Shown: positions 1 through 64,000 of the stretch, one piece after another
How the letters are laid out: the number at the start of each line of letters is the position of its first letter
Position numbering within the stretch: position 1 is the stretch's first letter
Assembly: GCA_951406725.2 (NCBI GenBank)
Contig: OX597832.1
Location: 49,910,001-49,974,000 of the forward strand
Reading direction: 5' to 3'
DNA: 64,000 bases
Origin: Octopus vulgaris
Taxonomy: Eukaryota
Notes under the pieces: generated by a model
The model's database searches: none
The model's input: the letters and a program-made list of their open reading frames with translations, nothing else
What the model was told of the DNA's origin: nothing
Translations under genes and position numbers: made by a program

Positions 1-332
1 GAAAAACACTCAGTAAAGAAACACAGACATATCTATCTAATCTACCCCATTCTGTGTTTGTTCTAGAAGTGACATTGTCCTCGTTTGTCGTCTATCTTTA
101 GACATTAGTCTGTCTTTCTTTCTCTCTTCATGTCCAATAAAACACCTTTACTCGTTCTTTTCCTCTCTGTCTGTCTCACAGACTTAAACTCCCCTTCCTT
201 TTTTGCCCTTATCTCTACGTAACACAACTATCTTTTCTCATGCTTCTTCTCCTCAGAAAAGGTTTAAATTATTCGTTACGTTTTGTCCATTTCTATACTT
301 CTCTTAGAAATATATCTCTTTCGTGTAACAGA

Positions 333-731
333 GGCGCAGGAGTGGCTGTGTGGTAAGTAGCTTGCTTACCAACCACACGGTTCCGGGTTCAGTCCCACTG
401 CGTGGCATCTTGGGCAAGTGTCTTCTGCTATAGCCTCGGGCCGACCAAAGCCTTGTGAGTGGGTTTGGTAGACGGAAACTGAAAGAAGCCTGTCGTATAT
501 ATGTATATATAAATATGTATGTGTATGTTTGTGTGTCTGTGTTTGTCCCCCTAGCATTGCTTGACAACCGATGCTGGTGTGTTTACGTCCCCGTCACTTA
601 GCGGTTCGGCAAAAGAGACCGATAGAATAAGTACTGAGCTTACAAAGAATTAAGTCCCGGGGTCGATTTGCTCGACTAAAGGCGGTGCTCCAGCATGGCC
701 GCAGTCAAATGACTGAAACAAGTAAAAGAGT
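333..731 (+). mobile_element. tRNA-derived SINE family A (about 400 bp, internal (TA)n(TG)n)
   Basis: A-box TGGCTGTGTGG, B-box GGTTCAGTCCC and a CORE-like ttgggcaagt. Copies at about 4160-4549+, 6342-6740+, 11222-11628-, 24090-24377-, 25195-25622+, 26137-26537+, 26674-27040+, 34053-34439-, 39807-40174-, 42079-42458-, 44074-44496-, 44534-44918+, 52050-52405+, 57617-57998- and 62334-62730+. Confidence 0.85.
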
Positions 732-1013
732 ATATAGTTAAATAGCACTTCTCACTTTCTTTTCGTATATATTCTTCAAATGTAAAATGTGAGTGGAATG
801 CACAAAGTTTACATTTCTTGGATTACGAAAGCAAATTGTTATTTTCTTATTAAAACAATAAAATGCCTGTCTTCTACTTAAAGCAGAGGCCAACAGCAGA
901 AGCCTACCACACACATCACAAGCAAACCAACTGGCTGTCTCAATCCTGTAGTTTTATGAAATTATCTCCCTTAGATTTGCAGCCTTGGCATTTGACTTTT
1001 TTTTAACGTTTAA

Positions 1014-1397
1014 CTAGCAGTATTGCTCGGGTTTGTTTCGACCCTTTAGAATTGGAATTTTTGAAAAGTAAAATTTTTGCATTATGTAGCTTGTTATTCT
1101 CTTCAAGTGAACATTTTTCTGGTTGAAATATACCGAAAAATGGCGACACAGCAGTAAAAAAAATCGTAAAAATTAGGTATTTTCATAGTAAAAAAGTACC
1201 TTTTTGATGTAAATAATTTTTGGTGTTAACATGTTCCGATTTGAATTTTTCCTACTACGGAAGGAAGAGCAAGCTTTCTTCTATCATACTCTCAATTTTG
1301 GTCAACATGCGTCGCAGTGTCTCGGAGGAGATAGTGTTAGTTGAAGGCTACCAAACCTGCCAACACAGACAACTTCAGCTTTATGTATATATAGAGA
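1014..1397 (-). mobile_element. Non-autonomous Helitron
   Basis: On the minus strand it starts TCTCTATATATACATAAAG and ends cccgagcaatactgCTAG. Confidence 0.75.
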
Positions 1398-4300
1398 TTT
1401 TGATCCATCGTTTTAACGTCTAATTTTCCCTGCTTGCATGGGTCAGAAGGAGTTTACTGAGGCCGATTTCCTATAGCCAGATGCCCCTCCTGTTGCCAAC
1501 CCTGACCTGTTTTCAAACTAGATAAGAGTTCCCCATGGCCAGTTATGTTCTTGCAAAAATACTAGAAATGAATGACACTGCTTGTATGGCAGGGACACCA
1601 CTATCAATTATAAGAGAATGTGCAACCTATAGCAAAAATCACCACTGACATAATATATGACTGATTTAAACCATCACTGCCTGTTCATTTTTTTTTTCAT
1701 GCTGGTATGGGTTAGAGACTTGATGTTGGAAGACCTCAAATGCATGAGGACTAGTTGCACAGAAAAAGAGACTATACCGGCAGAAGCTTGCAACCTTAAA
1801 TATCTCACAACATAGGAGAAACTAAGTTTTTTTACAAGAATATGGAACAAACAAATCCAAAGAAGCAGGCTTCATTAGCATAACATACCTAATCTAATGA
1901 ACCTTTCTACTATAGGTAGAAGGTTTGAAATTTGAAGGGGCTAGTCGATTACATTGACTCCAGTGCTCAGCTGGTTTTTATTTTGTTGAGTCTGAAAGGA
2001 TGAAAGGCCAAAGACGACTGTGGCGAAATTTGTCCACAGAATGTAAAAGACAGACGAAATGCTGATGTGTTTAAGTGCCTCATTTTTGTACAAGGACTGA
2101 CAGAAAACAAAGATGCAGAGATACATGCAAGAATTCTCACAAAACTTGAACAAGTAGACCAGAGTTTAACCCTGCAGACAGTTGCAGATGAGTGTCAAAG
2201 AATGGTGAACTTGCGACAGGATGTAAAAAAAATTGAAGAGAAGGATTTCTCACAGGTACAGTCATGTTGACTGGGAAGGAATAAACAAAAAAATATTTGG
2301 TCTGTTGAGGCATGTGGCTTAGTAGTTAGGGTGTTGGACTCATTATCATAAGATTCTGGTTTCAGTTCCTGGACCAGGCGATGCATTGTGTTCTTGGGCA
2401 AAATACTTAATTTCAGGTTGCTCCAGTTTTACCCAGCTGGCAAAAATGAGTAACCCTGCAATGGACCAGCATCCCATCCAAGTGGGGAATATGTCACAGA
2501 AACCAGCCCTATGAGTCTGTATGACCTGGAAAGGAGCTTTATCTAAATCTTTACATAGTTTGTATGGTGTTGTGGTGAGAGTCATGACACCCCCTGTGAG
2601 AATGGACTGACTGAACGACTGTAAATAGTAATGGTCTGAGTGAGATAAGAGAGAGTAGGCCTTGTGCCAAAATTTGAAACTAATACTACTTTAGGGATGA
2701 CTAGCAGTACAACCTGGCTTTGCCCGGGATTAAGTTAGGATTATTAAGCTAATCAAGTTATTTCAAACCAAATTAAGTAACATCGACATCAAATTTGGGG
2801 AAAATCCGTTGAAATTGGTTTATTTATATATATATAAATATACATATATATATGGGCAACACACACACATGTACGTAGGTACACCTATTGCATACGTTTT
2901 TTGTACTCATACATGTTCGTGTGTGTGTGTTGCCCGTAATATCAACAAAACACTTTTTTCCTCCATGGAAAAAAAACAACAAAAGTCTTAACAAAAACTT
3001 ACTCGTCACTAGCAGGGGACTTAACTCCTGTTTGTGAACAAAGGTGATTTCTCCGACCTGAAAATTGTTAAAAGTTTTGGTTGAAAATTAATTTTTACTG
3101 CTATTCGCTGGTGCCTCTGGGAAAAATAAGTTGACAAAAATACAGCTAGGGTCATAACGAATGTCCTCCTAAAATTGGAGCGACATGTGTGCTAATTTGT
3201 GGACGTGCATAAATTACATTCATGTACACACACACATGCCTCCTGCATACGCACACATGTACATAGACACATGCCTGTACATATATATACTTATTACATG
3301 CATACACACATACAAGCACAGAAATGTATATACACTCACACTTACATGAAAATATGATAAACTGTTAAAAAAAAGACAGTATTAACTACAGGAGGAATTT
3401 AAATTATTCTTGTTTAATATTTTTAATTTAAATAATATTTATTTAATAATCTCATTCAAAAAGCATAAATTTAACAAGGGTGACCCGTTTCATATACATA
3501 TTATACATCATCAATATTATTTCAAGGTTTGTTTTTTGCTTTGTATGGAATTCACCTAAATTACATTTTTTTGGGGTAAGAAACACAAAGAAGTGGGTTT
3601 GTAAAGTGTTTAAATTTTCATGCTTTGTGTATGTGTGTGTGTGTTTGTGTTAATATTTAATATACACACACATACACATGAACATACATAGTTACTTAGT
3701 TACCTCCATTAGTCAAAGGTGAAACTTGAAGGTTACAGTCAACTTTTTACATACCTACCTACACACACACAAATATATATATACATACATATATATACAT
3801 AAGGTGGTACCCCAGCATGACTGAAACAAGTAAAAGATATGATATATATATATATATATTTATATTTATGTTTGTGTGTGTAAATAGATAGATATACACA
3901 CATACACATATATACACAAACACATATACATGCATATACACACATATATGCGCACATACATATACTTGCACTGTGTTAGACCATCTGGCTTTGGAGAAAT
4001 TTCAGCAGAATACATCCTGTTGCAAGAATCTAGGTCAAGTTTCCATTCTTACAAATAGCTTCTTTTCTTCCATGTTTGTAGGAGACCCTGAAAATGGTCA
4101 TGCATGCTATCCTTTCTGCTCTGAACTACAGGATAAACAGGAAAAAAATGTGTAGCTACAGGCACAGGAGTGGCTGTGTGGTAAGTAGCTTGTTTGCCAA
4201 TCACATGGTTCCAGGTTCAGTCCCACTGCGTGGCACTTTGGGCAAGTGTCTTCTACTATTACCTCGGGCCAACCAAAGCCTTGTGAGTGGACTTGGTAGA

Positions 4301-4928
4301 CGGAAACTGAAAGAAGCCCGTCATATATATATATATATATTTGTGTGTCTGTGTTTGTCCCCTCACCATTGCTAGACAACCGATGTTGGTGTGTTTACGT
4401 CCCTGAAACTTAAAGTTTCAGCAAAAGAGACTGATAGAATAAGTACTAGGCTTACAAAGAATAAGCCCTGGGGTCAATTTGTTTGACTAAAAGTGGTGCT
4501 CCAGCATGGCCGCAGTCAAATGACTGAAACAAATAAAAGAATATAAGAGTAAGCAAACAAGAAAATGTGAGGAGTTGGGTCTGCAGTTTCAGTGATTTTA
4601 GCATTTGACCCTTTACTTCTCGTATTAATGGTCTCAGGGAAGTGATGGGACGTTTACAAATGCTTATTCACCATTATCATCATATATAAACTTGTGGCTG
4701 TAATTCTAGCATCCAATCCAGCTTCCCATTACATATGGGTGTGGCCCTGAGATACCTACTCTAAGTATATTATTAATTAATTATTACTGTTATTTTTGGG
4801 CTGAGATTTTCATCGGCTCCTCTTGCCTCTCACTACAGATAGAGTAATAGTGTATATCATATAAGTTAAGAAGCTCTCCCTCTCTCTCTCTCTGTATATA
4901 TATATATTTCTGTGTTTCTTCTCTGTGT

Positions 4929-4968
4929 ATCTTTCTGTTGAAGAGCGTAGGCTCGAAATGTTAAAGAC
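4929..4968 (+). ncRNA. Degenerate minimal hammerhead motif in a Penelope-like repeat
   Basis: tcttt CTGTTGA a gag-cgtagg-ctc GAAA tgtta aaga. Stems I and II are present, but the core deviates (A6 to U). Confidence 0.5.
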
Positions 4969-5447
4969 TTGTTTTATTTATATTTCCTGAGCGCCATACT
5001 AATACAATTGTTTGTTTGTATTCCACCTGCCTTCGTCTTTTGTTTATTTCCGTAAACCTGCCTTCGTCTTTTGTCTATTTTCATAAAGCTTCCCGTTATA
5101 TATATATATATATATGCAGAGAGAGAGAGAGAGAGAGAGAGAAAGGGAGAGAGTTAATCTCTCATTCAGAAAATGGAATTAAGAAATTAATTCCAGGAAT
5201 CTTTTTGAGGTTTTATGAAAAGATTAGCCTCTAAAATATTTGTGGCTTGAAAAAAGGACCGAGAAAAAAAAATTATAATTAACAAATATTATTATAACTA
5301 ATTTCTTTAGACGAATTAGAGTAGTTTTTTTTCTACGTCTAATTAACCAGAGCAACACAGCTGTTGACACCAAGTGTCTATATGGAAGGGAGGTAACTCT
5401 CATCAGGAGTGTGTATGCTGGGATGAGGGGGGGCGGGGGGCACGGGA

Positions 5448-5617
5448 CTAACTCTCTCGACTGGGTTCAGATGCAAGAAAACTAGCTTCTAGTTTCTGTA
5501 GTTCTTCATGTAACGTCAGGCCGCTTTTCCACACGTTTTTTATCTTCTCACTTTTTCCCTGCACCGAAGCTGCACCTAAAACAGCTCCTAATGCTGCACC
5601 ACGATGACAGTTCTCAC
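5448..5617 (-). CDS. ADP-ribosylglycohydrolase-family gene, last exon (GENCHRGAALGAVLGAASVQG...SRES*)
   Basis: Acceptor ttgcag; completes the GGENCHRGAxLGAxLGA C-terminal ARH motif; TAG at 5448-5450. The summed CDS is 1410 nt (469 aa plus stop). Not present in the ORF track. Confidence 0.9.
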
Positions 5618-6928
5618 CTGCAATCAAAGAGGATAAAAATTTAAGATTTAAAAAAAAAAAAAAGTATTTATATAATTTAGTTTTTTACAACATGTGTTTA
5701 TATATATATATATATAAATGGCACCTGTGCTGGTGGCACACAAAAAGCACCAGCCATATGTGGTCGATGCCAGCGTCACCTTGACTGGCTCCGTACCGGT
5801 GGCATGTAAAAACCACCAACTGATCATGGCCGTTGCCAGCCTCCCCTGGCACCTGTCCCGGTCACTAGTCATTGCCTTGGTGAGGCCCACTGTTCGAAGG
5901 TCATGCTTCACCACCTCATCCCAGGTCTTCCTGGGTCTACCCCTTCCACCATGTTTCAGAATAGTAAATTTGTACTCAACAAAAGTATTGAGTAAGTCAT
6001 CAGATTGATGTGGAATTGTTTTTATTATAACTGAACATAAAAATATAAATTTAAAGAGCTTACTTTGCAACCATGTGATTTCAGGTTCAGTCCCCGATGT
6101 GTGACACCTTACACAAATGTCTTCTACAGTATCCTTGGGTCAACTAATGCCTTGTGAGTGAATTTGGAAGATGGAAACTGTATGGAAGCTTGTCAAGTGT
6201 GTATATCTGTGTGTGTGTGTGTGTGCTTGTCACCCACCACTTGACCACAAGTATTGGTTTGCTTACATCTCTGTAACTTAGCAGTTCAGCAAAAGAGACC
6301 GACAGAATAAATACCAGACTTTAAAAAAAAGCAAATAAATAGGCGCAGGAGTGGCTGTGGTAAGTAATTGCTAACCAACCACATGGTTCTGGGTTCAGTC
6401 CCACTGTGTGGCATCTTGGGCAAGTGTCTTCTGCTATAGCCCTGGGCTGACCAATGCCTTGTGAGTGGATTTGGTAGACGGAAACTGAAAAAAGCCCGTC
6501 GTATATATGTATATATATATATATATATGTATGTGTGTCTGCGTTTGTCCCCCCAACATCGCTTGACAACTGATGCTGGTGTGTTTATGTCCCCGTCACT
6601 TAGCGGTTCGGCAAAAGAGACCAATAGAATAAGTACTGGGCTTACATAGAATAAGTCCCGGGGTCGATTTGCTCAACTAAAGGCGGTGCTCCAGCTTGGC
6701 CGCAGTCAAATGACTGAAACAAGTAAAAGAGTAAAGAGTAAATAACATAAATGCTAAATAAAATCCATAAATATGAGAAAAAACTCCTTCAAAGTTTTGC
6801 CCCAGCATGGCTGCAATCCAATGACTGAAACAAGTGAAAGACAAAAAAAAAAAAAAAAAAGAAACCCAAAAAGATGTATTGTTACTGTTATACATTTTAA
6901 AATATATAAAGCAGCGATGGTTACACAC

Positions 6929-7080
6929 CTCCACTATTGGTGTTGACGTATGTACCACTGTTGAAGTCTTCAGCAAAACACAGCATCAGGTAGAGTAGAG
7001 TTTTCATGGAAGATTCAATGTAGCAGGCTAATCCAAGTGAACTGGTGTTTCTTTGGTGACTTTTTAACGATTTTTCAGTG
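6929..7080 (-). CDS. ADP-ribosylglycohydrolase-family gene, exon 6 (TEKSLK...GLACYIESS...NTNSG)
   Basis: Acceptor ttttacccag and donor G|GTGTGT. 152 nt, phases 2/1. Confidence 0.87.
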
Positions 7081-9981
7081 CTGGGTAAAAAATGAAACAA
7101 TAACAAGACATATATTTCCATTTGAAACATTAAGGTTTCAACATAACCCCGTCCAGATTAGTGCTAGGAAATTAGATTGCTCATGTGTGTATATATATCG
7201 TCATCGTTTAACATCCACTTTCCATGCTCCGAAAACTCATTACATTCATGTGTGTATATATATATATATATATATACATATGAATACATACACATTTAAC
7301 ACATGCATTACACATACATACATACTAGCATTTACACACACACACATCGTCAGTAGTTCATGTATCTGAAACTGAAGTACATTCTAAAGCGTTAGAGCAG
7401 TAATGTATTTTTAGGAAGTAAAAAGTTATGACTGGTTCTAGAGTAACCATTGGTTTCGCACCCATAAAGTACTTAACAGTATAGGGAACTCATATATATA
7501 TATCATCATCATCATCATTTAACGTCTGCTTTCCATGCTAGCATGGGTTGGATGATTTGACTGAGGACTGGAAAACCAGATGGCCGCACCAGGCTCCAAT
7601 TTGATCTGGCAGTGTTTCTGCAGCTGGATGTCCTTCCTAGTGCCAACCACACTCCGAGAGTGTTGTGGGTGCTTTTACATGCCACCAGCACGAGGGCCAG
7701 TCAGGCAGTACTGTCAATGGCCATGCTCAAATGGTGTTTTTTACGTGCCAGCTGCACAGGAGCCAGTCCAGCAGCACTGGCAACAACCTCACTCGAATGC
7801 TTTTTCACATGCCACTGGCATGAGCCAGTAAGGCAACGCTGGTAACGATCACGCTCGAATGGTGCTTTTTACATGCAACCGGCACGGAAGCCAGTTTGCT
7901 GCTCTGACAAAGATCACGCTTGGATGGTGCTCTTAGTGCTCCACTAGCATGGATGCCAGTCATCGAATTTGATTTCGATGAGATATATGTGTATACAAAT
8001 ATATGTGTATATCACCAGTAGTTCATATATCCAAAAAGGAAACATACTCTAAAACATTAGAGCAGTAATATATATATTTTTTTAGGAAGTTAAAAGTTAT
8101 GGCTGGCCATAGAGTGACCATTGGTCTTGGACCTATAAAGTGCTTAGCAGTATAGGCGACTCATCAGACTCAAAAGGCTGAAGGCTCATAACTTCCCTAG
8201 AAAGGAGAAAGAAATATTTAATAGTCATGAAAAAAACATCCAGCACACTCTGTAAAGTGGTTGGTCATATATTTCCTCTGCAGTAAAGGGACCAGTTCTA
8301 GATCCTCTCACATACTTTAACCTTCTCATCACCCAGCATAAAACCACCTCCCTCAATACTACACCCCACTACTCAGTTGTGGGGTTCTGTCTTGTGAGTT
8401 ACTTGGTGACATCACCAGTGCTGGTGCCATGAAAAAAGTACCCAGTATGCTCTGTAAAGTGGTTGGTATTGGGAAGGACATCATCATCATCGTTTAGTGT
8501 CCGCTTTCCATTCTAGCATGGGTTGGACGGTTCAACTGGGGGTCTGGGAAGCCAGAAGGCTGCACCAGGCCCAGTCTGATCTGGCAATGTTTCTACAGCT
8601 GGATGCCCTTCCTAACGCCAACCACTCCGTGAGCGTAGTGGGTGCTTTTTACGTGCCAGACGAGGCTGGCAAACGGCCACAATCGGATGGTGCTTTTTAC
8701 GTGCCACCGGTACAGAGGCCAGTCGGGGCGGCGCTGGCAACGGCCATGTTCGGATGGTTCTCTTACATGCCACCGGCTGTAGAAATCATGTCAACGCAAA
8801 CACTAGAGCTTGGTGTAATTTTTCTGGCTTATCAGTTACGGTTGAATCGTCCAACCCATGTCAGCATGGAAAAGGGACATTAAATGATGAAGATGATGAT
8901 GCTGATGTACAAACTATCATCATCATTGTTTTAATGTCCACCTTTCCATACTTGCATGGGCTGGATGGAATTTGTTGAGGTGGACTTTTATGACCAGATG
9001 TTCTTCCTGTCACCAGTTCACATCCAATCACCAGAGTTAAGCAATATCAAGCCTCGTCAATACTTAGATGGGTGACTTCTTGGGAAGCCTAGGTACTGTA
9101 AACAGCTCACAATTGTCCAACCCATGCCAGCATGGACAATGGACATTAAATGACAATGATGATGATGATGATGATATGTCTATATATTTCAGTTTCTTAT
9201 TTCTTTATTGCCCACAAGGGGCTAAACATAGAGGGTACAAACAAGGACAGACAAAGGGATTAAGTCGATTACATCGACCCCAGTGCGTAACTGGTACTTA
9301 ATTTATCAACCCCAAAAGGATGAAAGACAAAGACGACCTCTGCAGAATTTGAACTCAGAGCGTAAAGACAGACGAAATACCACTAAGCATTTTGCCCGGC
9401 ATGCTAACGTTTCATATTTCTTTATTACCCACAAGGGGCTAAACAAGGACAGACAAAGGGATTAAGTCGATTACATTGACCCCCCAGTGCATAACTGGTA
9501 CTTAATTTATCGACCCTGAAAAGATGAAATACAAAGTCGACCTCAGAGCGTAAAAACAGACGAAATACCGCTAAACATTTCGCTAATGTTTCTGCCAGCT
9601 CGCCACCTTTCAGTTTCTGTCCACCAAATCCACTCACAAGGCTCTTGTTCACTTGGTGCTATAGGAAACGACACTCGCCCAAGGTGCCATGCAATGGAAC
9701 TAAACCCAGAATCATATGGCCGGGACGCAAACTTTGTACCACACAGCCATGCCTGTGTGACCACACTCACACACACACGCCTCTCAGTCTTACCCAGGTC
9801 TGTCGCCAGATTTTAGTGCCTGGGGGTGTTTCAGAATATTCTGGATGAGCACTAATTTGCAATAATGCTAAAGTGGAGTTTCAAAATAAGGGTATCACTG
9901 TAAATCTGAGGGTGCACCATTGAATACTGATGGGGGCAGTACTGTCCGGTGCAACCCCTTAGTGAAGGGCATGGGTCTTAC

Positions 9982-10296
9982 CTGCTTACTTGATCTGCTA
10001 AATGTAACATCATGTGTCTGTTGTCGTGGCCTCCCAACGAAGCGTGTGCCAGTATTTTTCTTACTTCAGATCCCAAATCAAACCCGTTCAAGGTGGCGTG
10101 AAACAGTCGGGAGTACATGTCAACAAAGGGAATCAGGGATTGAACTGGGTGCGTTAACTTGATGAATTCAACTGCTGTCTGTGCACACTCGTCTTCGGTT
10201 TTGCCGGCATTGCGTAGAACCCAAGGCAAAACCAATACTAAAGCCCCGATGCTCGCCAGTTGGCTATCAGGTGGTCGAGATAAAATTTGCCGCGAT
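9982..10296 (-). CDS. ADP-ribosylglycohydrolase-family gene, exon 5 (SRQILSRPPDSQLASIGALV...KLTHP...ADQVS)
   Basis: Acceptor tatttcag and donor AG|GTAAGA. 315 nt, phases 2/2. Contains the ARH LTH motif. Confidence 0.9.
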
Positions 10297-10378
10297 CTGA
10301 AATAGATTTATGCATTTTGTTATCTATCAATCAATCCATCTATAATCTATATATACATATCTGTTATCTTTCTACCTA

Positions 10379-10410
<32 letters not shown>

Positions 10411-12157
10411 CATACTTTATAATTAGGGTTCAGCAAAGATTTGCTTCACCACATACTGTAGTTTAGAAATAGCAGTAAAAAAATCTTAGCTATTCCTTAA
10501 GTATTACTTAAGCTTACCATGAAATGGTCTTTCATGCCGAATTCTACTTGGTGAAATTACTGATTACTTTTTAATTAATTAATTTTACCCTTTGTTATTA
10601 TTTTATATATATATATATAGTATTTAATCATATCAAAGGGAAATGGAAATTAATTAAAATTTACATTTCCAGTGGTCTAACGTGTAAAAAAATTTAGTCA
10701 AAAAGACTATATATTAGTCATACGATATAGTGTATATTTATACACATAAGGAATCCCCTTATAGGAATTCTACACGCTAGAAAGAACAGCTAGGTTCTAT
10801 AACCACAAAAATTGGGGATAAAATTCAACAGGAATAAATTTGGAAATGAAAAATATTTACCACTTAATTTCCTGGACCAATTGGTTTCTGATCTTCTTTT
10901 AGCGAGTCAAGAACTCACTAGGTCTGATCTTCTTCAGTTCCAACCTAGGGTTAAATATATACACACGCCTCGCCTGGCACCTGTGCAGGTGGCACGTAAA
11001 AAGCACCCACTACACTCACAGAGTGGTTGGCGTTAGGAAGGGCATCCAGCGGTAGAAACACTGCCAGATAAGACTGGAGCCTGGTGCAGCCTTCTGGCTT
11101 CCCAGATCCCCGGTCGAACCGTCCAACCCATGCTAGCATGGAGAACGGACGTTAAACGATGATGATGATGATGATGATGATGATGAGACAAACAAAACTA
11201 CTTGTCTCATGTTTATACTTTCTTTACTCTCTTTTACTTGTTTCAGTCATTTGACTGCGGCCATGCTGGAGCACCGCCTTTAGTCGAGCAACTTGACCCC
11301 GGGACTTATTACTTTGTAAGCCCAGTACTTATTCTATCGGTCTCTTTTGCCGAACCGCTAAGTAACGGGGACATAAACACACCAGCATCGGTTGTCAAGC
11401 AATGCTAGGGGGACAAACACAGACACACAAACACAAATACACACACGCATATACATATATATACATATATACGACTGGCTTCTTTCAGTTTCCATCTACC
11501 AAATCCACTCACAAGGCTTTGGTCGGCCCGAGGCTATAGTAGAAAACACTTGCCCAAGGTGCCACGCAGTGGGACTGAACCCGGAACCATGTGGTTGGTA
11601 AACAAGCTACTTACCACACAGCCACTCCTAACTTTTCAAATTTTACTGCGCAGTCGCAGTCCTTACAGCAAGTGCGCAGTAAAAGAAGATCAGAAACCAA
11701 CTGGTCCAGGAAACCAGATGGTAAATGTTTTTCATTTGCAAATTTATTCCTGTCGAATTTTATCCCCAATTTTTGTGGCTATAGAACCTAGCTGTTCTTT
11801 CTTGCGTGTCTGTGGAGAGTAATTTCCCTTTTGTGCCTTAAAATGTAACACACTCACTGGTAAAATTTCTACTTATTACTTATTGTCCTTTTCCTAAAAT
11901 TTTCGTTGCGACTTGCAACATTTTCAATAGTCTTGCAAGACGCAACGAAAATTTTAGGAAAATGAAAATAAGAAATAAGTGGAAATTTTACTGGTGAGTG
12001 TGTTAAATTATAAGGCACAAAAAGAAAATGACTCTCCCCAGACTCAACAGAATATGCTTCAACACACGAACTCATATAAAGAATCTTGCAAACCAAATCC
12101 AAAAACGAAATATACATACATACATACATACATATATATATATATATATTCTTTTAC

Positions 12158-12422
12158 CTTCTTTTAGCAAAATCAAAAATGTCTTGTCCCCTTAATGGAG
12201 GGTCAGGAACGGCATTCCAGTCTTTGAAGAACAGCCGATGGAAAGATTCTGCATAAGTGTCATTGTGAGTGTTGGGTGTGGTCATGAAATGGACATAGGA
12301 CTCCAGTACACTGGCCATGACTTCTTGGTCGGACTTTAGTGCCCATGGGTCAGTTTCTTGCATGGTCTGAAGCATTTTCAGAGCGACCAACATATTAAGA
12401 GTATTATCACCTGGCTTCATCC
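12158..12422 (-). CDS. ADP-ribosylglycohydrolase-family gene, exon 4 (GMKPGDNTLN...FMTTPNTHNDTYAESFHRLFF...FAKR)
   Basis: AAG acceptor after a pyrimidine tract and donor AG|GTAAAA. 265 nt, phases 1/2. Motifs GDNTLN and HNDTYAE. Confidence 0.9.
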
Positions 12423-14327
12423 CTTCATGACAGGTAAGGAGAAAGAGAAAAGAAAGGTGGAAAAAAAAAAGAAAATAATTTTTATTATTCAGAAAAATTG
12501 TACTTTTACAAGCATCTTATACAAAACTGATGAAAGTATTCAAGAAAGGGAAGAAGAAGAAACTATATAAATCGTTTTTGTTGTTGTTGGCCTCTGTGCT
12601 GGTGGCATGTAAAAAGCACCATTCGAGTGTGATCGTTACCTGCGTCGCCTTACTGGCACTTGTGCTGGTGGCATGTGAAAAAACATTCGAGTGAGGTCGT
12701 TGCCAGTGCTGCTAGATTGGCTCCTGTGCAGGTGGCACATAAAAAGCACCATTTGAGCGTGGCCCTCGTGCTAGTGGCACATAAAAGCACCCACTACACT
12801 CTCGGAGTGGTTGGCGTTAGGAAGGGCATCCAGCTGTAGAAACTATGCCAGATCAGGTTGGAGTCTGGTGCAGCCATCTGGTTTCCCAGACCTCAGTCAA
12901 ACAGTCCAACCCATGCAAGCATGTAAAGCGGAAATTAAACGATGATGATGATGATGATGTTGGGCTGACTGATTTTGATAACATCTGGGTTCAATTCCTA
13001 GACCAGGTAGCACACTGTGTCCTTGAGCAAGGTTCACCATTTCACACTGCGCCAGTCTACTCTGCTGAAAATGAGTACCAGCCAAGTGCTAGTGGAGCTC
13101 TCTCTTCCTTTGGCTGTTACATCCTTGACGTTCTACTGAGGACAAAAGCCATGAGGAGGGCTGAGAGGATGTCGACATTTGCTTCTGACTACATAGGCAA
13201 CTACAAGTGCTGAAATCACGGTACATACTATCGAGTCATATTCACTTGTGAGTATAATCATCATCTTCACGATCATCGTTTAACGTCTGTTTTCCATGCT
13301 AGCATGGGTTGGACGGTTTGACCGGGGTCTGGGAAACCAAGAGGCTGCACCAGGCTCCAGTCTGATCTGGCAGTGTTTCTACAGCTGGATGCCCTTCCTA
13401 ATGCCAACCACTCCGTGAGTGTAGCGGGTGCTTTTTACGTGCCACCGGCACAGGGGCCAGGTGAGGCTGGCAAATGGCCACGATCGGTTGGTGCTTTTTC
13501 TTTTTTAATACAGTTGAAGTGGCTGTGAGGTTAAGAAGCTTGCTTCCAAACTACATGGTTCTGGGTTCAGTCCCACTGCGTTGCACCTTGGGCAAGTATC
13601 TTTTATTAAAGCCTCGATACCATTTGTTGTTGCTATTGTTGTTCATCCCCAGGTCAGCTCTGAGCAAATATATGATTCTTGAACAGACACAGAGCAGTAT
13701 ATCCCTCTTTATTTCTGAGACCCCCTTTGGTCATGAATGACCATGGCATTGCACCTAGAAATTTACTCTCCCAAACACAAGTCCGGGCAAGGTTGTTTAT
13801 GGAAGACCAGCAGTCACCCATGCATAACGGCCTCCTCTCTCCAAGCCACCAATGTTATCCAAGGGAGAGGCAAAGGGGCCGATACAGCTTGGCACCAGTG
13901 ACATCGCAACTCATTTCTGCAGCTGAGTGAACTGGAGCAATGTGAAATAAAGTGTCTTGCTCAAGAACACAACAGGCAGCCCAGTCCAGGATTCGAGCTC
14001 ACAACCTCATGATTGTAAGCTCGATGCTCTAACCACTGAGCCATGTGCCCTCTTTATTTAACCCTTTACTTTTTGGGTTACTTGGTCCAATGTATTGGTT
14101 ATTCATTCACACTTCTTTTGAATTAATCCTACATTATCGCATAGCTTCAATATTTCCATGATTGCAGAATCTATTTGAGAGGTTGGATCCGGCCAGTTTG
14201 AACATAAAACAAGGAGAATATCAGGTAGAATATATGACTGGCTTAAATGCTAAAGGGTCAAGCTAGTAGAGTGTGATTTGAAGGAGACTTGGCTGCTATT
14301 TTTAGCTGATCAATTGACTGTATTGAG

Positions 14328-14670
14328 CAGGGGTTCTCAACCATTTTTTTCTCATCTATGGACCCCTTTGATAACTATTTTATTCAGGTAAACCCCTATA
14401 GCCATTCAATGTTTAAAACTAGTTTTATAGAAACTTCTTTCAAAATTCCCATTTTGATTTTCAAACAATAACTTGTGTAGGTTGAACTATGTTAAAATGT
14501 TAGAGAAAGAAACCTAGGGGTTTCTTGCGATACATACATCTAAAGCAAAATTTTCTTAAGAGCTCTTAAAATACTATTGTAGATCACCTATTTACTATTT
14601 TGTTGTGTGGACCCCCAAAAGTCTTATATGGACCCTCAGGGATCATACAGACCCCAGTTGAGAACCACTG
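14328..14670. mobile_element. hAT-type MITE (related copy at 17571-17861)
   Basis: TIRs CAGGGGTTCTCAAC / GTTGAGAACCACTG. The related copy has TSD aactagac/aactagat. Confidence 0.75.
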
Positions 14671-15351
14671 GTACAGGGGCCCCTTTGCATGTGCATGATG
14701 GCAAGGGTGTGATAGGAGTAAATTATGGAAATTTTAGAAGGCATTTAGTAGGTTAGACCTAAGTAGGATTTGAACTCAGAATATTAAGATCTAGAATGAA
14801 TACTGCAAAACATCTTTTTTCCAAAAAATAATAATAATTTCAAATTTTGACACAAAGCTAGCAATTTTAGGGGGAGTGGCTAAGTTAATTACATTGAGCC
14901 CAATGCCTAACTGGTACTTATTTTACTGATCCTAAACAGATGAAAGGTAAAGTTGACCACAGCAGAATTTGAACTCAGAAAGTAATGCTGCTAAGCATAT
15001 TGTCCGACATGTTAAGTATTTTGCTAGTTCACTGCTTTTTTCCAAATATTCCTTTCTACTATAGGCACAAGACCTATAGTATTTATTTCATTGATCCTGA
15101 AAGTACAAAGGGTAAACTGTCTCGTTGTGAGTTCATAAGAGTTTGATGTCAGGCAAAGCAGACATGGAGCATATTTCTGGCCCTCGATTCTTTAGCATGG
15201 AACCAGGAATGGCTTTAACACACTGCAGAATCGCCTGCCAAAAGATGTGCATGGACCGCTTTGACCTGTGATGCAGTGAACTCGATAGGAGCTGGCTTAA
15301 CCACTCCCGGGTGAATGCCATTACACATACATACACATGAAGAGTAAATTG

Positions 15352-15905
15352 CATCCGCTTTCCATGCTAGCATGGGTTGGACGGTTCAACTGGGCTCTGG
15401 GAAGCCAGAAAGCTGCACCAGGCCCTGTCTGATTTGGCAATGTTTCTACGGCTGGATGCCCTTCGTAACGCCAACCACTCCGAGAGTGTAGTGGGTGCTT
15501 TTTACGTGCCACCGGCACAGGTGCTAGACGAGGCTGGCAAACGGCCACGATCGGATGGTGCTTTTCATGTGCCACTGACACAGGTGCCAGACGAGGCTGG
15601 CAAACGGCCACGATCGGATGGTGCTTTTTATGTGCCACTGACACAGGTGCCAGACGAGGCTGGCAAACGGCCACGATCGGATGGTGCTTTTTATGTGCCA
15701 CTGACACAGGTGCCAGACGAGGCTGGTAAACGGCCACGATCGGATGGTGCTTTTCACGTGCCACTGACACAGGTGCCAGACGAGGCTGGTAAACAGCCAC
15801 GATCGGCTGGTGCTTTTTACGTGCCACCGGCACGGGGGCCAGGCGAGGCTGGCAACGGCCACAATCGGATGGTGCTTTTTACGTGCCACCGGCACGGAGG
15901 CCAGT
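15352..15905 (-). mobile_element. 5'-truncated copy of the same RTE 3' UTR with a 60-bp minisatellite
   Basis: About 6 units with an exact 60-bp period. Other copies lie at about 7503-7978, 8480-8775, 10966-11184, 12590-12960, 13272-13495, 21415-21657, 32765-33040, 48145-48610, 55765-56335 and 59475-59960. Confidence 0.75.
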
Positions 15906-16056
15906 CGAGACAAACAAAATGCCACTAAGCATTTTGGCCAACATGCTAACTATTCCGCTGGCTCACTGCTTTTTCCCCAAATATAAATAGTAAAGTTTTG
16001 CAGTGAAAACAATTTAGACAACAATCTTAAGTTAATGAAGCTGAAATATATCTTAC

Positions 16057-16173
16057 CTTGGTGGTAAAAATATGGATCTCCACTCGTCCAGAATTTAAGC
16101 TTGTCATGTAAAATTACTTGGCCTATAATGGTTTGGTTTCGATTATTACTTGACGATATGCGACCACTGTCAC
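16057..16173 (-). CDS. ADP-ribosylglycohydrolase-family gene, exon 3 (GDSGRISS...IIGQVILHDKLKFWTSGDPYFYHQ)
   Basis: Acceptor cccttag and donor G|GTAAGA. 117 nt, phases 1/1. ILHD...YHQ is typical of this ARH subfamily. Confidence 0.88.
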
Positions 16174-16301
16174 CTAAGGGAAGGGTGAAAAATAGAAGAA
16201 TCATAAAGAAACAGAAATACGATAGTAAACATGGGTTCAACATCCAGCATATGAAAATTACAAAATTAGTGAAATTGATAAAAAAGAGAGTTAAATTATT
16301 C

Positions 16302-16588
16302 AGAAATATCAAATTTCTAAATATCTCATAGAGATATGTACGGTGGTGGAGCGATAGAGTGGTTGTATACTGTCAACTTAACGTGACAGTCCTGTAAGGG
16401 AATTACACCACCACTGTTTAGCCCTAGGAAGCATCGACGCTTCCTGTCGGCCTTGACACATTTCCTGTGTCCTTATATATTTACGAAGGGGAGACAAATA
16501 CCCCCAACAGCTAGGCCTGCATCTAGGGACATGCATGTTTCTGGGTCTTGCCCATCATCAGTCTAGAGTAGCAGAGACCTGCTAGCTG
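16302..16588 (-). mobile_element. Non-autonomous hammerhead-bearing Penelope-like/retrozyme-like element, family P1
   Basis: About 290 nt, homologous to 36664-37032. Contains the hammerhead. Lies in the intron upstream of ARH exon 3. Confidence 0.7.
16508..16588 (-). ncRNA. Type I hammerhead ribozyme (near-intact core)
   Basis: The minus strand reads cagctag-caggtct-ctgc-tac-tctaga CTGATGA tggg-caaga-ccca GAAA catg-catg TC cctaga-t-gcag-gc-ctagctg. It has the full catalytic core, stem II, a palindromic stem III and an extended stem I, with one A/C mismatch at the first stem I pair. Confidence 0.85.
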
Positions 16589-18291
16589 AATCTATCGTGG
16601 TTCAAAGCACTTTTCTTGAAAGGTATGACTCTTTTTGCTTTCCATGTACAAATCTTCTTTCGAATATTTTTAACTATGTACCTACCTTCATCATCAAAAT
16701 TTTCTGCTGACATCATAATTACAATCATTATTCTTGTCATTATCATCTCCACAGCTATTGACCTCATCATTAATATTAGCTTCAAGATGACTACATCTTC
16801 CAAATTGCTATCATGAATACCGTCTGGTAAATTCAGAGCTAGTGACTCTTTTTGTTAATCCAAGAATTCCAAGCTTTTGAAGACCTTCTACACAAAGATT
16901 TCATGAATTACTTGAAAGTATTATCCTTGAATTACTTTGGTTAAAAGACACCTTCAGTCATGAATGACTATAGGATAGCACCTAGAAAGTTCCCCTCCAA
17001 GACACATATCTGGGCAAGGTTGTTTATGGAAGACCAGCAGTCACCCATGCATACCAGCCTCTCCTCACCATGCCACCACTGTTATCTATTTCTTTACTAC
17101 CCACAAGGGGCTAAACACAGAGGAGACAAACAAGGACAGACAGACGGATTAAGTTGATTATATCGACCCCAGTGTGTAACTGGTACTTAATTTATCAACC
17201 CCGAAAGGATGAAAGGCAAAGTCGACCTCGGCGGAATTTGAACTCAGAACGTAACGGCAGACGAAATACGGCTACGCATTTCGCCTGGCGTGCTAATGTT
17301 TCTGCCAGCTCGCCACTGTTATCTATTGGAAAAGCAAAGGCCAATACAGCTTGGTATCAGTGATGTCGCAACTCATTTCTACAGCCGAGTGAACTGAGGC
17401 AACACAAAATAAAGTGTCTTGCTCAAGAACACAACATACAGCCCAGTCTGGGAATTGAACTCACTACCTCATTATTGTGAGCCCAATGCTCTAACCACTG
17501 AGCCATGCACCTTCACAATTCCTTGGCAACATATTGGTAATTCTAGCACTTATAGAATGTTAAACTAGACCAGGGAGTTCTTAAACATTTTTTTACCAAC
17601 AGACCCCTTTGATTAATATTTTATTCAGATGCCCCTCCCCCACTAGCCATTTGATGTTTAAAAACTAGTTTTATGGAAACCACTTTCAAAATTCCTATTT
17701 TGTATTTCACACATTAACTTGAGTAGGTTGAACTATGCACAATGCCAGAGAAAGAAACCTAGCTGTTTCTTGCAATACATACCAATACATACAAGTAAAG
17801 CAGAATTTTTCAGGGGCCCCAATTTAATATTTGTTGTGTGGCCCCCAGTTGAGAACTACTGAACTAGATAGATTAAAGGGGCAATTTTATATCTATGTCT
17901 GTCCTTTACAGGTAGAAGGCGAAGATAATGTACGACAGGCTACCATATCATCAGTTGTGAGTTCGTATCCTGCAGAGGTGTTGCACTGTGTCTATGGGAC
18001 TGAAATATAATTCTACAAATCACAGCTTATCTTGCTATCAGAAGGAAATTGAAAGAAGCCTTGTGAATGGATTTAGTATACAAAAGGAAGTTCGGTATAC
18101 TAAATCCATTCACAAAGAAGTTTGTCGTGCACGCTTGTTTTTATCTCTGCGCATGAATGTCTATGTATGTTTGTTGTTTCTTTTTCTTGACAATGTATGA
18201 TAGTTGTAAATGAATGCCAGTCATACATGCAATGTATTCATTTCCAATATTCTGCAAAAACATGTCTGGCTATAGGGAAATATTAACTTAC

Positions 18292-18700
18292 GGATCTTTT
18301 CGGTTTGAACGGCAGTTTTTTAAAATAATTTCCACGTAACTAAACACTTTTAAACTTCGTATACTGGTAGAATGTGTTTATAAAACATCTTTTTCTCTTG
18401 GCTTTATTGAGAAAATTCTATGATTTGTAAGATATTTGTTGTTGTTTATTTCTTCAATTTCTGCAATTTCAACTAATCAATGACGTCTATTGAGGTAAAA
18501 AAAAAACATTCAGTGCCATATGAATATGTCCCTCGTTTAAGAAACAGATTGGGTTTATTTACATTTGTGAAGAAAAAAAAGATACCTTTCCCCCACCCAT
18601 AACCCTAACCCTAAAACAGATTGAAATGCAATAGATCGATACTAGGGTCATAATTATGGGTGACAATTTCATATGACACTGCTAGGAAAAACGGCCGTTC
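18292..18700. mobile_element. Same Merlin-like MITE family, right TIR truncated
   Basis: High similarity to 31323-31746. Confidence 0.8.
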
Positions 18701-19537
18701 ACTTAGAAACAAGTGGGGGTTGGCGAAAAAGAGAGCATCAGGTCGTAAAAATATGCCTCAAAGATTCCGCCCAATCCATACATGCATGGAAAAGTGGATG
18801 TTGGTTGAATTTTATTATTATTATACGTTCATGTTAAAAGAGTAAAGGGAAGCAAATCTTGATATTACAGAGTAATAAATTACAAAGTTATCTCCCATAG
18901 AAATGCTTATATAAGTTTGCAGACGGAAATTCAAGTATTAACAAAATTAGATTTAAGCCATTCACGTCGCTATTAAATGACCTTGAAATAAGCATAAATG
19001 CTGCAACTTCGGGGTCTCTATTAAAGCATCAAAGACCTTGCATCTAATTAAACAGCTGTTGAGTAGCACAGCAGAGTGGAAAGCAAACCTTAGATGAAGA
19101 CGGTAATGAAGAGCCTGGAGAGGGTGTTCATGACGATGTAAATGATAACGGGGAAGTTAATGTTGATTATAATAACGACGATACTGTGTTGGTTACAAAT
19201 GATACAAAAATTAATAAGGAATAAAAATAATTAGAAAATCTTTAAAAAGCGTTGTTGTGCCTCAGTGAACCAGTTTTTTTTTTTTCACTACGTATCTATT
19301 TTAAATTATCGTTCTCTCTCTCTGCTGGAGCCTCGTGGGGCTTTAGGTGTTTTTGGTCAATAAACACACACAACGCCCGGGCTGGGAATCGAAACCGCGA
19401 TCCTCCGACCGCCAGTCCGTTGCCCTAACCACCGGGCCATTGCACCTCCACATTTCTACAAATAACCGAAAATATTTTTTAAAAAAATGGAAAAGACATG
19501 GAGGAGAAATATAGAAGGACGAGGAGGAAAATATACA

Positions 19538-19939
19538 TCTTCTTTATATATAAAAGTCAAGTTGTGTGTCTGTCTCCTACGATTTAGATTCCTAACTACT
19601 CCCACATTTTGCGGTGCAGTTTAACCAAAACCGGGTATTTTATAGTCGTGATTCATATCGAGCCCTTCTGGGTATTAGCGTGCGTCTACGATGAGTCTAC
19701 GATTTAAAAAAAAAATTTACCATTTTTTTTTCCATTTTAATGCATTTTCCCGCTATTATATAAGGGAAGTAACTCTCTAAAAATATCTACGATGAGTCAA
19801 CGATTTAAAAAAAAATTTACCATAATTTTTTTCCCATTTTTAATGCATTTTTTTCGCTATTTTTTGGCTACAACTCTCTAAAAATGCTTATATAGTTATT
19901 TCCCTTACAAACCCGAGCAACGCCGGGCGATACTGCTAG
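19538..19939 (+). mobile_element. Non-autonomous Helitron
   Basis: 5' TC(TT)TATATATAAAAG, subterminal hairpin cccgagcaacgccggg, 3' CTAG. Inserted between A and T with no TSD. Ends 40 bp from the ARH exon 2 donor. Confidence 0.85.
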
Positions 19940-19979
19940 TTGAGGATAAAAAAGAATAAAATCTGAACTGAATACTTAC

Positions 19980-20305
19980 CAACCGCAGACAGTGGAAGAA
20001 TGGATCCACTGTAAAATGTCTTTGGAGCTATGTAGTCTGATATCCATCTGTCATAGTTCTTCAGGATATCATTGGTGTTGTAGTACCAGTGGACTGGCAT
20101 GGACAAAGCATCTCCAATAAACATCCCCCATAATGCTTCACACTTGGCCTTCTTCACACTCTCTGAAATCGGTCTTGGTGTTTTGGTGATGGGTGTTTTA
20201 GTGGTCGGTGTTGTCGAGCTGTCTTCGCTGAGTTCATTGGAGTTCATATCTTTGTGTTGGCAACAAGCGCTGGTTTGAAAGCAGCGCATGAAATTCTGGT
20301 TGGTT
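19980..20305 (-). CDS. ADP-ribosylglycohydrolase-family gene, exon 2 (TNQNFMRCFQTS...EALWGMFIGDALSMPVHWYY...PLSAV)
   Basis: Acceptor ttttgccag and donor G|GTAAGT. Carries the ARH N-terminal motif GxxxGDAL. 326 nt, phases 2/1. Confidence 0.9.
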
Positions 20306-21074
20306 CTGGCAAAATTTCAGTAAAGAAAGGGAAAATCGGTTAAATGTATAGGAAGCAGAGAGTGGGGAAGAGAGTGAGATAGATAGAGAGAGAGATAAGA
20401 GTGGAGAGAGTATAGAATAGAGAGAGTAATTCAAAGTGAAAGTAAAATGAAAGGGAGGGAGTGAAAGGGGTATAAAATATTTTATGATATACAAGATACA
20501 CTTTTTTTCTAAAATAAATGTCTTAAAAATCACCCCCGCCCCAGGCCTTATATGTGAAGTTGGGTCTGTATTACATGTTTTAATGCTTTCTTGCTTCATA
20601 GGGCTGTGGGTTATCCCAAGTTACTGGTCCCAGAGACATCACCATGCATATATATTTCCTTACTGCCCACAAGGGGCTAAACAGAGAGGGGACAAACAAG
20701 GACAGACAAAGGGATTAAGTCGATTACATCGACCCAGTGCGAAACTGGTACTTTATTCATCCGATCAGATGAAAGGCAAAGTCTACCTCGGCGGAATTTG
20801 AACTCAGAACGTAACGACAGACGAAATAACGCTAAACATTTCGCCCAGTGCGCTAACGTTTCTGCCAGCTTGCCGCCTTGTTCATTTCCAGTCTTCATGC
20901 ATATAGCCAACCAGGTCCACCAGTGCTTTCCATCACTGATGGTCCTGTGCCAGCCCCTCTGTATCCTCCAAGGCAACGTTGAGCCTCTGGAGATCTTCCC
21001 CTATCATGTCTAGCTATGTGGGGGTCTGCCATGAGGCCTCGTCCAGCCAGCAGTTGCTGCACCAAATGAGAGTA

Positions 21075-21291
21075 TGAGGGAGCGCTGAAAAGTTCTTGGC
21101 TTTAAGGGTATTGTGAAAGGCCTGTTTGGAGGACCAATCTTTAAAGATCTTTTACAGGGCTTAGAAAAACTGAAAGACTGCTACAAGAAGTGTATGAATC
21201 TGAGAGGGGAATATGTTGGATAAAATCAGAATTAATTGATCCTCCTGAATTTTCTTTTACCCAAAGCCAGGAACTTCTCAGCAGCCCCTTG
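21075..21291. mobile_element. Mariner-type MITE
   Basis: Imperfect TIRs tgagggagcgctgaaaagttcttggctt / aagccaggaacttctcagcagccccttg, flanked by TA. Confidence 0.65.
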
Positions 21292-22199
21292 TAAAGGCCT
21301 GGTAGGATGATCTAGCCAGAGACAGAGGACATGTCCTTACCAGTACATGCAATAGATAGCTATGAGGGTGGGAGGCTGTGGACTGATGCACTAAAATATT
21401 TTCCCCTAAATATGGTGCTTTTTATGGTGGCACGTAAAAAGCACCATCCGACCGTGGCCGTTTGCCAGCCCCGTCTGGCACATAAAAAGCACCCACTACA
21501 CTCATGGAGTGGTTGGCGTTAGGAAGGGCATCCAGCCATAGAAACATTGCCAGATCAGACTGGGCCTGGTGCAGCCTTCTGGCTTCCTAGACCCCGGTCG
21601 AACTGTCCAACCCATGCTAGCATGGAAAGCAGACGCTAAACGATGATGATGATGATGCATGGCTGAAATTGGATTGTGTCTAATATGCCCGTGTGTCTTT
21701 TATGCTATCAAATACAATAATGAAAGAAAGAGAGAGAGAGAGTCATATCAATTACCATCACCATTTTTATCGTTTTCCTTTCTCTGCTGCCATAGGTTGG
21801 GCAAGACTTACTGAGACATGTTTTTACGGCTGGATACCTATTTCTTTATTGCCCACAAGGGGATTAAACATAGAGGGGACAAACAAGGACAGACATAGGT
21901 ATTAAGTCGATTACATCGACCCCAGTGTGTAACTGGTACTTAATTTATTGACCCCCGAAAGGATGAAAGGTAAAGTTGACCTCGGCGGAATTTGAACTCA
22001 GAACGTAATGGCAGCCGAAATTCCGCTAAGCATTTCGTCCAATGTGCTAACGATTCTGCCAGCTCGCCGGCTGGATACCTGTCCTGTCACCAACCCTTAT
22101 GTATCATTTCTTTTATAATTTTAAGTGAGGTATTTATATTTCACTGGCCTTCACAAGTCAAAACCACTAAGCTACTGGACATATTGGAATAGCAGTAAC

Positions 22200-22500
22200 A
22201 TCACTCCAACAAGGACATGTTGCTGTTCTCCAGGAGTGCGAAAATAATTGCCAACAAATGGTTGAACTAAGTGTTCTGGAAAGACAAACTCAATATTTTT
22301 CAATGGCTAAGAAAACCAAATATCAGGAATTGGTTAGCAGGGCTCTTGTCAAGGGATGGCATGTGGCCTCATTCCCTACTGATATTGGTGGCTGCAGCTC
22401 TCCAGTAAGATTGGTGCACTATTTCCTGCAGAAGATTGGTCTGGGACCCAGACAACTGAAGAAAAACATAAAGGAGATAGGCATGGCAACTGAAACTTGT
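22200..22500 (+). mobile_element. Restriction-like-endonuclease LINE fragment (HERO/NeSL-like); an RTE-like fragment follows at about 22510-22780 on the minus strand
   Basis: VELSV...KKTKYQELV...GW...FPTDIG resembles the RLE domain pattern (ELTV...K..KY..L). Confidence 0.55.
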
Positions 22501-22929
22501 ACTTGTGATGGCGTTCACCCAGGGTGGGTTGAGCCAGCTTCTTCTCTGGTCCTAACGGCGTCACGAACCATGGCGGCCCGCACTCGACGGTCCTGTGCAA
22601 GGTCACTGGAGACAGCGAGCCATTCGCGGTTCCATCTGCACAGACCGACCACCTGCGGACCTGAGAGTTCGGAGAGGTCCTCCTTTATCTTCGTTGCCCA
22701 GGTCTTCAGCTGTCCGCCCATGCGTTTGCGCCAGCTGGGAAGTGGAGGCGGGAGGAGGACATCGCGAATCAGCTCACCCTACTACTATTACCATGGCAAC
22801 GGAAACAAGTCCAAGGTGGCTGTGGCTGACAAAGAGATGGCAAATGCCTTTTGCAAGTAAAGACTAATTCAGTCCTCATTGCCCCACTCTGGTGAAGTGT
22901 TAAGGCACGTGGCTTACTGGTTAGGGTGT

Positions 22930-23157
22930 GGGAGCTGGCAGAATCGTTAGCATGCCGGGCGAAATGCTTAGCGTTATTTCGTCTGCCGTTACGTTGTGAG
23001 TTCAAATTCTGCCGAGGTCGACTTTGCCTTTCATCCTTTCGAGGTCGATAAATTAAGGACCAGTTACGCTCTGGGATCGATATAATCAACTTAATCCGTT
23101 TGTCTGTCCTTGTTTGTCCTCTCTGTGTTTAGCCCCTTGGGGTTAGTAAAGAAATAG
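22930..23157 (+). mobile_element. tRNA-derived SINE family B (about 240 bp), nested in another SINE
   Basis: B-box GAGTTCAAATTC and TSD ggttagggtg. Copies at about 9196-9610, 17086-17313, 20652-20878, 21838-22068 (TSD cggctggatacct), 36014-36225, 41215-41450, 52655-52887 and 63108-63775. Confidence 0.85.
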
Positions 23158-24698
23158 GTTAGGGTGCAGGATTCATGATCATAAGATTGTGGTTTCAATT
23201 CCTGGACCGGGCAATGCATTGTGTTCTTGAGCAAAACACTTCATTTCACGTTGCTTCAGTCCACTCAGCTGGCAAAAGGGAGTAATCCTGCGATGGACTA
23301 GCATCCCATCCAGGTGGGGAATATACATGCCATGAAACTGGGAAACCGGCCCTTATGAGTCAGTATGACTTGGAAAGGTAGCTTTACCTTTACTCACAGG
23401 CTAAGGGGAGAAATGCCTGTGACCCTGAGATACCTGCTGGTAGGGAAGTGTCTCTAACATTGCAATGGATTAAAAAGAAATGCTTGCAATTTTTTTTTCT
23501 GATTAACTCCTGCAGTTTCTATATGGGGCATAGCATCTCTGGTGTTTTGTTTCACCTCATGTTTATCCAAATGGTGTAATGCAATGAGACACAGAAATAA
23601 ACATTCACACACACACACACACACACACACTAGAGCTTTTGCTTTCTTTTTTTTCCACCACTCCTCTTTTACTTACACTATATCTTCCTCTTTCACTTTT
23701 TTCTACCCCACCATCGCACTTGCCTAACTGATAGGCAAGTGTTAACAATCTCTCTCTCTCTGTCACTCACTCTTACTCTGTAAATCTATTTATGTATCTA
23801 ATCCTGCTACCTTCCTTAATAATACTTTCTTTCTCCTGCATCTCTCTCAGTATAGCCACTGCTTCCTCCTGCGATTATGATAGAGAGGGTAGGTAGAGAG
23901 AGAGAGAGAGAAAGAAACAGAGGGATAAAGGGAGGAGAAATGGAAAGGAAGAGAGAGAGAGAGAGAAATACAAACAAACCTGATACATGACTTAACATTT
24001 TATATAGGAAAAGCATGAAACTTGAGATTTTAAGAGAAGACAAAATTTTAAGCTGCTGTGATATTCGTATATGTCCTAGAGGACATCTATTCTTTTATTT
24101 GTTTCAGTCATTTGACTGTGGCCATGCTGGAGCACCACCTTTAGTCAAACAAATCCACCCCAGGACTTATTCTTTGTAAGTCTAGTACTTATTCTATTGG
24201 TCTCTTTTGCCGAACCGTAAGTTACAGGGACATAAGCACACCAACATCGGTTGTTAAGCGATGTTGGGGGGACAAACACACACACATATATGACGGGCTT
24301 CTTTCAGTTTCTGTCTACTAAAATCCACTCACAAGGCTTGTGGTTCGTAAGCAAGCTACCTACCACACAGCCACTCCAAATTGAAGAACTTTTCTAGGCA
24401 CACAACAGTAGACAACAAAAATTGTAAATAATCTTCCTAACTTTTGTTTTGTGTCAACCTAAAGTCATTAATTCCCCTCATTTTAGTTTAAAGAAATGAA
24501 AAGAAGAGGCAAATTGATGCAATTTTACCAATATTTCATACATGCACCTTATGTATTGCCAGTGAGATAGATATATATATAATACTAGCCAACTATAGTC
24601 ACATGACGAGAGGTCAATACTCGATAGATAGATAGATAGATAGATAGATACAGTAGCATCCACCCTAGGGGTAGCCATATTGAGATGGCAAATATACG

Positions 24699-24745
<47 letters not shown>

Positions 24746-25370
24746 GAGAGAGAGAGAGATTGAGTGTGTGTGAGAGAGAGAGAGAGAGAGATTATGTATA
24801 TGTGTGAAATACAGAGTGTGTGAGAGATAGAAATTGTGTGAGAAAAAGAGACTCCATGTGAGAAAGAGAGAGAGACTGAGTGAGTGAGAGAGAGAGAGAG
24901 ACTGAGTGAGTGAGAGAGAGAGAGAGAGACTGAGTGAGTGAGTGAGAGAGAGAGAGAGACAAACAGAGATGTCAGTGTATTGCTCAAACTATCTCTAAGA
25001 ACAGCTAATTGCAGATGGAATCAATCAAGACACAAATTATTGCTCACCATTAATCAAGAATCATTGACAAAATGGATCTTAAGCTGACGAGAGAACCTCT
25101 ATGCCTGCAATTCACAATCTTTTATTATTGCGACCCATTTAAAAAAATATTTCAATGAAAAATAAAAAAAAATTTCCAAAATTTATTTACAATTAGGAGT
25201 GGCTGTGTGGTAAGTAGCTTGCATACCAACCACATGGTTCCTGGTTCAGTCCCACTGCATGGCACCTTGGGCAAGTGTCTTCTACTATAGCCTTGGGCCA
25301 ACTAAAGACTTGTAAGTGGATTTAGTAGATGGAAATTGAAAGAAGCCCGTTGTGTGTGTATATATATATT

Positions 25371-25403
<33 letters not shown>

Positions 25404-26788
25404 GTGTGTGTGTATATGTTTGTGTGTCTGTGTTTGTCCCCCCAACATCACTTGACAACCGAGGCTGGTGTGTTTATGTCCCCGTAACTTAGCAGTTCGG
25501 CAAAAGAGACCGATAGAATAAGTACTAGGCTTACAAAGAATATGTCCTGGGGTCGATTTGCTCGACTAAAGGCGGTGCTCCAGCATGGCCGCAGTCAAAT
25601 GACTGAAACAAGTAAAAGAGTAATAAAAAATTTGATGATTTTCTTGTTATTCTTAGTAGTAAACATCGTGTCGTATCATCTATCATTTTATGTCTAGTGT
25701 TTATCTAACATATTTCATGAACAATTCTAATCAACTCTTTCAAAAGTAAAAGCAGATTTTTCTTTGCAACACAAAAATTCAGTTGAGTAGACATACAAGA
25801 AATAGCAGCCAAACATCACTCAAATTACACAGTCACCAACTAAGAACAAAATGGTATAGTCACAGCTGGGATGTTTTTAACTGCAGGTATAAGGTATGGC
25901 TGATCAATTAGCGTTGCTTCCAAGCTAAGTGACAGTATCACCCTGTTCACCCACACGCACACATATTCAAATGACCAATTTGTTTACCTGCACTTTACTT
26001 TCCATTCAGGCATGTCCCACACACACAACTGACTTTCTCCTTTCAGAAATTAGAAAAATATGAAAACAAATAATCAGACGGACACACATACAGGTACATG
26101 CAGAGACATAAATATATACATAAATACATGAACATACGCAGGAGTGGCTGTGTGGTAAGTAGCTTGCTTACGAACCATATGGTTCCGGGTTCGGTCCCAC
26201 TGCGTGGCATCTTGGGCAAGTGTCTTCTACTATAGCCTCGGGCCGACCAAAGCCTTGTGAGTAGATTTGGTAGACGGAAACTGAAAGAAGCCCGTCGTAT
26301 ATATGTATATGTATATATATATATGTGTGTGTGCATGTTTGTGTGTCTGTGTTTGTCCCCCTAGCATTGCTTGACAACCGATGCTGGTGTGTTCACTTAG
26401 CGGTTCGGCAAAAGAGACCGATAGAATAAGTACTGGGCTTACAAAGAATAAGTCCCAGGGTCGATTTGCTCGACTAAAGGCGGTGCTCCAGCATGGCCGC
26501 AGTCGAAGGACTGAAACAGGTAAAAGAGTAAAAGAGTATACATGCATGCAAACATACACACATACATGCATACATACAATAATGAAAATACAGACTTTAT
26601 TACTAAAGTGACATGCATATCCTACTACAAAAGTGTCTGTTTATCTGCTTCCACACACATGCCTTTCCATACAGGCGCAGGAATGGTTGTGTGGTAAATA
26701 GCTTGCTTACCAACCACTGCGTGGGGCCGACCAAAGCCTTGTGAGTGGATTTGGTAGACGGAAACTGAAAGAAGCCCGTCGTGCACTG

Positions 26789-26831
<43 letters not shown>

Positions 26832-27887
26832 CGTGTGTGTCTGTGTTTGTCCCCCCATCGTCGCTTGACAACCGATACTGGAGTGTTTACGTCCCCGTAA
26901 CTTAGCGGTTCGTTAAAAGTGTCCGATAGAATAAGAACTAGGCTTACAAAGAATAATTCCTGGGGTCGATTCGTTCGACTAAAGGCCGTGCTCCAGCATG
27001 GCCGCGGTCAAATGACCAAAACAATTAAGAGTAAAAGAGTACACACACGCCCTAACTCATACATTCACACGCGCGCACGCAAGTACACATCAACTCATTG
27101 ACATATTCATCAAGTCTTGAAACAAGTTTTGCTTACAATAATTGTCTTTTTTTTTCTTTCTTTTTTGATAAAATTGTCGACTTCCAGCGCAAAACAGAGG
27201 GAACTACGTTGAAACAAAAAGCTAGAATCCCCGAATATTTCCCCACATTCGAAAGTATGATGTTCCATTGTTTATAGAACATACCATACCGCTTGTTAAT
27301 TAAAGTTAAGTCTTAGTAATTAGAAGCTCCTTCATTGGTTCATAAAAGTATTAGGCAGAATCGTTAGCGCGTCGGACAAAATGCCAAGTGGCCTGATGAC
27401 CACTGAAGTCGATGTAATTCTTTTGCATCTATATCGAAAGAATGTCCCCTGAACATTCTCCCTAGTCTGGCATAAGGAATAAGACTGGCATTCATATTCC
27501 TTGCTCTGAAATCGCAGACCTCGTAACCAAAATTTGAAACTATTATTCACACGTTTGGAATCTCTGGATGTCTACAAAAGGAATTTTAAGCTGTGCTGTT
27601 GATGTTAATAAAATATACCACAAAACACTAATTAATTAACTCAGTTTAATCTATTTGTGAATGGTGAATATGGACATGTCGTTTCCATGCGATACAAATC
27701 GTTTTGTCACCGGAGATGGTCACTTACGTAACATATTCGGCAACTTTAGCCGCATTTTTGTTTTCGTTGAAGCCGGCTTGGATTCACAGAAGGAAAATAA
27801 AAATAAAAACTAGTGGGGAAATAAAAAAAAACGAAATAAATCCCAAAGAAAGAGAGATACATTTATGAAACGTGGATAAAAAGGGGA

Positions 27888-28300
27888 AAAAGAAATCAGT
27901 TAACATAGTTATATAGTCACCTGTTCAATACAGTAATAAGAATTCCTACTATCTCTCATTGGGGGAAACTGGGCTCCGTATGTGTGAATGGTGTGTGTAT
28001 GAGTGTGTCAAAGAAAGAAATATATATATATCAAATGTGTATAAAAGATGAAAAGAAATCAATTAATATAGTTATATAGTCACCTGTTCAATACAGTAAT
28101 AAGAATTCCTACTATCTCTCATTGGGGGAAACTGGGCTCCGTATTTGTGAATGATGTGTGTATGTGTGTGTGTCAAAGAAAGACATATATATATCAAATG
28201 TATATAAAAGATGAAAAGAAATCAATTAATATAGCCACCTATCCAATACAGTAAGGATTTCCTAAAAATCTCCGACCGGGAAACTGGGTTCCGTATATGT
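27888..28300. repeat. Local tandem repeat, about 162-bp unit x2.5
   Basis: The unit aaaagaaatca...cacctgttcaatacagtaataagaattcc...gggaaactgggctccgta is repeated. Confidence 0.85.
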
Positions 28301-28618
28301 CACTGACATGTGTGTGGTATGTGTACTATAAGCTCTAGGATCACAAATTGCGACAGGCGAGGAATTATCGGCGGAAACCCCGTCTGGAGATAAGGGAAAG
28401 GAAACCAATTCCTGGTTTATAAGCATTCAACAATTATTATTTCACTTGTGTTTATTACCTTTCTCCAAATTAAATCTCATTTACTAACTTCGGAGCCGCT
28501 TCTTCTTCCTTTTTACATTGTCACCAGGTAAGCTTGGTTTGTTATATAATAAGTAAACGGATAATTTTATTATCTCTTATCTAGTTGTTTCTCCCACTCA
28601 ATCTACTTCTCTCTTCCC

Positions 28619-28660
<42 letters not shown>

Positions 28661-28724
28661 AACACACACTGGTACATACACATTCTCTCAGATTCACACA
28701 CACAATCATAGATACATACATTCA

Positions 28725-29195
28725 TGAGAGACAGCAGAGGTAGAGAGAAAGAGAGAGAGAGAGAACGAGACAGAGGTAGAGAGAAAGAGAGAGAGAGAAC
28801 GAGATTGAGATAGAGAGAGGGGGAGAGAGAGAATGAGATTGAGTAAAAGCGTGAATGATTGACAGAGAGAAAGGATGAGAGAGAGAGGAGGAAGAGAGAA
28901 AGAGAGGGAGAGAATGAGATAGAGAAAAAAGCGTGTGAATGATTGAGAGAGAGAGAGAGAGAGAGAGAGTGAGAGAAAGAATGAGAGAGAGAGAGTGAGA
29001 GAAAGAATGAGAGAGAGAGTGAGAGAAAGAACGAGAGAGAGTGAGAGAAAGAATGAGAGAGAGAGAGAAAAAGAATGAGAGAGAGAGTGAGAGAAAGAAT
29101 GAGAGAGAGAGGGTGAGAGAAAGAATGAGAGAGAAAGAATGAGAGAGAGGGAGAGAGTGAGAGAAAGAATGAGAGACAGTGAGAGAGAGAGAGGG
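28725..29195. repeat. Polypurine (GA-rich) satellite, GAGAGAAAGAAT-like units
   Basis: Direct inspection. Confidence 0.9.
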
Positions 29196-29557
29196 TAAAG
29201 TAGTTGGTGCGGTCGGCAACAGAGTGAACCAGTTATTAAAAAAAAAATGTAAACAAAACGAGTGTTTGTTTATTTATTTGACGTTTCTGCTGATCTTTTC
29301 CCGTCGTCGTTTGGTTTAGAAGGGCTCTGCGATAATAATAGGGACCAAAAACTTGAAATAATGAAAAAAAAAAAAAAAAAAAGGGTTTAGAGTTTAGAGT
29401 TTCTTTACGATGTAATGAAATATACGGACAAAATACACCTTATGTTAGTGTTCACTGTTATATAAGCGCATACACTGTGTTACATAATAGATGCGGCCGG
29501 TCAATGCCCTGGGAGTGAATTTCATAGATAGAAACTGTGTAAGCTCGTCATACGCAC

Positions 29558-30463
29558 ACACTTTTACAAGACGAGGGTTGACAGTGACTTCGAAGGCATG
29601 ACGTGCTAGCCTTTTTTTACTCGGTGCATGTGTATATGTATGTATATTACTTCAAAAGTTCCCGCAAGCCCATATGTAAAAAAAAAAATTTTTTTACGGA
29701 AATCGACGGAAAGGTCTACTAGAGACGAAAGATCGTCCATACACTTTTTCAAGACGAGGGTTGACAGTGACTTCGAAGGCATGACGTGCTAGCCTTTTTT
29801 ACTCGGTGTATGTGTATATGTATGTATATTACTTCAAAAGTTCCCGCAAGCCCATATGTAAAAAAAAAATTTACGGAAATCGACGGAAAGGTCTACTAGA
29901 GACGAAAGGTCGTCCATACACTTTTACAAGACGAGGGTAGACAGCGACTTCGAAGACATGACGTTGCTAGCCTTCGTCGGACTGTAATTCAAAGACACCT
30001 CTCTTTTTGGAAAAGTATAATAGGATATCTGGCAATCTTTCGTCTCTGGCCGCGCCGATATTGCGATCTTTCGTCTCTAGTAGACCTTTCCGTCGATTTC
30101 CGTAAAAAAAAAAATTTTTTTTTTTACATATGGGCTTGCGGGAACTTTTGAAGTAATGAGAGCGAAAGAGACTAAGAGAAAGCGATTGTATGACGAGGGA
30201 AGTTCTTTTGAAGTTACCGTGCATGGTAATTGATGTACATGTGTGTGTGTGTGTTTGATGGGGTGTGGGAGTATGTTGTGTAAGTGAAGTGCTTCTGTTA
30301 GTTTGTGTGAAGAGACAGAGAGAGTAATGTTTCTCTTTCGCTCTCATTACTTCAAAAGTTCACGCAAGCCCAAATGTAAAAAAAAAAAAATTTTTTACGG
30401 AAATCGACGGAAAGGTCTACTAGAGACGAAAGATCGCCCACCTCTCTTTTTGGAAAAGTATAA
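29558..30463. repeat. Complex about 180-bp tandem array with an inverted and a displaced copy
   Basis: Direct units start at about 29558, 29741 and 29919 (partial). An inverted half-unit lies at 30064-30157 and a direct half-unit at 30345-30440. Confidence 0.85.
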
Positions 30464-30863
30464 TCTTTATATATAAAAGTGAAGTTGTGTGTCTGTCTCC
30501 TACGATTTAGATTCCTAACTACTCCCACATTTTGCGGTGCAGTTTAACCAAAAGCGGGTATCTTATAGTCGTGATTCATATCGAGCCCTTCTGGGTATTA
30601 GCGCGCGTCTACGATGAGTCTACGATTTAAAAAAAAATTACCATCATTTTTTTCCCATTTTAATGCATTTTTTTCGCTATTATATAAGGGAAGTAACTCT
30701 CTAAAAATGTCTACGATGAGTCAACGATTAAAAAAAAAAATTACCATCATTAATTTTTCCATTTTAAATGCATTATTTTGCTAATTTTTGGCTATAACTC
30801 TCTAAAAATGCTTATATAGTTATTTCCCTTTTAAACCCGAGCAACGCCGGGCGATACTGCTAG
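30464..30863 (+). mobile_element. Non-autonomous Helitron, same family as 19538
   Basis: TC start, hairpin, CTAG end and A|T site. Confidence 0.85.
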
Positions 30864-31322
30864 TTAACGATATTTTTTGAATATTTTCTTTATTTTTTTT
30901 TACCGAAAAGGCTTCTCCCATGTTTATTTCAATGCCATCCCTGACTTACCTGTGTGTATGTGTGTTTTTGTTGTGTATGTGTGTGCGTGTGTGTGTTTTT
31001 TTTGTTGTGGATGTGTGTGCGTGTGTGTGTGTTTGTTGTGTGTGTGTGTTATTGTTGTGTATGTGTGTGTGTGTGTTTTTGTTGTTGTGTATGTGTGTGT
31101 GTATGTGTTTTTGCTGGGATTTCATTGGTTAAAATTCGAAGAATTAAACTACGTTAAACTTACAAATTACAATTTTGTTTTCAATTTTGTTTACAATAAT
31201 GTTTTCTTTTGACACATTCTACCAGTATACGAAGTTTCAAATTGTTTAGTTAACTAGAAAATTCCGTCCATCAAAAAGAAAAGATACGTATAATATATAT
31301 ATACACTCTAAAAAGTATTGAG

Positions 31323-31746
31323 GGATCTTTTCGGTTTGAACGGCAGTTTTTTAAAATAATTTCCACGTAACTAAACACTTTTAAACTTCGTACACTGGTA
31401 GAATGAGTTTATAAAACATCTGTTTCTCTTGGCTTTATTGAGAAAATTCTATAGTTTGTAAGATATTTGTTGTTTTGTTTCTTCAATTTCTGCAATTTCA
31501 ACCAATCAATCACGTGTATTGAGGTAAAAAACATTCTGTGCCGTATGAATATGTCCCTCGTTTAAGAAACAGATTGGGTTTATTTACATTTGTGAAGAAA
31601 AAAAGATACCCTTCCCCCCACCCCCACCCCTAACCCTAACCCTAAAACAGATTGAAATGCAATAGATCGATACTAGGGTCATAATTATGGGTGACAATTT
31701 CATATGACACTGCTAGAAAAAACTGCCGTTCAAACCGAAAAGATCC
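31323..31746. mobile_element. Same Merlin-like MITE family
   Basis: Perfect TIRs; TSD gtattgag/ttattgag. A further fragment lies at about 31115-31290. Confidence 0.85.
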
Positions 31747-31793
31747 TTATTGAGTAATTCTTCAGTTTAATGTAAAAGGGGTTTTCTTATAAA

Positions 31794-32188
31794 TCTTTAT
31801 ATATAAAAGTGAGGTTGTGTGCTGTCTGTCTCCTACGATTTAGATTCCTAACTACACCCACATTTTGCGGTGCAGTTTAACCAAAACCGGGTATCTTATA
31901 GTCGTGATTCATATCAAGCCCTTCTGGGTATTAGCGCGCGTCTACGATGAGTCTACGATTTAAAAAAAAATTTACCATCAATTTTTCCCATTGTTAATGC
32001 ATCTTTGGCATATATAAGGGAAGTAACTCTCTAAAAATTTATTATTAAATCTCAGAACGTAAAAAGCTACAGTAACACCCCCCTTTGTGGTTAGCCATAT
32101 TGACATGGCTATTATACTTTACATCTCTAAAAATGCTTATATAGTTATTTCCCTTACAAACCTGAGCAACGCCGGGCGATACTGCTAG
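31794..32188 (+). mobile_element. Non-autonomous Helitron, same ends with a different internal segment
   Basis: TC start and CTAG end. Positions 32040-32120 differ from the other two copies. Confidence 0.85.
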
Positions 32189-32507
32189 TTCATCATAAAA
32201 AAAACCCATTAATATACATATATACGTTTCAGCCCAAAGGCTGTAGCCATGCTGGAGCGCCACACATGTATGTTTTCTTCTATTCTTTTACTTGTTTCGG
32301 TCATTTGACTACAACCATGCTGGAGCACCACCTTAAAAGGTTTTTTAGTTGAAGAAGTCGGACCCAAGACTAATTCTTTGTAAGCCTAGTATTTATTCTA
32401 TTGGTCTCTTTTGCCGAAGTGCTAAGTTACGGGGACATAAACATACCAGCATTAGTTGTCAAGCGATGGCAGGGGGACAAACAAAGACACACACAAATAT
32501 TTACATA

Positions 32508-32539
<32 letters not shown>

Positions 32540-32620
32540 GTTAATCCAAACATGAAAACACATGAAAACGCGAGGACGTGGAACAAGTATAGTATTATTG
32601 GACGCTCAGGAAAGAAGGAG

Positions 32621-32657
32621 GGTTTAACATTTTGAGCAAGAGCTCTTCATCATAAAC
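32621..32657 (-). ncRNA. Degenerate minimal hammerhead motif in a Penelope-like repeat
   Basis: The minus strand reads gttt ATGATGA a gagc-tctt-gctc AAAA tgtta aac. Two core substitutions. The downstream tttcctgagcg motif is shared with the 4.9-kb element. Confidence 0.45.
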
Positions 32658-32725
32658 ATAGGAAAAGGAAAAGATCCAAAGAAGGGAAGACGGAGGGAAA
32701 AAAATCGCCAACGATACACATGCGG

Positions 32726-32768
<43 letters not shown>

Positions 32769-33166
32769 GCATGTAAAAAGCAACATCCAAACGTGGCTGA
32801 TGCCAGTGCCGCCTTGACTGGCTTCTGTGCCGGTGGCATGTAAAAAGCACCAACCGATCATGGCCGGTGGCACATAAAAAGCACCCACTACACTTACGGA
32901 GTGGTTGGCATTAGGAAGAGCATCCAGCTGTAGAAACACTGCCAGATCAGATTGGACCCTGGTGCAGCCTCCTGGCTTCCCAGACCCCGGTCGAACCATC
33001 CAACCCATGCTAGCATGGAAAACTAACGATGATGATGATGATATATATACATATACAAGTTTCCGTCTACCAAATCCACTCACAAGGTTTTGGTCAGTCT
33101 CAGGCTATAATAGAAGACACTTGCCCAGTGGGACTGAACCTGAAACCTGAAGCTTTATATATACAT

Positions 33167-33211
<45 letters not shown>

Positions 33212-33619
33212 GTGGGCTTCTTTCAGTTTCCATCTACCAAATTCACTCACGAGGCCTTGGTTGGCTCAAGGCTATAGTAGAAGACACTTACCCAAGGTGC
33301 CATGCAGTGGGACTGAACCCAGAACCATGTGGTTGGGAAGCAAGCTTCTTACCACACAGCCACTCCTGCGACTGTTTCAAATTTTTGCACAAACCCAGCA
33401 ATTTTGAGGGAGGGAGTAAGTCGAATACATTGCTCCCAGTGTTCAACTGGTACGTGTTTTATTAACTCCAAAAGGATGAAAAGCAAAGTCAAACACGGCG
33501 GAATTTGAACTCAGAATGTAAAGACAAAATAAAACACCACTAAGCATTTTGTCCAGTGTACTAACAATTCTGCCAGCCCGTTGCCTATTTATACTGTTAA
33601 TACTCTCTCTATCTATCCA

Positions 33620-33866
33620 CTCAGTCGAAGTCGACTCTCGGTCACTCGTTGGATCCTGGGCCGCTTCCTTCAGACTGGCCATGTCCATTCCGGTATCACT
33701 CATGATGGTGTCAAGCCAGCAGGTTCTTGGTCGGCCTCTTCCTCTCTTGCCACTGACCATTCCGAGCATGATGTCCTTCTCCAGGGATTTTCTCCGCATA
33801 ATATGACCAAAATATGCCAATCTACGCTTGGTGATCCCAGCTTCTAGCGACATTTTTGGCCTTATC
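33620..33866 (-). mobile_element. RTE (BovB-like) LINE 3' fragment (second copy at 60835-61063)
   Basis: RRLAYFGHIMRRKSLEKDIMLGMVSGKRGRGRPRTCWLD is typical of an RTE ORF C-terminus. Confidence 0.8.
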
Positions 33867-34829
33867 CCAATGAAAAAGACATGAACAAGACAGCTAATTT
33901 ATGCAAAATTAAATAATTAGGGTGTTTTATCAAGCTGAAAGAGAGCAAAATTTCATGGTTGTAAAGAGATAAGTTTGCTGCAGGTTATGTTGGTGACTAG
34001 ATCGCAATACCTGGTTTGAATTCCATTATATTTACATAGTTACTCTCTCTCTCTTTACTCTTTTACTTGTTTCAGTCATTTGACTGCGGCCATGCTGGAG
34101 CACCGCCTTTAATCGAGCAACTCAACCCCGGGACTTATTCTTTGTAAGCCCAGGACTTATTCTATTGGTCTCTTTTGCCGAACCGCTAAGTGACGGGGAC
34201 ATAAACACACCAGCAATCGGTTGTCAAGCAATGCTAGGGGGACAAACACAGACACACAAACATATATATATATATACAACGGGCTTCTTTCAGTTTCCGT
34301 CTACCAAATCCACTCACAAGGCATTGGTCGGCCCGAGGCTATAGTAGAAGACACTCGCCCAAGGTGCCATGCAGTGGGACTGAACCCGGAACCATGTGGT
34401 TGGTAAACAAGCTACTTACCACACAGCCACTCCTGCGCCTAGTTGTTAACTTTGAATAAAGCACGAATGTTACAATAAGCTAAAGTCTGTGCACTTCCAA
34501 ATAAAATGTAAAAAAAAACAAAAAAAAAACCCGAAAAGAAATCCCTTGAGTTTTTTAAAATTTTGTAATAAAGTGTGTATTGTAGTATCTATCCATCCAT
34601 TTTCTCTGTCCCCTATTCCTGGGAGGGTTGTCAGAGTAGGGTCCTCAGACACCTCCTCCATAGGGTTAATACTACAAATGAAAAATACATAAATAAGACA
34701 TCTAATTTATGCAAAATTAAATAATTAGGGTGTTTTATCAAGTTGAAAGAAAGCAAAATTTCATGGTTATAAAGAGGTTGTCAGGGTGAGGTCCTCAGAC
34801 ATCTCCTCCATAGGGTTCCATTAGAAGCA

Positions 34830-35180
34830 ACTGCCATGACACTTTCCTGCTAAATTCCCAAGCATGGCCAACTGAGATGATGGATGTCATCCAACCATCT
34901 CGTTCTTGATCTACCCCTGGGTCTTCTGCTGGTTGACCTGGCATGAAGAATCTGTCTTGTGAGTCTTTCCGATGACATTCTAACTACATGCCTGTAGTTC
35001 TGAAGCTGTGATCTCCCAATGCATAGAAGTGGCAGCTTGACCTGGAGAGACTCCCTCATCTCCAAGCTACACACCTTGTTAAGTAACATTACTCCAGAGA
35101 TCCTTTGGAAGAACCCTATTTTGGTTGGCGATTGTTCTCTTTTGGTAATTATCCAAAATTCATGACCATAGGTGAGGATA
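34830..35180 (-). mobile_element. Degenerate RTE-type LINE fragment
   Basis: QLQNYRHVVRMSSERLTRQIL...RRPRGRSRTRWLD. Confidence 0.65.
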
Positions 35181-35205
35181 GCATGAAAACCAAATTTTAG
35201 ATATA

Positions 35206-35703
35206 CCGTAAATCCTCAAGTATAGTCTGCCCTTGAGTATAATATGCAGGGCTGTACCTCTGAAAATTCTAAACCTTGTGTATAATATGCACCCCTTCTC
35301 TAACTTGAGTCAAGGAGGTCTATATAACATCCTTGATTTGTAAAAATGTATATGGTAACATCCTTTATTATTATTGTATATATAACATAATGCAAACGTG
35401 TAGCTTTTTGTGCATTTTGTTTGCAGGAAATAAAGAAATAACAGTAATAAAGTTTAATAAATGTTGCTTACTGCAAGTTATGGATGATTCTTTTATGACT
35501 TCATTGCTTTCAGGCTTAGCTTAAGGTATTTTCACGCCCGACATCACAAAATGCGTCTGAATAAACATTGCCGGACAGAAAATAGAGACTCGGACATTGC
35601 TGAGAAAATATTTTTCATTTTTAACCTTGTATATAGTACGCACTAGGGATTTTGACCTTTAAATTTTGGGGAAAAAATGTGGATTATACTCGAGGATTTA
35701 CGG
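35206..35703. mobile_element. Tc1/mariner-pogo-type MITE
   Basis: TIRs CCGTAAATCCTC(A/G)AGTATA and TA TSD. Confidence 0.8.
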
Positions 35704-36358
35704 TAACTTGACATAAAATCAATTATCAAAACACAAAAACACAGTTTTACCATCATTCTATACTTATGCCTAATAAATTATTTACATTCTACACACTTAG
35801 TGATGTCTTTTTCCTGACCATGCTATAAGTTGTTTGTTATAATTTATTTAAAAAACTAACTTCAAGTATGTGTGTGTGTGTGTGAATGTTTACACTAATT
35901 ATGTGTGTGTAGGTGCAGTGTGTGTCCAAATAAAGTATTAATGTATGAATTTGAGAAAAATGACAATAAAATTTTAACATTATGTTATATAATAATAATT
36001 TACTATTGTTATAAGGTGGTAAGCTAGCAGAAATGTTAGCAATCCGGGCAAAATGCTTGGCAGTATTTCGTCTAGTCTGAGTTCAAATTTTGCTGAGGTC
36101 GACTTTGCTTTTCATCCTTTCAGGGTCAATAAATTAAGTACCAGTTGCATAACTGGGTCGATCTAATCGACAAGCCTCTCCTCCCCAAATATTTTGGGCC
36201 TTGTGCCTAGAGTAGAAAAGAATATTACTATTGTTATATAATATATTACAAATTATTATATAACCACAATATTATGTAACATAGTTTGATTGACAAATTC
36301 CTTTGTAGTACATTAAATGATAAAGAATAAACAAGTGTGACACACCTTCATTATCTCT

Positions 36359-36461
36359 ACCACCACCACCACCACCACCACCACCACCGCCACCACCACC
36401 ACCACCACCACCACAACCACCACGACGACCAACAACGACGACGACCACCAACAACACCACC

Positions 36462-36517
<56 letters not shown>

Positions 36518-36518
36518 C
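36359..36518. repeat. Compound microsatellite (CAC)n-(AAC)n
   Basis: Direct inspection. Confidence 0.95.
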
Positions 36519-36630
36519 TGATGTTGCAATTCCATGTAGCTACTCACTGCTAAAAATAACACTTGAATTTCCCACAGATCACAATATAATGTCTTAAATG
36601 ACAGTGGATAATAAATCAACCCAGAATACT

Positions 36631-36663
<33 letters not shown>

Positions 36664-36664
<1 letters not shown>

Positions 36665-37092
36665 TAGAATGGTTGTATACTGTCAATCTAACACGAACGT
36701 GACAGTAGGGGGGTACACCACCGCTGTATAGCCCTAGGAAGCATCGACACCTCCTGATGGCTTTGACACATTTTTCCCTGTGTCCTTATATACATTTACG
36801 AAGGGGAGACAAACACCCCCGGCCGCCGGAGCTGCATCTAGGGACACGTGTTTCAGGATCATTGTCCTTCTTCGGCCTAGAGTAGCAGACACCGGTCAGC
36901 TGGTGATATTTGTCTCGACTTCGTATTGTATATATCTATAATTCAGTGAAGTCTATTCACTGATTATCAAAATAAGAAATACTAAATTTCTAAATCTCTT
37001 GTAGAGACATGTACGGTGGTGGGGCGATAGAATCTATCGCCCCACCACCGTACATGTCTCTACGAGAGATTTAGAAATTTAGTATTTCTTAT
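36664..37092 (-). mobile_element. Family P1 element: full 363-nt monomer plus a 60-bp inverted arm, flanked by (TA)n
   Basis: atagaa recurs at 36664 and 37027. Palindrome 36972-37092 is centred on 37032. Internal hammerhead. Confidence 0.75.
36806..36916 (-). ncRNA. Type I hammerhead ribozyme, second copy (core CCGAAGA, U4 to C)
   Basis: The minus strand reads tctagg CCGAAGA agga-caatga-tcct GAAA cacgtg TC cctaga. Stem I extends out to gagacaaatatc/ggtgtttgtctc. Homologous to the 16.5-kb copy, with compensatory changes in stems II and III. Confidence 0.8.
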
Positions 37093-37094
37093 AT

Positions 37095-37495
37095 ATATTA
37101 ATAGTTATCGCCAAACTAATATGGCAGTCCATAAATATAAGACTAAAGCTGTCGCTGATTAGCTCCAAGAGGCCATCGCCTCTAGCTAGCTATATGACAC
37201 ACAAACCTGCGTCCATTACAACCTTCGAACAGGGCAACAACCCTGAAACATGTCTGCAGATGTCTGACCAGCAAGGTGAAGCGGCTGACCTCCCCTGTTC
37301 GAAGGTTGTAATGGACGCAGGTTCGTGTGTCATATAGCTAGCTAGAGGCGATGGCCTCTTGGAGCTAATCAGCGACAACTTCAGTCTTATATTTATGGAC
37401 TGTCATATTAGTTTGGCGATAACTATTAATATCCAGTAACGCTGCCGTAATCTCCTTTAGAGAGACTTAGTAATTTTAATATTTCTATTATATAT
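37095..37495 (+). mobile_element. Related Penelope-like element, family P2, with 140-bp inverted arms
   Basis: Arms 37095-37234 and 37293-37432 are near-identical inverted copies, and the spacer holds a half hammerhead. The 3' end (ccgtaatctcctttagagagacttagtaattttaatatttct) resembles the P1 end. Confidence 0.65.
37231..37259 (+). ncRNA. 3' half of a hammerhead ribozyme, truncated by an inversion junction
   Basis: aggg-caacaa-ccct GAAA catg TC tgcag gives stem II, GAAA, a palindromic stem III and UC. The CUGANGA box is replaced by the inverted arm. Confidence 0.6.
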
Positions 37496-38167
37496 ATATA
37501 TATACATATACATATGTATATCTGTATATATATAAAAGGTAGGATGTGTGTGTGTGTGTGTGTGTGTATGAGAATGTAATTTATGCATGTCCACAAATTA
37601 GCACACATGTCGCTCCAATTTTAGGAGGACATTTGTCACAATCCTAGCTGTATTTTTGTCAAATTATTTTCCCCCCTGAGCCACCAGCGAATAGCAGTAA
37701 AAATAAATTTTCAACCATAACTTAACAATTTTTCATGGCGGAGAAATCCACCATTGTTTCCAAACATGTGTTATGTCCCCTTCTAGCGACGGGTAAGTTT
37801 TTGTTAAGACATTTGTTTTTTTTTCCATTGAGGAAAAAAGTGTTTTGTCGATATACGGGCAACACACACACATAAGTACACCTATTGCATACATGTTTGT
37901 GTGTGTGTGTGTGACTGAAGCCATTTACACATAAATTACATACATAAAAAAACCCTCTCTCTCTTTTTGTCTGTCAATCACTCACTAAAAAGACGAAATA
38001 AAAAAAATCTGTTATCTATCTCTCTCTTTCTCTTCACACACACACTAACAAAACAACTTCACATGCACACTACACTTTCTGTGTTGCATACCCCATCAAA
38101 CATGCATACACACACATGGGGTGTACAACACAGAAAGTGTAGTTTGTATGAGTTGTTTTGATAGTGT

Positions 38168-38214
<47 letters not shown>

Positions 38215-38395
38215 TAGATAACAGATTTTTTTATTTTGTCTTTTTAGTGGGTGACTGACAGACAAAAAGAGAGAGAGGGATTCTTATGTATGTATGGCTT
38301 CAGTCACACACACACATGAACATGTATATGTACAAAAACGTGTATGCAGTAGGAGTACGTATGTGTGTGTGTGTGTTGCCCATATATATATATAT

Positions 38396-38770
38396 GGAGG
38401 CGCAATGGCCCAGTGGTTAGGGCAGCGGACTCGCGGTCATAGGATCGCGGTTTCGATTCCCAGACCGGGCGTTGTGAGTGTTTATTGAGCGAAAACAGCT
38501 AGGCTCCGGCAGGGGATGGTGGTGATCCCTGCTGTACTCTTTCACCACAACTTTCTCTCACTCTTACTTCCTGTTTCTGTTGTACCTGTATTTCAAGGGG
38601 CCGGCCTTGTCACTCTCAGTGTCACGCTGAATATCCCCGAGAACTACGTTAAGGGTGCACGTGTCTGTGGAGTGCTCAGCCACTTACACGTTAATTTCAC
38701 GAGCAGGCTGTTCCGTTGATTCGGATCAACCGGAACCCTCATCGTCGTAACCGACGGAGTGCTTCCATCA
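38396..38770 (+). mobile_element. tRNA-derived SINE family D
   Basis: tRNA-like head GGCGCAATGGCCCAGTGGTTAGGGCAGCGGACTCG...GGTTTCGATTCCC. Copies at 56858-57234-, 43353-43660- and 19317-19450-. Confidence 0.8.
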
Positions 38771-39479
38771 TATATATATATATATATATATATGTATATT
38801 GTGATCTGAACATAATCGCTTCTGACACAGAGGATTGGGAGCCCTTTCGGGCATTCTATTTTCCTTGTTTGAAGGTTTCTCAACCCATGCGCAAAGGAGG
38901 GGGGATTTAGATGTTGGAGGTGTTGTTTTCAAAAGGGCTGGTATGTGCAACCTGATCACCTCTGCTGATCAAACTCCCAACTCATGTGCTCCCAACTTTA
39001 AATTATAAATATAGATGTTTTTGAATCAGCAATGTTGTATTCGGTTAAGTCCTATTTGGGGTGAAAAAACCAATAAACTAATTCCTTATGAGGTTCTCCA
39101 TTTAATCAGGATTTAAAAAATCGATAAACCGATTCCTCATAGGATTTCCCACTAAAATTGGCTACACCCCATTTTCAACCACAACTTTTAACAATCAAAC
39201 TCGATGCCAGCATTACTTAGGACTCATGGGATCTTAGAATGCTTTAAGTTCTCCAAAAAGGGGGGGGGGAAACAATCGATGAGTGGAAAAAATCGATTAG
39301 AAGCATTTAAAGTTATGCAATTTTAGCCAATGAAATGTCTGTCCTCACAAGCGGAAGTTGAAACTGCTTGTTGCTATGACAGCTGCAGAGTATCGTTGTT
39401 TATCCATGGAATCATATGCAAATATTTGAAAATGAAAACATAAAGGGAACAGTAAAAATTGTTTTGCAAGTTTAGAAAT

Positions 39480-39800
39480 TCGCCGTTCTGCGGCGAAACT
39501 GGTACCTTGCTATCACAGGAATATGCGAGTATGTGCGCCACAGGTCACTGTAAATAGTGGTCCTCGACAGAATTGATAGTCGAATGCAATCTGCAACTGT
39601 ATTACGGATCTGAAGAGGGCATAGAGTAAAAAAAAGAAAATCTTCTCGAGTTACGTGCCACGCACTGCCGAAAATCCATCGTTTGAGTAGCATTCGAATC
39701 CCGGTTGCACTTTCTCCTTGAAAATACAGTTTCGTCTATTTTAATAATTCTGCCAGGACCACCATCAATCTCCATTGGATTGTAGGGAAAATCTTCCGCG
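39480..39800 (-). pseudogene. Merlin/IS1595-family (ISXO2-like) DDE transposase relic, frameshifted
   Basis: One frame reads IDGGPGRIIKIDETVFSRRKCNR. After a frameshift it continues RWIFG...TTIYSDLWRTY. These are Merlin/IS1595 motifs (GG.G..V.IDE, W.FG, TI.SD.W..Y). Confidence 0.8.
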
Positions 39801-41546
39801 CAGATCTTACTCTTTTACTTGTTTCAGTCATTTGACTGCGGCCATGCTGGAGCACCGCCTTTTTTATTCGAGCAAATCGACCCCAGGACTTATTCTTTGC
39901 AAGCCTAGTACTTATTCTAGCGGTCTATTTTGCCGAACCGCTAAGTTACAGGGACGTAAACACACCAGCATAGGTTGTCAAGCGATGTTGGAGGGGGGGG
40001 GGGGTGACAAACACACACACATACATACGACGGGCTTCTTTCAGGTTCCGTCTACCAAATCTACTCACAAGGCTTTGGTCGGCCCGAGGCTATAGTAGAA
40101 GACACTTGCCCAAGGTGCCACGCAGTGGGACTGATCCCGGAACCATGTGGTTGGTAAGCAAGCTACTTACCACACCTAATTTCACATTACAGAACCTAGA
40201 TGCTGTCAATCCTTTCACCCACGATACACTAGAGTTCCCATGACAACAAACAGTTTCGACTTCCGCTGCAAGGACACTGGCTTGAAATTCATTGGGTAAA
40301 AATACATAAATTTAACTGCCTCTAACTTCTTTATTATAAATTTTTCCAATATGATAACTGCGATATTTGTCATCAGCATGCAAAGCTACATCTTTTTTAA
40401 AATCTTCAGATGAAGATTTGCGGTTAGAAGAAAACAAATTCATTTGTGCCGACCCTCAGAGCAAAAACTTAAGTTACATAATACTACAGACCATAAAAAT
40501 GTCCCGTAAAAACGTCCCGTAAAAACTTAACTGGGGGTGTAAATGGCGAAACAATAGAGTCGGTTTGAAAAATTAGCGCACTTAAGTGTACACCCCCCAC
40601 GAAATTTTAATTTCTGATTAAAGCCACTTATTTCATTTGTCACTAATGTCATTGAAAATACACGAACGTTGCGTAATCTCAATACCTCTTTAGCTCCAAT
40701 CGTGATGGGACAGATCGCTAATCAAAGTTGCTCAATTATATAATGCCCTTTCTTCATTTAAGACGGTAAAGTGTAATTTGTAGGCGATTTGGTTATTATT
40801 TCTAGCAGATATAGTGGCCGTATCGAGGATAAGGAGCCTTTTTTTTTCAGTTATCGGGTGACTATGTGAATGGCATGTTGTGGGACACATCTCCGTTCCG
40901 TTGATAAAAAATTATTAATCTTTAAATTTTACAATTTCATAATTACCCAATTCATATTAAATTAATGTTTTGGTTTAAAATGGTTTTCAACTTGTTTACT
41001 TTCTTTTTCTACGTGGATTTTTACAGACCTCATCGGCGGACAGGTTTTAAGTTTGATGGTAGAGAAATTCTCCCACCTCAGGTGTAGAGATTCCCTCGTT
41101 GGTTAGAAGCTGTGATCGAGACCCTATTGATCTTATGGCCAATTAGTCAAAGTGATGGTGCACGAAGACCTTGAATAACTTTTTGTAACAGTAATATAAT
41201 AAAAAGAAAATATATATTTCTTTACTGCCCACAAGGGGCTAAACACAGAAAGGACAAACAAGGACAGACGAAGGGATTGAGTCGATTGTAAGAGTTAGCA
41301 CTTCCTTCTCTAAGCTTGGATTCGAACACACATCCACTACACGATCATATCGTCCCCAGTGCGACTGCTGGTACTTTATTTATCGACCCCGAAAGGATGA
41401 AGGGCAAAGTTAACCTCGGCGGAATTTGAACTCAGAACGTAACGACAGAAAAAGAAAATATAAAGTAAAGGCATGCACACACTCACATCACACAATGACC
41501 TGTGTGTAAATGCGTCTTGTAATGAAGAGAAAGAGGGTAAACATAC

Positions 41547-41611
41547 CGTTTCCTCGATACGAGGTAGAACCACGAGGACCAGAGTTTACATGTTTTACGA
41601 AAGACATCCAT
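41547..41611 (-). CDS. ADP-ribosylglycohydrolase-family gene, candidate coding exon 1 (MDVFRKTCKLWSSWFYLVSRKR)
   Basis: Strong Kozak context gcaccATGG and donor CG|GTATGT. The phase-2 end matches the phase of exon 2 (CG+A = Arg). Unique non-repeat sequence. The link across the 21-kb intron is inferred. Confidence 0.6.
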
Positions 41612-42466
41612 GGTGCAATGTTAAATGCCCTCCTTTAAAATCAAGAGCCGATAACAGCGGGCGAACCTGGCTTGTTTAATGTGCATTCACGCACACAAGC
41701 ACAGTGTGTGTAGAGAAAATAATAGAGAGAGTGAGATAGAAAAAGAGACAGACTATAGCAAATAGAAAAAAGAAAAAAAAAAAGGAATTATTAATAGGAA
41801 GGAGAAAACGAATTATAAACGAAAAGTGTGAAATTGAGAAAAAGAAACTATAAACAGCAAAAACGAAAATATAAGTTAAAACGAAGTAGAATAAATAGAC
41901 AAAGCACTGAAGAGAAGTGTTTCCCCCCGGATATAATATTACAGCCCAACTGTTTCATCGCTCACCGTACAATTGCACGCTGGCTTTCAGAATTAAAAAA
42001 AAAAATTCTGTTCCCTCATTTCTCCAAATTATGAAATGAGAATTTGATTTCCGAACTCAAGATTATTTATATATATATACTCTTTTACTTGTTTCGGTCA
42101 TTTGAGTGTGGCCATGCTAGAGCACCACCTTTAGTCGAACAAATCGACCCCAGGACTTATTCTTTGTAAGCCTAGTACTTATTCTATCGGTTTCTTTTGC
42201 CAAACCGCTAAGTTACGGGGGACGTAAAAACACCAGCATCGGTTGTCAAGCGATGATGGGGGGACAAACACAAACACACACACACATATATACCTATATA
42301 AGACGGGTTTCTTTCAGTTTCCGTCTACCAAATCCACTCACATGGCTTTAGTCGGCCTGAGGCTATAATAGAAGACACTTGCTCAAGGTGCCATGCAGTG
42401 GGACTGAATCCGGAACAATGTGGTTGGTAAGTAAGCTACTTACCACACAGCCACTCCTATATATAT

Positions 42467-43200
42467 AGGCATGCCTACATAAGTGTACCCCTGTCCCGAT
42501 TTTGTTTCCTCATAACTTTCAGAAAAATAGATAATTTTTTTAAATGAAAATTTCCACAAATACGCATCAGATGGTATTAGATTCCAATAACATCAGAATT
42601 TGGTGTGAAAAAAAAGTTTCCGGGGATGCGATAAGAAGTATCGGAAAATACACACGAGTCAGCTTTGGTTTCATCCTATCTTCAGTAAAGTGGGTATTTT
42701 TTGATGAAATTTTCAACAAATACTTTTCAGATGGTGTAAATTACGATTATATTGGAATTAAATAATAAAAAAAGGAAAAGAAAGATTAGGGGGCTCGCAC
42801 ACGTCCTGTATACGTACAAAATGAAACTTGGAATTTTGGAAAAAATTGTGGTGTGTCAGTATGTATATGTGCGAGCCAACCAATTTTTTTTTTTCACATA
42901 AAATTCTAATGTAATCTACACAATCTGAAAAGATATTTGTACAAATTTTCATTAAAAAAAGTATTCATTTTCCTGAAAGATATGAGGAAACAAAGCTGAC
43001 AAGTGTGAATCTTCCGAAAAACATCCTCTTCCCCTTCTCTGAAAAAAATTTTCCCAACAAATTCCAATATAACTGGAATCTACATACCAACACTATCTGA
43101 AGCATGTTTATAGAAAATGTTGTTAAAAATATCCAATTTCCTGAAAATTATGAGGAAATAAAGTCGGTGGGTGGGGTGCACACTGGTGTAGGTATGCCTG
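42467..43200. mobile_element. Old DNA transposon derivative with long imperfect TIRs
   Basis: aggcatgcctaca...tttcctcataactttcag matches ctgaaaattatgaggaaa...tgtaggtatgcct in inverted orientation. Confidence 0.55.
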
Positions 43201-43672
43201 GTCTGGGAGGGTATCCTTGTGGAGGTGCGCCTATTGGATTGCTTATGAACTCTTTACCAACCATGGTTTGAGGTGGAGGCCATGAATTTGAGCTTGAGAT
43301 AATTTTGATAAGCCTACTCTACCGCACTGGCAGAGGATATATATATATATATCACCGTGATCACCATGACTGACCAGGCTATCAGATGTTGCCACACATC
43401 GCTGGTCACGATGCGCTTCACATTGTTTTAGCCTTCAAATGATGCCACCCCGCTGGCTAAGCGAGCAGGCCAACAGAAGAAAGAGTGAGAGAAAGTTGCG
43501 ACGAAAGAGTACAGCAGGGATCGCCACCACCCCCTGCCGGAGCCTCATGGAGCTTTAGGTGTTTTCGCTCAATAAACACTCACAACGCCCAATCTGGGAA
43601 TCGAAACCGCGATCCTACAACCACGAGTCTGCTGCCCTAGCCACCGGGCCATTGCACCTCCACACACACACA

Positions 43673-43708
<36 letters not shown>

Positions 43709-45664
43709 TATATATATGTATACTGGATTGCATCTGATTGCCTATGTTCAGTCCACTGCAGGGTGAAGGCCTCAGCATGTTCTCTCCACCAACCACAATC
43801 AGATGTGGAGGCCATGAATTCTACTGAGATCATACTGGTTTGACGATCCTACTCTGCCACACTGGCTCAACATGGCTTGGCAGAAGGATGTAGTATCATT
43901 TCTCTTATACCCAAGAGTAGTTCAGCTGATTGCAAGGACCCCACTACTCAGTTGGTATTTATTTTATTGAACCCCAAAAACGAAAGGCTAAGTTGACCTT
44001 GGTGGAATTTGAACTCAGAATGCAAAAGCAGACAAAATATAGCTATAAAGAATTCAATTGTGATAGTCTCTCTCACTCTTTACTCTTTTACTTGTTTCAG
44101 TCATTTGACTGCGGCCATGCTGGAGCACCGCCTTTAGTCAAGCACATCGACCCCAGAACTTATTCTTTGTAAGCCTAGTACTTATTCTATCGGTCTCTTT
44201 TTGCCAAACCACTAAGTTACGGGGATGTAAACACACACCAGCATCGGTTGTCAAGCGATGGTGGGGCGACAAACATAGACACAGAAACATATACATGCAC
44301 ATACATACATATATATATATATACACATATATATGACGGGCTTCTTTCAATTTCTGTCTACCAAATCCACTCACAAGATTTTGGTCGGCCCGAGGCTATA
44401 GTAGAAGACACTTGCCCAAGGTGTTATGCAGTGGGACTGAACCCGGAACCATGTGGTTGGTAAGCAAGCTACTTACCACACAGCCACTCTTGCGCCTGTG
44501 CAGAAAAATTAATCTCCAACTGCATAAAAGTAAGGCGCAGGAGTGGCTGTGTGGTAAGTAGCATGCTTACCAACCACATGGTTCCGGGTTCAGTCCCACT
44601 GTGTGGCATCTTGGGCAAGTGTCTTCTACTATAGCCTCGGGCCAACCAAAGCCTTGTGAGTGGATTTGGGAGACGGAAACTGAAAGAAGCCCGTCATATG
44701 TATGTATGTATATATATATGTTTGTGTGTCTGTGTTTGTCCCCCTAGCATTGCTTGACAACCGATGCTGGTGTGTTTACGTCGCCGTCACTTAGCGTTTC
44801 GGCATAAGAGACCGATAGAATAAGTACTGGGCTTACAAAGAATAAGTCCTGGATTTGCTCGACTAAAGGCAGTGCTCCAGCATGGCCGCAGTCAAATGAC
44901 TGAAACAAGTAAAAGAGTAACGAGTATAACAACTTATACTGATGTAATTGCCTACATCATCATCGTTTAACGTCTGCTTTCCATGCTGGCACGGGTTGGA
45001 CGATTTGACTGAGGTCTGGCGAACCAGGCTTCAATCTGATCTGGCAGAGTTTCTTCAGCTGGATGCCCTTCCTAATGCCAACCACTCCAAGATTGTAGCA
45101 GGTGATTTTAAGTGCCACCAGCACGAGGGCCAGTTAGGTGGTAAATTGAAAAATATTAAGGTGTTGCTGCTGAATTATTCTTAAATGGGCATTTGATAGT
45201 AATTCCAAGCAAAAATAAACTTAATCAAATACTGCAAAGTATTTAGCAAACACCAAAAATCACAGTCAATTCATTGCCTTGAAAGCAAAGTTGCAGAGCT
45301 AAATTTCGTTTGTCGTATATCCAGTAAACTTGGCCTATGAAAAAACTATTGTGTCCAAGTAATGAAGTAGCTTTGTATTTGTATTTGTGCTTGTGTCAGC
45401 ATTCAGTTGAGATCAGTTGAATTCAGCTTATTAGTGATGGAACAGTGTTATGACTAGAACCCACCTGAACCTAGTGGTCAGAGGCATCCTACATGGAAAT
45501 CGTCAATCAGTTGCGGGTATTGGCTTAAGGTTTGCTATAATTGTACCAACCCATTTTGCCCTTTATTCTATTATGTGCAGGGGTCTGATTTGACTACATC
45601 ACAGATGAATTCACTCTGTGGACAACAGAGCATGTAACCAAACCAATATTTGGTTACATTTCTG

Positions 45665-46079
45665 GGATCTTTTCAATTTGAAACGGTAGTTTTTTAAAAT
45701 AATTTCCACATAACTAAACACTTTTAAACTTTGTATACTGGTAGAATGTGTTTATAAAACATCTTTTTCTCTTGGCTTTATTGAGAAAATTCTATAGTTT
45801 GTAAGATATTTGTTTTTCTTCTACAATTTCCGCCAGTTCAACCAATCAATGACGTCTGTTGAGGTAAAGAACATTCTGTGCTGTATGAATATGTCCCTTG
45901 TTTAAGAAACAGATTGGGTTTATTTACATTTGTGAAGAAAAAAGATACCCTTCCCCCCACCCCTAACCCTAACCCTAAAACAGGTTGAAATGCAATAGAT
46001 CGATATTAGGGTCATAATTATGGGTGACAATTTCATATGATACTGCTAGAAAAAACTGCCGTTCAAACCAAAAAGATCC
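45665..46079. mobile_element. MITE with GGATCTTTTCGGTTTGAACGGCAG-type TIRs and 8-bp TSD (Merlin-like)
   Basis: TIRs at both ends. Exact TSD catttctg at 45657-45664 and 46080-46087. Internal ccctaa repeats. Confidence 0.85.
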
Positions 46080-46488
46080 CATTTCTGTTTGGTTAGTTTC
46101 CTTTCTGTGACTGCTAGAGAAAGACAGAGTAAAAGGATTGCGTGCAGATAGCAACAATAAGCAGTCTACCTTCATGTGTGTTAATCTCTGTAGTTCTTTG
46201 ACCAGAGATAGGTGAATTCCAAAGAGGGAGAAAGCTATTTAACTTATGTATTTATAGTCTTTATAACTTAATTAGGTCAACCAAAAACAATAGGATTCTT
46301 CCCTATATCAGGTCTGACTTGTGAATAACTCAAAAAGACAATGGACGAGGATTCATTTGACAGTGGGAAAAATGTAGATTTGCTTTCAAATCTTTGCCTA
46401 GGTATTCTGTAGCTGTCCTCTACCAAATGAGACCAAGTCAAAACTAGCAGAGACAGCGATAAGTAGCATTCTACTGTTTCGTCTAAGT

Positions 46489-46705
46489 CAGTGGTTTTCA
46501 ACCAGGGTTCCGCGGAACCTTAGGGTTCTGCCAGTACAGTCCAGGGGTTCCACAAGAAGTTACAAAAATGCTAAAATCGACTAATTTTTAATTCTCCTGT
46601 GCAGATATGTGTGCATAAGACAGTTAAATTATTGCACAGGGGTTCCTCGAGCCAGCGAAATGTTTTCTTGGGGTTCCGCTCCAGCAAAAAGGTTGAAAAG
46701 CACTG
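46489..46705. mobile_element. hAT-type MITE
   Basis: TIRs CAGTGGTTTTCAACC / GGTTGAAAAGCACTG and exact 8-bp TSD gtctaagt. Confidence 0.85.
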
Positions 46706-48879
46706 GTCTAAGTATATATATCTATGCTTTAGGTTTACGCTGATGAAAGACATGGAGTTTATTATATTCCTAATCTAGAAACGCGTTCGTAAATAACCAT
46801 TAGACTTTGCCTTTGTTATTTCTTCCTTCTGTTTTGCATATGTAAATTACAGGGATATGTCGTATGTGGAGTCTCATTTGTAGAAAATAGAAATAAACAG
46901 TCTTTGACTGCTATTTCTAATTTTTCGGGATGTGGCTAAGCAACCTGTTGCTTGCCTCTTTTATTTATATACATTATTGGAGGAAAGCTAGTTATATATT
47001 ATCTTAAATAACTTGGTGTTGTACAATAATATATAGGTATTAAAGCAATTATAAAGAATATAAACTGAACATTTTACTGTTGAGTGACTCTAGACTGATA
47101 GTAGAGTCAAGAGTCGATTTGATCTTCACATACACACTAATAGTTGTTTTTATGTGGAGTTATGTACAAAAACAATTTAACATTAAACCAAAAGATCACT
47201 CAATACATTTTAGTCGAGTATATACAGAGCTGGATTAAGACCCATATAGATGCCCCAAGCACTTAAAAGATTTTGGTGTCCCTCCATATAAGTCTGGGAC
47301 ATTTACCTCCCCACCCCAAAGAACAATTACCCCTGACGACAACAAATGATGATTTAAAACTTAATATATTAGAGAGGGGGTAGTTGTCGTCGGTGGGGGG
47401 GATTGTTCTATGGGGTGGGGGTAATTGTCCTGATATGCTCCATATTTATGTAATTCAAAATATAAACAATAATAAACTATTAAATAAATTTTTATTTTTC
47501 AAAATGAAACAAAGCTAACAGTAAGATGGAAAATAATGTTTAATTTTTGTATACTTCCACTTATATTTGTAAAGTTTTCTCTTTTTAATTGCAAAGTCTG
47601 TGACCAGATCCTCACTACGACAACGAACACTTTAAAATTATATTTCCAATCATAATTCGAATATTATTTTAGCAAATTTAAGGTGATTTCTTTCGTACCA
47701 TAAACCATTTACCATTTCTGTGGAGCCCTATATCCCTTGATGCACTAAGCACGTGTTTGTTTTGCTAAATGGTTAATACAGCATTGAATATATAAATAAA
47801 TATCTTACAAGGAAAAAATTAAAGAAGTTTTCATCACTGGATGTAAGGGAAACAACTGTGTTGGTACAGATATTATTTGTGGTTAAATCGAAGGCAGATA
47901 TTTATCTTAGCGGAATAAAGGACTAAACTTTTATCTTCGAATCCTTTATACAGCTTTGCTGTTGTTAAGCAACAAGACGGGTAAGGGTGATAGTCTAGGG
48001 CTTAGGGGCGGGAGACCCCAGACCTTGGAAAAAAAAAAAACTTTGGTCATCTTGTAGTTGAGGGATCTTCCTTGACGCCCGACACCACTGGGAGGTGGTC
48101 CTCGAAGTCTCTGGAAATGGAGATCTCCAGGTCCAAATTCTTGCAGCCAGGAGGCTGCACCAGGATCCAGTTTGATCCGGCAGTGTTTCTACAGCTGGAT
48201 GCTCTTCCTAACGCCAACCACTCCGTGAGTGTAGTGGGTGCTTTTTACGTCCCACAAGAGGCTGGCAAACAGCCACGATCGGGTGGTGCTTTTTACGTGC
48301 CACCAGCACAGGGGCCAGAGAAAACTGGCAAACGACCACGAATGGTTGGTGCTTTTTACGTGTCACCGGTATGGACACCAGTCTAGGCGGCGCTGGCATC
48401 AGCCACGTTCGGATGGTGCATTTTACGTGCCACCGGCACGGGTATCACAGCTATAATTTCCATTTGATTTTTATTTTGATGTTGATGTAATTGACTCAAT
48501 AGGTCTCCTCAAGCACAGCAGGTCACCCTACGATCCAAGGTTAGCACAGCAGGCCGTCCTGCGAGCCATGAACTCATTTCATTTGTCGGGTTTTCGCAGT
48601 CACAGCATATATTAGTATAAATTGTTACATGTATGACTTTTTACACGCTACTGGCATAGGACCAGTCAGGCGGCACTGGCATCAACCACACTTGAATGGT
48701 GCTTTTTACGTGCTACTGGCACGAATATATATATATATATACATACATACACACGAGTGAGTGGACAAACGAAAGAAGGGCACTCAACCAATTTTTTGGG
48801 AGTTACATTTATGGATCCATATGAAGAATGTGAGCACCCTGAGAGTAAAGTAGGACATAAGAAGCATTAAATGTGGTGT

Positions 48880-49661
48880 GCAAGAGAGATGACTGCGCTG
48901 GTATAGTCATGTATTACATATGGATAAGGACAACTCTGTGAGGAAGTGCCACATCCTAACTGTGGAAGGAACCTGTGGATGAGGTAGACCCAGGAAGACA
49001 TGGGATGAGGTGGTGAAGCATGACCTTCGAATGTTGGGCCTCACAGAGGCAATGACAGGAGACCAAGACCTTTGGAGATATGCTGTGATTGAGAAGACCC
49101 AAGAACTAAAGTGAGATCGCAGCCATGGCCGATGCCAGTATTGCATGTCCAGCCCATTTAAAAGTACTTGTGTGTCAGGCGATATGATATGCTTAGGAAG
49201 ACCTGTTGAGTCAAGTAAAACCAAAATCGTAGGTGTGGCCAGTTCCCCCTGAATGGCTGTTCTGCCGCTGGCATGTAAAAAGCACCATCTGAATATGGCC
49301 GATGCCAGTGCCCCTTGACTGGCTTCCATGCCAGTGGCATGTAAAAAGCACCATCTGAATGTGGTCGATGCCAGGGCCGCCTGACTGGCTCCCATGCTTG
49401 TGGCACATAAAAAGCACCATCTTGATGTGGTTGATGCTAGTGCCCTCTGTGCTGGTGGCACGTAAAAAGCACTATCTGAATGTGATTGATGCCAGGGACG
49501 CCTGATTGGCTCCCATGCAAGTGGCACATAAAATGCACCCATTATACTCTCGGAGTGGTTGGCATTAGGAAGGGTATCTAGCTGTAGAAACATTGCCAGA
49601 GTCACAGTCGAATGACTGAAACAAGTAAAAGAGTAAATATATACATACATATATACATACC

Positions 49662-49699
<38 letters not shown>

Positions 49700-49790
49700 C
49701 ACACATATCTGGTGTAGCTGCTGGCTTTCCAGACCTCAGTCAAACAGTCAAACCCATGAAGGCATGGAAAACAGACATTAAATGATGATA
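48880..49790 (+). mobile_element. RTE-type LINE 3' end: ORF tail, tandem-repeat 3' UTR and (GAT)n tail
   Basis: Encodes GRPRKTWDEVVKHDLRMLGLTEAMTGDQDLWRYAVIEKT, then about 60-bp repeats and the common tail. Confidence 0.75.
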
Positions 49791-50363
49791 TATATATATA
49801 CACCATAGGCTTCAACATAGTTTCCACCTGCCAAATTTATTCACAAGGCATTTGTGGGCTTAGGGCTATTGTAAAAGACACTTGTCCAAGGTGCGGCATA
49901 TTGGGATTGAACCCGGGACCATCTGGTTGGAAAGTGAGCTTCTTAACCACATAGCCACACCTGCACCTTGTAGATTATTATTAAATAAAGTTTTTTTTAA
50001 TATCAATACAAAAATCTAAAAAAATAATAACTTTAGCAACACAATTTATGCAATGAAATTACAATGGAATTGTTTTCAATTTTATTAAATAAATTTTTCA
50101 AAAAAAACTGTAAAAATGAATTGATGTATTTTTGTGTTACGATTTTCTTCTTCAAATAAAGAATCATCTGGATATAGAAATAACAAAAAAAAAAAGAAAG
50201 AAAGAAAGAAAGAAAAGAAGGAGGAGAATATCTCCTTTTTATGTCAATTTTATTTTTCAGAAAATAAAATATCTTCATTCTCAATACGTTTCTGGCAGAA
50301 CCGAATGGAAAGATCTTAATGCTGTTGATGTTTGTTATCAAAGAACATCCCCTTCCTTTAGAC

Positions 50364-50626
50364 TAGTGGTTCCCAAAGTGGGCAGTATTGCCCCCCCCCC
50401 CCGGGGCAGTGGAAAATTCCAAGTGGGGCGATAATGGGGCAGCGATTCATGTAAAAACCACAAAATAATGGGTCCATTAGGTTAAGTTTTGTTTGTTAAA
50501 TAGAGTTGCTTTGAATTTGTTTCAGAAAAAGGTCTATGTTTGTGATGGTTAGTTGGGGCGGGGAGTGCTCGGAATGTAGCCTGGGTGTCAAGGGGGCAGC
50601 AGCCCGAAAAAGTTTGGGAACCACTG
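50364..50626. mobile_element. hAT-type MITE
   Basis: TIRs TAGTGGTTCCCAAA / TTTGGGAACCACTG and TSD ctttagac/ctttaggc. Confidence 0.8.
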
Positions 50627-51779
50627 CTTTAGGCCAAGGATTGGCAAGGTGGTTAATATAGATCCCTATGAGGATGAGGGAGATCTACATGGCCATCCAA
50701 GAGGTCGATAAATGTCTGAAACAATTTTGAGCATTAAGGGCCATTGAATTATTAGCAAGCTGAATCTGGAAGAGTGCAGTAATTTAAGCCTAAAAACTCA
50801 TTAATTTGCAGCCAAATATTGGTTTCAAATATTGGCACAAGGCCAGTAATTTTGGAGGAGGGAGTAAGTCAATTACATCGACCCCAGTGCTCAACCAATA
50901 CTTAATTTATCAACACCTATAGAATGAAAAGCAAAGTCAATCTCAGCAGAATTTGAACTCAGAATGCAAAGAGGGACAGAATACCGCTAAGCATTTTACC
51001 TGGCGTGCTAACAATTCTGCCAGCTCACCGATCTAATTTCCAACCAAATTTCAATGCAATAATTTGTATTCAACAAACACATATTTTACGTTAAATATTC
51101 TATCATTATATGTCTGGTATTTTATTGATCTTTATCAATTTCTTTAAGTACTTTTCATTAGATTTCTCTAAATATTAATTATCAAAAAGCAGTATTGATA
51201 TGCACGAATTAAAGAATTTTTATTAATTGTACTTGTTAATTATATTTTAGAAATTTACATGGTTGTGGTTGATATGCTAGCAATGATCCCACGAAAGGGG
51301 TCAATGACGTAAGAAGTTTGCTGTTTTGCACTATGCATGTTATGAACACACATCATCTAAAGAGAGATGTTCTCTGATGATGGAAAACAACAGCGACCGG
51401 ATACCCAGGTGAAATCTGCCAGAACTTATTAAGATTGAAAAGAAATATCACTGTTTGGATTCTCACCTTTCTGCATGAACCTCCATGAATTATTTATTTA
51501 TTTTTTTCATTTTAATTTTTTTTAATTCCAGATATGACACCAACATGGGACTAAGAGGAATATGATAGTTTTCCATAGACTGACAGCTTCTCTATAGTGT
51601 TAAAATCCCAACAGTGGAAAAAATAAACAGAAAGGGCAAAAAAAAAAAAAAAAGGGGGAAGTTATGAATGATGACATAAGCATGATATAGCGATGATAAA
51701 AATCTCCCCAATGACTACTGTGTCTAACTTTTGACATCTGTCCTGTTTTTATAATTATCATTTTGAAAGTTCTGTCTCC

Positions 51780-51906
51780 TTATTTCACATATTTTTCCAT
51801 GAATTTTTTGTGAAACTCTGAGCGAAGTGTATCGTTAATGAAACCTCGGCCTTTCCTGTCGTCCCCTCCTTTGGCGCAGTTTTTGAACACCACATCATCA
51901 TCCCAC
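51780..51906 (-). CDS. CWC15: CWC15 last exon ([13 protein letters not shown]...[20 protein letters not shown])
   Basis: Acceptor tttttag. Near-invariant CWC15 C-terminus. TAA at 51780-51782. Confidence 0.96.
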
Positions 51907-53420
51907 CTAAAAATAACAGCAGAAAAAAAAAAAAATTAATACATATACATAATACGTATAAAATAACTAAATCTGTCAAAAAAAAACAACAAACCAACTC
52001 TTTAAACTTTACTATAATAATAATTATATATATTATATATTACCACACAGCGCAGGAGTGGCTGTGTGGTAAGTAGCTTGCTTACCAACCACATGGTTCC
52101 GGGTTCAGTCCTACTGCGTGGCACCTTGGACAAGTGTCTTCTACAATAGCCTCAGATCAACCAAAGCCTTGGTAGACGGAAACTGAAAGAAGCCTGTCGT
52201 ATATATGTGTGTATGTTTGTCCCCCAACTTCGCTTGACAACCGATGCTGGTGTGTTTATGTACCCGTAACTTAGCGGTTCAGCAAAAGAGATCGATAGAA
52301 TAAGTACTAGGCTTACAAAGAATAAGTCCTGGGGTTGATTTGCTCAACTAAAAAAGGTGGTGCTCCAGCATGGCCACAGTCAAATGACTGAAACAAGTAA
52401 AAGAGTTTGTATCTTTTATCGTTTACTTGTTTCAGTCATTTGACTGTGGCCATGCTGGAGCACCACCTTGCTGAAGTTTTAGTTAAATGAATTAATCCCA
52501 GCGCTTATCCTGTCAGTCTCTTTTGCCTGGTACTTATTCTATCAGTCTCTTTTGCCAAACTGCTAAGTTACAGAGATGTAAACACGCCAACAATGGTTGT
52601 CAAGTGGTACTGGGAGACAGACAGACACACACAGTAAGACAGGCTTCTTTCAGTTTCTTATTTCTTTATTGCCCACAAGGAGCTAAACATAGAGGAGACA
52701 AACAAGGACAAAGGGATTAAGTTAATTACATCGACTCCAGTGTGTAACTGGTACTTAATTTATCGACCCTAAAAGGATAAAAGGCAAAGTCGACCTCGGC
52801 AGAATTTGAACTCAGAACATAAAGACTGACGAAATACCGCTAAGCATTTTGCCTGGTGTGCTAACGATTCTGCCAGCTCACCACCTTAATAATAATAATG
52901 ATGATGATGATGATGAAAATAATAGCTGTTTCAAATTTTGGTACAAGGCCAAATGATGAAGAGCAGGAATGAACCAAGGACCCTTAGATTTTCAGTCTTA
53001 CATTTTCCTGACTGAGGTATTTTACTTGCCCCTTAAAAATCCTCCTCATCATCATCATTTAATGACCATTTTCCATGCTGGCATGTGTTAGACAGTTCAA
53101 CAGGAGCTGGTGAACCAGAGTACTATGCCAAACTCCAGTGGCCTGTTTTGGCATGGTTTCTGTTGTTGGATGCACCTTCCTAATGCCAACTATTTAACAG
53201 AGTATACTGGGTTCTTTTTATGTGGCACCAGCACCAGTGGGGGTTACCAAGTAACTTGCAAGATACAACCCCTCAACTGAGGAGGGAGTACTATTGAGTA
53301 AAGTGGCTTCATACCAAGTGACGAGGGGTTTAAAGTATAACAGAGGGACAGAAACAAGTGTCTTGCTGTAAAGCGGATACATGGCTACTCAAGAAACAAT
53401 AATAACAGACTAATATTTAC

Positions 53421-53524
53421 CGTCTTTTCACTTTGAAATCTATTTTTTCTTGGTTCAGTAATGGATTGCCTTTCAAAATATTTTCTTTACGAATTCTTTC
53501 TTCTTCTACTTTCCTTTCAGCTTC
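53421..53524 (-). CDS. CWC15: CWC15 exon (EAERKVEEERIRKENILKGNPLLNQEKIDFKVKRR)
   Basis: Acceptor ttcag and donor CG|GTAAAT. ENIL.GNPLLN and FKVKRR motifs. Confidence 0.95.
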
Positions 53525-53609
53525 CTGAATAAAACACACAAAAAGGAACCTGTTGTAATTTAGTCTTGATGATATTTCGGAATAAAAGTCCTTCTTCAGT
53601 TATTCTTAA

Positions 53610-53840
53610 ATTAAGTCAAGTTAAGTTAAGTTAATTTTTTGGCTCAGAAAGCAAAAAGCAAGGCCATGTAGGGGGACATGGTGTTATGTACAGGGTGGTG
53701 TTCATGCAAAGAGTTCAGGCCATTTCTGGTCAAGAGAGACCTTGAACCGAGTGGTCGTTGGCATCTTCACTATCTCGTCCGGCAGCTTATTCCACGGATC
53801 CGCAACCCGGACAGAGAAAGCCCCTCTCCTTCGATGGAGT
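53610..53840 (-). mobile_element. CR1/L2-type LINE 3' end in a CWC15 intron
   Basis: RRGAFSVRVADPWNKLPDEIVKMPTTTRFKVSLDQKW* followed by a short UTR and a (TTAAC)n tail. Confidence 0.8.
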
Positions 53841-54115
53841 TGCAGCCATAACTGGAAAACCAATTATAGCAGCGACTCCATCTAAGAATATCTGAAGAAG
53901 GAATGGTTCATATTTGGTTGATTAAAAATGTAACGGCAAGTATTTATTGACCTTTTTCTTTCCTTCAAAAATCGGCATGAACTTTCCAGACAACCCAATA
54001 GAAGCCAGAGGGATGAAAGCAGGGTTTACCTCAGTAGGATTTGAACTCAGAATCAGAATGCAAACACAGCAGCATTTTGTCCAATACTTTAATGGTTTTG
54101 CTGCCCAATACTTAC

Positions 54116-54214
54116 CAGTTTAGCAGCTTCTGCTAATCTTTCTTTCTTAATTTTCTTGAGTTCTTCCATCAATTCCATTGTATCATCATCATCTTCACTG
54201 TCAGATTCTTCATC
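54116..54214 (-). CDS. CWC15: CWC15 exon (DEESDSEDDDDTMELMEELKKIKKERLAEAAKL)
   Basis: CAG acceptor and donor CTG|GTAAGT. 99 nt. DDT..L..EL.KIKKER motif. Confidence 0.93.
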
Positions 54215-54411
54215 CTGATGAATAAAAAGTAGGGGGGAAAGAAAAAAAAAAGTTTAAAAATTTACAAAATCAGCCAAAAATCGTGAAGGGTAACAGGAAT
54301 TGTAGGATAATATACAGATGAATACAAATTGGCATTTGGAAGGGCAGCCAGCCACGGAAACCAAGGCAAAGCTGACAGTGGAGCACATATATATATATAT
54401 ATGTGTGTGCA

Positions 54412-54470
<59 letters not shown>

Positions 54471-54900
54471 AAGGGAGAGAGAGAGAGAAAGGGAGAGAGA
54501 GATGAAGAAAGAAGATATGCATGAAAGACTGGCATTTTTCATCTTTCTCTGTTGTAGCATATCAGATAATGATGGTCTGCAAATAATGGCAGGACGCTGT
54601 GCATGAAGAGATCCATCTATCATGGGAAAAAATATACACAAAACGATATTGACGATATGCATATGTATGTATGTATGTGTGTGTGTGTGTGTAAAATTGT
54701 GAAGCATGACTGTCAACACTACTACATGAACCCGAAGATTGCAGAATTCAATGCATGAAAGTACTAGTTCAATCAGAATGAATATTTAACATTCTACTAT
54801 TTCATTTTATTTTATTCAATTATAATATATTATCTTATAATATATCATTATAAGATTGTAAATAAAACGTGAAAATCAGACAAGGTTGGAATTCTTTTTA

Positions 54901-54945
<45 letters not shown>

Positions 54946-55038
54946 AGGTGTCAAGTGTTTATAAGGCGTTACGTATAACCAGCAGGAAACTAAGACATGA
55001 CATGAAGTAAAAACAAATAAAATCAATGTTAGACTCAC

Positions 55039-55130
55039 TTCGTCATCAACAGGGTCATCTGCATCCAAGTTTGAAGCTGGTTCCAATCGTAACCTTTTAC
55101 TACTGCTGCTACTGCTGCTGCCACCAGATT
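55039..55130 (-). CDS. CWC15: CWC15 exon (ESGGSSSSSSSKRLRLEPASNLDADDPVDDE)
   Basis: CAG acceptor and donor GAA|GTGAGT. NLDADDP motif. Phases 1/0. Confidence 0.9.
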
Positions 55131-57254
55131 CTGATGACGACGACGATGATGACGATGAAAAAGAAGAAGAAATTTGCATTTTTTAAAAAATATATTTTTG
55201 CTGGAACTGTTTGGTTTTAAATACATTAAGAAGTTCAGAGAAATGCTACTTCCAGCTTTTTGCTGTTTTGCCAATAAATATGAAACATCGTTGTCTAGTT
55301 TAGGTGATGGTAGATAGACAAATGGTAGTCAATAACACAGATTTAGATGTTGCTGTTCTGAGGTCTAATCTCACCACAATTGAATTTTTTTACACCTCTT
55401 TAAAGAAGAAAAATAATGGTAAAAAAAAAAAGGGAAGAAAAAGAAAAGTACCAGTAAAAGAGTTAAGGAAGAGAGACAGAGTTGGTGTGTGTATGAGAGA
55501 GAGAAAGAGAGAGAAAATGTCAGTCAATTCTGTTGATCATGCATCAATCCGTCCTTGAAATTAAATATAGCAGATCATTATCTGAGGCAAGTGGGTGCTA
55601 GTGCCACATAAAAAGCACCCAGTGCACTCTGTAGAGTGGTTGGCATTAGGAAGGGCATCCAAGTGTAGAAAGCAAGGCCAAAATAGATTATGGAACCTGG
55701 TGTGACCGCTGGCCTTACCAGTTCCTGTCAAGCTGTCCAACCCATGCCAACATGGAAAATAGACATATGCTGTGCTTGAGAAGACCTAGCAAGCCAAATG
55801 AGACCATAACCTTGTGGCCTATGCCAGGGGCTTAACCAGCCCACTTATGCGTACCTTTCCTTCATTGGACAATAAACTCTGCTTGTGAGGACCTGTTGAG
55901 GCAAGTGAAATCGAAATCAAATTCGATGACTGGCATCCGTGCTAGTGGAGCGCTAAGAGCACCATCTGAGCATGATCGTTGCCAGAGCGGCTAACTGGCT
56001 TCCGTGCCGGTGGCACATAAAAAGCACCATTTGAGTGTGATTGTTACCAGCATTGCCAGTGCTGCCGGACTGGCTCCTGTGCAGGTGGCACAAAAAACAC
56101 CATTTGAGCATGGCCGTTGCCAGTACCGCCTGACTGGCCCTTGTGCTGGTGGCACGTAAAAGCACCCACTACACTCTCAGAATGGTTGGCGTTAGGAAGG
56201 GCATCCAGCTGTAGAAACTCTGCTAGATCAAGATTGGAGCCTGGTGCAGCCATGTGGTTCGCCAGTCCTCAGTCAAATTGTCCAACCCATGCCAGCATAG
56301 AAAGTGGACGTTAAACGATAATGATGATGATGACGAATGCAAAGGCACATGGCCTAACGATTAAGGTACTGCATTTATGATTGTCAAGACTGTGGTTTCA
56401 ATTCCCAGTGCAACAGAGCATGCATTGTGTTCTTGAGCAAAACAATTTCATGTTGCACAGTCCACTCAGCTGTAAATGACTTCCAGGGTAGGGTAATCTT
56501 GTAGTCTCAGTCACTTTAAATAAGTGTCCTTTGGGACTCCTTAGCACTAACATTTCAAGACACCTTTCATAAGACCCAACAAAGAAACTTCAACAAAACT
56601 GCTCAGTTTTCAAGAAACAGCAGTTAAATCTTGATATAACCTCCTGCTACCTATAAAAAAAAATGAGAAGGTCATGGATGGAATATGTTTAAATGTTTGC
56701 TCAATTCAAGTAAACCTGGAGTTTAACAATAAAATTTATTGTAGAAAGCATTTTCTGAACACTGGAAAACCTGGTGCCACATGGTGGGATTGAACCTGGA
56801 ACCATGTGGTTGGGAAGCAAGCTTCTTACCACACAGCCATGCCTGCTCATATACATATTGTTGGCACTCCATCGGTTATGACGACGAGGGCTCCAGCTGA
56901 ACCGATCAACGGAACAGCCTGCTCGTGAAAATTAACGTGCAAGTGGCTGAGCACTCCACAGACATGTGTACCCTTAATGTAGTTCTCGGGGGGGGGGGGG
57001 GGAGATTCGGTGTGATGCAGAGTGTGACAAGACTGGTCCTTTGAAATACAGGTACAACAGAAACAGGAAGAAAGTGTAAGAGTACAGCTGGGTTCACCAC
57101 CACCCCTTGCCAGAGCCTCGTGGAGCTTTAGGTGTTTTTGCTCAATAAACACTCACAACGCCCGGTCTAGGAATCGAAACTACGATCCTAAGACCGTGAG
57201 TCCGCTGCCCTAACCACTGGACCATTGTGCCTCCACAATATGTATGTGTGTATT

Positions 57255-57317
<63 letters not shown>

Positions 57318-57803
57318 AATTATTATTTGAAGCAATAAAATCCAAACTTACAAGGAAAAAGAATTCAATTTAGAAAAACTAAATCAAATTTCACACAATA
57401 TAATAAATATATATAAAATATTAGAAAAAAACCACCTTTTATCAATTCAAAATGAATAATTAAATTACACCATCTAGAAAATTACAATAATTAAAAAATT
57501 AAAATAACAATAAAAAGTAAAGATTAAGTAAATTACAAAAATAATAAAAAAAGTTTTTCTACCTATTATATACATTTTTATTATTTTTGTAATTTACTTA
57601 ATCTTTACTTTTTATTTGACTGCGGCCATGCTGGAGCACCGCCTTTTAGTCGAGGAAATCGACCCCGGGACTTATTCTTTGTAAGCCCAGTACTTATTCT
57701 ATCGATCTCATTTTTGCCGAACCGCTAAGTGACGGGGACGTAAACACACCAGCATTGGTTGTCAAGCAATGCTAGGGGGACAAACACAGACACACAAACA
57801 TAT

Positions 57804-57836
<33 letters not shown>

Positions 57837-58034
57837 CATAGATACGACAGGCTTCTTTCAGTTTCCGTCTACCAGATCCACTCACAAGGCATTGGTCGGC
57901 TCGGGGCTATAGCGGAAGACACTTGCCGAAGATGCCACGCAGTGGGACTGAACCCGGAACCATGTGGTTGGTTAGCAAGCTACTTACCACACAGCCACTA
58001 ATTGATAAAAGGTGGGTTTTTTGTTCTAATATTT

Positions 58035-58066
<32 letters not shown>

Positions 58067-58604
58067 TATATACATATACAAACATAAATACACACACACA
58101 CACAATCATACTGGTTACATTTAACATAATTGGAAGACATTTTATCTTAAAATAATTCAGCCTGAACTATGCTTGCTTTTACTAAGTAACAAGCAAAACA
58201 CACACACAGACACACACACACCAACACCACAAAGACAGAGACACTTACAAACACACACACACACACACACACACATAAACAAAGAAAGAAAGAGTGCATA
58301 TGTGTGGGAGGTAGGGAGGAAGGAAAGAAGGTGTTCGGGGTTGCAAAATATATTCAAACATTTTGCTTTGTGAACACTATGACTTATGTATGACGTCTCC
58401 TTTGAGAGATGGCTAAAAGTAATTCTTCTTACAGTGAAAATGCTAATAGCTTTGGCTTGTGCCAATGAAAGTAGATGAGACCTTGGCACATGTGTGTGTG
58501 TGTGTCTGTGTGTGTGTGTGTGTGTCTGTGTGGATGGGTTTTATTGTATGTTTGTTGTTTGTTGATTTATAGTTTTTGTGAATCACTCCAATGGGCAGCA
58601 GTGA

Positions 58605-58610
58605 AGAGAG

Positions 58611-58655
<45 letters not shown>

Positions 58656-58656
58656 T

Positions 58657-58748
<92 letters not shown>

Positions 58749-59032
58749 CAATCAGAGACAGTTGATTGATGAAGTGGCGGCAAAGAAAGACTTTGATGCA
58801 CTTGGAAAACGCCAGGATATTGATAAATGAGTACTCGACCATGACTACGACGACTATGAGAAACCACCACCACCACCACCACCACCACCACCATCACTAC
58901 CACCACCACAACCACCACCACCACCACCACCACCATTACTGTTGCCGCCACCACCACCACCATCATCACCACCACCACCACCACAAACACCACCATCACC
59001 ACAACCACCACAACCACCACCACCACCACCAC
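58605..59032. repeat. (GATA)n/(GA)n and (CAC)n microsatellite cluster
   Basis: Direct inspection. Confidence 0.9.
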
Positions 59033-61101
59033 TAATTTGACGAATGAGACTGTAATACACTTAGATCTTTCCTCTCTGTTTCTTTCTACACACACACACA
59101 CACATTTGTACCAAGTGTGCACAGTACAGACTTGCTGAGAGGTTTGCTTTTCGACCACGAGGTTCCAGGTTCAGTCCCAACAACATGGCACCTTGGGCAT
59201 GTGTCTTCTGCTTAGTCCAGGGCCAACCAAAGCCTGTAGGTACTGATGTGGCTGTTGTGGTAAGAAGCTTGCTTCTCAGTCACAGAGTTTCAGGTTCAGT
59301 CTCACTGAGTGACGTCTTGGCCAAGTTTCATCTCCTATAGCCCCAGGTTGATCAAAGACTCGTGAGTGGATTTCATACATAGAAACTGAAAGAAGCCTGT
59401 TGTATCACACAGCCATGTCTTATATCATATATATATATATACACACACACACACATACATACATACATGCATACGTCGTCGTCGTCGTCGTCATCGTCAT
59501 CATCATCATCATCATCATCATCTAGCGTTCGCTTTCCATGCTAGCATGGGTTGGACGGTTCAACTGGGGTCTGGGAAGCCAGAAGGCTGCACCAGGCCCA
59601 GTCTGATCTGGCAATGTTTCTACGGCTGGATGCCCTTCCTAACACCAACCACTCCGTGAGTGTAGTGGGTGCTTTTTACGTGCCACCGGCACAGGTGCCA
59701 GACGGGGTTGGCAAATGGCCACGGTCGGATGGTGCTTTTTACGTGCCACCAGCATGGATGCTCGTTGGGGTGGCGCTGGCAATGGCCACGTTTGGATGGT
59801 TCGCTTATGTGCCACCGGCACTGGTATCACAGCTACAATTTCTATTGATGTTTTTCGATTTTGATTCTCACTTGCCTCAACAGGTCTTCACAAGTAGAGT
59901 TTTGTGTCCCAAGAAGGAAAGGTATGCATAAGTGGACTGGCTACATCCCAGGTAGAGGCCATAAATACTGTGTACATTTAAACACATAAGATGTATCCAT
60001 CATAGGACTACCTGCACGTTAGAGAGGACAGTTAAATTCCAAACCACTATTAGGGATAAAATTTCGAAGGGAATGAAAGTATTTTTTTGCGCAAACTGCA
60101 CATGCATTTTTCTCGCATACGCGTAGTATCGATCACAACAGCTGATGTACTTTATCGATCACATTTTCACCTGAAATCGAATTTTGTAATTTTTTCAAGA
60201 CTTATACGCGCCTTGATACCGTTGGTATCTACATATCAAATTTATAATGCAACTGGATGGAGGATGCCCGAGATCCTAGAAGACAGACAGACAGACAGAA
60301 CGGATTTTATATAATAGATAATCTATGCTTGCATAGGTCACATGGAGTTTGAGGCAGAGTCTCTATGGACAGATGTCCTTGTTGTCAAGCCTCACCTGTT
60401 TCCAAGTAAGGTAATATTTCCCTATGACCAGACATGTTCTCGTAGAATATTGAAAATGAATGACAGTCATTTACAACAATCAGGTGATGTCAAGACAAGG
60501 GAACACAAACACACACACACACGATAGGCTTCTTTCAGTTTCCATTGACCGAATCCATTTGTAAGGCTTTGGTTGGGTTACAGTAGAAGAAACTTGTTCA
60601 AACTGCCATACAGTGAGACTGAACCTGAGACCACATGGTTGGGAAGGCAGCTTCTTAACCACACACTCAAGTCTATATATATATATATATACACACACAC
60701 ATGCCTATATGTATACACACACTACACACACATACATACATACACACACATGTATACATATATTATGCATACATATATAAATATATATATACACACACAC
60801 ATACATACATACACTATCTATCTATCTATTTGCTCAGTCAAAGTCGACTCTCAGTTACTCGATGGATCAGTGTCCTCCAGCCAGTTCTATCCTGGGTTGC
60901 TTCTTTCAGATTGGCTATGGCCATTCCCGTGTCACTTTTGATGGTGTCAATCCAGCGGGTTCTTGGTCGGCCTCTTTCTCTCTTGCCACTGACCATTCCA
61001 AGCATGATGTCCTCCAGGGATTTTCTCCGCATAATATGTCCAAAATATGCCCGTCTGGTGATCATACAATGTACATACATACACACACACACATGCATAT
61101 T

Positions 61102-61156
<55 letters not shown>

Positions 61157-61173
61157 CACATAATGTATATGTA

Positions 61174-61887
61174 CTAGCAGTATAACACGGCCTTGCCTGG
61201 GATTAAGTTACGATTATTAAGTTAATCAAGTTCTTTATTTCAAACCAAACTAAGTAATATAGACGTCAAATTTGGGCGAAAGCCGTTGAAATTAGTTATA
61301 TTATATATATATATATAATATAATATATATTTATATTATATTATATTATATAACAATTACAATATAGCATTAATAAATCTCCGAACGAGATGTAAACAGT
61401 AACAGCTCGACAACGTAAAGTGTACTAGATTCAAATTACAATATATTTATATTTAAAATAATTATATTGTAATTGTTGTGTGAGAAAGTATATATACTAT
61501 GATTATAAAATATAGTGTCTTTCAAAAACAAAAAACAAAACATTTTACATTTTATTTTTTATGAACGTCATAACTTACTCTCTCTATCTTCTCTCTCCCT
61601 CTCTCACTTTGTCTTTCCCGTGAAACTCTCTACCTCCTTCTTCCACTTTTCTTTATCTTATTTTTTTTTTGTTAGATGCTGGCAAAAAAGCTAAGGCTGA
61701 TATTTTTTGTGGCTAAAAGCTATGTCTGAAAATAGATATTTACGCTAGCCACGGGTGCCTCGGGGTAAAAAACCCAGATAGGGTGTTGACAAATGTCCTC
61801 CTAAAATTTGAGTGACATGCGTGCTAATTTGTGGATGTGCATAAATTACAATCACGTACACACACATTCTCCCTTTTATAGATATGA
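61174..61887 (-). mobile_element. Non-autonomous Helitron, second family (relatives at about 2701-3230 minus and 37520-38380 plus)
   Basis: 3' end tactgCTAG with a GC hairpin. Internal blocks such as gtcctcctaaaatt...gtgctaatttgtgga are shared with the other copies. Confidence 0.7.
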
Positions 61888-61999
61888 TATACACACACAC
61901 ACACACATACATACATATACACATGCATATAAAGATATAGCTATGTGGTTAAGAAGTTTGCTTATCAACAACAACAACAACATGAAAGAACATCGGTAC

Positions 62000-62103
62000 C
62001 TCTGCCTCTGTCTTTTTTCTCTCTGGCTGCACGTTCACGGTCTTCCAAGTCTTTACGGAAGTCACGGTTTCTCAGCTCCTCAATAGATCCTTGACCGTCT
62101 TGT
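62000..62103 (-). CDS. CWC15: Spliceosome-associated protein CWC15, internal exon (RQDGQGSIEELRNRDFRKDLEDRERAAREKKDRGR)
   Basis: Acceptor ctttcag and donor G|GTACCG. Matches the conserved CWC15 segment EE.RNRDFR..LE.RERAA. The upstream coding exon was not found in the window. Confidence 0.9.
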
Positions 62104-64000
62104 CTGAAAGATAGCAAACATCACAAAAAAGTTTATCTAAACTGCAAAGCCCAGTTAAAGCTGGCTGATAATCAGTGGCGCTTAGCTCTGGTGTCATTGT
62201 GTCAAGTACATGAAGCGAATACAATGAAACACTGATTAATTCAAACACAAAACAAGAAAAGGATAACTGGAATTCATTCTGTATACAGCCTTCTTTGGAA
62301 GTTTGGAAACGAATAACATTGTTTGTATGATAAGGCGTAGGAGTGGCTGTGTGGTAAGTAGCTTGCTTACCAACCACATGGTTCCGGGTTCAGTCCCACT
62401 GCGTAGCATCTTGGGCAAGTCTTCTACTATAGCCTCGGACCAACCAAAGCCTTGTGGGTGTATTTGGTAGACGGAAACTAAAAGAAGCCCGTCGTATATA
62501 TGCATATATATATGTATGTGTGTATCTGTATGTTTGTGTGTTTGTCCCCACAACATCGCTTGACAACCGATGCTGGTGTGTTTATGTCCCCGTAACTAAG
62601 CGGTTTGACAAAAGAGACTGATAGAATAAGTACTGGGCTTACAAAGAATAAGTCCTGGGGTCAATTTGCTCGACTAAAAAGGTGGTGCTCCAGCATGGCC
62701 ACAGTCAAATGACTGAAACAAGTAAAAGAGATGGTGAAACTCGTTTACAACTATGACATGTCAAGACAATGGCACACACACACACATGATGGGCTTCTTT
62801 CAGTTTCCATCTATGAATCCACTCACTAAGCTTCATCCAGCTCATGGCTATAGTAGAAGACATTTGCCCGAGGTGCAGTAAGACTGAACCTGAAACCATA
62901 TGGTTGGGAAGCAAAATTCTTAACCACTCAGCCAGACACAGCCTAAAAGAAAGAGAGAGGGAGTGATGGTCATGGCCAGAACTCCTTTGATCAGTGGTTT
63001 GTTCAGTCAATATGTGGATAACTGAACAAAAACAGTTGACAGGAGAAACAAAAAGAATCAAAGTAACAGTCGTTTGTATCAATAATTAATCAAATTATTA
63101 CAAATATTTATTTCTTTACTACCCACAAGGGGCTAAACACAGAGAGGACAAACAAGGACAGACAAACGGATTAAGTCGATTACATCGACCCCAGTACGTA
63201 ACTGGTATTTATTTAATCGACCCCGAAAGGATGAAAGGCAAAGTCGACCTCGGCGGAATTTCAACTCAGAACGTAATGGCACACGAAATACCTATTTCTT
63301 TACTACCCACAAGGGGCTAAACACAGAGAGGACAAACAAGGACAGACAAACGGATTAAGTCGATTACATCGACCCCAGTACGTAACTGGTACTTATTTAA
63401 TCGACCCCAAAAGGATGAAAGGCAAAGTTGACCTCGGCGGAATTTGAACTCAGAACATAGCGACAGACGAATACCGCTAAGCATTTCACCTGGCATGCTA
63501 ACGTTTCTGCCAGCTCCCCGCCTTTTTTATTATTGTGCCGGTGGCACATAAAAAGCACCATCCGATCGTGGCTGTTTGCCAGCCTCGCCTGGCACAGACA
63601 AACGGATTAAGTCAATTATATCAACCCCAGTGTGTAACTGGTACTTATTTAGTCGAGCCTGAAAGGATGAAAGGCAAAGTCGACCTCGATGGAATTTGAA
63701 ATCAGAACATAGTGACAGACGAAATACCGCTAAGCATTTCGCCCGGCGTGCTAATGTTTCTGCCAGCTCGCCGCATTTTTATCATTATTACAAAATAGTG
63801 AAATGATTTCTTTTTAAAATGTTATAGTGCCACATTTTATAAAATACATTTTTTATTAAAAAAACCCCCAAAAAACAACCAGCTGAAGTACTTAAAAAAA
63901 AAATACCGGGATTCTGTTGTAAAATGTTTTACAAAATCATTTCAAGTGTACATTAATAGAGTTGACTATTTGTGTGTGTTTGCGCGTAATGTGATATCAT

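Follow-up and report, generated by a model that had tools for sequence, protein, structure and literature searches.

Intron 2 of an ADP-ribosylglycohydrolase gene of Octopus vulgaris carries, in sense orientation, a hammerhead motif that most probably (roughly 80%) belongs to a mutated, promoter-less copy of a non-LTR-retrozyme-type repeat and would cut the host pre-mRNA little or not at all. Within the window, i.e. the whole 64-kb stretch of DNA analysed, this copy is likely a near-silent passenger of a known kind. By itself it is of little importance, as intronic retrozyme copies are common and this one carries its damage at the cut. More weight lies with the family, which appears to be an octopus retrozyme group with natural core variants and a likely snRNA-type promoter, and which also hosts a young LINE with intact reading frames, found at the predicted start of the units and at +1 of U2 genes. 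If LINE targeting indeed worked through the promoter complex, this would be a new mode of LINE site choice.

All parts of the hammerhead lie on the minus strand, at the coordinates that the earlier note had given. The 5' strand of the core, CUGAUGA (C3-A9; 16561-16555), is intact. It is followed by stem II (16542..16554 as a whole), 4 bp with a closing U-A pair, in which UGGG (16554-16551) and CCCA (16545-16542) enclose the loop CAAGA. The GAAA of the core (16541-16538), the palindromic stem III CAUGCAUG (16537-16530) and U16.1 together occupy 16529..16541, and the GUC lies at 16530-16528. The predicted cut falls between C17 (16528) and position 1.1 (16527). Stem I has five paired positions (16567-16563 with 16526-16522), while its first pair, 1.1-2.1 (A16562/C16527), is an A/C mismatch; together with an internal loop, whose 5' strand contains UAC, and the long outer stem, the stem I region covers 16505..16590. 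The CUGANGA, GAAA and NUH core elements of a canonical type I hammerhead are therefore all there and in correct order.

On comparative grounds, this motif is a real hammerhead. A strict motif scan gave a single match in the 64-kb window; in 60 simulated windows with the same dinucleotide composition it gave no match, and a loose motif 0.07 matches per window. The Rfam check proposed in the earlier note returned no hammerhead match, neither at the gathering score nor at E<=10, and the folding z-score of 0.64 was uninformative. Both could be read as signs of a coincidental match. Such a coincidence is extremely improbable given the strict scan, and it is already refuted by strong covariation across families. 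The Rfam blank does not refute the motif, because it is this covariation across octopus families that backs the fold. In an alignment of 19 sequences from the window family and related hammerhead families, 94% of cells pair versus 70% in shuffles (0/500 as high) and 24-50% in slid controls, the shuffle test being inflated by related rows and the structure having been picked by eye. Compensatory changes occur at all six stem I pairs. Pair 1.1-2.1 is AU in nine rows, GC in eight and GU in one, and is unpaired in the window copy only; the closing U-A pair of stem II is unpaired in 9/19 rows. A custom model scored the window copy, itself part of the training set, at 72.8 bits versus 76.7-83.8 bits for seven sister copies.

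The predicted architecture is that of the canonical metazoan type I, with a helix I of 6 bp in the family and a helix II of 4 bp. The window copy retains the helix II of about 4 bp and a short, dimer-competent helix III with a palindromic loop, and lacks the pairing from 1.1-2.1 onwards that is expected of a helix I of about 6 bp. The UAC internal loop of stem I is invariant across 34 copies and may resemble the loop 1-loop 2 motif of schistosomes. The label "minimal" type I, which had been attached to the motif, was wrong. Minimal hammerheads of Penelope-like elements (PLEs), as described in PMC4209133, have a long helix II, a short helix I, an extra base between 9 and 10.1, and little or no helix III. 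In contrast, the octopus family has a helix II of 4 bp, a helix I of 6 bp and a helix III. The wider suggestion is supported: the motif is a type I hammerhead, its stem III is palindromic, and it comes from a Penelope- or retrozyme-type repeat.

The host gene was assigned through exon 2, which is 96% identical to an Octopus bimaculoides protein named ADP-ribosylglycohydrolase and matches PF03747 with an E-value of 1.8e-5 and 25 bits, slightly below the cut-off of 26.2. The gene escaped a genome-wide PF03747 search on account of its short exons, and homologue mapping was used instead. By tblastn, exons were placed at 41611, 20307, 16183, 12429, 10298, 7082, 5618 and 4125. These eight exon-like pieces span 41611 to 4048 and are all on the minus strand, and the motif is therefore in sense in intron 2. 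According to spliced contigs, this GT..AG intron is 3,806 nt long (16174..19979, minus strand) and precedes exon 3 (16057..16173, minus strand). The motif lies about 353 nt before the exon 3 acceptor, which bears out the gene-sense orientation and the distance of about 350 nt claimed before. Exon 2 is joined to exon 3, with the 3,806 nt skipped, in assembled contigs (not reads) of runs X1, X2 and X5 from three studies, runs that are RNA-like by guess only; none of the runs recorded as RNA contains this stretch. Such contigs indicate that mRNA is made, and are silent on the share of transcripts cut and on RNA ends.

Other repeats surround the copy. The region of introns 2 and 3 contains a very abundant SINE-like repeat (17083-17313) and a 63-bp tandem array (15494-15909), and a degenerate 5S rRNA-like copy (8986-9104, plus strand, 43.7 bits) lies antisense in a host-gene intron. 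In the D-rich stretch upstream of the hammerhead copy, no recognisable coding fragment was found (one weak match only, E 0.045) and nothing else similar; its only repeat part is a dispersed repeat at 16944-17078.

The hammerhead forms the 5' end of a solo 291-bp copy (16300..16590, minus strand), delimited by genome homology, which begins near +4 of the predicted transcript and ends at the 3' end common to its family. As judged by its distribution, the repeat is a dispersed, non-coding unit of about 360 bp and is not gene-specific. A genome search with it produced 2,838 candidates, of which the best 40 contained 48 matches, and the exact 32-nt core pattern had 50 genome matches on many contigs. 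Upstream-extended copies reach the unit's own 3' end after 62-87 bp, and the unit is therefore about 360 bp long. This length (291 bp plus 62-87 bp) and the single type I hammerhead agree with the non-coding units of 170-400 bp that define retrozymes. Tandem cores, two in one locus, were seen in 1/57 loci of the window copy's subfamily, true tandems of 357-362 bp in the closest related family.

Insertion anatomy was compared over 57 loci (L002-L030 minus the duplicate L019, plus L078-L106). The 3' ends of the pieces cluster at 16300-16304 (53/94) and at 16345-16359 (35/94), whereas the 5' ends are variable and scattered; these counts carry a bias from the two search queries. Between the two preferred 3' ends (~16354 and ~16300) lies an optional 3' "tail" (16300..16354, minus strand; compare PMC11167929). 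Copies on both strands, i.e. with an inverted partner, were present in 30/57 loci, and (TA)n flanks were frequent. According to PMC8557442 and PMC11167929, Penelope-type insertion is marked by a two-ended 3' tail, by truncated partners in inverted orientation and by (TA)n targets. The octopus copies display such a tail, 5' truncation, inverted partners and AT-rich targets, and the family fits an animal non-LTR retrozyme with Penelope-type insertion anatomy. No target-site duplication is visible in the flanks of the window copy. Read depth over the repeat in DNA-like runs was about 100-fold higher in the 3' than in the 5' part, a ratio that does not represent copy number. The 5' ends do not pile up at the cut site: 1/94 pieces starts in the 16520s, which is no evidence either way because the sample is small and biased. 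A single family copy, L092, starts at the predicted cut site (its 5' end corresponds to 16526-16527), as expected of a reverse transcript from cleaved RNA.

The same marks raise the question whether the repeat might instead be the truncated terminal repeat (pLTR) of an unseen, protein-coding PLE. PLEs, too, have a tail, inverted partners, truncated 5' ends and (TA)n targets, and retrozymes and pLTRs are described as closely related (bioRxiv 10.64898/2026.07.22.740005). PLE pLTR hammerheads, as far as PMC4209133, PMC11167929 and PMC8557442 describe them, also share the two fixed 3' ends, the AT-rich or (TA)n targets and the palindromic helix III; their tail measures 30-40 nt, that of the octopus repeat about 54 nt. 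We nevertheless consider a pLTR quite unlikely. In extended copies, the upstream sequence leads after 62-87 bp to the 3' end of the unit itself, or else to an L1/Tx1-like LINE, and the closest related family is arranged in true 357-362-bp tandems. Furthermore, unlike PLEs, the octopus repeat had no RT/GIY-YIG frame beside it, judged by eye among ORFs of at least 140 aa in the 57 loci and not by a profile scan. An autonomous Penelope partner was likewise not found among the long ORFs near copies in these loci.

The free-standing retrozyme, our preferred reading, has close counterparts in the metazoan non-LTR retrozymes of mussel, coral and axolotl (PMC7229834, bioRxiv 10.64898/2026.07.22.740005). 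In the accounts given there, these are likewise non-coding units of about 360 bp (350-390 bp in mussel). They carry a canonical type I hammerhead whose helix III is short and palindromic, and they occur as dispersed solo monomers, often in introns. The octopus case differs in that the monomer in the window stands alone and its 1.1-2.1 pair is broken, and in that its subfamily seldom forms full tandems. We found no octopus retrozyme family in the papers searched, although the supplements of retrozyme papers and Repbase may already list one.

The key feature of the window copy is the damage next to its cutting site. Position 16527 (1.1) is U in 34/34 other aligned copies and C in the window copy. 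When this position was left free in the exact 32-nt pattern, U was present in 48/50 matches and C in two, namely the window copy and a more decayed copy on C15. The C makes pair 1.1-2.1 an A/C mismatch. It is one of three private changes in 291 nt (16577, 16527 and 16310) relative to the 34 aligned copies, and the comparison identifies the mismatch as damage private to this copy rather than a family trait. A mismatch at pair 1.1-2.1 is expected to slow hammerhead cleavage strongly. Since the mutation adjoins the cut site, the copy likely cuts little or not at all. Of the two outcomes that had been envisaged, attenuation by the mismatch is thus the one favoured by the U at 16527 in all 34 sisters. 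Efficient or functional co-transcriptional cutting of the pre-mRNA gained no support, given the private mismatch, the lack of a same-palindrome copy in the gene and the splicing of the intron.

Some points speak against near-silence. The catalytic core has stayed intact, and stem I retains five of its pairs together with the long outer stem. The monomer might therefore still cut modestly through loop 1-loop 2 contacts, without being under selection, with splicing proceeding anyway or the loss being tolerated. The canonical sizes of helices I and II and the UAC loop invariant in 34 copies would fit this, and so would the distance of only about 353 nt from cut to acceptor. Moreover, invertebrate retrozyme monomers with a 2-bp helix III can cleave, at about 0.8/min in coral and about 0.1/min in mussel (PMC7229834). 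We regard such residual cleavage as unlikely, because pair 1.1-2.1 is maintained in 18/19 rows, often through a double change, and contigs of spliced mRNA exist. In addition, stem II and the outer stem I are formed in the minimum-energy fold of the window copy, whereas its core is paired with the palindrome; the active fold has a weight of about 0.3%. Nearest-neighbour energies give active-fold penalties of 3.6 versus 3.7 kcal/mol, and do not separate the window copy from intact ones. Published hammerheads of retrozymes and PLEs often cleave poorly alone: in Xenopus, one of nine retrozyme dimers was cleaved (bioRxiv 10.64898/2026.07.22.740005), and a PLE hammerhead needed its protein for cleavage (PMC11167929).

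By analogy with CPEB3, the mismatch could also be seen as tuning, slowing the cut to match exon 3 splicing and thereby setting ADP-ribosylglycohydrolase output. The sense orientation close to the acceptor, the second sense relative in intron 1 (see below) and the precedent of the intronic CPEB3 ribozyme (PMC10919898) are in line with such a host role. It is very unlikely all the same. The CPEB3 ribozyme and the amniote hammerheads (PMC6765202), for which a host role has been proposed and which are also sense, intronic and close upstream of an exon, are reported as conserved. In contrast, the octopus copy is young (three private changes in 291 nt), disrupted and without signs of conservation, and the identical change recurs in a decayed copy at another locus. 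The intronic location is unremarkable, because 42-44% of Xenopus retrozyme copies are intronic (bioRxiv 10.64898/2026.07.22.740005). Finally, a flank contig (region 16588-16720) of X18, which carries another organism label, runs into unlike sequence at 16588, and the X19 contig ends at 16598; those of X17 and X1 extend into the repeat. Weakly, this hints at an insertion not shared by all, either polymorphic or species-limited. For the question of host cost, the damaged passenger offers a natural pair: a broken copy 353 nt before an exon versus near-identical intact sisters.

Stem III would favour cleavage as a dimer, as its hairpin is computed to be unstable (+1.7 kcal/mol) and its homodimer stable (-13.3 kcal/mol). 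The search found no second copy with a matching palindrome in the host gene, nor any copy within 20 kb outside the window start. Apart from the window copy, the gene holds one sense relative only, situated in intron 1 (36664..37031, minus strand), about 20 kb upstream of the window copy and 79% identical. Its promoter motif is at 36964, its 1.1-2.1 pair is G-C and its core CCGAAGA, and its stem III palindrome is different. This relative (36664-37089 with an inverted tail) is older, has all three stems paired and is structurally more complete than the window copy; its U4C change may reduce activity, going by PMC9901934. The custom model also matched two hammerhead-like plus-strand stretches of the window. 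One, at 46717-46828 (22.5 bits), has CUGAUGA, GAAA, a CGCG palindrome, a 6-bp stem I and a long stem II insert; the other, at 37202-37295 (26.4 bits), is apparently a truncated relative.

Intact units of the family carry what we infer, from U1/U2 geometry, to be a U1/U2-type promoter and start site. The motif ATCAGTGAA is located at -57 to -59 of 15/15 U1 genes, mostly of one cluster. The motif or its core recurs at -58 to -60 before U2 genes (shared at the U2 sites L131, L134 and L136) and before the ATC in the window family and most related families, the background chance being about 0.7% per 5-nt slot. It sits at -58 in the window copy's family, where 11/43 cores in the loci carry it. Exceptions are one related family with a variant at -56 and one case at -50. 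The window copy itself begins 3 nt after the ATC equivalent. It has lost the upstream 65-70 bp or so of the unit, and ATCAGTGAA is absent upstream of it. Newt satellite 2, cited in PMC2220036, is likewise a hammerhead repeat whose unit contains an snRNA-type promoter; the octopus promoter differs in being deduced from a motif common to U1/U2 genes at the same distance. At U6 genes, the motif at -58 was not evident by eye; a tandem U6 array (L153-L157) has an octamer-like motif and a TATA box at -30 instead. In the repeat, the common 3' end (16300) directly precedes a four-T run of the unit (3' sequence of L012, L084 and L094), and a TA-rich box lies about 30 bp before the predicted start. Polymerase III is therefore an alternative to a U1/U2-type polymerase II.

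We propose that intact units would be transcribed from this promoter, starting about 66 nt before the cut. In tandem transcripts, two hammerheads would pair via their palindromic stem III and release unit-length, probably circular RNA. A Penelope-like reverse transcriptase/endonuclease would then copy this RNA back into AT-rich DNA. The window copy would be a reverse transcript that extends from close to the start site as far as the 3' end; it would have been inserted in the intron and mutated afterwards.

Besides their own mobility, the hammerhead repeats are invaded by another element. Four sister copies are preceded by the 3' end of a LINE, and target duplications of 16-17 bp at the LINE/unit joins indicate that the LINE inserted into the hammerhead unit. 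Chimeras or an autonomous partner were rejected as explanations of these joins, as target duplications flank both sides. The LINE is about 5.4 kb long, with intact frames in L115, forms tandem arrays and makes 15-20-bp duplications (L031, L073, L107-L144). Its zinc knuckle in ORF1, the APE, RT and zf-RVT domains in ORF2 and the target duplications place it in the L1 group only. "Tx1-like" is our presumptive label, since its homologues carried no Tx1 names.

An internal probe sampled 38 of 40 LINE matches (the query and one tandem-array member were left out), which adjoined hammerhead repeats in 30 cases, U2 in four and another LINE in four. This sample favours near-full-length copies, and some LINE+unit composites may have moved together. 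The 30 hammerhead sites comprise six in the window copy's family and 16, 4, 3 and 1 in its relatives, the 16 being near-identical and partly from one array. The LINE sits at the predicted +1 of the hammerhead repeats (30/38) and at +1 of U2 genes (4/38); in both U2 loci scanned with Rfam, the whole U2 gene begins at the LINE junction. Most hammerhead families share downstream similarity, and are therefore divergent relatives and not unrelated. Within the largest group, divergence is 0.8% among the LINE copies and 2.7-3.6% among the flanking units, which fits insertion into pre-existing units. Of 30 LINE 3' ends, mostly of short truncated copies, four lie in the window copy's family (two by construction), and about four more adjoin hammerhead-like motifs. 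No LINE was found beside the 15 U1 genes. In the LINE tree, the youngest group lacks one clade per target.

Our results are compatible, at even odds, with the idea that the family is an snRNA-promoter-driven retrozyme and that the LINE reads promoter position rather than target sequence, landing at the transcription start. At U2 and at several hammerhead repeats that have diverged from each other, it would insert at +1, about 58 bp downstream of a proximal element common to all of them. The snRNA transcription machinery would tether it, and it would live as a parasite of another parasite. The inserted LINE would take over the promoter, and the downstream hammerhead could trim its 3' end. Its closest counterparts, the target-specific Tx1-clade elements Keno (U2), Tx1L and Tx1-Mar (PMC4494074, PMC4640811), are likewise LINEs with APE, RT and zf-RVT that enter repeats or U2 with 15-20-bp duplications. 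However, Keno and Utopia insertions are followed by U2 from nucleotide 39 (PMC4640811), the octopus LINE by U2 from position 1. The octopus LINE is also unlike these two in hitting the same promoter-relative spot of several divergent hammerhead repeats. The Tx1 targets named in PMC4494074 do not include hammerhead repeats, and we found no report of a LINE targeting them in the papers searched, although Repbase and supplements may already list this one.

The related hammerhead families themselves vary in the core. Natural changes combine U3 with A8 or U3 with G8 (L113, L115-L130, L141; L127, L133, L142, L143), and C is frequent at position 4. A U3-A8 core has been described in schistosome PLEs (PMC4209133).

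Follow-up and report, generated by a model that had tools for sequence, protein, structure and literature searches.

The insertion at positions 36664–37092 of the window (the whole 64,000-nt stretch of Octopus vulgaris DNA that was analysed) belongs to a repeat family, here named F1, that is very probably a non-LTR retrozyme, i.e. a non-autonomous Penelope-like element (PLE). Its non-coding 363-nt unit carries a hammerhead motif and has two fixed 3′ ends, named E1 and E2; we consider it likely that this unit is a non-autonomous PLE, probably copied from circular RNA. Insertion of the PLE type is likely because hundreds of copies were found, mostly in TA runs and with nearly all ends at two fixed points. 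An earlier sequence-only reading of this DNA had called the repeat a non-LTR retrozyme mobilised by PLEs, an assignment that is well supported: the E1 and E2 ends, the inverted pairs and the (TA)n targets all match PLE marks.

The 363-nt unit, its hammerhead motif and its relatives

A 29-mer located near one end of the unit had 466 exact matches in the genome (2.8 Gb in 227 contigs), and a 30-mer from the hammerhead had 69. The reversed controls had none, indicating a repeat family and not a chance resemblance. Among the 40 candidates scored out of 2152 found in a first pass, near-full-length matches were 95–100% identical to the unit. The inspection of 164 loci yielded 145 distinct insertions with 232 arms, a set that covers part of the family only and leaves out one locus-edge cluster; mean divergence from the column majority was 2.4%. 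A sample anchored on the 29-mer, drawn from the first 100 of its 466 matches, contained 76 insertions. The duplication, flank, fold-back, haplotype-multimer and crossing counts given below rest on sets of 135 or 72 insertions.

In the window, the segment at 36664–37032 is 369 nt long including a 6-nt terminal repeat, which upholds the 363-nt period first proposed for it. Its extent had been set too small, however, as the insertion continues to 37092 as an inverted 60-nt arm (98%). Arm 1 (36664–37033, minus strand) spans one full 363-nt unit and a further 7 nt; it terminates 3′ at 36664, in an end of type E1 that adjoins a (TA)n target run (36636–36663). Arm 2 (37033–37092, plus strand) consists of 5 nt plus a 55-nt tail and has its 3′ end, of type E2, at 37092. 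An internal copy of this tail, between sites E1 and E2, lies at 36972–37026 (minus strand), and the two arms form a near-perfect palindrome (98.3% identity). The last bases of the (TA)n run recur to the right of arm 2, likely representing, on the basis of a loose search with no chance control, a target-site duplication of ∼8 bp or more. The F1 element therefore probably landed at the left end of a neighbouring insertion of another family, N (37095–37491), which occupies the same TA site.

A type I hammerhead motif was identified at 36835–36883 (minus strand) from a descriptor scan, folds, variants and covariation. The 5′ strand of stem I (36881–36876) is followed by the core CCGAAGA (36875–36869), stem II (36868–36855), GAAA, a short palindromic stem III and the GUC triplet. 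The core has a C at position 4 (the U4C variant), the family majority being CCGAUGA. Self-cleavage and ligation are predicted, from the hammerhead consensus, at 36842–36843 (minus strand), 179 nt upstream of E1. The segment 36664–37032 is thus not a cleavage-defined monomer: the predicted cut falls mid-unit, 179 nt inside, while the copy ends elsewhere. Its length of one unit is incidental, with only five of the 232 arms measuring 355–373 nt. The claims that the unit lacks an ORF and that each copy has a single hammerhead both held, the longest Met-ORF of the circularised unit being 42 aa on either strand, and a descriptor scan that covered the entire window in both orientations finding exactly two type I hammerheads, one per copy and each on the minus strand. 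A plus-strand candidate near 36960 was rejected, as it has no closing stem I and the descriptor scan found none there. Rfam detected neither of the window hammerheads, at the gathering score or at E values up to 10, and the matches it returned in the insertion were rejected as hairpin artefacts of the palindrome.

The circularised monomer has a predicted folding energy of −126.7 kcal/mol (z = −8.0 against 60 shuffles), the predicted fold being a rod that carries the hammerhead as its cap and branches at the opposite end. The antisense strand of the unit also folds well (z = −5.7).

The other window hammerhead (16520–16569) has a canonical CUGAUGA core and lies in a 5′-truncated copy at 16302–16588 (minus strand) that ends at E2. 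This copy was correctly said to read through the junction: it runs over unit positions 312–368 and then 1–239 without a break (87.7% and 78.9% identity). It does not, however, share one unit with the copy at 36664, but belongs to a sister family, F2 (84% unit identity). The view that the two copies are circular permutations of each other therefore stands only in that the junction is crossed unbroken; the permutation is not free, the 3′ ends sitting at two fixed sites. Nor do the two copies in themselves give evidence of a permuted circle, since what separates them is an optional 55-nt PLE-type tail; this tail, with the inverted-repeat signature and two fixed 3′ sites, explains the apparent permutation.

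Family N has a 362-nt unit, 65% identical, with a U3–A8 hammerhead core. Its insertion in the window consists of a minus-strand arm that ends at E1 (37095–37234) and a plus-strand arm that ends at E2 (37231–37491). Unit length is thus 363 nt in F1, 364 nt in F2 and 362 nt in N, and in N the predicted cut has the same offset. In sequence, the tail of F1 resembles that of N (p = 0.001). More diverged N-like subfamilies (∼82% to N) were seen beside F1 insertions at loci L208 and L220, and retrozyme copies often share one TA site.

In 14 natural copies from these three related lineages, at 65–84% identity and with the structure drawn from one of them, two-sided changes were seen in 17 of the 51 named pairs, and the share of paired cells was 91.6%, as against 33–47% with slid partners. 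The compensatory changes include hammerhead stems I and II and the helix spanning E1; the tail hairpin did not align across families. The cores are CCGAUGA or CCGACGA in F1, CUGAUGA or CCGAUGA in F2, and UUGAUAA (U3–A8) in N, U3–A8 being a core covariation described for PLEs in a section of PMC4209133. The weakening of the F1 core by U4C is a point against an active hammerhead; according to the relevant part of PMC3088659, this change considerably lowers activity in vitro yet allows viroid infectivity. Additional type I hammerhead families, unrelated to these, also have C at core position 4 (CCGACGA, CCGAAGA); they were seen at several GIY-YIG loci, L035 and L071 among them, and U4C may therefore be widespread in the O. 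vulgaris genome.

Elsewhere in the window, positions 8986–9104 resemble 5S rRNA, scoring 43.7 bits (above the gathering score) but with many broken pairs, and are likely a pseudogene or part of a SINE. Arrays of a 63-nt tandem repeat, with open frames on both strands, are present at 15431–15918 and 48222–48436.

Insertion ends and paired arms

The sequence-only reading had suggested plotting the start and end points of the copies and their tandem arrays. On the hammerhead strand, the 3′ ends of 207 of the 232 arms fell on two fixed sites that lie 55 nt from each other (105 on E1, 102 on E2), and a TA-like run adjoined 148 of these 207 ends. The 5′ ends were scattered, giving arms of 24–827 nt (median 216 nt), 48 of them longer than 373 nt. 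Tandem copies reached 2.3 units in F1, with none longer seen; in N, arrays reached ∼2.8 units elsewhere in the genome (L150), again with none longer. Duplications of 8–14 bp flanked about ten insertions located away from microsatellites, as judged in a loose search with no chance control. Clusters of 5′ truncations occur at sense unit positions s146–152 and s225–244; these lie immediately upstream of the hammerhead core, where first and second passes alike are affected, and at the branched domain's base.

More than half of the insertions (79/145) were inverted pairs with both 3′ ends facing outward. In all 62 F1 pairs in which both ends could be classified, one arm ended at E1 and the other at E2, and the same combination was found in 36 of 36 pairs in the sample anchored near E1; in the remaining 17 of the 79 pairs one end was unclassifiable. 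The window insertion obeys this one-of-each rule, with E1 at 36664 and E2 at 37092. In the sister families, pairs of the type E2 plus E2 broke the rule: one of nine in family N (L146) and at least one in F2 (L095), both in query-biased samples. Arm lengths within inverted pairs were uncorrelated. Simple folding back, which would make either arm a subset of its partner, was rejected on these data: the longer reach belonged to the E1 arm in 29 pairs and to the E2 arm in 21, with both equal in three.

Palindromic insertions in TA runs can resemble MITEs, and one might think of a satellite monomer or a MITE spread at the DNA level, with the hammerhead as a passenger. The copies, however, bear the marks of retrotransposition: their 3′ ends are fixed while the 5′ ends scatter, the two arms differ in length and the centre varies. 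Moreover, no array exceeded ∼2.3 units in F1 or 2.8 units in N. We regard this explanation as hardly tenable.

The template and the source of tandem units

In the 29-mer-anchored sample, 45 arms reached the predicted cut site; 41 passed it and four stopped within 10 nt, a stop rate no higher than that in neighbouring bins. Of 44 crossings of the cut site, 42 showed no indel at the junction and two had deletions. The cleaved linear monomer is therefore not the usual template, as most arms pass the cut site without stalling or indels. Ten of 191 arms crossed the site twice, and that at L004, for instance, has two hammerheads as a result.

At subfamily-diagnostic sites, discordance between tandem units of one arm was 9/204. 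Between the two arms of one insertion it was 19/430, as against 31% between insertions; this low value makes it likely that both arms derive from one template or one source. Several haplotypes were each present as homogeneous multimers. Since tandem units share subfamily alleles and haplotype multimers are homogeneous, the genomic copies suggest that multimers are likely rebuilt from one monomer. A ligated circle most simply accounts for both the read-through and the homogeneous multimers, and the balance of evidence tilts towards a circular RNA as the template. The unit was covered by contigs from four runs guessed to be RNA, and three of the contigs listed bridge the cut site; several loose ends in these contigs enter TA runs or unrelated flank, and contigs of this kind look the same whether they come from a circle, a read-through transcript or DNA, so they speak neither for nor against a circle.

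The same element and PLE machinery might instead have used a linear transcript that reads through a tandem copy and stays uncleaved, the hammerhead being slow or dispensable and homogeneous multimers arising through a PLE strand-transfer step that rebuilds pseudo-LTRs. Scar-free read-through fits this scheme equally well, as does the U4C core of F1, and an autonomous element of the same genome (PLE-A, see below) also carries upstream partial tandems of ∼500 nt. Moreover, in a PLE insertion assay in vitro, hammerhead mutations were without effect, showing the ribozyme to be unneeded there, and unprocessed RNA was the main substrate (PMC11167929). A linear template would nevertheless require a separate means of spreading new subfamily alleles into every unit. 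It also sits poorly with the scattering of 5′ ends, which show no pile-up marking the start of a master copy, and with the flanks, no unique 5′ flank being shared among 60 single-orientation insertions; one insertion pair did have flanks that were 80% similar, which were interpreted as a different repeat present twice. The hammerhead stems and the closing rod, finally, are kept, with compensatory changes, in three families. Overall, a linear template appears unlikely.

With a circular template, the process might run as follows. A tandem copy would be transcribed on the hammerhead strand; successive hammerheads are predicted to release a monomer, and a host ligase would then join its ends to give a circle of rod-and-branch shape. 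A PLE protein with RT and GIY-YIG domains, acting in trans, may then cut both strands of an AT-rich or (TA)n target. Reverse transcription would begin inside the RNA, which would account for the observed ends at E1 and E2; where both target strands prime, each would take a different one of the two sites. The last step can be seen in the copies: they run past the cut site and beyond one unit and stop at scattered points, their 5′ ends being joined head to head or to the target. In its most specific form the proposal is that one 363-nt circular RNA is copied twice per insertion by a dimeric Penelope RT, the nicked target strands priming at E1 and E2, each enzyme rolling through the ligated junction and the resulting copies being joined head to head. 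We put this form forward tentatively, as a possibility that is less likely than not. If true, the genome would record concerted, two-primer, rolling-circle target-primed reverse transcription on a viroid-sized RNA that is recognised by its shape and not by its sequence.

Penelope-like elements of the genome and known retrozymes

Two autonomous PLE lineages of the same genome were compared with F1. PLE-A is young, with many intact 765-aa ORFs coding for RT and GIY-YIG domains (median pairwise difference 0.4%) and a CX2-5CxxC linker of the Neptune/Nematis type. Of its 15 copies, ten end in (TA)n without a tail, four have a 35-nt tail and one was not anchored. PLE-D is older (∼6% pairwise); among 30 copies, 14 have a tail of 55–58 nt, nine have none and seven were not anchored. 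Like F1, these PLEs thus end in (TA)n and may or may not carry a tail. At the PLE-A loci L061–L073, L079 and L080 (e.g. L064:2174–4468), a hammerhead-like U3–A8 core with a poor stem I lies ∼85 nt before the 3′ end. In PLE-D (L291–L320), ∼280–320 nt past the ORF, a hammerhead-like motif with a palindromic stem III and an apparent A3–U8 replacing C3–G8 was noted by eye. A PLE-like ORF fragment at L076:3408–4409 contains a GIY-YIG domain and gives a weak, below-cutoff match to Parvo_NS1 (E = 0.004), probably by chance.

It had also been proposed to look for a Penelope RT/GIY-YIG element sharing the 3′ end of the unit. None emerged among the 50–56 GIY-YIG loci covered or in PLE-A and PLE-D: alignment tests found no similarity between the unit and the ends of these two elements (p = 0.4–1.0), BLAST of the unit against 50 GIY-YIG loci gave no partner PLE of similar sequence, and neither did a scan of 56 such loci for the tail motif or a search for a tail-plus-ATG pattern. 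The F1 copies could derive from an autonomous PLE lying beyond these searches, either as truncated ends of its pseudo-LTRs or as by-products of internal deletion; the searches scored 150 of 6136 GIY-YIG candidates and covered a part of the PLE clades, and all the insertion features are generic to PLEs. However, arms that extend upstream enter another unit and never an ORF (41 arms run past the previous E1 site into another unit, in the 135-insertion set), and unit length is conserved at 65% identity. On whether the copies are pseudo-LTR fragments, the outcome favoured the original proposal: none of the 145 insertions continues from a PLE ORF, and read-through arms and tandems do exist. An RT plus GIY-YIG ORF between pseudo-LTRs, as in an autonomous PLE, is absent from the unit and was not joined to it in these insertions. 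PLE ORF fragments were present at six of the 145 loci, none joined to the unit as a terminal repeat; they were separated from it by TA runs or other sequence, wrongly placed, or interrupted by the insertion. We therefore consider a pseudo-LTR origin very unlikely and retain the interpretation of F1 as a non-autonomous element.

Title and abstract openings yielded no paper on a cephalopod retrozyme or on a two-site end rule; this search was confined to papers, with supplements and repeat databases outside its scope, and the F1 family may already be catalogued. For the giant squid genome, a passage of PMC6962438 counts 235 hammerhead matches. In their main account, Cervera & de la Pena 2020 (PMC7229834) describe non-LTR retrozymes, together with the corresponding circular RNAs, from coral, mussel and axolotl, and propose that PLEs mobilise them. 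Vertebrate retrozymes have been linked to pseudo-LTRs (Li, Clavereau & Pollet 2026, bioRxiv 10.64898/2026.07.22.740005), and no more than one of nine Xenopus retrozyme dimers was cleaved in vitro (same reference), which counts against the proposed circle. F1 agrees with the metazoan non-LTR retrozymes, as characterised in parts of PMC7229834, in its non-coding unit within 150–450 nt (∼350–390 nt in mussel), one type I hammerhead per unit with a short palindromic stem III, a stable self-paired fold, the lack of LTRs and the coexistence with PLEs. It differs in that its copies are dispersed, 5′-truncated and short (median arm 216 nt, at most 2.3 units) instead of forming long arrays, and in its core, with U4C in F1 and U3–A8 in family N. 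Further, circular RNA has been demonstrated for metazoan retrozymes, as PMC7229834 sets out in part, whereas the F1 family is known here from genomic copies. Their mobilisation by PLEs was inferred, in the portions of those papers that deal with it, from co-occurrence, shared hammerheads and pLTR homology; here, the ends and the inverted anatomy have been mapped. The plant-type LTR retrozyme, with a type III hammerhead in its LTRs and a 4-bp target duplication, is unlike F1, the hammerhead of which is of type I and the ends and duplications of which are PLE-like.

The tail of PLEs corresponds to the stretch that separates two start sites of the RT within the RNA, and in vitro both strands of the target are cut and then extended by a purified PLE protein (PMC11167929); the tail is found on one of the inverted pLTR repeats, as stated in passages of PMC3846280 and of Craig et al. 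F1 shares with EN+ PLEs, as these are presented in sections of PMC11167929, PMC3846280, PMC8557442 and PMC4209133, an optional tail between two RT starts, 5′ truncation, partial tandems, head-to-head inverted copies with the tail on one end, palindromic junctions, target duplications of ∼8–14 bp, a (TA)n bias and a hammerhead upstream of the 3′ end. By the same sources the usual PLE tail measures 30–40 nt, as against 55–59 nt here. Unlike EN+ PLEs, F1 has no ORF, its unit repeats on itself and it shows no similarity to the PLEs tested here. F1 resembles non-autonomous Chlamys elements such as MRC1 in being non-autonomous, of PLE type and inserted as head-to-tail multicopies; as described in parts of PMC8557442, however, those elements generally share 3′ sequence with autonomous families and most are without hammerheads, whereas F1 has one.

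How PLEs build tandem and inverted repeats is called unresolved in passages of the literature on PLEs and retrozymes. The anatomy of the F1 insertions links retrozymes to the PLE mechanism through two fixed starts, one-of-each pairs, matched haplotypes in the two arms and scar-free passage through the ribozyme. The family also offers a minimal substrate of 363 nt and three natural structural variants, alongside intact, young PLE ORFs in the same genome, materials that would allow a circular template to be tested directly against a linear one, and one template against two, in the existing in vitro assay. Among known systems, F1 is best placed with the non-LTR retrozyme/non-autonomous PLE kind, as a new member in which the anatomy of the insertions is unusually clear.
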